From the NCBI RefSeq assembly GCF_000009705.1, contig NC_003272.1, positions 5,580,001-5,612,000 of the forward strand: a stretch of 32,000 bases of DNA. Direction: 5' to 3'. Position 1 is the first letter of the stretch. Every line of letters starts with the position of its first letter. The stretch comes from Nostoc sp. PCC 7120 = FACHB-418. GTDB lineage: Bacteria; Cyanobacteriota; Cyanobacteriia; Cyanobacteriales; Nostocaceae. This document shows, piece by piece, positions 1-32,000 of the stretch. The position numbers and the translations under genes were made by a program. Under the pieces are notes generated by a model. It worked only from the letters and a program-made list of their open reading frames with translations. It did not search any database and was not told the origin of the DNA.

Positions 1-583
1 CTGGTGTGGGGACTAGTTCTCCTTCGTCCGTGTAAAAGCGTAAATTTTGCTGATTCACTCCTAAATATAACTCTAACTGCTGACTCCATAGCCAACCTTG
101 GGGATTTGCTTCAATTGGTTGATATTTACCAGCCATCAACACAAAGCCGGCAAACTCCAAAGTATCAGGATCAAACCAGAAGTACTCAGGTGTGCGGAAT
201 GTGTCTTGGTAGATTTGCTTTTTTAAACCTCTGTCTGTAGTGGCGGTAGAATCTGATAGTATTTCCACAATCACGTTAGGATATCTACCTTCTTCTTGCC
301 AGACAACCCAACTTTTGCGGGGACGGCGTTCTGTTCCCAGCACCACAAAAAAGTCTGGGCCTCGAAAATATTCTGACTTACGCTGAGTGGGACTGTAATA
401 AATAGTCAGGTTCCCGGCGGCAAAAAAGTCATTGCGGTCTTGCCACCACCACTCTAAACACTTTAATAACAGTATTAATTGTTGTAAATGTAAATAACTT
501 TCCAAAGGTGGTTCGTCACTATATAAATCCCCTGGAGGAAAGATAACATCTTCTGGGGTAACAAATTCTTCGGTGACAGACAT
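1..583 (-). CDS. Uma2 family endonuclease (DUF820), partial; C-terminus lies beyond the window start
   Basis: Not in the ORF track because no stop lies in the window. My own reverse-complement translation from the ATG (complement of 581..583) stays open to position 2. It reads MSVTEEFVTPEDVIFPPGDLYSDEPPLESYLHLQQLILLLKCLEWWW...GPDFFVVLGTERRPRKSWVVWQEEGRYPNVIVEILSDSTATTDRGLKKQIYQDTFRTPEYFWFDP, the typical Uma2 core (PD-(D/E)xK-like PDFFVV...VEILS..T...D...K). The 4..240 plus-strand ORF is its shadow. Confidence 0.82.
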   Translation of the reverse strand, partial: MSVTEEFVTPEDVIFPPGDLYSDEPPLESYLHLQQLILLLKCLEWWWQDRNDFFAAGNLTIYYSPTQRKSEYFRGPDFFVVLGTERRPRKSWVVWQEEGRYPNVIVEILSDSTATTDRGLKKQIYQDTFRTPEYFWFDPDTLEFAGFVLMAGKYQPIEANPQGWLWSQQLELYLGVNQQNLRFYTDEGELVPTP

Positions 584-644
584 AGTAACAAGTGTCTCAG
601 TCTTATAAGTTTAGCCTAACAATAAATACAGATTGCAGTCGTAA

Positions 645-1502
645 CTATTCAGGATTTATGACTATGGAAAGAGCAATTTGATAGACTTGGCGACGGTTGA
701 GGGAGGTATATTTAGTTAGTTGACGACTAGCTTGCGATCGCGATATTCCTTGCATCATTAATTGTTGCAATTCAGCTTTGAGTTGTTCCTCTGTCAGTAG
801 GGTTTCGCTGGGTGGGTTTCCTGCTACCAAAAGTGTATATTCACCTTGGGGTTCCTTTTGTTGATAATGGGCAATCGCTTCCCCAATACTCCCCCGCCAA
901 AATTCCTCATATAATTTAGTTAACTCCCTTGCCAGGACAATTTGGCGATCGCTCCCCCATACTTCTGCTAAGTCTTGTAAAGTTTCCCGCAGGCGGTGGG
1001 GCGATTCGTAGAAAATTAAAGTGCGGGATTCTGTTTGTAAAGCCTCTAAATGCTCTCGTCTTTGTTGACCTTTAGCTGGTAGAAAACCCTCAAATACAAA
1101 CTTATCCGTTGGTAGTCCCGCCGCACTCAAGGCTGTAATTGCCGCACTCGCCCCAGGAATAGGAACTACGGGAATGGCGACTTCCACACAGGCTTTCACC
1201 AGTTCGTAACCAGGATCAGAAATTCCCGGCATACCGGCATCACTCACAAGAGCGATCGCTTTACCACTATGCAAATGCTTTAATAATTCTGGGATACGAC
1301 TGGTACGATTATGCTCATGGTAACTAACTTGTGGTGTTTTCACCTGCAAATGCTGGAGCAACTTCCCCGTATGGCGCGTATCTTCCGCCGCAATCAAATC
1401 CACATTTTGCAATATCCGCACTGCCCGAAAGGTGATATCCTCCAAGTTACCAATCGGTGTACCAACTATATATAGTGTTCCTGGTTTGGGATCAGTCTGC
1501 AT
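645..1502 (-). CDS. rsmI: 16S rRNA (cytidine1402-2'-O)-methyltransferase RsmI
   Basis: 285 aa. The N-terminus LYIVGTPIGNLEDITFRAVRILQNVDLIAAEDTRHTGKLL and the tetrapyrrole-methylase fold are characteristic of RsmI. Confidence 0.92.
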   Translation of the reverse strand: MQTDPKPGTLYIVGTPIGNLEDITFRAVRILQNVDLIAAEDTRHTGKLLQHLQVKTPQVSYHEHNRTSRIPELLKHLHSGKAIALVSDAGMPGISDPGYELVKACVEVAIPVVPIPGASAAITALSAAGLPTDKFVFEGFLPAKGQQRREHLEALQTESRTLIFYESPHRLRETLQDLAEVWGSDRQIVLARELTKLYEEFWRGSIGEAIAHYQQKEPQGEYTLLVAGNPPSETLLTEEQLKAELQQLMMQGISRSQASRQLTKYTSLNRRQVYQIALSIVINPE

Positions 1503-1560
1503 TTAATCAATTCAAAACTTGTACTGAGCTTGTCGAAGTATTCAAAAAATATTAGGGATT

Positions 1561-1588
1561 GTTGACTGATGACTGTTGACTGTTGACT
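1561..1588. repeat. STRR-type tandem heptamer array (GTTGACT/GATGACT, 4 units; complement contains CAACAGT)
   Basis: Direct reading: gttgact gatgact gttgact gttgact. It lies in the divergent rsmI / PfkB-kinase intergenic region. Confidence 0.85.
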
Positions 1589-1599
1589 GAAAACTGTAC

Positions 1600-1619
1600 A
1601 GACGCGATTAATCGCGTCT
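1600..1619. repeat. 20-bp perfect palindrome AGACGCGATTAATCGCGTCT (dispersed Nostocales hairpin-repeat type)
   Basis: agacgcgatt|aatcgcgtct is exactly self-complementary. It ends 7 nt before the ATG at 1627. It produces the junk peptide RDAINRV in the shadow ORF 1466..1663. Confidence 0.8.
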
Positions 1620-1626
1620 CTGACTA

Positions 1627-2487
1627 ATGACAAATCACGCTTTATTTGTAGGTTTGGTGACATTAGATTTAATTTACTTGGCTGAATCTGCTCCTCAAAA
1701 TAATCAGAAATTAGTAGCGACTGATTACACTGTAGCAGCAGGTGGGCCTGCGACTAATGCGGCTGTGACTTTTAGTTATCTGGGTAATCAAGCCACAGTT
1801 TTGGGTGTAGTTGGTTCCCACCCGATGACGCAGCTTATTCGTAGTGATTTGACTAAATATCAAGTAGCGATCGCTGACATTGATCCTACTATTAATACAC
1901 CACCGCCTGTATCTTCAATTATTGTCACCCAAGCCACGGGGGAACGGGCTGTCATTTCTATCAATGCTGTCAAAACTCAAGCTAGTGAAGACTCTATCCC
2001 ACCAGATATCTTACATAATATTGATATCGTGCTGATTGATGGGCATCAAATGACTGTAGGGTATGTCATCACGCAAAAGGCTAGAGCTAATAATATCCCT
2101 GTAGTAATTGATGGCGGTAGTTGGAAACCAGGATTCGAGCGAATCTTACCATTAGTTGATTACGCCATTTGTTCTGCTAACTTTTATCCCCCTAACTGTA
2201 GTTCTAGCGAAGAGGCATTCGCATATCTCCATAACTTAGGAATTCCCCACATCGCCATTACCCACGGCGAACAGCCGATTGAATATCTAAGTTGTGGCGA
2301 ACATGGTACTGTAGTTGTACCTAAGATTACAGCAGTTGATACCCTGGGGGCTGGAGATATTTTTCACGGTGCTTTTTGCCACTACATATTACAAGCAAGT
2401 TTTACTAAAGCACTAGAAGGAGCAGCCAAAATTGCGGCTGATGCTTGTAAACTCTTTGGTACACGCCGTTGGATGGATGTGAAATGA
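1627..2487 (+). CDS. PfkB-family carbohydrate/nucleoside kinase (ribokinase-like)
   Basis: 286 aa. Has the GG motif (AAGGPATNAA) near the N-terminus and PfkB signature-2 DTLGAGDIFHGAF near the C-terminus. The substrate cannot be called from sequence alone. Confidence 0.85.
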   Translation: MTNHALFVGLVTLDLIYLAESAPQNNQKLVATDYTVAAGGPATNAAVTFSYLGNQATVLGVVGSHPMTQLIRSDLTKYQVAIADIDPTINTPPPVSSIIVTQATGERAVISINAVKTQASEDSIPPDILHNIDIVLIDGHQMTVGYVITQKARANNIPVVIDGGSWKPGFERILPLVDYAICSANFYPPNCSSSEEAFAYLHNLGIPHIAITHGEQPIEYLSCGEHGTVVVPKITAVDTLGAGDIFHGAFCHYILQASFTKALEGAAKIAADACKLFGTRRWMDVK

Positions 2488-3356
2488 AAGACTTACAAGA
2501 GATATTAGCGATCGCTCGTGCTGTAGGTTGGGGTGCAGCCGAAATATTACAATCCTATTATCACGGCACAGCCAAAGACTCAAATCTCAACGTCCAGTAT
2601 AAACAGAATGAGCCTGTCACCGTTGCCGATATCACTGTCAGTCAATATATTTTACAAAAGCTACAAGCTGCTTTAGGACAAGAAGATTTTGTCTACGTCA
2701 GCGAAGAAACCTATAAATCAGAATTATCGGAAAATACAAAGACTACAACTGATTGGGTGTGGATCATTGACCCCTTAGACGGAACCCGTGGTTTTATTGA
2801 AAAAACTGGAGATTACGCAGTTCATATTGCTTTAGTTAAAGAACATCGACCAGTTTTAGCGGTGGTAGCGATACCGGAAGCAGAAAAATTATATTTCGCG
2901 CTCAAAAATAGTGGTACATTTGTAGAAACACGCAACAACTCCGACCTTTTACAACTATCTTTAAAAAACACAAACAAGTCATTAGAGGATCTCACGATAG
3001 TTGTCAGCCGTTCTCACCGTAATCAAAAGTTAGACTACTTACTAGAAAGGTTGCCTTGTCAGCAGCAAAAATCCGTGGGTAGCGTTGGTTGCAAGATAGC
3101 CACTATTCTAGAACAGCAAGCAGACCTTTACATTTCCCTATCCGGTAAATCTGCACCTAAAGACTGGGACATAGCCGCTCCAGAGTTAATTTTGACAGAA
3201 GCTGGTGGTAAGTTTACTCATTTTGACGGCACGAACTTACAATACAGTACCGGAGACATTAATCAATGGGGTGGCTTACTGGCTAGTAACGGCCAATATC
3301 ATACAGAACTCTGCCAGAAAATAGAAAAAATATTGATGCAGTTCGACGAGATGTAA
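2484..3356 (+). CDS. Inositol monophosphatase / 3'(2'),5'-bisphosphate nucleotidase (CysQ-like) family phosphatase
   Basis: Metal-binding motifs VSEET and WIIDPLDGTRGF, and WDIAAPELIL. I prefer the ATG at 2484 (MKDLQEIL...) over the track's TTG at 2469. That ATG forms an ATGA overlap with the upstream stop (2485..2487). Confidence 0.85.
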   Translation: MKDLQEILAIARAVGWGAAEILQSYYHGTAKDSNLNVQYKQNEPVTVADITVSQYILQKLQAALGQEDFVYVSEETYKSELSENTKTTTDWVWIIDPLDGTRGFIEKTGDYAVHIALVKEHRPVLAVVAIPEAEKLYFALKNSGTFVETRNNSDLLQLSLKNTNKSLEDLTIVVSRSHRNQKLDYLLERLPCQQQKSVGSVGCKIATILEQQADLYISLSGKSAPKDWDIAAPELILTEAGGKFTHFDGTNLQYSTGDINQWGGLLASNGQYHTELCQKIEKILMQFDEM

Positions 3357-3533
3357 TAAAGTTTGTCCCCAAACCTAGATGAAATCCATAAGTCTTAACC
3401 ACAAATTACCGACCATAAATCGCTAATTTGTGATGCTGTGTCAAGTTCTCCCAACATTTAAGAGCTGTGCTATAGTTGAGTCTATAAGAATTATTTTCGG
3501 TTGAGTGACTCATTTTGATTTATAAAAAGTATC

Positions 3534-3572
3534 TCTCCGAATTTAACTCTCTACATTTCCTGAATTCGGAGA
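3534..3572 (+). promoter_or_regulatory. 5'-UTR hairpin whose 3' arm contains the rbp Shine-Dalgarno (candidate temperature/translation control element)
   Basis: TCTCCGAATT (3534..3543) pairs perfectly with AATTCGGAGA (3563..3572), with a 19-nt loop. The GGAGA in the 3' arm lies 7-10 nt upstream of the ATG at 3579. Confidence 0.45.
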
Positions 3573-3578
3573 CATTGT

Positions 3579-3911
3579 ATGTCAATTTACATCGGTAACT
3601 TATCCTACCAAGTTACAGAGGAAGACCTAAAGCTGGCCTTCGCAGAGTACGGAAAAGTTAGCCGCGTTCAATTACCAACCGACCGTGAAACTGGCCGTCC
3701 TCGTGGGTTTGCTTTTGTGGAAATGGAAACAGAAGCTCAAGAAACCGCAGCCATTGAAGCACTGGATGGTGCTGAATGGATGGGACGTGATTTAAAAGTC
3801 AACAAAGCTAAACCCCGTGAAGAAAGAAGTTCTTCTCCTCGTGGTGGCGGCGGTAGTTGGGGTAATAATAACCGTGGTGGTGGCGGCGGTGGTAATCGCC
3901 GTAGTTACTAA
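3579..3911 (+). CDS. RRM-type RNA-binding protein with glycine-rich C-terminal tail (cyanobacterial Rbp class I)
   Basis: 110 aa. RNP2 is IYIGNL and RNP1 is RGFAFVEM. The tail is SPRGGGGSWGNNNRGGGGGGNRRSY. Confidence 0.93.
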   Translation: MSIYIGNLSYQVTEEDLKLAFAEYGKVSRVQLPTDRETGRPRGFAFVEMETEAQETAAIEALDGAEWMGRDLKVNKAKPREERSSSPRGGGGSWGNNNRGGGGGGNRRSY

Positions 3912-3950
3912 ATCCTATTGCTGAAACGCAAGCTTTAAATAGCCGAATCT

Positions 3951-3981
3951 CCAGCAGGTTAAATCTGCTGGATTATTTTTT
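3951..3981 (+). terminator. Rho-independent terminator of rbp
   Basis: CCAGCAG gttaaat CTGCTGG (7-bp stem) followed by ATTATTTTTTG, starting 40 nt after the stop codon. Confidence 0.8.
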
Positions 3982-4153
3982 GCTTTCTCCGGTCTTCAAT
4001 TGTAAAACTTTAGAGATAAAAATATCTCAGCGATCGCCTATACTCCAGCGCTTACCGTGCTGAACCCAATACATATCATGTAGATTCCTGTATACTCACA
4101 AAGTATTGTAGATACAATTAATCTGCAATCTCAGCCTTGGGACAATCAGCAAA

Positions 4154-4924
4154 ATGTTACGTGTTTATCATCTTATAATTGCTACTATTTTACTCATTCT
4201 TGTACCAGTGGGAGCAAGATTTGCCTTCCCTAACCTTTTTATAAATAAACATACACAACCCAATACTGAAGCTACAGCAACGAAAACTGCTACCCCATCA
4301 AAACCAGCCAACCTCAAAAAAGATAATACTTGGCAAAGATTGTTACGCAGCACCTCTGCACCGAACAATTGGCAAGTCATACCTTGTCAAGGAGAAGCCG
4401 CTTTACTATGCGTTTCTTCTCAAGGCAAAACATTGGGTACAGTTGAGATTGATATTTACCCAGTAAAAGACAATCCCGACTTTCAAAAGCACCTAACAGA
4501 GGTTGGTATCCCTCAAGGTTCTCAAATCAACTTACAAAATCCTCAGTCCCAAAGCCAACTGATCAAGGCGCTGCAAGCCTGGGTGGCGGACTCATACAAT
4601 ACCTTTGCAAAAAACCACCAAGCTAAATATGCAGACAAAATCGTTTTCTCGACCTATCCACCGCAACAGGTAAGCGTCGGGCAACAGCCTGGAATACGTT
4701 ATGGTTTTGTCAGACTTAAGCCAGAGGGCGGTGTGCAAGAGCAACATATTGGTTATGTTACCTCAGATGGTACACAACTGTACGTAATTAACACATCCTT
4801 TAACCCAAGTTCATCAAAAGCTAAATTTGATAGCCTGGAGAACTTAGCAATTTTTCAACCATACTTGTCGGCGATCGCTGAAAATTTGAATTTGTCCATC
4901 AATCAAACATCAGCACAACCTTAG
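4154..4924 (+). CDS. Hypothetical protein with N-terminal membrane anchor/signal sequence
   Basis: 256 aa. The hydrophobic N-terminus MLRVYHLIIATILLILVPVGARFAF is followed by a T/P/K-rich linker and a globular domain with no motif I recognise. The codon usage looks coding. Confidence 0.6.
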   Translation: MLRVYHLIIATILLILVPVGARFAFPNLFINKHTQPNTEATATKTATPSKPANLKKDNTWQRLLRSTSAPNNWQVIPCQGEAALLCVSSQGKTLGTVEIDIYPVKDNPDFQKHLTEVGIPQGSQINLQNPQSQSQLIKALQAWVADSYNTFAKNHQAKYADKIVFSTYPPQQVSVGQQPGIRYGFVRLKPEGGVQEQHIGYVTSDGTQLYVINTSFNPSSSKAKFDSLENLAIFQPYLSAIAENLNLSINQTSAQP

Positions 4925-5215
4925 GAATTAAATAATTTCTTTAAATAAATATAAAGAATGTTAGATTACCAAAATTTTTTATATAGGATACCTAGTGGCA
5001 TAGTTAGTACAGTTACAATACAAGTCTCATATTTGTCATCATCACTATGGATGATAAATACCAGACCTAATAGAATATTTATTTCAACGTATTATTTATT
5101 ACGTAGTTAATTTTACTCATATACATCTATCATTCGATAGAAAATATTGTAAATACTGGATTGTATCAACATCATATTTAGTTTTTCGGTCAAATATTTG
5201 TTCTTAATCATTCAT

Positions 5216-5239
5216 AAATGTGATGATATCATCACATTT
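5216..5239. promoter_or_regulatory. 24-bp perfect palindrome AAATGTGATGAT|ATCATCACATTT (candidate operator for a dimeric regulator)
   Basis: Exactly self-complementary. It contains TGTGA-N8-TCACA. It sits in the AT-rich leader about 850 nt upstream of the terpene synthase ATG. A related half-site, TCATCATCAC, also occurs at about 5036..5045. Confidence 0.35.
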
Positions 5240-5934
5240 ACTTGAATATACTTAAATTTTAAGTTATTAAAATAACTCATTGTTGTGTGTAAATATGCGG
5301 TTGATACACAGCTTATTTCACGAAAATTTCAATAAACGCATACTTATAGAACTCTTTTGTGATGCTTAGATAAAAACGATTGGTGAAAATAAATCACATA
5401 CTTAATTTTATGGTTTGCATTAAGTATAATTTTCATCAATGTATTAATAAGATTTAAGATTTCTTAGTAATTACATAAAAATACAGTTCTTTTTTTAAGG
5501 AAAATATAAAAAAATACTTAAGTAGTTACCACAGGTACACATAACTCAAACTTAGTCAAAAGCAGGCTGACACTAAGTTACATAAGTGATGTGATAACTG
5601 GTGATTTTTACGCTGTTTGGTGGCAGTGTAAATGTGGATTTATGAAGTGCTGTTCATGAAAGTTGCGGTAATACGAAAGGATAAACTTTAGTAAAAAACG
5701 AACTTTAAATCTCTGAACAAAGGGGTTGCCAAAAATTTATTCCATATCTTCTGCTAACGATTACAAGTTGAGGAAACTTCACAATCTATTAGCCTGGCTA
5801 TACGAGTATTCGCCTCGGCATTTCCTCTAAGTAGCTAGTCTATTGAGTTTACTCTAAACTTCGTGTAGCACTTAGGGCGTAAAACAGAGATTTTATCTTT
5901 AGTTAGCCAAAGTTCAATAGCAAGACTGTGCTGC

Positions 5935-5974
5935 GGAATAATTTGCCAGTCCCAAGGAATTGGCAAATTATTCC
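5935..5974. promoter_or_regulatory. 14-bp-stem inverted repeat GGAATAATTTGCCA-N12-TGGCAAATTATTCC upstream of the terpene synthase
   Basis: The arms are perfectly complementary (5935..5948 and 5961..5974). No U-tract follows, so it is not a canonical terminator. It ends 115 nt before the ATG at 6089. Confidence 0.4.
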
Positions 5975-6088
5975 TTAGGCTGCACGCAGCGCATCTGTGT
6001 GGTTCAACCAAAAGAGCTTAGTTTGATTAGCAAGGCTTCTAGTTATTAAGTTAGTTAAATTGGCATTTCTTGGAAGCACAAATGACTT

Positions 6089-7057
6089 ATGGAAAAAATT
6101 ACTTTCCCAAATTTATATTGCCCATTTCCAGAAAGGAAAAATCAGTATTTTGAAGTTCTACAAGACTATGCGCTTCAATGGGTACTTCGCTTCAAGCTAA
6201 TTGATAGTGAATCACTATACCAGCGTTTCTCAAAAGCAAAATTTTATTTACTCACAGCAGGTGCTTATCCTCATTGTCAACTGGAAGAATTAAAAATTGC
6301 TAATGATGTAATCAGCTGGTTATTCATTTGGGACGACCAATGTGACATTTCAGACTTAGGGAAAAAACCTGAACTACTGAAAATCTGGTGTAACAGATTC
6401 CTAGAAATACTAAATGGAGCAGAACTTACTGCCGATGATCTGCCCCTTGGATTTGCATTAAGAGATATTAGAAACCGCATAATTAACAGAGGAAGCATAA
6501 CATTCTTCCATCATTTTGTACGTAACTTTGAGGATTATTTTTACGGATGTATTGAAGAAGCTCATAACCGTGTCACTGTATCAATTCCTGATGTTGAAGC
6601 TTATATCAAAATCCGTAGTGCAAACGCAGCTGCCGCTCTGTGTCTCAATTTAATTGAATTCTGTGACAGAGTAATGATTCCTTATTCTTTAAGAAATCAT
6701 GATACTCTCAACAAATTAACTCAAATGACGATTAATATTCTTGCCTGGTCGAATGATATTTTCTCTGCTCCTAGAGAAATAGCTAATGGTGAAGTGCATA
6801 ATTTAGTTTTTGTCATACATCATCATCAAAAAATTCCTTTAGAAAAAGCCATGTTAGCGGCTGCTGCAATGCACAATCAAGAAGTTGAAAACCTTGTGAA
6901 ATTAGAATCACAAATTACATATTTTAGTGCAGAAATTGATGCGGAGATTACAAAGTACATATCTGGATTACACGCATGGATACGTGGGAATCTAGATTGG
7001 TACGCTCATTCAGGGCGCTATCAAATAACAGAGAAACTAGAATTAATGGCTTCTTGA
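6089..7057 (+). CDS. Class I terpene synthase, bacterial sesquiterpene-synthase type (germacrene A synthase-like)
   Basis: 322 aa. The aspartate-rich motif is FIWDDQCD (DDQCD = 6332..6346). The NSE triad is NDIFSAPRE (6752..6778). Size and motif spacing are typical of bacterial sesquiterpene cyclases. The product assignment rests only on my recollection of the Nostoc NS1/NP1 enzymes. Confidence 0.88.
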   Translation: MEKITFPNLYCPFPERKNQYFEVLQDYALQWVLRFKLIDSESLYQRFSKAKFYLLTAGAYPHCQLEELKIANDVISWLFIWDDQCDISDLGKKPELLKIWCNRFLEILNGAELTADDLPLGFALRDIRNRIINRGSITFFHHFVRNFEDYFYGCIEEAHNRVTVSIPDVEAYIKIRSANAAAALCLNLIEFCDRVMIPYSLRNHDTLNKLTQMTINILAWSNDIFSAPREIANGEVHNLVFVIHHHQKIPLEKAMLAAAAMHNQEVENLVKLESQITYFSAEIDAEITKYISGLHAWIRGNLDWYAHSGRYQITEKLELMAS

Positions 7058-7078
7058 AAAAGTTACCAGAATTTTATT

Positions 7079-8485
7079 ATGAAATATCAAATACAGAGAC
7101 CTAATCCACTAAAAACTCACCCTTTCCTGCAAAAACTACAATGGATAGCTGACCCTGTAGAATACATGAAAAAAGCATCTCTGCAACATCCCGATATGTT
7201 TACAGCAGAGGTAATTGGTTTTGGTGACACTGTAGTGTTTGTTAGCCACCCTCAGGGAATCCAGACACTTTTTGCTAATGACAGAAAAAAGTTAGTAGCT
7301 GTTGGGGAAGCAAACAGAATTTTGTATCCTTTAGTGGGTAACAATTCTATGTTCCTACTAGAAGGAGTAAAACACAAGCAGCGAAGACAACTCCTTATGC
7401 CCTCCTTTCATGGGGAAAGAATGCGCGAGTATGGCCACTTAATCAGAAATATTACTGAAAACCTTTTTAGTCAGCTACAACAGGATGTTACTTTTTCCGC
7501 TCTCACAGCAATGCGGGAAATCTCGATGCAGGTTATTTTGCAAGCTGTCTTTGGTTTTTATGAGGGAGAACGTTGTCAACAATTCAAACATTTATTACCA
7601 ATTTTTCTTTCAGAATTATTTCAGTCCCCATTGGCTTCTAGTATACTCTTTTTCCCTTCACTCCAAAAAGACTTAGGTAATTTGACTCCCTGGGGAAGAT
7701 TTGTCCGCCAAAGAGAGAAAATTGATAAATTGCTTTATGCAGAAATTGCTGAACGCAGACAGGAAATAAATTCTGATCGTATTGATATTCTTTCCTTACT
7801 CATATCAGCTAGAGATGAGACAGGTGATTCCATGTCAGATAAAGAATTACGAGATGAATTGATTACCTTAATGATTTCTGGACATGAAACTACAGGGACA
7901 GCTATGGCATGGTCTCTATATTGGATTCTGCAAACGCCAGAAGTATTTCAAAGGCTGATCCAAGAGTTAGACAGCCTTGGTGATTCTCCTGATCCTATGA
8001 GTATTTTTCGATTGCCATATCTTACAGCTGTCTGTAACGAAACCTTGCGAATTAACCCTGTTGCCATGTTAACACTACCTAGAGTAGTAAAAGAACCAAT
8101 TGAGCTATTGGGAAATAGACTAGAGACCAGTACAACAGTAGTTGGTTGCATTTATCTGACTCATCACCGAGAAGATTTATATCCCGAATCAAAGTTATTT
8201 AAACCAGAGCGGTTTCTCAAACGTGAATTTTCCCAGTATGAATTCATGCCATTTGGTGGTGGTGTACGTGGTTGTATTGGTCAGGCTCTGGCTATGTTTG
8301 AAATGAAGATAGTATTAGCAACAGTCTTATCACGTTATCAACTTGCACTGGCAGATAGAAAACCAGAACGTCCTCAACGTCAAGGTTTTACTCTTACACC
8401 TACCAATGGAGTCAAGATGTTAATTACAGGACAACATAAGCGTCAAAACTACTCAATGGCTGCCTCAACAACATTCAACGCATAG
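7079..8485 (+). CDS. Cytochrome P450 (CYP110-like)
   Basis: 468 aa. I-helix ISGHETTG, K-helix ETLRINP (ExxR), and the heme-Cys loop FGGGVRGCIG (8252..8281). It starts 21 nt after the terpene synthase stop, so the two are probably co-transcribed. Confidence 0.93.
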   Translation: MKYQIQRPNPLKTHPFLQKLQWIADPVEYMKKASLQHPDMFTAEVIGFGDTVVFVSHPQGIQTLFANDRKKLVAVGEANRILYPLVGNNSMFLLEGVKHKQRRQLLMPSFHGERMREYGHLIRNITENLFSQLQQDVTFSALTAMREISMQVILQAVFGFYEGERCQQFKHLLPIFLSELFQSPLASSILFFPSLQKDLGNLTPWGRFVRQREKIDKLLYAEIAERRQEINSDRIDILSLLISARDETGDSMSDKELRDELITLMISGHETTGTAMAWSLYWILQTPEVFQRLIQELDSLGDSPDPMSIFRLPYLTAVCNETLRINPVAMLTLPRVVKEPIELLGNRLETSTTVVGCIYLTHHREDLYPESKLFKPERFLKREFSQYEFMPFGGGVRGCIGQALAMFEMKIVLATVLSRYQLALADRKPERPQRQGFTLTPTNGVKMLITGQHKRQNYSMAASTTFNA

Positions 8486-8501
8486 TATAGTTACTCTACT
8501 A

Positions 8502-11500
8502 TTACACAGGAATCTCAATTACAAATTCAGTACCCTGTCCTAAGACGGAATTACAAGTTAACTGACCCTTGTGTTTTTCCACAACTACTTGATAGCTAAT
8601 AGATAATCCTAACCCCGTACCACTGCCTACTGGCTTAGTGGTGTAAAAGGGGTCAAAGATTTTCTGCTGAACTGCTTCAGTCATCCCAAGACCATTATCA
8701 GCAATGCGAATTTGTAGAGTGGTTGAGCCTTGTAGTGCCGTACAAATGCGAATAGTAGGATGATCAGTTGTCATGTTTTCCATGTCATTTGTTTTGCCAA
8801 CTGACAACTGACGACTGACGACTGACGACTCTAAAGCATCGATCGCATTACTGATAATATTCATAAATACTTGGTTGAGTTGACCCGCGTAACAATTCAC
8901 AAGCGGTAATTGTGCATATTCTTTGATGAGGGTAATTGCTGGACGTTCGCTATTCTCTTTAAGTCTGTGATGCAAAATCATCAAGGTGTTATCAATACCT
9001 TCATGAATATCTACAGGCTTCATGTCTGATTCATCTAGCCGAGAGAAATTGCGTAAACCCAGAACAATGTTGCGAATTCGTGAACTCCCAACTCTCATAG
9101 AGTTAAGAATTTTCGGCAAATCTTCTGCTAAGAAATCTATATCAATTTGTGCGGATTCTTCTGCGAGGATATCAGAATAATTAGGGCATTCTCTTTGATA
9201 GATAGCAACTAAATTGAGCAAATCTTGTACATAATCACTAGCATGAGTAATATTGCCATGAATAAAATTAATTGGGTTATTTATTTCATGGGCAATACCC
9301 GCTATCATTTGCCCCAAAGAGGACATTTTCTCGCTTTGAATTAATTGAGTTTGTGTACGTTGTAATTCTTGGAGAGTTTGTTGTAATCGGTGATTTTTGT
9401 GATTAAGTTCCTGTGTTCTAGCTTCTACTTTTTCTTCTAATCTATGATTGTAATCTTCTAGGTTTTGATTAGCTTGTGCTAAATTTTTGTAAAGCATAGC
9501 ATTCTCTATGGAGATTGCTGCTTGGGTAGTCAGGAGTTTTAGAACCTCTACGCGATCGCGTGTGAATGCTCCTGTCGTCAGATTATTCTCTAGATAAAGA
9601 ATGCCTAAGAATTTGCCCTGATTGATAATAGGTATGCACAATAGACTCTTGGGTTTCTCACGGAGAACATAGCGATCGCTAGCTAAGAAATCAACAGTCT
9701 GGGCATTATCGATAACGAAGATTTCTTCATTGCGTTTGACATACTTAATCAAGGTTAAAGGAAGCTCAAAACTAGAATCTAAACTGCTAGAAGGAAAAGA
9801 CGTGAAGACAGAAGCAGAATTTGTACTGTGACTTAATGTAGTAACTACTAATTCTGAAGTATCTGACGCAGTTAAAATCAACGCTGATTTAGAAGCGCCG
9901 GCATTCTCCATGACAACCTGCATCAAGGTGGAAAGTAATTGTTCCAACTCAATTTCCCCGGAGAGCGCTTGAGAAGCTTTAATGACAGACGCTAAATCTA
10001 AAGAGTCAGAAATACTGGTTTTAGAACCAATCACTGTCTGCTGGATACTCCGATCTTGTATAGATTGATAAGTAGCAGATGTAATTCTATCACTTGTTTG
10101 CAAGCTCAATTTTTCTTGTTGGAGTATGGGCGCAAGTAGTTGGGGATAATGTTTTGCTAGATCATCAACTTTTGCTTTTGCTCCCCAACGACTGTAACCA
10201 TAGTAAGCATCAGTGAGATAAGTTTGGGCTATTTTTTCCTTGCCCCATTGAAGATAGAATCTGGCAGCAAGTTCATTAGCTAGAGCCTCTTCATTGGTGT
10301 ATCCATTTTCTTTAGCAAGGGATATAGAGCGATCATAATAATCTATTGCTTCAAGATATTGTTCTTTTACACGACATTGTTCAGCCTCTACTAAATAAAA
10401 TTTATGTAGATAATTCATAGGAGCATAATTTGCCCAACATTTCATTTTTTGCTGATTAAATTCTACTGTCTTCAAAATATGCGTTTGTTTTGCTAATTTT
10501 TCTTCATGATAAACCGCTAAATTTGCTAGTGAATCGTACATATAGAAAAGAGGAATAACTAAATTCCCTACTCCATTATCCAAATACTTAAGTGCTAGAG
10601 ATGAATTCTCAATAGCTTGGGTAAATTCTCGGAAAAAGTAACAGAGATATAACTTATTAAAATATAGATATATCAAGCCTATGCCATCTTTGGCATTCTC
10701 TTGAATTGGCAGCAGATTTGTCTCGTTATATGCTTCACCAATTAAATCACAAGGATTTTCATTGGCTTGTATTAAATTCAAAACTGTTTGCCTATAAATA
10801 GCGTGCCAATTAAATACCCTTTCTTGCTTAATTTGTGATATTGCATGACTATAACTTGCCATTTCAGATGCTAATCCTGTTAGTTCTGTTCCTATAAAGT
10901 AGCAAGTATAAGAATGAGTATAGAGACAATAGCTGGCAAATTCCAAATCTCCTGTTTGTAACGCAGCAGAGTAACCTTCTAATAAAGGAGATAGTACTTC
11001 TTTGCTATGCTCTTTCCAATGGCTGATAGTAGCGTAGAAAATTTCTGTTATTTTAGCTTTCAATTCTTCAGCATTAAACTTATCTGTTAGTTGTAATGCC
11101 AGTTTGCCAAATTGATAACCAGATTCTATATCCCCTATAATGCCACAAAGCATTAATCCATAAAGTACATAAGCATAAGCTGATAAGGAAGTATTTCCAT
11201 ATTTAAGAGATAGTTCAACTTGTTTTAAAACAATCAGTGGAAACAGTTGAGGAGCAGCTTGATATACCAAACCAGATGCACTAGATAATATTTGAATTGC
11301 TGCTAGTGACTTTTTATCTCTCATTTCTGGGAGATTAATTAAATTTTCAATTACCTTCCCATTGAGATTTGTTGTAATCCCTGCCATTGCTAATTGAAAA
11401 TCTGACTGACTGGGATTTTCAGGAAACTCTAATCCCAGTAATTTTAAAAATGTCAATGCAATATTGACCGCTTCAATCGCCTGGTTTTGCGCTCCATAAG

Positions 11501-14204
11501 CCTGAATTTTGATTTCGTAAATTTTCACTTGTTCTAGTAGCGTTTTAGCTTGTACTAACACTACTTGAATCAAGGATTCCATCTTCTCAAAATTGCCAGC
11601 TAGGTAGGCTGCTTCTGCTGCTGTTTCATACAAAGCTAAAGTTAGTTGATATTGATTCTCCCAGCTATCGCCAGCCAGTAGTTCAATTCCCGTTGTTAAA
11701 TATTTAACTGCTGCTGTATAAGCTGTTGATGCTAAAGCTTTACGTCCAGCAATTAAATTCATCTGGGCTAATTCGTCACGCTTGCTTTGATGCGTGATTA
11801 ATTCCACTGCAACATTTAACTGATTTACCAGTTGAAAAACTTTGTCTTCTCTTTCGGCGACTGGGATTTTATCCAAAAGCAATAATCCAATCTTTAAGTG
11901 AATTTGCTTTCTGATTTTTTCCGGGATTAAGGAATAAGCAGCTTGTTGTACCCTGTCATGAATGAACTTGTATGTGGGAATTTGGAAATGATTTAATAGT
12001 GGTTTCTGAGCTTTCTTACTCCCAGGAATCTCTATTGAATTATTATTTTCTTGAAAGAATTTATAAAGCTCTGTCTGAGGTAAAATTATTCCCTCATGTA
12101 ATGCTGACCATAAGTCAGATGCTGTATCGATCACAGATTTCTCATGAGCGATCGCCAGAGTTTTTAAGTCAAACTCATTACCAATACAGGCTGCTAATTT
12201 TAATATGCTTTGTGTCATTGTGGGCAACTTTTCGATTTGCTGCCCCATAAATTCTACGACATCATCTGTTAGCGATAATGCTTGGATTTTAGCAATATCA
12301 TATTGCCAATAGGCAACATCAAAATTAAACTTAATTACGCCATCTTGATGTAAAGATTTAAGAAATTGAGTAGCAAAGAAAGGATTACCTTTCGTTTTTG
12401 CAAACACCATTTGACTGAGAGGAATAGTGATTTCCTCTTGGCAACGTAGGGTATCAGAAATTAAAGCATTTAAATTAGTTTGATTTAAAGGTGATAAGGA
12501 AATACGTGTAATATTACCCCGCACTTTTTCAATCTCTTTGATTGTTAAAAATAGTGGATGTGCTTGAGAAACTTCATTATCACGGTACGCACCAATGAGA
12601 AATAAGCTATGCTCTTCTTCATTATTCCTCTGTAAATCAGAACCCGTCCAAGGTTCTCCATCAAAAACAGGAATCCAGAGATTTTCTTTGGTTTCCGCAG
12701 GCGGCGTGGCAGGATTTTTATTCAGTAAGTTTGTTTGATTCATCAATAACTGGATGAATTTTAAAGAAGCCGTATCTGCCCATTGCAAATCATCCAGAAA
12801 AATCACCAAGGGATGGTGTTTACTACTAAATACTTGGATAAATCGTTGAAATAATAAGTTAAATCGATTTTGAGCAGCACTACCAGAAAGTTCACTAACC
12901 TCTGACTGCTGACCGATAATTTCTACAAGTTCAGGAATTACATCAATAATTACTTGAGCTTGTTCACCTAAAGCCGATAGAATTTTGCTTCGCCAAAGTT
13001 GAATCTGAGCATCGGTTTCTAAAAGTATTTGCCCAATTAAGTCCCTAAAAGCTTGCACTAAGCCTGATAAAGGAATATCTCGTTGAAACTGATCAAATTT
13101 TCCTTTAATAAAGTAACTTTGTTGGCGAACAATAGGCTTATGGACTTCGTTAACTACGGCAGTTTTACCGATGCCAGAGAAGCCAGTAACTAAGATCATT
13201 TCTGTCGTTCCTTTTGTTACCCTTTCAAAGGCAGCAAGTAAAGTTTCCACTTCACGTTGACGACCATAAAGCTTTTCGGGAATGAGAAAACGATCTGAGA
13301 CATCCTTCGTTGCTAACTCAAAGGATGTGATGTTACCTGTTTCCTGCCACTGTTTATGACAAATTTCCAAGTCGTATGCTAGTCCATAAGCACTCTGATA
13401 GCGGTCTTCGGCATTTTTTGCCATCAGCTTGCTGATAAGATCAGACAAAATGGTGGGAATCTTTGGGTTGATGTCGCTTGCTTTTGGTGGTTGCTTGGCA
13501 ATGTGGCAGTAAACTAACTCCATCGGCTCAATAGTCATGAAGGGTAACTGTCCGGTTAGGAGTTCAAAAAACGTGACACCCAAAGAATAGAAATCACTGC
13601 GGTAATCTATTCCCCTGTTCATCCTACCTGTTTGTTCAGGGGATAAATAAGCTAAAGTCCCTTCTAAAACATTGTGATTTGTGAGAACTTGGACTTCTCT
13701 TGGTAGGAGAGTAGCGATACTAAAGTCAGTAACTCTGATTTCCAGGGTAGTAGGGTTAATGAGGATGTTAGCAGGTTTAATATCTTTATGAATAATGCGA
13801 CTACGATGTAAACTTTCTAAAGTAGATGCGATCGCTATAGCAATGTGAAAAAATCTCTTGAGAACTGTGCCATATTCGTTGCCATCTTTGCTAATTTGCC
13901 CCCAGTCCTTCAGCGATAGGCCACCAAAGTCCTCCATCACTAAAGCATAGCTGTTACGATAAGTCTCTAAGCTCAGGGGTTTCACAATCCCTGGAATATC
14001 CAAATCTTTGGTGATTGTGTACTGATTACGAAACTGAGCAATTTCCTGGAAAGTTGGGTACTCATTCCGCATCAATTTGATAACTACAGGTTTTTGGTCT
14101 TGTTTTCTCAGACCTCGATAAACTATGGTTTTGCTACCAAAATAAAGTTGTTCTGTAATGCGATATCCAGAAAGGGGGAATATTGGATCAGACAATACTA
14201 ACAT
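8502..14204 (-). CDS. Multidomain sensor: Ser/Thr protein kinase + AAA/STAND-like ATPase + TPR-like repeats + GAF + histidine kinase (HstK-type dual kinase)
   Basis: 1900 aa. STK catalytic loop HKDIKPAN (about 13768..13791), plus DFS and SPEQ. Walker A VTGFSGIGKT (13161..13190) and Walker B VIFLDDLQWAD. A long helical repeat region follows, then GAF (about 9434..9914). H-box AHEINNP (9270..9293), N-box NIISNAIDAL, G1 DNGLGM and G2 GSGTGLGLSIS. The stop is 16 nt from the P450 stop (convergent). Confidence 0.93.
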   Translation of the reverse strand: MLVLSDPIFPLSGYRITEQLYFGSKTIVYRGLRKQDQKPVVIKLMRNEYPTFQEIAQFRNQYTITKDLDIPGIVKPLSLETYRNSYALVMEDFGGLSLKDWGQISKDGNEYGTVLKRFFHIAIAIASTLESLHRSRIIHKDIKPANILINPTTLEIRVTDFSIATLLPREVQVLTNHNVLEGTLAYLSPEQTGRMNRGIDYRSDFYSLGVTFFELLTGQLPFMTIEPMELVYCHIAKQPPKASDINPKIPTILSDLISKLMAKNAEDRYQSAYGLAYDLEICHKQWQETGNITSFELATKDVSDRFLIPEKLYGRQREVETLLAAFERVTKGTTEMILVTGFSGIGKTAVVNEVHKPIVRQQSYFIKGKFDQFQRDIPLSGLVQAFRDLIGQILLETDAQIQLWRSKILSALGEQAQVIIDVIPELVEIIGQQSEVSELSGSAAQNRFNLLFQRFIQVFSSKHHPLVIFLDDLQWADTASLKFIQLLMNQTNLLNKNPATPPAETKENLWIPVFDGEPWTGSDLQRNNEEEHSLFLIGAYRDNEVSQAHPLFLTIKEIEKVRGNITRISLSPLNQTNLNALISDTLRCQEEITIPLSQMVFAKTKGNPFFATQFLKSLHQDGVIKFNFDVAYWQYDIAKIQALSLTDDVVEFMGQQIEKLPTMTQSILKLAACIGNEFDLKTLAIAHEKSVIDTASDLWSALHEGIILPQTELYKFFQENNNSIEIPGSKKAQKPLLNHFQIPTYKFIHDRVQQAAYSLIPEKIRKQIHLKIGLLLLDKIPVAEREDKVFQLVNQLNVAVELITHQSKRDELAQMNLIAGRKALASTAYTAAVKYLTTGIELLAGDSWENQYQLTLALYETAAEAAYLAGNFEKMESLIQVVLVQAKTLLEQVKIYEIKIQAYGAQNQAIEAVNIALTFLKLLGLEFPENPSQSDFQLAMAGITTNLNGKVIENLINLPEMRDKKSLAAIQILSSASGLVYQAAPQLFPLIVLKQVELSLKYGNTSLSAYAYVLYGLMLCGIIGDIESGYQFGKLALQLTDKFNAEELKAKITEIFYATISHWKEHSKEVLSPLLEGYSAALQTGDLEFASYCLYTHSYTCYFIGTELTGLASEMASYSHAISQIKQERVFNWHAIYRQTVLNLIQANENPCDLIGEAYNETNLLPIQENAKDGIGLIYLYFNKLYLCYFFREFTQAIENSSLALKYLDNGVGNLVIPLFYMYDSLANLAVYHEEKLAKQTHILKTVEFNQQKMKCWANYAPMNYLHKFYLVEAEQCRVKEQYLEAIDYYDRSISLAKENGYTNEEALANELAARFYLQWGKEKIAQTYLTDAYYGYSRWGAKAKVDDLAKHYPQLLAPILQQEKLSLQTSDRITSATYQSIQDRSIQQTVIGSKTSISDSLDLASVIKASQALSGEIELEQLLSTLMQVVMENAGASKSALILTASDTSELVVTTLSHSTNSASVFTSFPSSSLDSSFELPLTLIKYVKRNEEIFVIDNAQTVDFLASDRYVLREKPKSLLCIPIINQGKFLGILYLENNLTTGAFTRDRVEVLKLLTTQAAISIENAMLYKNLAQANQNLEDYNHRLEEKVEARTQELNHKNHRLQQTLQELQRTQTQLIQSEKMSSLGQMIAGIAHEINNPINFIHGNITHASDYVQDLLNLVAIYQRECPNYSDILAEESAQIDIDFLAEDLPKILNSMRVGSSRIRNIVLGLRNFSRLDESDMKPVDIHEGIDNTLMILHHRLKENSERPAITLIKEYAQLPLVNCYAGQLNQVFMNIISNAIDALESSVVSRQLSVGKTNDMENMTTDHPTIRICTALQGSTTLQIRIADNGLGMTEAVQQKIFDPFYTTKPVGSGTGLGLSISYQVVVEKHKGQLTCNSVLGQGTEFVIEIPV
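8796..8830. repeat. Five tandem heptamers (GCCAACT GACAACT GACGACT x3) inside the kinase coding sequence
   Basis: Read directly from the sequence. On the coding strand AGTCGTC x3 AGTTGTC AGTTGGC encodes ESSVVSRQLSVGK, between the N-box and G1-box of the HATPase domain. Confidence 0.85.
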
Positions 14205-14401
14205 TGCAGCGCTCTTGAGATATTGATAACTCCGTTTTAGTATTCCCTATTATGCTGTTATTATCTCAATACTAATTCATACAAATTTAATATTTTTGGA
14301 GATTCATTAAATTCTGAATACTTGAGGGTTTTTACTTACGTAAATTCAATTATTTATCAATATTATTTATTAATGGTTAATTAGCCTAATACTAATAAGG
14401 A

Positions 14402-14422
14402 CTGTCAATTGTCAACCGTCAA
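14402..14422. repeat. Short STRR array (CTGTCAA TTGTCAA CCGTCAA; complement TTGACNG family)
   Basis: Three tandem heptamers in the intergenic region upstream of the kinase gene. Confidence 0.6.
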
Positions 14423-14482
14423 GATATTCAGGAAATAGTTGAAGAGATCATATAGAACTCATACTGGATTTTTGAAATACAC

Positions 14483-14628
14483 GTAGGGGAGCCACTGCGT
14501 TGGTGAAGCAGTACGGTCTTGGGGTTTCCCCAAGTGGAGTAACTGCTGAAAGGGTTTCCCGGCTTGGAGCAAGTGGCGTTGGGCAATGCCCACCATCTCA
14601 TGGTTTTGGTGGGCATTGCCCACCCTAC
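14483..14628. mobile_element. MITE-like / dispersed-repeat element of about 146 bp with a 15-bp-stem hairpin
   Basis: Termini are GTAGGGGAG...CCACCCTAC (imperfect inverted). An internal 30-nt-period direct repeat reads GGGTTTCCC-N-TGGAG (14522..14539 and 14552..14569). A perfect hairpin reads GGGCAATGCCCACCA-N11-TGGTGGGCATTGCCC (14581..14595 / 14607..14621). The overlapping track ORFs give peptides typical of Nostoc repeat junk (GNPKTVLLHQRSGSPT, WWALPTLQ). No transposase is present. Confidence 0.45.
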
Positions 14629-14726
14629 AGATACTGAAGAATTTTATGCACAAGTGCAGGCTACGCCAACAGAAATTAAATCTGATTCTTATAGCAAAGG
14701 TAGAAATTTTGCTACTATCTCTTAGC

Positions 14727-15614
14727 TTAAATCTCCGCTACGGCTCTTTCAATCAATCGTCTTGCCAAGGTTTGTGTTCCTGTGTGTTCGTAGTAATTAG
14801 TAGCTACATCTAAGAAAGCAGCCAAATAATCTAGTTTGTCATCAGCGATTTCTACAAAGTGACTCAAGTTGTGAACTACTTTTTGTGGGCTTAAATTGTT
14901 ACTACTAACTAGACCATTCATCCAACCTTTTACCGAATCAAAACTTTCTCCCATAAAGTTGAGTTTACTGCCAGCATTTCCACCAGGAATCACGTCTTTA
15001 ATACCTTGAAAAGTGGAATTTTTCTCTAATTCTTGAGGATTAGTTTGACTTAAAGCAGATATAGCCTTACTAATAAAATCTGGGCCTAAAGGTATTAAAC
15101 CATCAACACAAACTAAAGCTACCATGCGAATCAGCGACTCACCACTATACTCACCAAGTGAGCCAACGAAATCGCCGATACTGTCCCCAGGAATACCGTT
15201 GATTTGGCAGAAAGCCACTAGTTCAGCCACTAATTTCAGGCATAAGTCTATAGTTTGAGCTTTGTCGGGTTTGGGTGTAACTGAGTTGAGAAAACCCAAC
15301 AGGGGTAACTTTTCACCGACCTTGTTAGCTAAAGCAGCTGCACCTAAGGCTTTATCTGTATTATCAACAGTTTGATAGAGCCACAATGCTGTTTGATATC
15401 CTTGGGAGCGATCATTGAAGAGATAAATTGCCCGTTCACCAATTTGCTGAATCAAGCTTTCATCAGTTTCACCAGTGACAGTCTTAATGGTATTAACGAA
15501 GCCAACCGTATTTTGCCACTCACCAGGAGCAACAAAATCTAAGGCGTTTAGCATAGATACAGTTAAACCACTAGTTGGTAGTTGATCAACCAACTCGAAA
15601 ATGGGTTTGCTCAC
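14727..15614 (-). CDS. Conserved hypothetical protein (no recognisable domain)
   Basis: 295 aa with clean coding-like composition and no low complexity. It begins MSKPIFELVDQLPTSGLTV. I cannot assign a family. Confidence 0.65.
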   Translation of the reverse strand: MSKPIFELVDQLPTSGLTVSMLNALDFVAPGEWQNTVGFVNTIKTVTGETDESLIQQIGERAIYLFNDRSQGYQTALWLYQTVDNTDKALGAAALANKVGEKLPLLGFLNSVTPKPDKAQTIDLCLKLVAELVAFCQINGIPGDSIGDFVGSLGEYSGESLIRMVALVCVDGLIPLGPDFISKAISALSQTNPQELEKNSTFQGIKDVIPGGNAGSKLNFMGESFDSVKGWMNGLVSSNNLSPQKVVHNLSHFVEIADDKLDYLAAFLDVATNYYEHTGTQTLARRLIERAVAEI

Positions 15615-15704
15615 AACAATCTCCTAATTATGAGGTTTTATTATCTGTTTTGGGTCGAATGGTAGCGAATTCAGGGTTGAGTCTTAAACGCAGAGAAACG
15701 GTAC

Positions 15705-16214
15705 TTATTTGAGTTTAGCCAAGCCATCGAGATTAAATTTTTCTATCCAGTCGGCGCGATCGCTTGCAGTAAATGACGGAGAACGTGACAGGACTTTTAC
15801 CTGGTATTTACCGACTAAAACTGCTGTTTGCGTATTACCTACTTCCACCGCCTGATATCCACCGATGTTCTTGGTACTATTAGAGAATTTCGCGGCGGCT
15901 CCAGGTGTACTGCTAGTATCTGAAATAGATAACATTGCTAAATCTTTGCCATCTTTTTTCAACTTGGCTTCAGCAAAGCCCTTTTTCTCCTGGGTATAAA
16001 CCCGTTGATATCCGGCTTCTTCTTTTGGGAAAAATTTGTTAAATTTCTCACCCTGAGTTGCAGTTTTAGCTACCGCTTGGCCAGTTTTTTGGCGGCTACT
16101 TTCCTGCTGTGCTTGGTCAAATCGCCCTGGTGCTTTAGGGGTACAGGCGGTAGTCAATAACAAAACAGACAGCAATACAGCTGCTAGAATTCTACGGGAA
16201 CGAGGAAAGTTCAT
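15705..16214 (-). CDS. Putative lipoprotein / secreted protein
   Basis: 169 aa. Signal peptide MNFPRSRRILAAVLLSVLLLTTAC with a lipobox-like LTTAC. The mature part is Lys/Thr-rich with no known motif. Confidence 0.65.
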   Translation of the reverse strand: MNFPRSRRILAAVLLSVLLLTTACTPKAPGRFDQAQQESSRQKTGQAVAKTATQGEKFNKFFPKEEAGYQRVYTQEKKGFAEAKLKKDGKDLAMLSISDTSSTPGAAAKFSNSTKNIGGYQAVEVGNTQTAVLVGKYQVKVLSRSPSFTASDRADWIEKFNLDGLAKLK

Positions 16215-16322
16215 GTCTACTCCTGATGCTTGAGCTTTGAGGCAATTATCTGCGCTGCTGTCAATTCATACCCAAAAATTTATCTTTTGATCCAATTCGG
16301 GAATAGGTGATCAATGTTGACG

Positions 16323-16967
16323 CTACTTTCGATGCGCGATCGCAGCATAAAAGGGATCTCCCCCTGGCGCACCTAACCACTGCAAGAAATTGGGTGCTGT
16401 TGACTTACGAGCAATAATTTCTGGAGTGCTAAATCCGGGTACTGAGGCGAAGTAGCGTTTCACTAATTCTAAACGTCCTGGCTCGGAAGCATCGCGCCAA
16501 GCTTGGATTGCTTTTTGATAGAACATTCTGTTAGAAAAGCTGATGATTGCTACACCACCAGGTTTGAGGATGCGATGAATTTCGGAAAATACTGCTTCTG
16601 GATATTGTAGGTACTGTACGGAAACACAATTGAGAACAGCATCAAATTCTTGATCTGGCAAGGGTAAACCCGGATTTTCGTTGAGGTTCTGCACAAAGTA
16701 ATGATTAAGTCGGGGATTGCGTTTTAGTTCCTCAGCGTTGAGTCCGTGTCCCTCCACATGGGCAAATTTTATCTCTTCTGGTAGATGTGACACCCAACTA
16801 CTCATCATGTCTAATATGCGTGTGTTGGGCTGTAATCGTTCTCTATATAAATCAGTCAACCGTTGAATAAAACCTTCATCCACATGAGTGACAAAACGGG
16901 GATAGGCATAAAATAAGTTGTCATCTGTATCGTCTAATTTCAAACGTTGATCTGGTTTTAGCAACAT
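16323..16967 (-). CDS. Class I SAM-dependent methyltransferase (Methyltransf_11-like)
   Basis: 214 aa. Motifs RILDMMSSW, FDAVLNCVSVQYL and LKPGGVAIISF match the Rossmann methyltransferase layout. The N-terminus DDNLFYAYPRFVTHVD is typical of a cyanobacteria/plant-conserved subfamily. Confidence 0.78.
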   Translation of the reverse strand: MLLKPDQRLKLDDTDDNLFYAYPRFVTHVDEGFIQRLTDLYRERLQPNTRILDMMSSWVSHLPEEIKFAHVEGHGLNAEELKRNPRLNHYFVQNLNENPGLPLPDQEFDAVLNCVSVQYLQYPEAVFSEIHRILKPGGVAIISFSNRMFYQKAIQAWRDASEPGRLELVKRYFASVPGFSTPEIIARKSTAPNFLQWLGAPGGDPFYAAIAHRK

Positions 16968-17125
16968 AGATGCCTGTATGGAAAACTTTCAGTTCTTCTT
17001 GGAGAGAAATTCTCCTTAACATATTTTAATAAAGTTAAGGTAAATCAACTCATACCAATTTGAAAAAAGAATGCGACAGTTATACAGTCCTAAACGCTTG
17101 TCATCTCTTGATTCTTAATTTTGTA

Positions 17126-17189
17126 CTCCTGCGGAGAACCCTTACCCCTACGGGGAAGCAAGCTACGCGTAGCTTCTCCAAAGGAGAAG
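17126..17189. repeat. Multi-hairpin dispersed repeat including the 16-bp perfect palindrome AAGCTACGCGTAGCTT
   Basis: Four consecutive hairpins: CTCC-tgc-GGAG (17126..17136), CCCC-tac-GGGG (17145..17155), AAGCTACG|CGTAGCTT (17160..17175) and CTTCTCC-aaa-GGAGAAG (17173..17189). ATTTTGA x2 follows (17194..17207). Confidence 0.55.
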
Positions 17190-17232
17190 GGTATTTTGAA
17201 TTTTGAATTTGTATCATTTACCCAGTGCGTTA

Positions 17233-18858
17233 ATGTCGTATAAATCGCAGTCGTTGCCAAATATTTGGCGACAAATCAGTTTATCAGCAGCCTTTCCTTA
17301 CATTAGTTTGCTGATTTGGACAGTTCCCTTATTACTTTTTAGTTCCGGGGAAAATAGTTTAATCGCTCATGACGAAGGGCTTTATGCTTGGCGATCGCGT
17401 CAAATATTGGACTCTGGTAATTGGGTGTCCGGTTGGGGTTCCATGCACCATAAAACCCCTGGGCCTTATTGGTTAATTGCTAGTTTCTACCAGTTATTTG
17501 GAGTCAATGAATTTAGTGTCAGACTACCTAGCATGATTTTTGGTGTTTTGTGCCTATTTCTTGTCTATGAAATTGGCAAGATTATGCTTGGTAAAACCTT
17601 AGCTTGGCTAAGTGCAGCAATTTTGAGTGTAGAATTTCTCTGGCTGCAATATAGCCGTTTAGGCAATCCTGATCTGCCGATGATTTTCTTGGTACTTTTA
17701 GCTATTTACTTACTTATTCAAGCAGAATTACATCCTCAATATAGAGATTATTTTAGTTTTATTGTTGGGTTAAGTTTGGGTTTAGGTTTCTTGATGAGAA
17801 GCTTTGTGATTTTTCTCCCGACTGTAGCTTTATTACCTTATTTAATAACAGAACATCGTCGTCATCGTCATTTGACTAACCCTTGGTTGTACTTGGGTGT
17901 AGTTATTGGTTTTATTCCCATATTGATTTGGTCATGGTTCAATTGGCAACGCGACGGCAATAATACTTTCACTCATCTAGTTAACTTTGTATTTCTTCTT
18001 GGCTCAGAAGAGCGTGATGGTAATGGGATATTATTTTATTTTTGGAATACCCTTTTAAAAGCTTTCCCCTGGCCATGTTTTAGTCTTTTAGGATTATTAT
18101 TAATTATTCGTCGTCCTTGGCATCGTTATAATTTGATCCTGATTGGGTTTCCTATTGTATTATTGGCAGAACTCACCATTTTTTCTACTCGTTTATCTCA
18201 CTACGCTTTGAGTCTTTATCCTTTCATCGCTTTACTAGCAGCTGTTGGTTTGGACTGGTTGGGTAAAGTGTATGAGATGGAATATACAAAAAGAAAATCC
18301 TTGTGGCGCAAGGGTAATATTCCTCAGATTCTCAGTTATACTTCTGGTGCATTAGGCATTTTATTTTTGTTAGCTGCTATAGCTAACTTCATCTGGGGCT
18401 TTGTCGATCGCAAGTATGCAGTTATTGCTTGGGTTGTAGGTTTAAGTTGGTTTATTGTGCCAGTAGTCTGGATTAGCCGCCATAAACATGGTTTGAAGTT
18501 TCTTTCCGCAGGCTATTGGATTGCAGGTTGGCTAATTCCTTGCTGGTTAGCTTTGGCCTTTGCTGGTGACTTTGGCTTACTAGGTGACTATAATCCGGAT
18601 TTTCGCATTTTTTTCCAACAACCAGCGATCGCCTCTATCTTACAAAATCACCCCATCAACTTTGTACAAGTACACGATAAGAACTCTGTCTTGCTCAATT
18701 TTTACACTCCTGTTCATGGTCAAAAACTAGACACAATCGCTCAACTACCACCCTATAGCTATGCTTGGGTAGATAAAAATCACTCACCTGAAATATCCAG
18801 ACCACACCGCCTCATTGGTGAAGTGCGGAACTATGAGTTGATTCAAGTAACCCCATAA
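17233..18858 (+). CDS. ArnT/PMT-like (GT39/GT83-type) membrane glycosyltransferase
   Basis: At least 12 hydrophobic segments. The first-loop motif is AHDEGLYAWRSRQIL and the overall layout is that of dolichyl/undecaprenyl-phosphate-sugar transferases. The track start is TTG 17203, inside a repeat. I prefer the in-frame ATG at 17233 (MSYKSQ...) but the start is uncertain. Confidence 0.8.
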   Translation: MSYKSQSLPNIWRQISLSAAFPYISLLIWTVPLLLFSSGENSLIAHDEGLYAWRSRQILDSGNWVSGWGSMHHKTPGPYWLIASFYQLFGVNEFSVRLPSMIFGVLCLFLVYEIGKIMLGKTLAWLSAAILSVEFLWLQYSRLGNPDLPMIFLVLLAIYLLIQAELHPQYRDYFSFIVGLSLGLGFLMRSFVIFLPTVALLPYLITEHRRHRHLTNPWLYLGVVIGFIPILIWSWFNWQRDGNNTFTHLVNFVFLLGSEERDGNGILFYFWNTLLKAFPWPCFSLLGLLLIIRRPWHRYNLILIGFPIVLLAELTIFSTRLSHYALSLYPFIALLAAVGLDWLGKVYEMEYTKRKSLWRKGNIPQILSYTSGALGILFLLAAIANFIWGFVDRKYAVIAWVVGLSWFIVPVVWISRHKHGLKFLSAGYWIAGWLIPCWLALAFAGDFGLLGDYNPDFRIFFQQPAIASILQNHPINFVQVHDKNSVLLNFYTPVHGQKLDTIAQLPPYSYAWVDKNHSPEISRPHRLIGEVRNYELIQVTP

Positions 18859-18954
18859 GAGGAGACAGAGTGTAGAGGAAAAAGACCAATTACCATTGAC
18901 TATTAACTCTTCACCCCCCTATAATAAATATTACGCACGCTAAGTAATTGTCTC

Positions 18955-19422
18955 ATGATTGCCCAACCAGATCATTCACCAGCTTTAGATTCATGGCAGC
19001 AAAATCTGGCTCCCTACAATGTGGGCTATAGAATTAAATTACTTTCACAACTGCTTACCCGCAGGTTTACTGAAGTACTAGAACCCTTTGGACTGACTCC
19101 ATTTCATTGGCTAGTTTTATGCTGTCTGTGGCAAGAAGATGGTTTACCTACTTCGAGTATTGGGGATAAACTCAAGCAAGTTGGAGGTACGCTGACAGGT
19201 GTACTAGACCGCATGGAAGAACGGGGCTTGGTGCGTCGAGAAAGGGATCTACACGATCGCCGAATTTGGCGGATTTGGTTGACAAATGCAGGTAGGGACT
19301 TAGAAACGGTTTTACCGCCACTGGCCGCAGAACTACGGGATGAGGCGATGCAAGGGATTTCTGATGCTGACCGTGAACTATTTTCTCAGCTTTTAAACCG
19401 GGCGATCGCTAACCTCTCTTAA
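18955..19422 (+). CDS. MarR family transcriptional regulator
   Basis: 155 aa. The winged-helix region is LTGVLDRMEERGLVRRERDLHDRRIWRIWLT (MarR wing with DRR). Confidence 0.88.
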   Translation: MIAQPDHSPALDSWQQNLAPYNVGYRIKLLSQLLTRRFTEVLEPFGLTPFHWLVLCCLWQEDGLPTSSIGDKLKQVGGTLTGVLDRMEERGLVRRERDLHDRRIWRIWLTNAGRDLETVLPPLAAELRDEAMQGISDADRELFSQLLNRAIANLS

Positions 19423-20058
19423 ATATTTCTTAGGACTTACCCATGAAAACGGAAAACCAAGGGTTTGGACAAAGATATAGAGGTGTAAATATTTAAAACT
19501 ATTATACTCAGTCCCCACAGACAACCTCAGTGCGTAATTCCTATTTCTGTTCAAGAAATATCTCTAAATAACTTGCTCAATCAAGACATTAAGTAATCAC
19601 AACTTTCACTATACAAAGTGAATTAAAATTATTTATTTTAGGCTGGATATAGCCACGTATGTAGATGTAATTTATTATACGGTTACTGAACTGTAGATTA
19701 AAAGAAGAACCTTAACCTAAATTTGTACGAACTTTAACTCATTCTTTGCTTATAGTATATGCCTTCATAAGAAAATTATAAGGTGTTTACCATAAAATAC
19801 GGCAAATCTATCGGTGTTTAGATGTATCGATTCTATCTGCCCCAATCCAGAAGCCAAATAACAGGCTATCAACGGTTGCTGCTTCGTGTAATTAGGAGCG
19901 TAAATTCATGAAAATGCAGCTTTTACAATTACTTAAATGTTCAACAAAACAATCTGAAACTTACTCGCAGAAGCATTATTAAAGCTGTGTGTCTGCGTCA
20001 ACAGCAATGATATTCACCTTCTTGGTGTGGTGTTTTTTACGGAACTTGAGGAGTACAA

Positions 20059-20559
20059 ATGCTTGAGGCGATCGCTGTTGCTTGGCTATTGTTATTTTTT
20101 GGCGATTTCTTGTCTACATTTTTTTACCACGTACCTGAACACGTTTTTGGCAGTCTCCATTTAAAGACGCATCATTCATGGAAGAAAAACTTCCGTCACT
20201 ACGCTATTTTAACGTCCAATACCCAAGTTCTTTTAGATGGTATTTTGGGAGCTTTGCCTTATTTAATAGTAGCAGTAGTTCTCTATCCTTTCTCTCCCAT
20301 TGGCGTTATTTCTGGATTATTGTTAGGACAATTTCATGTATGGTGGAGACACGTAACAGCTTTAGGTTGGCAAACTCCAAAGTTGGTGAATATTTTATGT
20401 CAAATTCTGTTTATCACCACTCCTGAAAGACACTGGTTACATCATCAAAAAACTAACCTGGGTTTTGGTGATATCTTCACCGTCTTTGAGCAACCAGCAC
20501 AAGTTTGGCTGCGTTGGTTAAGATTATTAAGAGTGCGTTTGCGTTACTCCCGTATCTAA
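20059..20559 (+). CDS. Small membrane protein with four histidine boxes (fatty-acid-hydroxylase/desaturase-like di-iron superfamily candidate)
   Basis: 166 aa with about 4 hydrophobic segments. His boxes are HVPEH, HLKTHH, HVWWRH and HWLHH. GAGGAG lies 6-11 nt upstream of the ATG. Confidence 0.55.
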   Translation: MLEAIAVAWLLLFFGDFLSTFFYHVPEHVFGSLHLKTHHSWKKNFRHYAILTSNTQVLLDGILGALPYLIVAVVLYPFSPIGVISGLLLGQFHVWWRHVTALGWQTPKLVNILCQILFITTPERHWLHHQKTNLGFGDIFTVFEQPAQVWLRWLRLLRVRLRYSRI

Positions 20560-20569
20560 TGCTAAATAT

Positions 20570-20594
20570 CCCTGACTTCTTCAAGAAGTCGGGG
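20570..20594. terminator. Hairpin repeat CCCTGACTTCTT-c-AAGAAGTCGGGG between convergent genes (possible bidirectional terminator)
   Basis: 12 complementary positions including one G-U pair. It starts 11 nt after the stop at 20559 and lies about 50 nt past the CYTH stop. No tight U-tract follows on either strand. The sequence is of the common Nostoc PDFFKKSG repeat type. Confidence 0.4.
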
Positions 20595-20642
20595 AGTCAA
20601 TTTGGAATAACTTATTTTTTTGGTGTTACCTAATTACAGATA

Positions 20643-21104
20643 TCACCATTGCGAAAAAGGGTGTTTAACTAAATAACTATTGAAATATCGGTTATCTCCA
20701 GTGACTTCTGTGCCAATCCAGTGAGGGATTTCAATCTGTTGTGCTTCATCGGTAAGTTCAACTTCTGCTAATATCAAGCCTTGATTGACTCCGGCAAACT
20801 CGTCTATTTCCCAAACTAAACCAGCTACCTCGATTTTATACCTGATTTTTTCGATAAAGGGGCGATCGCACAAAGTATCCAACATTTCCTGGGCATCTGC
20901 AAGAGGAATAAGATACTCAAACTCTGAACGGGAGAAATTGACTGTGGGGCCTTTAATAGTTAAATAACCTTGATTACCAACTACACGAATACGCACAGTA
21001 GCCCCCTGAGAAGGAATGTATCCTTGACGATATGCACTACCTTCAGCTAGCTGTCGCCAATCATCTCCGTTGACTAAAAATTTTCGCTCGATTTCTTGTG
21101 CCAT
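20643..21104 (-). CDS. CYTH domain protein (triphosphate tunnel metalloenzyme)
   Basis: 153 aa. The N-terminal EIERKFLV (ExExK) signature and the overall length are typical of CYTH. Confidence 0.88.
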   Translation of the reverse strand: MAQEIERKFLVNGDDWRQLAEGSAYRQGYIPSQGATVRIRVVGNQGYLTIKGPTVNFSRSEFEYLIPLADAQEMLDTLCDRPFIEKIRYKIEVAGLVWEIDEFAGVNQGLILAEVELTDEAQQIEIPHWIGTEVTGDNRYFNSYLVKHPFSQW

Positions 21105-21361
21105 TGTGCCTTGAGATTACTTATCGATGAGCTACTGTCTCGAACTGTTAACTCTGATTTTACGGGTATTTTGATGGTTTTCCCTGGCAAATTACCTTCC
21201 CGTCAACTGTTTTGCCATCGTCATAGATAGAAGATGAACTACCCCATCTAAGTTTAGGGCTTCTTTGGCAGCAAAAGGAATTAACCAACAACCACCCTAA
21301 TAGGGTTTAATAAAAAAGCGTTCAACCCTAAGAATAGCCAATAGTGAGTTTTAATATTTGA

Positions 21362-21661
21362 ATGAGTAAATTTTCTATCGATATTGATTTTAGCCATGTA
21401 GACTTATCTTCTTTGGAAACCGAGGAAGATTTGCGTATTGAAGCCAAAAAATTACTCCCTGCTGCACTTGTCCAGCATGGTGAAGCTGTAGCCCTGCAAA
21501 CCTGGGAAGAAATGCAAAAAAACTTTTCTGGTAAATTGTCCCCAGCCGAGAAACGTAAATTTATTCAACAAACAGGGAAGAACTATCAACGCTCTGCCAG
21601 TAACCGAGAAAAACAAGAACTCGAAGACCATATAGTAGAGCAGCTACGCCAGCAAAAGTAA
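21362..21661 (+). CDS. Hypothetical small protein
   Basis: 99 aa, charged and helical-looking, with no motif recognised. It ends 63 nt upstream of arfB on the same strand. Coding status is uncertain. Confidence 0.45.
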   Translation: MSKFSIDIDFSHVDLSSLETEEDLRIEAKKLLPAALVQHGEAVALQTWEEMQKNFSGKLSPAEKRKFIQQTGKNYQRSASNREKQELEDHIVEQLRQQK

Positions 21662-21724
21662 TTTAGAGGCGATGGTCTTTGAGCAACCAAAGGCGATCGC
21701 CCCTTTAATGCTATACATAAAGTT

Positions 21725-22138
21725 ATGCTGCAAATTTCCCAGAAAATCATCATCCCCGATAGCGAAATTGAAATTAGCGCCATTCGCTCCCAAGGCGCGG
21801 GAGGGCAAAATGTCAACAAAGTTTCCACTGCTATCCACCTACGCTTCAACATAGAAGCTTCATCCTTACCAACCTTCTATAAAGAGCAGCTTTTGAAGTT
21901 GAATGACCGACGCATTAACCAAGAGGGAGTCGTTGTCATCAAGGCTCAAGAACACCGTAGCCAGGAGCAAAACAAAGAAGAAGCTCTGCAACGCCTCAAA
22001 GAACTCATCAAAGGCGCGGTCATACTACCCCAACCACGCAAACCTACTAAACCAACTCGTGGTTCTCAAAAAAGACGACTTGACAGTAAAACTAAGCGAG
22101 CAGAGATTAAGTCGATGAGAAGGCAGGTTACCGATTAG
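21725..22138 (+). CDS. arfB: Alternative ribosome-rescue factor ArfB (peptidyl-tRNA hydrolase, YaeJ family)
   Basis: 137 aa. GGQ motif in SQGAGGQNVNKVSTA (GGQ = 21800..21808) and a basic C-terminal tail KPTKPTRGSQKRRLDSKTKRAEIK. Confidence 0.92.
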   Translation: MLQISQKIIIPDSEIEISAIRSQGAGGQNVNKVSTAIHLRFNIEASSLPTFYKEQLLKLNDRRINQEGVVVIKAQEHRSQEQNKEEALQRLKELIKGAVILPQPRKPTKPTRGSQKRRLDSKTKRAEIKSMRRQVTD

Positions 22139-22163
22139 AGGAAAAGTAGGGAGTGGAAAAATT

Positions 22164-22191
22164 ACTGATGACTGTTGACGGTTGACTGATG
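22164..22191. repeat. STRR array (ACTGATG ACTGTTG ACGGTTG ACTGATG)
   Basis: Four tandem heptamers between the arfB stop and the fibrillin stop. A fifth, degenerate unit overlaps the fibrillin stop codon. Confidence 0.75.
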
Positions 22192-22195
22192 ATCG

Positions 22196-22834
22196 TTACT
22201 TACATAGTTCATCAGATTTTTGCAAAATAAACAAACTACCGTCGCCCCCGCGTCCAATTCTTAAGGTTTCGTCTAAGTAAGTAATGTCAAGGCTGGCAAC
22301 TCTACCTTGAGGATTGTTCGCTGACACAACCTTAAATGGGTTGAGTTGGGGGGTATCAAAGCCAATAATCTTCTCGATGGATAGATAGCGTTTGTCAAAA
22401 TATACGTTGATACGTTTGTCCGGTGCAGATGATTTATCATCTATCGCAGGCTCAAACCTAGCTGTAACTTTCACGTATCCTGATATTAATCCCAGAGAAT
22501 GCTGCACAAAAGCTAAATTAAAAAACAATTTATTGGCAACATCGATCACTTGATAAACTTTACCTACCTTGAGTCCTAATGGCAGGGAATCCAAAGACCG
22601 GATTTCTCTGGCTGTGGAGTATTGAAGTTGCCAAGCACCCTCCAGCAAAGCAGTAGCATTCAACAGGGGCTGGGGATTGGGGTTGCAGCTTTCTAATTCC
22701 GTTGTTATCTGTTCGATTTCTGCGGCGATAGTTTTATCTAGCTTCACATTAGTAACAGGAGAGCCAGAAAGGTTAATTTGAATCTCCGCCAGTTTCGCTT
22801 GTAGTTTTTCTTTTAATGAAAATCGGTTAGTCAA
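22196..22834 (-). CDS. PAP/fibrillin family protein
   Basis: 212 aa. LEGAWQLQYSTA, VGKVYQVIDV and LDITYLDETLRIGRGGDGSLFILQK are the hallmark fibrillin strands. The only upstream start in frame is TTG at 22834, and an internal GTG (NVKL) is an alternative, so the start is uncertain. Confidence 0.82.
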   Translation of the reverse strand: MTNRFSLKEKLQAKLAEIQINLSGSPVTNVKLDKTIAAEIEQITTELESCNPNPQPLLNATALLEGAWQLQYSTAREIRSLDSLPLGLKVGKVYQVIDVANKLFFNLAFVQHSLGLISGYVKVTARFEPAIDDKSSAPDKRINVYFDKRYLSIEKIIGFDTPQLNPFKVVSANNPQGRVASLDITYLDETLRIGRGGDGSLFILQKSDELCK

Positions 22835-22903
22835 GGCTTGAATATTTCCTTTTGAGAACTCATAGTTTTTAGGGACTTGCAGATAAAAAATTATTCTGAA
22901 TTA

Positions 22904-23689
22904 TCAGCTATCTCCAGCCGTGCGGAACAGATGACTATGCTCAGGATGATATAAGCGCGATCGCCCGGTGGTGTGTGATAATGCAGGACTAATCACATAT
23001 AACGTGGTGCGAATCAGATTTTCTCGCTGAGTACAGTCTGCCATCTCCTGGAGAGGAACTACACGAATTTTTTCATCTGGCCATCCTATGCGAAAGCAAA
23101 TAGCTACAGGTGTATCTGGGGGATAGTGTTCTAGTAGTTTAGCTTGAGCATTTTCTACATGGCGCGCACTCAGATATAAGCATAAACTAGCTTGATGTGC
23201 TGCGAGGCTGGCTAATTCTTCTGTATGTGGGACTTGTGTTCGTCCACTAATGCGCGTCAGAATGATTGTCTGGACTAAACCAGGAACAGTCAATTCTACC
23301 TTCAGTTTGGCGGCTGCGGCTTGGAAAACACTAATACCAGGAATAACTTCAAAAGGAATATTAGCTGCCGCCAGGAGCTGCATTTGCTCATTAATTGCGC
23401 TGTAGAGACTGGGATCACCTGAGTGGAGACGTACTACAGATTTTTGCGATCGCACCCTTGCGATCATCAAAGGTATAATCTCCTCCAAAGTTTTGTTCGC
23501 AGTCTGAATAATTTCTGCATCTTTGCGGCAAAACTGCAAAAGCTCTTCTGGTATTAACGAATCTGCGAATAAAATTACATCTGCTACTGACAGTAATTTT
23601 TGGGCTTTAATTGTCAGTAAATCTGGGTCTCCAGGCCCTGCGCCTACAATATACACGGCGGAAGCTAGGGAATTTACATGATTTTGCAT
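22904..23689 (-). CDS. cobM: Precorrin-4 C11-methyltransferase
   Basis: 261 aa. VYIVGAGPGDPDLLTIKA and LHSGDPSLYSAI, with the tetrapyrrole methylase fold at CobM/CbiF length. Confidence 0.9.
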   Translation of the reverse strand: MQNHVNSLASAVYIVGAGPGDPDLLTIKAQKLLSVADVILFADSLIPEELLQFCRKDAEIIQTANKTLEEIIPLMIARVRSQKSVVRLHSGDPSLYSAINEQMQLLAAANIPFEVIPGISVFQAAAAKLKVELTVPGLVQTIILTRISGRTQVPHTEELASLAAHQASLCLYLSARHVENAQAKLLEHYPPDTPVAICFRIGWPDEKIRVVPLQEMADCTQRENLIRTTLYVISPALSHTTGRSRLYHPEHSHLFRTAGDS

Positions 23690-23826
23690 ACAAAGTTCTA
23701 TATAAAATCTAAGTAATTATCAGTAGACATAAAAAAATCAAAAAATTTTTTGAGAATTTGCTCGGTATCTTTCCGGATTATCCCTCTAGCCATAGTAGAG
23801 AGTAATGGTAGATGCACCCTGGTTAA

Positions 23827-23861
23827 GCCCTAGAAATCATTCTGGGGCATTTTTTATTTTT
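23827..23861 (+). terminator. Orphan plus-strand intrinsic-terminator-like hairpin
   Basis: GCCCTAG aaatcatt CTGGGGC (7 bp including one G-U) followed by ATTTTTTATTTTT. No plus-strand gene lies upstream. It sits between cobM and lgt, which are both on the minus strand. Confidence 0.4.
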
Positions 23862-23894
23862 GGTAATTGGTAATTAGGAAGGGATATAAATTCT

Positions 23895-23932
23895 CCCCCT
23901 ACCCCTCTACCTCCCCTGCTCCCCCTGCCCCC
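23895..23932. repeat. C-run cluster (five C4-5 runs; G-quadruplex motif on the minus strand)
   Basis: CCCCCtaCCCCtctacctCCCCtgctCCCCCtgCCCCC, ending 9 nt downstream of the lgt stop codon. Confidence 0.6.
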
Positions 23933-23940
23933 TACAGCCT

Positions 23941-24792
23941 CTACTCCCCAGTATCTTTGGCAGAAGGAACAACGTCAGGTAAAGGACGTTTGCGAACGTA
24001 CAACCAAGCTAATCCGGCTAATCCTAAAGCAATACCTGTCAGACTGACAACTTGTGCGATGCGTAGCGGCCCAAGCATTAAGCTATCTGTCCGTAGACCT
24101 TCAATCCATAAGCGTCCTAAGCTGTAAGTTGCTAGGTAAACCATGAATAATGTACCTACTTTTAAGCGTGGTTTGCCAGCTAAACTACGAAAGAATAAAG
24201 TAATTAACAAGGCAAAAACCATTAAGTCCCAAATGGATTCATAAAGGAACGTGGGGTGAAAGTACTCAAAACTGACTAAATCTGGCGGACGGCGTTCTAT
24301 GGGAATGTATAGCTTCCAGGGTAAATTTGTAGGACGACCAAAAGCTTCTGAGTTGAAAAAATTACCCCAACGCCCGATCGCTTGCCCTAAAATAAGTGAA
24401 GGAGCCACCAAATCAGCTAATTGCCAAAACGGAACTCGCTTGAGCTTGGCAAAAATTAACGCTGCTAGAGTCCCGCCAATAATCGCTCCGTGAATCGCAA
24501 TTCCCCCCTGCCAAATCGCAATAATCCGTTCTGGATGCTGGGCATACTCTGACCATTGAAACAAAACGTAATAAATCCGGGCTGCCGGAATCGCCCCAAT
24601 CACCAGCCAAATTGACAAGTCGCTGAGTAAGTCAGGATTTACCTGTCGGCGCTTTGCCAAATATTGAGAAAGGCTAACACCAATTAGCACAGCCGTAGCA
24701 ATCAATAAGCCATACCAGCGAATAGTGATTGGGCCTATTTCTACCAGAACCGGCCCTGGAGAAGTAAACAGAAACGCCAAAGGCAATGCCAT
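23941..24792 (-). CDS. lgt: Prolipoprotein diacylglyceryl transferase
   Basis: 283 aa. [15 protein letters not shown] and [13 protein letters not shown] are Lgt signatures, and the protein is polytopic. Confidence 0.93.
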
Positions 24793-24820
24793 GTAAAATT
24801 ACCCAAATAAATATTATGAG

Positions 24821-24933
24821 TCCATAGTCAATAGTCCATAGTCAACAGTCCATAGTCAACAGTCCATAGTCAACAGTCCATAGTCAACAGTCCATAGTCA
24901 ACAGTCCATAGTCAACAGTCCATAGTCAACAGT
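24821..24933. repeat. Tandem 14-mer (two heptamers) TCCATAGTCAACAG x8 (first unit TCCATAGTCAATAG)
   Basis: Read directly from the sequence; the units are perfect apart from the first. They contain the CAACAGT STRR heptamer. Confidence 0.95.
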
Positions 24934-24980
24934 CTCCTTCTCCCCATTCCCCATTCCCCATTCCCCATTCCCCATTCCCC
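24934..24980. repeat. Tandem heptamer TCCCCAT x5 plus partial units (six C4 runs)
   Basis: ctccttc tccccat x5 tcccc. The complement is (GGGGAAT)n. It abuts a consensus TATAAT at 24984..24989. Confidence 0.95.
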
Positions 24981-25019
24981 GGATATAATCACCTCAATAA
25001 CATTGATACATCTAAGATT

Positions 25020-25595
25020 GTGATTGCTATTTATCCTGGTAGCTTTGATCCGATCACTTTAGGACACCTCGATATTATTCAGCGTGGTAGCCGTTTGTTT
25101 GATCTGGTGATTGTCGCCGTCTTGCGAAATCCGAGTAAAGTACCATTATTTAGCGTACAGGAACGCCTAGAACAGATTCGTAGAACCACTAAGCATTTAC
25201 CAAACGTAGAAGCCGATGGTTTTGATGGTCTGACCGTTAATTATGCCCAACAGCGACAAGCACAGGTTTTATTACGGGGTTTACGGGCGATTTCTGATTT
25301 TGAGGTCGAGTTACAAATGGCCCATACTAATAAAACTCTTTCTACTCAAATTGAGACAGTTTTTTTAGCAACATCAAATGAGTATAGTTTTTTAAGTAGT
25401 AGTGTGGTAAAAGAGATTGCAAGATTTGGTGGTTCCGTCGATCATCTTGTCCCCCCACACATAGCTTTAGATATATACAAATGCTACAACCACAATTATC
25501 CAACGGCGAATCCAACTACAATGGAAATTACCCCCCCTCACCAGAATATGGCAACGGTAGCCCCCCAGGAGATACTCCAGGAACAGGAAACGTAG
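25020..25595 (+). CDS. coaD: Phosphopantetheine adenylyltransferase with an unusual ~30-aa C-terminal extension
   Basis: GTG start. [22 protein letters not shown] (T/HxGH nucleotidyltransferase motif) and [13 protein letters not shown]. Homology to the roughly 160-aa canonical CoaD ends near DIYKCY. The tail overlaps the next ORF. Confidence 0.9.
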
Positions 25596-26173
25596 ATATT
25601 CAGCAAGAACTCGATCGCCTAGAAGAAATTATTTTATCTAGCTTCCGCGTACCCTTAACGGGACGGACGCTGATAGATGAAGAAAAATTATTAGAACAGC
25701 TAGATTTTATTAGAGTTTCTTTACCATCGGTGTTTCAGGATGCAGCTGCAACCTTGGAACAAAAGCAAGAAATATTGCTAGAGGCGGAAGAATATGGACA
25801 GCAATTGGTCGATGCGGCTCAAGCTAAAAGGGCGCAAATCTTAGCTGAAAGCGATATTGTCAGACAGGCAAAACAAGAAGCTGACCAAATGCGCCGACAA
25901 GTGCAGCAAGAGTGTGAGGCAATGATGCAGGAAACCCTTGCAGAAATTGACCGCAAGCGGCGTGCTTGTCAGCAGGAGTTAGAAGAAATGCGACAAACTG
26001 CGATCGCTCAAGCTCAAGAAATCGAAAATGGTGCTGATGAATATGCTGATCATGTTCTGGAAGGGATCGAACAAGACCTAAAAGATATGTTACGAGTTAT
26101 TACAAATGGCAGGCAACAACTAAGAAGTGATAGTCAAGCACAGCGTAATTCTCACTCTCAGAAAAAGAAGTAA
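25481..26173 (+). CDS. Coiled-coil protein (ATP-synthase-b-like / Q,E,A-rich), start uncertain
   Basis: 230 aa. The low-complexity N-terminus ([30 protein letters not shown]) is followed by [37 protein letters not shown] and a long heptad-like Q/E/A/R region. The first 115 nt overlap coaD in another frame. Confidence 0.62.
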
Positions 26174-26259
26174 ACGCTGATACTTGAGTTACTGTAATAT
26201 TTTTTTAGCCCCATCTTGTGTTCGGGGTACAAATTGTAGGCTATTTCCAACGCCTTATT

Positions 26260-28104
26260 ATGCCTTATTATCAGGATCAGTTAAGCATCGCCACTGTTGA
26301 AGAAGCTCTGCAACAGTCATCAGTTGATGAGTTAAAAAAGTTAGCTGCTCTACTTAGTACAAATAATAAACCGACTCGCAAAGCTGAACTTGTGGCATTT
26401 ATTCAACGCCATCTAATCGGAGAAAATCTGCGCCAATTGTGGCGGGAATTAGATCAGCTACAACAAGCAGCAGTCGCTGAAACCGTTCATAGTCCAGACG
26501 GTTTTTTTAATGCAACTCGTTTTTATGCTAAATATTTGGCAGAGCCTAACTGGGGGACATCTGATCAATACGGCTACAAGCGTCAACCATCGGTGTTGTG
26601 TTTATTTATCTACGGTAAGAAGATTATCCCCAAGGATTTGCAAACACGCCTGCAAGCATTTGTTAGCAAACCAAAAGAAGTTTCCGTAAGCAGCGTTGAC
26701 AAGTGTCCGGAGTTTTTCCACATTACTTGGCGAGAATGGGACCATAAGACTGGTAAGCGGGTAGTTAAGGAAAAAGAAATTCCCATCCAGCAGTGTGAAA
26801 TGGAAACTGCGGCGCAACAAGATTTATTAGCAGTGCTGCGGTTGATTAATGGGGGGAAAGTTTCCGTAAGTGATAAAACTGGATTCCCCAGCACAGCGAG
26901 TATGAATGCGATCGCCTCCGTATTAACCGATGGTGATTATTATAATGATGATGAAACAGTTAATGCAGAAGAAAAAATCGGTTTTATTAAACCCTTCGCT
27001 TGGGCGCTACTAGTACAAGCTGGTGGCTTGGCTGAACTCTCCAACAAGCGGCTAACATTAACCAAAGCTGGACAAAAAGCCCTTACAGCCCCCGCCGCCG
27101 ATACCATCCGCACCATCTGGAAAAAGTGGTTGAAAAATAAGCTTTTAGACGAACTCCGGCGCATAGATAGCATCAAAGGGCAAACAGGCAAAGGTAAGCA
27201 AGGTTTAACCGCACCAGACAAGCGCCGCGAAGCCATAACACAAGCTTTAAAAGATTGTCCTGTAGGTTGTTGGATGACCACTGAAGAATTCTTTCGCTAT
27301 ATCCTCGCCAAAGGCTACGATTTTGAAGTGACTCGCAACCCTTGGAATTTATATATTAGCGAAGCCAATTACGGCAGCTTGGGCAATCTTGACGGTGACG
27401 ATTGGGCAATTCTCCAAGGCAGATATACCCTATGTCTACTATTTGAATATGCTGCCACTTTGGGCATGATCAATATCGCTTACGTTCATCCTAGTGGCGT
27501 TCGTCCTGATTACGGCGATTTATGGGGGACAGATGATTTGTTCTTTTTTAGTCGTTATGACGGTTTAGCTGCTTTGCAACTAACACCCTTAGGTGCATAC
27601 TGTCTGGGTGTTGATCATAATTACACTCCTCCCCCATTAGAGTTACGTTCTATATTCCGGGTGCTACCAAACTTAGAAATAGCTGCCACTGGAGAACCCT
27701 TAAAGCCGGTGGATACCCTGATGTTGGATGTTTATGCCCAAAAGATTTCTGATGCTGTGTGGCGCTTAGAAACAGCTAAGTTGTTGAGTGCAATGGAAGA
27801 AGGTTGTACTGTCACCCAATTAAAAGAATTTCTGCAAGCGCGGAGTGGTCACGAATTACCGGAGACTGTAAACCAATTTTTAGCTGATGTGGAGGCAAAA
27901 GGCAACAGTTTACGCGATCGCGGTCAAGCACGTCTGATTGAGTGTGCCGATACAGCCTTAGCTGTGTTAATTGCCAATGATTCTAGAACTAAAAAATTAT
28001 GTTTCCTCGCTGGAGAAAAGCATTTAGTTGTCCCGACTGAATCAGAAACTAAATTCCGCAATGCTGTGAAAAAGTTAGGCTACAGCATTCCTTTAGGGGG
28101 TTAG
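26260..28104 (+). CDS. XPB-associated protein; C-terminal XPB-N-terminal/p52(Tfb2)-like module (hypothetical)
   Basis: The track ORF starts at GTG 26218. I prefer ATG 26260 (MPYYQDQLSIATVEEAL...). I see no catalytic motif. The last ~140 aa (about 27685..28101) parallel the N-terminal domain of the downstream helicase (see findings). Confidence 0.72.
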   Translation: MPYYQDQLSIATVEEALQQSSVDELKKLAALLSTNNKPTRKAELVAFIQRHLIGENLRQLWRELDQLQQAAVAETVHSPDGFFNATRFYAKYLAEPNWGTSDQYGYKRQPSVLCLFIYGKKIIPKDLQTRLQAFVSKPKEVSVSSVDKCPEFFHITWREWDHKTGKRVVKEKEIPIQQCEMETAAQQDLLAVLRLINGGKVSVSDKTGFPSTASMNAIASVLTDGDYYNDDETVNAEEKIGFIKPFAWALLVQAGGLAELSNKRLTLTKAGQKALTAPAADTIRTIWKKWLKNKLLDELRRIDSIKGQTGKGKQGLTAPDKRREAITQALKDCPVGCWMTTEEFFRYILAKGYDFEVTRNPWNLYISEANYGSLGNLDGDDWAILQGRYTLCLLFEYAATLGMINIAYVHPSGVRPDYGDLWGTDDLFFFSRYDGLAALQLTPLGAYCLGVDHNYTPPPLELRSIFRVLPNLEIAATGEPLKPVDTLMLDVYAQKISDAVWRLETAKLLSAMEEGCTVTQLKEFLQARSGHELPETVNQFLADVEAKGNSLRDRGQARLIECADTALAVLIANDSRTKKLCFLAGEKHLVVPTESETKFRNAVKKLGYSIPLGG

Positions 28105-28130
28105 GGTAGCCAAAGTGATTTATATAGCTG

Positions 28131-28158
28131 TTGACAGTTGACGGTTGACGGTTGACAG
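28131..28158. repeat. STRR array TTGACAG TTGACGG TTGACGG TTGACAG
   Basis: Four tandem heptamers in the 171-bp spacer between the partner gene and the XPB helicase gene. Confidence 0.85.
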
Positions 28159-28275
28159 ACTTGAAAGTCTCGTGTTGTCAGGGTTTGATCTTGACTTGAT
28201 GTCCTAATCTATCTGGCTACGGCTATATTATCTACCATTTTTAATCATAAGCTTTACCTGAAGCTGACAAAATTC

Positions 28276-29967
28276 ATGTCCTATAACCCAGAAAATTCAT
28301 TGATAGTTCAAAGCGATCGCACCATACTACTAGAAGTGCATTCTCCCACAGCCGCTAAAGCCAGAGAAGCGATCGCTCCTTTCGCTGAACTAATCAAAAG
28401 TCCCGAACATATCCACACCTACCAAATTACACCCCTAAGTATTTGGAATGCACGGGCGGCGGGGATGCAGGTTGAGGCGATGGTAGCAGCTTTGCGTGAC
28501 TATGCTAAATATCCCATACCAGAAGCGGTGGCACAGGAAATTTCCACCTTGGGGGAGAGGTATGGATTAACAGTGATTGAACGTGATGAAGATAGTTTAC
28601 GCTTGCGGGTGAGCGATGTTGCCTTGGCAGAACTATTAGTGAGAGATAAACAAGTAGCGCCGTTACTAGGTAAACGACTTTCTGAGGTTTCTTTTCAAGT
28701 AGAAGCTGGTCTACGCGGTACGTTGAAACAGGCTTTGCTGGCTGTGGGTTATCCGGCGGAAGATATTGCCGGTTATGTGAGTGGGGATGCTTTATCTATC
28801 AAGTTGCGTGAGGAGACACGCACAGGTAAAAAATTTCTGCTGCGAGACTATCAACGTCAAGCAGCAGAAGCATTTTATCAGTCTGGAAGAGTACAAGGTG
28901 GGAGTGGTGTGATTGTGCTTCCCTGTGGTGCTGGTAAAACCATTGTCGGGATGAGTGCGATCGCTGCCGTCCAAGAGAATACACTTATACTAAGTACGAG
29001 TTTAACCTCTGTGAGGCAATGGCGACGAGAATTGTTAGATAAAACAGATTTACCAGAAGAGGCGATCGCTGAATACAGTGGAGAAGTAAAAAACACAGGG
29101 CCAATCACCCTCTCAACCTATCAAATTCTTACCTATCGTCCTAACCGCGAAGATGATTTTCCCCACTTTGACTTATTCAGCGCCCGTTCTTGGGGTTTAA
29201 TTATCTATGACGAAGTTCACCTCTTACCCGCCCCAGTTTTTCGCATCACGGCTGAACTGCAAGCACGCAGACGCTTAGGGTTAACAGCCACCCTCATCCG
29301 TGAAGATGGTAGAGAAGGCGATGTCTTTGCTCTGATCGGCCCAAAACGTTACGATGTACCTTGGCGAGAACTAGAAACAGAAGGCTTTATTGCTACCGCC
29401 AGTTGTACAGAAATTCGTGTATCCCAAGACGCAGAAAGGCAAATGACCTACGCTCTTGCACCCAGACGCAACCAGTTTCGGGTGGCGGCGGAAAATCCCC
29501 ACAAGGTACAAGTAGTTAAAGAGTTATTAGAGAAAGAGTCAGGACACCGCATCTTAATTATTGGTGAGTTTCTGGCTCAGTTAGAAACCCTTGCCAAAGT
29601 CACAGGACTACCCCTAATTACTGGCAAAACTCCTGAAAAAGAACGAGAACAGCTTTATCAAGCCTTTAGGGAGGGAAAACTAGGGGGATTAGTATTATCG
29701 AGAGTGGGTAACTTTGCCATTGATTTACCAGACGCAGACATCCTCATCCAAGTTTCAGGAAAATATGGTTCCCGCCAGGAAGAAGCGCAGCGTCTAGGTA
29801 GAGTACTGCGTCCTAAATCTGATGGTCGTCCCGCCCAATTTTATACTCTAGTATCTCTGCGTACCTGTGAAGAGGATTTTGCTCGTCATCGGCAGTTATT
29901 TTTAACAGAGCAAGGTTACAGTTATAATATTCAAATTGTGGATCAGTTTGAGAACAAATTGATCTGA
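28276..29967 (+). CDS. XPB/ERCC3/Ssl2-type SF2 DNA helicase/translocase
   Basis: 563 aa. N-terminal DRD-like domain, RDYQ, Walker A LPCGAGKT (GAGKT = 28927..28941), DEVH (29209..29220), the XPB-specific RED motif in GLTATLIREDG (29299..29307), and motif VI QRLGRVLR. Confidence 0.92.
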   Translation: MSYNPENSLIVQSDRTILLEVHSPTAAKAREAIAPFAELIKSPEHIHTYQITPLSIWNARAAGMQVEAMVAALRDYAKYPIPEAVAQEISTLGERYGLTVIERDEDSLRLRVSDVALAELLVRDKQVAPLLGKRLSEVSFQVEAGLRGTLKQALLAVGYPAEDIAGYVSGDALSIKLREETRTGKKFLLRDYQRQAAEAFYQSGRVQGGSGVIVLPCGAGKTIVGMSAIAAVQENTLILSTSLTSVRQWRRELLDKTDLPEEAIAEYSGEVKNTGPITLSTYQILTYRPNREDDFPHFDLFSARSWGLIIYDEVHLLPAPVFRITAELQARRRLGLTATLIREDGREGDVFALIGPKRYDVPWRELETEGFIATASCTEIRVSQDAERQMTYALAPRRNQFRVAAENPHKVQVVKELLEKESGHRILIIGEFLAQLETLAKVTGLPLITGKTPEKEREQLYQAFREGKLGGLVLSRVGNFAIDLPDADILIQVSGKYGSRQEEAQRLGRVLRPKSDGRPAQFYTLVSLRTCEEDFARHRQLFLTEQGYSYNIQIVDQFENKLI

Positions 29968-30476
29968 ATTTTGGTATCAACCAATTGATTATTAACTAAT
30001 AATCGGCTACCTGTAATCCAAGTTTGTTGAGGTTGAAATTGATAAATTCTCCGGGGAGAATCGTCTAGATAATCCGCAGCCGTTTTGAGAAGTGGTTTTC
30101 TGGCACGATTTGCTAGCAGAGGAAAAGCTTTTTCGGCTTGGTTTTGGTCTAACTCACAAGCTATACCTTGAAAATACAACCCTTCTGGACTACCCTCTGG
30201 GAAACTAGAATTATAAATAGCGATCGCTACTCGTCCATCATTGTGATAAATATTTTGTGAATGCTTAGAGGTAATAGCTGAAGACCAGTAAATATTCCAA
30301 CTGTCATCATAAGCAAAAAATACAGGCGACACCCAAGGAAAACCATCAACTGAGCAAGTGGATAGTGAGCAGTAAATATTATCGGCAATGATAGAATGCG
30401 CTTTACTTATAATTTCTATATTTTCGGCATCGATAGTATTCACCCATCCATTATCAGCAGTTGCGGTTTCCATCAT
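29943..30476 (-). CDS. Pyridoxamine 5'-phosphate oxidase-like (FMN-binding split-barrel) family protein
   Basis: 177 aa. CSLSTCSVDGFPWVSPVFFAYDDSWNIYWSS...RVAIAIY...GLYFQG fits the split-barrel strand pattern, though this is a weaker call. Its 3' end overlaps the XPB 3' end by 25 nt (convergent). Confidence 0.55.
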   Translation of the reverse strand: MMETATADNGWVNTIDAENIEIISKAHSIIADNIYCSLSTCSVDGFPWVSPVFFAYDDSWNIYWSSAITSKHSQNIYHNDGRVAIAIYNSSFPEGSPEGLYFQGIACELDQNQAEKAFPLLANRARKPLLKTAADYLDDSPRRIYQFQPQQTWITGSRLLVNNQLVDTKIQINLFSN

Positions 30477-30551
30477 TTCTATAACTGGGTTTTGTACAAT
30501 TGCATTCCTCCAGAAAAGATGTATCGCAGTTGAGGATCAATTGTCCAGTAG

Positions 30552-31514
30552 TTAGATATTAAATTCCTGATATACAGATAATAAAGTACATTCCCACACA
30601 AGACGCGGTTGAGCATAGACAAGTAGGTATTTACGAGCTTTTTCTAATTGACTGATAATCCCTGGTTGATGCCGCTTTTGCCAGTAAGATTGCTGTAAAT
30701 AATCAACTAACCATAATTGTGCTTCCGTCTCTAAATCCTTGTCGATTCTTTTCGCTAATTCCAACGCGTGACGTTGAGATTTTGGTGCTGTTGTTAAATC
30801 TTGCAGTAAGTCAGGGGGAATAATTTGTAATTGTTCATAAGAGGCGATCGCACTCCCCGGACTGCCAGATGCTAAACTCAACACTGCTGGGTGCTGTAAA
30901 ACTTCTTGATTCCCTGTTTGTGTCAGTACTTGAGTCAAAGATTTTGTATCTAAGCTGTAAAAGGGAATACGTTGACAGCGTGACACCAAAGTCGGCAATA
31001 CGGACTCAGGAGAAGGCGTAATCAAAATTATGGTAGCTTGTCCTGGTTCTTCTAAAGTCTTCAACAAGGCATTTGCTGCTGGTTCCGCCATTGTTTGTGC
31101 CTCCTCCAACACCACCACATTCCTTGGTGCTTCTAAGGGAGGACGGCCGAGAAATTCGGTAATTTCTCGAATTTGTTCTAAACGAATTAAAGGCGGTGCT
31201 TTGCGCTTGAGTTTCTTTTCTGCTGCTTGGGCGGCTGTGAATCTTTGTCCTTGGTATTGATAAGTCGGCTGTACCCAGAGTAAATCAGGGTGATTACCTT
31301 GACGCAAACGCTGTTGTAGAGATGGGAGAAGTCGCGCTTCCACAACAGATGCAAATAACAACTCTACAAAGCAACGCGCCGCTAAACTCCGTCCTACACC
31401 ATCTGGCCCCGCAAATAGATAAGCCGGGGCGACTCGGTTTTGCTTAACAGCCTGAGTTAGTAGCTCAATAGCTTGCTTTTGTCCTACCAGTGGTGCAAAT
31501 GGGTTATTGGTCAT
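30552..31514 (-). CDS. holB: DNA polymerase III subunit delta'
   Basis: 320 aa. APAYLFAGPDGVGRSLAARCF (degenerate P-loop), VVVLEEAQTMAEPAANALLKTLEEP and TLVSRCQRI. Confidence 0.9.
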   Translation of the reverse strand: MTNNPFAPLVGQKQAIELLTQAVKQNRVAPAYLFAGPDGVGRSLAARCFVELLFASVVEARLLPSLQQRLRQGNHPDLLWVQPTYQYQGQRFTAAQAAEKKLKRKAPPLIRLEQIREITEFLGRPPLEAPRNVVVLEEAQTMAEPAANALLKTLEEPGQATIILITPSPESVLPTLVSRCQRIPFYSLDTKSLTQVLTQTGNQEVLQHPAVLSLASGSPGSAIASYEQLQIIPPDLLQDLTTAPKSQRHALELAKRIDKDLETEAQLWLVDYLQQSYWQKRHQPGIISQLEKARKYLLVYAQPRLVWECTLLSVYQEFNI

Positions 31515-31748
31515 TCTTTAAGCTAATGCACGTCTAAATTGCATAACTACTCATCAGGGCTGTTAACTGTCAAAAGATCTCATGATGGATTGTGTAACTT
31601 AAATAATTAAAATTTTATATAAAGCTTATTTAATTTTTCACTTAATTGTCTTAATAATCGTCGTTTCCCAATATTTTGTATTAGATTTGGCTAAATGCTG
31701 CATATAAAGCAGTTATTTGCTATATCTATCAAATTTTGGAGGAAAAAG

Positions 31749-32000
31749 ATGGACTCTCTAATTGGACAAATTGTATTATTTGCCGGAAATTTTGCACCAC
31801 ACGGCTGGGCATTATGTAATGGACAGTTATTATCTATACAAGAATACACTGCCGTATATTCTATTCTTGGCACGACTTTTGGTGGTGATGGTGTTCAAAC
31901 TTTCGCTCTGCCCAATCTGCCTATTGTTCCGGATACAGATGGAAAAGGCGAATCTCGATACATCATTTGCCTTTATGGAATTTACCCCTCCCGTTGGTAG
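31749..32000 (+). CDS. Phage tail collar domain protein (MdpB-like), short form
   Basis: 83 aa from the ATG at 31749, which has GGAGG 7-11 nt upstream. LIGQIVLFAGNFAPHGWALCNGQLLSIQEYTAVYSILGTTFGGDGVQTFALPNL and the C-terminal YIICLYGIYPSR are the tail-collar signature. The stop codon is the last triplet of the window. Confidence 0.82.
   Translation: MDSLIGQIVLFAGNFAPHGWALCNGQLLSIQEYTAVYSILGTTFGGDGVQTFALPNLPIVPDTDGKGESRYIICLYGIYPSRW

Follow-up and report, generated by a model that had tools for sequence, protein, structure and literature searches.

A candidate p52-like partner beside an XPB helicase gene in the chromosome of Nostoc sp. PCC 7120

Among the closest described systems is the XPB–p52(–p8) assembly of the eukaryotic repair and transcription factor TFIIH (human GTF2H4/p52; yeast Tfb2 with Ssl2), in which p52 serves both to hold XPB and to activate it. 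To our knowledge, the textbook view is that bacteria have no p52-like partner for this helicase. The "clutch" of p52 (residues 306-399) shares its fold with the XPB N-terminal domain, and it is through the pseudo-symmetric dimer of these two that XPB is recruited in TFIIH (PMC6422496). In archaea the XPB gene adjoins that of a dedicated partner, the nuclease Bax1, which binds the thumb motif and HD2 domain of XPB and modulates its ATPase (PMC7293015, PMC13024598). The XPB of Mycobacterium tuberculosis (Rv0861c), a 3'-5' helicase and DNA-dependent ATPase, was characterised alone, with no partner; the same work regards p52 homologues as missing from bacteria and bacterial XPB as probably working without a TFIIH-like complex, and describes an N-terminal domain common to bacterial and eukaryotic XPB and missing from most archaeal XPB (PMC3353954). 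The studied bacterial XPBs in the literature that we found are Rv0861c and, as seen through papers citing the work, the XPB of Kineococcus radiotolerans; a 2026 review still terms the function of bacterial XPB elusive. No earlier description of a bacterial p52-like XPB partner was found in the searchable literature.

We have analyzed a window of 32,000 nucleotides from Nostoc sp. PCC 7120, in which a eukaryote-type XPB gene and a gene for a predicted p52-like protein lie side by side in a cyanobacterial chromosome, contrary to the view that bacteria lack such a partner. On balance we favour the prediction that the two proteins form a p52–XPB-like DNA translocase of two subunits, a minimal counterpart of the XPB–p52 arm of TFIIH; the TFIIH-like reading of the initial annotation thus largely holds. 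That annotation had placed two ORFs at 26218..28104 and 28276..29967, on the same strand and separated by 171 bp. The layout stands, apart from the start of the first, a mechanical ORF of 628 aa from a GTG: homologues from 13 of 13 other genomes all begin, in the alignment, at MPYY (M15), so that ATG 26260 is most likely the start (614 aa). A summary of the features is presented in Table 1.

Table 1. Features of the partner–XPB locus, in window coordinates.
Feature	Position	Strand	Basis
p52/Tfb2-like "helicase-associated domain" partner (candidate), 614 aa	26260..28104	+	ORF; start from homologue alignment
Partner N-terminal helical region (aa 13-92), SAP-like helix-extended-helix motif VDELKKLAALL..KPTRKAELVAFIQRHL	26296..26535	+	AF2 secondary structure
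Two winged-helix-like alpha/beta domains of partner (aa 181-300, 321-455)	26800..27624	+	AF2 fragment model
DE(L/F)RRI(D/E)xIKGQTGKGxRGLTA (aa 297-318), most invariant stretch of partner	27148..27213	+	column counts
Partner module of XPB-N-terminal-domain / p52-"clutch" type (PF13625, aa 470-580)	27667..27999	+	Pfam, hhalign
Partner terminal beta-alpha-beta-beta-alpha unit (aa 557-605)	27928..28074	+	AF2 secondary structure, hhalign
171-bp spacer with heptamer array inside	28105..28275	.	sequence, TRF, scan
XPB/ERCC3-type SF2 helicase-translocase, 563 aa, eukaryote-like architecture	28276..29967	+	NCBIfam, Pfam, motifs
XPB N-terminal domain (PF13625, aa 9-135)	28300..28680	+	Pfam E 1.1e-35
XPB motor: RecA1 (ResIII, aa 187-341) with RDYQ, GAGKT, DEVH, RED; RecA2 (ERCC3_RAD25_C, aa 366-552) with QRLGRVLR	28834..29931	+	Pfam, motif check
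Terminator-like hairpin, 12-pair stem, at XPB stop codon	29939..29966	.	terminator scan

The downstream gene, as judged from its sequence, encodes a complete XPB with intact motifs and the eukaryote-type N-terminal domain that is also carried by the XPB of TFIIH. Its identification as XPB/ERCC3 had been made on motifs, every one of which was found (RDYQ at aa 190, GAGKT at 218, DEVH at 312, RED at 342 and QRLGRVLR at 505), and is confirmed by profile searches: it scores 852.8 bits against the NCBIfam equivalog NF045503 "DNA repair helicase XPB" (cutoff 610), and Pfam matches Helicase_C_3, ResIII and ERCC3_RAD25_C. The top PDB sequence matches are yeast XPB (304 bits) and human XPB (273 bits), the latter spanning aa 9-552 with the N-terminal domain included, whereas the archaeal XPB of the XPB–Bax1 pair, which lacks the PF13625 N-terminal domain, scores 145 bits; in these comparisons the Nostoc protein is nearer to eukaryotic than to archaeal XPB. 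As in M. tuberculosis, the N-terminal domain is joined to two RecA domains, and there is no eukaryotic C-terminal extension.

The partner belongs to a family with more than 2,400 matches (898 clusters at 50% identity, E<=1e-30). A Pfam profile search gave no match to the Bax1/DUF790 signature, which speaks against this assignment; unlike Bax1, the partner has no nuclease signature and carries a module of the XPB N-terminal type. Pfam and Foldseek show no nuclease or toxin domain, nor any other effector, in either protein, and a sequence search of the PDB with the partner-family profile found nothing. The middle of the partner had been read as winged-helix-like units, and two such domains are indeed modelled; the segment quoted in support, KPFAWALLVQAGGLAELSNKRLTLTKAGQKAL, is among them and forms a helix, a beta-hairpin wing and a helix in the AF2 model. 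CLLFEYAATLG and SRYDG are invariant motifs of this region in the homologue alignment. Joining the two domains is the partner's most conserved stretch, in which D297, E298, R301, G307, Q308 and G310 are invariant over 78 loci; it is modelled as an exposed Gly/Lys-rich loop, with lower pLDDT. The SAP-like N-terminal region, for which no p52 counterpart was noted, is a possible DNA-binding element, although the SAP match is weak (4 of 78 family members, best E 0.077 in Pfam).

By profile match, the partner ends in the same type of domain as the p52 clutch. PF13625 was found at aa 484-594 (628-aa numbering; HMM positions 5-119) with 35.4 bits against a gathering score of 34.2 (E about 1.2e-8 to 1.3e-8), and in 77 of 78 family members. 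Residues 326-375 of the human p52 clutch are also matched by this model (E 5.6e-6), and most vertebrate p52 proteins carry it in precomputed annotation. Rv0862c, the neighbour of the M. tuberculosis XPB gene Rv0861c, presumably has the same domain. The initial annotation had described the end of the partner as an XPB-N/p52-type module paralleling the N-terminus of the helicase, and the parallel is beyond chance: in hhalign, aa 500-609 of the partner (614-aa numbering) align to XPB aa 48-160 with 94% probability (E 1e-7), through the same residue pairs that had been matched by eye. We propose that the XPB N-terminal domain docks on this module. The small terminal unit (aa 557-605) is aligned by hhalign with XPB aa ~108-160 and ends the partner where p52 has its p8-like domain, whose place it may tentatively be said to occupy; p8/TTDA structures (2jnj, 1ydl) are weak Foldseek matches to the partner (E about 1.5, probability 0.5-0.7, 68 columns).

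Among all PDB chains, those of p52/Tfb2 are the most similar to the fold modelled for the entire partner, in which winged-helix-like domains precede the clutch as they do in p52. With the full-length AF2 model (pLDDT 86.7, pTM 0.76) as query, Foldseek ranks 1-19 are p52/Tfb2 of human, yeast and C. thermophilum (E 2.2e-9 to 7e-5; chain identities checked), the best match covering about 620 aligned columns; XPB chains rank after these, with ~160 aligned columns. A less probable reading, which we nevertheless take seriously, is that there is no true homology between the partner and p52 and that the C-terminal PF13625 module alone is shared, the resemblance to TFIIH being convergent or partial. 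An XPB N-terminal domain might, for example, have been duplicated and fused to an unrelated bacterial SAP/winged-helix scaffold; the p52 matches would then reflect the module plus generic winged-helix folds, and XPB could still be bound. It is in keeping with this reading that, of the profile matches expected by the initial annotation, XPB-N (PF13625) was obtained and Tfb2/p52 was not: Pfam Tfb2 and Tfb2_C match none of the 78 family members, and hhalign against p52 profiles gives a probability below 5%, a negative that is weak because both profiles are shallow (Neff 2.7 and 1.9). For the full-length p52 matches, TM-scores are low (0.29-0.35 by query length and 0.37-0.51 by target length, two 6trs chains excluded) and the rmsd is about 20 Å. 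The partner is also some 150 aa longer than p52, from which it differs in its invariant Gly/Lys loop and in a SAP-like N-terminus and beta-hairpin region that were not mapped onto p52; furthermore p34, p62 and p8, which in TFIIH bind the N- and C-terminal parts of p52, are absent from bacteria (PMC6422496).

Against a shared module alone stand the matches obtained when the clutch is left out. The model of aa 1-455 (pLDDT 91.5, pTM 0.88) has no PDB match at E<=1e-3, but its six best matches among 350,542 PDB chains are all p52 (E 0.08-0.5, probability 0.6-0.95), four of them from the crystal structure of the N-terminal half (6tru is among the top matches), and they are co-linear over 450-460 columns. 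Ordinary winged-helix proteins fall below these (probability 0.3 or less), those of MarR type being weak matches that rank after p52. In addition, the full-length E value to p52 (2e-9) is far better than that of the clutch alone to XPB (5e-4), which implies that the match also draws on the rest of the protein. The modelled resemblance of the N-terminal 455 aa to p52 is weak in itself.

In a p52–XPB-like translocase, which we continue to favour, the C-terminal module of the partner and the XPB N-terminal domain would pair through their beta-sheets in a pseudo-symmetric heterodimer like that of p52 and XPB. The partner would thereby hold XPB and tune, probably stimulate, its DNA-dependent ATPase and its translocation on double-stranded DNA. 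The SAP-like helices, the two winged-helix-like domains and the Gly/Lys loop may bind DNA or another factor, and the N-terminal two thirds of the partner could thereby decide where XPB opens DNA. Since neither protein encodes a nuclease or other effector, the pair would open or remodel DNA and hand it on to other enzymes. The pair differs from TFIIH in that no p8, p34, p44, p62 or XPD gene is linked to it; no third conserved gene was found at the pair loci, so the N-terminal winged-helix domain of the partner has no binding target of the kind that p52 has in TFIIH. The bacterial pair is, moreover, apparently operon-encoded and horizontally spread, and some partners occur without XPB.

Synteny with XPB is kept in other genomes, in line with the pairing that was first proposed. 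A same-strand XPB gene lies directly 3' of the partner gene in 56 of 80 loci (56 of the 73 with enough downstream DNA), and these pairs span Cyanobacteria, Competibacteraceae, Deltaproteobacteria, Thermodesulfobacteriota and one Clostridia MAG. The gap is <=100 bp in 28 of the 56; it is often 8-15 bp, in many phyla, and annotated plasmids and one MAG have 1-5 bp. The two genes co-diverge across phyla, the pairwise identities of their proteins being closely correlated (r = 0.96 over 46 loci).

The same architecture would serve a different role if the pair were a horizontally mobile module of genetic conflict, directed against phages, plasmids or other mobile elements, with the p52-like protein sensing or targeting foreign DNA, the XPB motor acting on that DNA and the Nostocales copy domesticated or resident on the chromosome. 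We regard this as rather unlikely, while noting that distant phyla share 50-56% identity in the partner and 62-80% in XPB, implying horizontal transfer, and that the distribution is patchy, with 460 matches among 185,579 species genomes (a lower bound, from a search by two peptide patterns). Outside Nostocales the pair is often plasmid-borne or beside defence or mobile genes: it is intact on Acaryochloris and Gloeocapsopsis plasmids, amid BrnT/A, RES, IS630 and integrase genes, and adjoins type I R-M and AbiEi/AbiEii in a Deltaproteobacteria MAG. Solo partners lie directly 5' of Wadjet JetABC, beside Hachiman HamAB, or with an SF1 helicase on one side and an HNH nuclease on the other. Of 146 ORFs flanking 20 distinct loci, the families seen most often are integrase (3), DDE transposase (3), AbiEii (2), relaxase (2) and PIN (2), each at only 2-3 of the 20 loci, in counts uncorrected for background rate. 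In forming a compact mobile cassette, sometimes in defence islands, the pair resembles two-gene helicase-plus-accessory defence systems such as Hachiman HamAB; unlike these, it is devoid of effector and nuclease domains, no PADLOC model matches the partner (XPB matches PbeA at a generic helicase level), and 50,697 phage records yielded no match. In Nostocales, furthermore, the pair is a stable chromosomal resident. The order coaD–cc230–partner is kept, the locus is syntenic in the Nostoc window and seven Nostocales relatives, and the identities of the pair match those of flanking housekeeping genes; its surroundings in the window are housekeeping as well, with no shift in composition. For this reason we favour a role in maintaining the genome in Nostoc, through repair or the removal of stalled complexes; this is the least secure part of our interpretation. 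A repair role for the pair is borrowed from eukaryotes.

That the partner is instead a general DNA-binding "helicase-associated" adaptor, independent of XPB or used with several helicases, so that its adjacency to XPB here is functionally meaningless, seems quite improbable: solo partners do occur (no XPB within 6 kb at 17 of 73 informative loci, and in 3 of 3 chromosomal loci examined of a ~445-aa actinobacterial subfamily), some adjoin other helicases (SF1 AAA_11/AAA_12, and SNF2 with SWIM), Microcoleus L036 has an intact partner without XPB where at least 20 sister strains have both, and inserted genes split the pair in Nostoc relatives, but solo-partner genomes may encode XPB elsewhere, and the co-divergence, the partner-then-XPB order with stop and start codons overlapping or nearly so, and the partner's sole recognisable module, which mediates XPB binding in TFIIH, all argue against it.

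Co-transcription of the p52–XPB-like pair is not assured in Nostoc sp. PCC 7120, because unrelated genes sit between partner and XPB in its closest Nostoc relatives; the scan predicted no terminator-like site within the spacer, and no LexA-box-like site was found near the pair. The heptamers reported there are present as a 7-bp tandem repeat, GTTGACA x 4.1 (28130..28158, by TRF), although they fill 29 of the 171 bp and not much of the spacer as had been stated. Similar arrays occupy other spacers of the window (at 1563, 8800 and 24941), and we thus take them as a genome-wide STRR-type feature, not a locus-specific one. At the other end of the pair, a convergent PNPOx-like gene on the minus strand (29943..30476) overlaps the 3' end of XPB by 25 bp.

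Both genes of the pair are in the ORF list, on the same strand and with the 171 bp between them that the initial annotation had described; their coordinates and those of the other features are collected in the table below. The downstream gene had been called an XPB/ERCC3-type helicase (XPB), an identity that NCBIfam, Pfam and motifs bear out beyond doubt. It scores 852.8 bits against the NCBIfam equivalog NF045503, 'DNA repair helicase XPB' (cutoff 610; XPB aa 9-552), matches ERCC3_RAD25_C (Pfam, E 1.8e-42) as well as ResIII, and carries every motif previously quoted for it: RDYQ190, GAGKT218, DEVH312, the XPB-specific RED342 and QRLGRVLR505. XPB aa 9-135 match PF13625 (Helicase_C_3, the XPB/Ssl2 N-terminal domain model) with E 1.1e-35 in Pfam, which is the eukaryote/bacterial type of N-terminal domain. 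A PDB sequence search gave 304 bits to the yeast and 273 bits to the human enzyme versus 145 bits to archaeal XPB; the alignment to human XPB covers aa 9 to 552 of the window protein, starts at human residue 25 and includes the N-terminal domain. The upstream ORF, which encodes the p52-like protein referred to here as the partner, is real and conserved, but its 628-aa form with a GTG start is probably too long. Since 13 homologues all begin at the residue equivalent to M15, the most likely start is the ATG at 26260, which gives a protein of 614 aa, and residues of the partner are numbered on this form.

The spacer between the two genes contains the heptamer GTTGACA in 4.1 tandem copies. A regulatory element specific to this locus is ruled out for these heptamers: arrays like them fill several further spacers of the window, so the repeat is a general feature of the genome, the STRR-type repeat that is typical of heterocystous cyanobacteria. 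No terminator was predicted in the spacer by our scan, and no LexA-box-like pattern lies near the pair (6 matches in the window versus 8 expected). The 3' end of XPB overlaps a convergent PNPOx-like gene by 25 bp; at this overlap a 12-pair hairpin is followed by a T-rich tract, which could be a shared terminator.

XPB is the motor that opens DNA in eukaryotes when transcription is initiated and in nucleotide excision repair, and p52 (Tfb2 in yeast) is the TFIIH subunit that recruits and activates it. The C-terminus of the partner had been seen by eye to parallel the N-terminus of XPB. In Pfam, PF13625 matches partner aa 470-580 with 35.4 bits, just over the gathering score of 34.2 (E about 1.2e-8), and it is found in 77 of the 78 partner family members (best 5e-11). 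Profile-profile comparison with hhalign, on alignments built from the fetched loci, places partner aa 500-609 against XPB aa 48-160 with 94% probability (E 1e-7) and pairs VWRLETAKLLSAMEEGCTVTQLKEFL..LPETV with YQITPLSIWNARAAGMQVEAMV..IPEAV, exactly the pairing made by eye. The same module had been attributed to the C-terminal region of p52, and PF13625 indeed matches human p52 at 326-375 (E 5.6e-6; HMM 21-70, with HMM 5-119 for the partner); most vertebrate p52 proteins also carry it in their precomputed annotation. The clutch of p52, which spans residues 306-399, shares its fold with the N-terminal domain of XPB, and the two form a pseudo-symmetric dimer that recruits XPB into TFIIH (Greber et al., PMC6422496). 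One profile, PF13625, thus connects the end of the partner with the clutch of p52 and with the N-terminal domain of XPB. We read the C-terminal module of the partner as homologous to the p52 clutch.

The likeness to p52 extends to the predicted structure of the whole protein. A confident full-length AlphaFold2 model of the partner, for which 78 homologues were the input (mean pLDDT 86.7, pTM 0.76), was compared by Foldseek with 350,542 PDB chains, and the identities of the chains matched were checked by PDB sequence searches with human p52 and the window XPB. Ranks 1-19 are all p52/Tfb2 (E 2.2e-9 to 7e-5, ~620 columns), including human 8ebs_D and 6nmi_D, yeast 7o4i_2 and 7zs9_2, and the C. thermophilum p52-p8 crystal structure 6trs; XPB/Ssl2 chains rank after these, with ~160 columns and E 5e-4 and weaker. 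The overall fold and domain order of the model are like those of p52, with N-terminal winged-helix domains, the clutch and a small C-terminal domain. TM-scores of the p52 matches are low, about 0.3-0.5 (rmsd ~20 Å), because the domains of this multi-domain protein are placed differently; as modelled, the match is one of local structure and domain order, not of rigid superposition. A separate model of aa 1-455 (pLDDT 91.5, pTM 0.88) was made to see whether the clutch alone drives the p52 matches. Its top six PDB matches are all p52 and weak (E 0.08-0.5; probability 0.21-0.95, with one of them below 0.6), four of them being chains of the 'N-terminal half of p52' crystal structure; after p52 come noise and weak matches to MarR-type winged-helix proteins. 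On these models a p52-like architecture is probable for the partner outside its C-terminal module. At the level of sequence, the Pfam models Tfb2 (PF03849) and Tfb2_C (PF18307) do not match the window partner at E<=1 and are absent at E<=10 from the 25 most frequent families over the 78 family members. The hhalign comparison of the family with p52, represented first by 2 sequences and then by 18 (vertebrate p52 and yeast fragments), is not significant, a weak negative because both profiles were shallow. Neither the partner itself nor the 78-sequence profile retrieved anything meaningful from PDB by sequence. Since neither the Tfb2/Tfb2_C profiles nor the p52 alignments give a significant match, the partner is not filed in the Tfb2 family by sequence; it is described here as p52-like.

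The segment that had suggested a winged-helix-like middle falls in the first of two such domains of the model. The most invariant stretch of the family, between these domains, is modelled as an exposed Gly/Lys-rich loop. Resemblance of its GQTGKGK to a Walker A motif is superficial: the residue after GK is not S or T, K313 is variable and a P-loop fold is absent. Foldseek matches of the full-length model to p8 (TTDA) are faint (E about 1.5, probability 0.5-0.7). In agreement with the first reading of the partner as a protein without a recognisable enzymatic motif, the searches turned up neither a nuclease nor any further enzymatic domain in it. The closest known system to the pair is the XPB-p52(-p8) arm of TFIIH. 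Archaeal XPB with its nuclease partner Bax1 (DUF790) is an analogous pair that is differently built, and Bax1, which had been named as the alternative identity of the partner, is excluded: Pfam and NCBIfam give no match to it, and there is no nuclease among the structural matches of the full-length and fragment models.

Features of the partner, of XPB and of the rest of the window (partner residues on the 614-aa form)
Feature	Window position (strand)	Partner residues	Basis or remark
Partner ORF as listed	26218..28104 (+)		628 aa, GTG start
Partner ORF, ATG start	26260..28104 (+)	1-614
Helices with SAP-like motif		13-92	AF2; Pfam SAP match weak
Basic alpha/beta region with long beta-hairpin		93-180	AF2
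Two winged-helix-like domains		181-300 and 321-455	AF2, fragment model
DE(L/F)RRI(D/E)xIKGQTGKGxRGLTA	27148-27213	297-318	between the winged-helix-like domains
Clutch-type module		466-550
Beta-alpha-beta-beta-alpha unit		557-605	AF2; sits where p52 has its p8-like domain
GTTGACA tandem repeat	28130..28158		partner-XPB spacer
XPB	28276..29967 (+)		563 aa
Hairpin and T-rich tract	29939-29967		XPB/PNPOx-like overlap
PNPOx-like gene	29943..30476 (-)
CoaD-type ORF	25020-25595
Coiled-coil ORF	25481-26173		230 aa
Signalling protein	8502-14204 (-)		1900 aa
Short tandem heptamer arrays and one 14-mer x 8.3	1560-1590, 8800-8830, 24819-24934, 24941-24980, 28130-28158		intergenic spacers

The partner family is large, with more than 2,400 matches in a 90%-clustered collection and 898 clusters at 50% identity (exhaustive HMMER search, E<=1e-30). 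Databases name its members 'helicase-associated domain-containing protein' or 'Helicase XPB/Ssl2 N-terminal domain-containing protein', and divergent representatives obtained by cluster look-up are all metagenomic proteins. A scan with one genome per species yielded 460 loci, and the dedicated pairing proposed at the outset is reflected in conserved synteny: in 56 of the best 80 loci analysed, the next gene downstream on that strand is XPB. Seven of the remaining 24 have too little downstream DNA to judge, and 17 are without XPB with at least 6 kb on each side. In 28 loci no more than 100 bp, and frequently 8-15 bp, separate the two genes; on two annotated plasmids and in one MAG the distance is 1-5 bp. 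The pair is present in Cyanobacteria, in Competibacteraceae and other Gammaproteobacteria, in Deltaproteobacteria and Thermodesulfobacteriota, and in a Clostridia MAG. Across 46 loci the pairwise identities of the partner track those of XPB (r = 0.96), so the two genes travel together. No third conserved gene, a small neighbour included, was found when all ORFs of the 80 loci were clustered or in the flanks of 20 distinct loci; the clusters that recur are antisense ORFs within the two genes or neighbours confined to Microcoleus.

Departures from this arrangement take several forms. Strict operon coupling is relaxed in the clade of the window genome, since genes have been inserted within the pair in its closest Nostoc relatives: five loci of Nostoc spp. 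(L001, L002, L003, L006 and L007), together with L011, have 1.1-5.3 kb of unrelated genes between partner and XPB. The genes inserted in the Nostoc relatives encode a 110-aa Ycf66-like membrane protein, a Uma2-family endonuclease, trypsin-like proteases with WD40 repeats and a Ser/Thr kinase; the insert of L011 has a PIN toxin gene with a small ORF upstream of it. Microcoleus sp. S13_B4 (L036) has an intact partner and no XPB within 6 kb, and in more than 20 other Microcoleus genomes XPB lies 180-450 bp downstream of the partner, so that XPB appears to have been lost or moved elsewhere in this strain. In a Richelia sp. CSU_2_1 MAG (L066:4244-6991, contig coverage ~6) partner aa 1-589 are fused in frame to XPB from aa 187, with loss of the last helix of the partner and the whole XPB N-terminal region. 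The junction lies on the HIP1 palindrome GCGATCGC, so the ORF may have arisen naturally, as a real deletion or a 'Rosetta-stone' fusion, or may be a chimera of the assembly. An actinobacterial subfamily of ~445 aa is without the first ~170 residues (L082, L092, L093 and L094, from Rhodococcus, Saccharopolyspora and Streptosporangiaceae); at none of the four loci examined, three chromosomal and one on a plasmid, does it adjoin XPB, and its contexts are unrelated. Homologues without XPB are also found on a Cupriavidus taiwanensis plasmid (L081), on Polaromonas pPNAP01 (L085), in Acidobacteriota (L087) and at the loci L017/L071/L061 and L073/L075. One such solo partner lies directly upstream of Wadjet JetA/B/C, one adjoins Hachiman HamA/HamB, and one comes 21 bp downstream of the gene for an SF1 helicase of 1401 aa and is itself followed by an HNH_2 gene; others are near SNF2+SWIM helicases or a SWIM protein. 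A Cas-type 'DxTHG' motif in one neighbour comes from our own reading of the sequence, Pfam being empty for it. These solo contexts suggest a possible wider use of the p52-like scaffold, with other helicases or in conflict systems.

From the published p52-XPB mechanism, taken together with the C-terminal module, the p52-like fold and the conserved pairing, we infer that the partner would clamp XPB through the paired homologous domains and so regulate its motor, and that its N-terminal domains of DNA-binding type would provide targeting. Synteny and co-divergence support only indirectly the proposed binding of XPB and stimulation of its ATPase by the partner. In the window genome the pair may have a chromosomal role in genome maintenance, for which several observations speak. 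The pair stands among genes for ArfB-type RF-1, PAP-fibrillin, a tetrapyrrole methylase, Lgt and CoaD upstream and for a PNPOx-like protein and DNA polymerase III delta' downstream, and no composition shift was detected in the window. Seven Nostocales relatives keep the order coaD, 230-aa coiled-coil gene, partner, and their identities (partner 75-81%, XPB 85-92%) are in line with those of coaD (77-92%). In other genomes the pair possibly has a conflict or mobile role. Identities between phyla of 50-56% for the partner and 62-80% for XPB imply horizontal transfer, intact pairs reside on cyanobacterial plasmids amid toxin-antitoxin, IS and integrase genes, one pair adjoins type I R-M and AbiE, and the solo partners beside Wadjet, Hachiman or an SF1 helicase and HNH nuclease point in the same direction. 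Among the flank families, those that recur most are integrases, transposases, AbiEii, relaxases and PIN, each in only 2-3 of 20 distinct loci with no control set. PADLOC-DB 2.0 has no model for the partner (0 families) and offers XPB only partial helicase-core matches to PbeA and others; these results, the lack of copies in phage records and the absence of an effector domain argue against a role in defence. Genome maintenance is the reading that we tentatively favour for the window pair.

According to a 2012 study of M. tuberculosis XPB (PMC3353954), the helicase occurs in 'few, if any' cyanobacteria, p52 has no counterpart in bacteria, and bacterial XPB probably works outside any TFIIH-like complex; in a review of 2026 (PMC13024598) the function of bacterial XPB is still 'elusive'. 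A bacterial p52-like partner of XPB is not described in the full texts searched, which were those open without subscription. The link at the level of the domain is not new: databases already name the C-terminal domain of the partner. What is new, as far as can be told, is the predicted p52-like fold of the full-length protein, the conservation across phyla of its operon with a eukaryote-type XPB, and an ecology that is partly chromosomal and partly mobile. A conserved p52-like partner would offer a simple two-protein system in which to dissect clutch control of XPB, would suggest that in-vitro work on bacterial XPB missed a cofactor, and would bear on the origin of the TFIIH core, since the window XPB resembles the eukaryotic enzyme more than the archaeal one. 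The function of bacterial XPB becomes directly testable through the pair, not through XPB alone. The XPB-p52 arm might even be no eukaryotic invention, with a widespread mobile bacterial two-gene module, possibly of conflict or defence, as the source or sister of the eukaryotic pair; we hold this broader proposal only tentatively and think it rather unlikely. If it is true, 15 years of work on bacterial XPB would have left out its obligate cofactor. An entry in Table 2 of PMC7601679 may be a mycobacterial relative of the partner with a recorded phenotype.

Some further features of the window were seen in passing. The CoaD-type ORF has a C-terminal extension of ~55 aa that overlaps, in another frame, the start of the coiled-coil ORF. 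The latter has no Pfam match and lies directly 5' of the partner in 7 of 7 Nostocales relatives (65-78% identity). On the opposite strand the window also encodes a large signalling protein that combines a Ser/Thr kinase, an AAA_16 ATPase, GAF, HisKA and HATPase_c.
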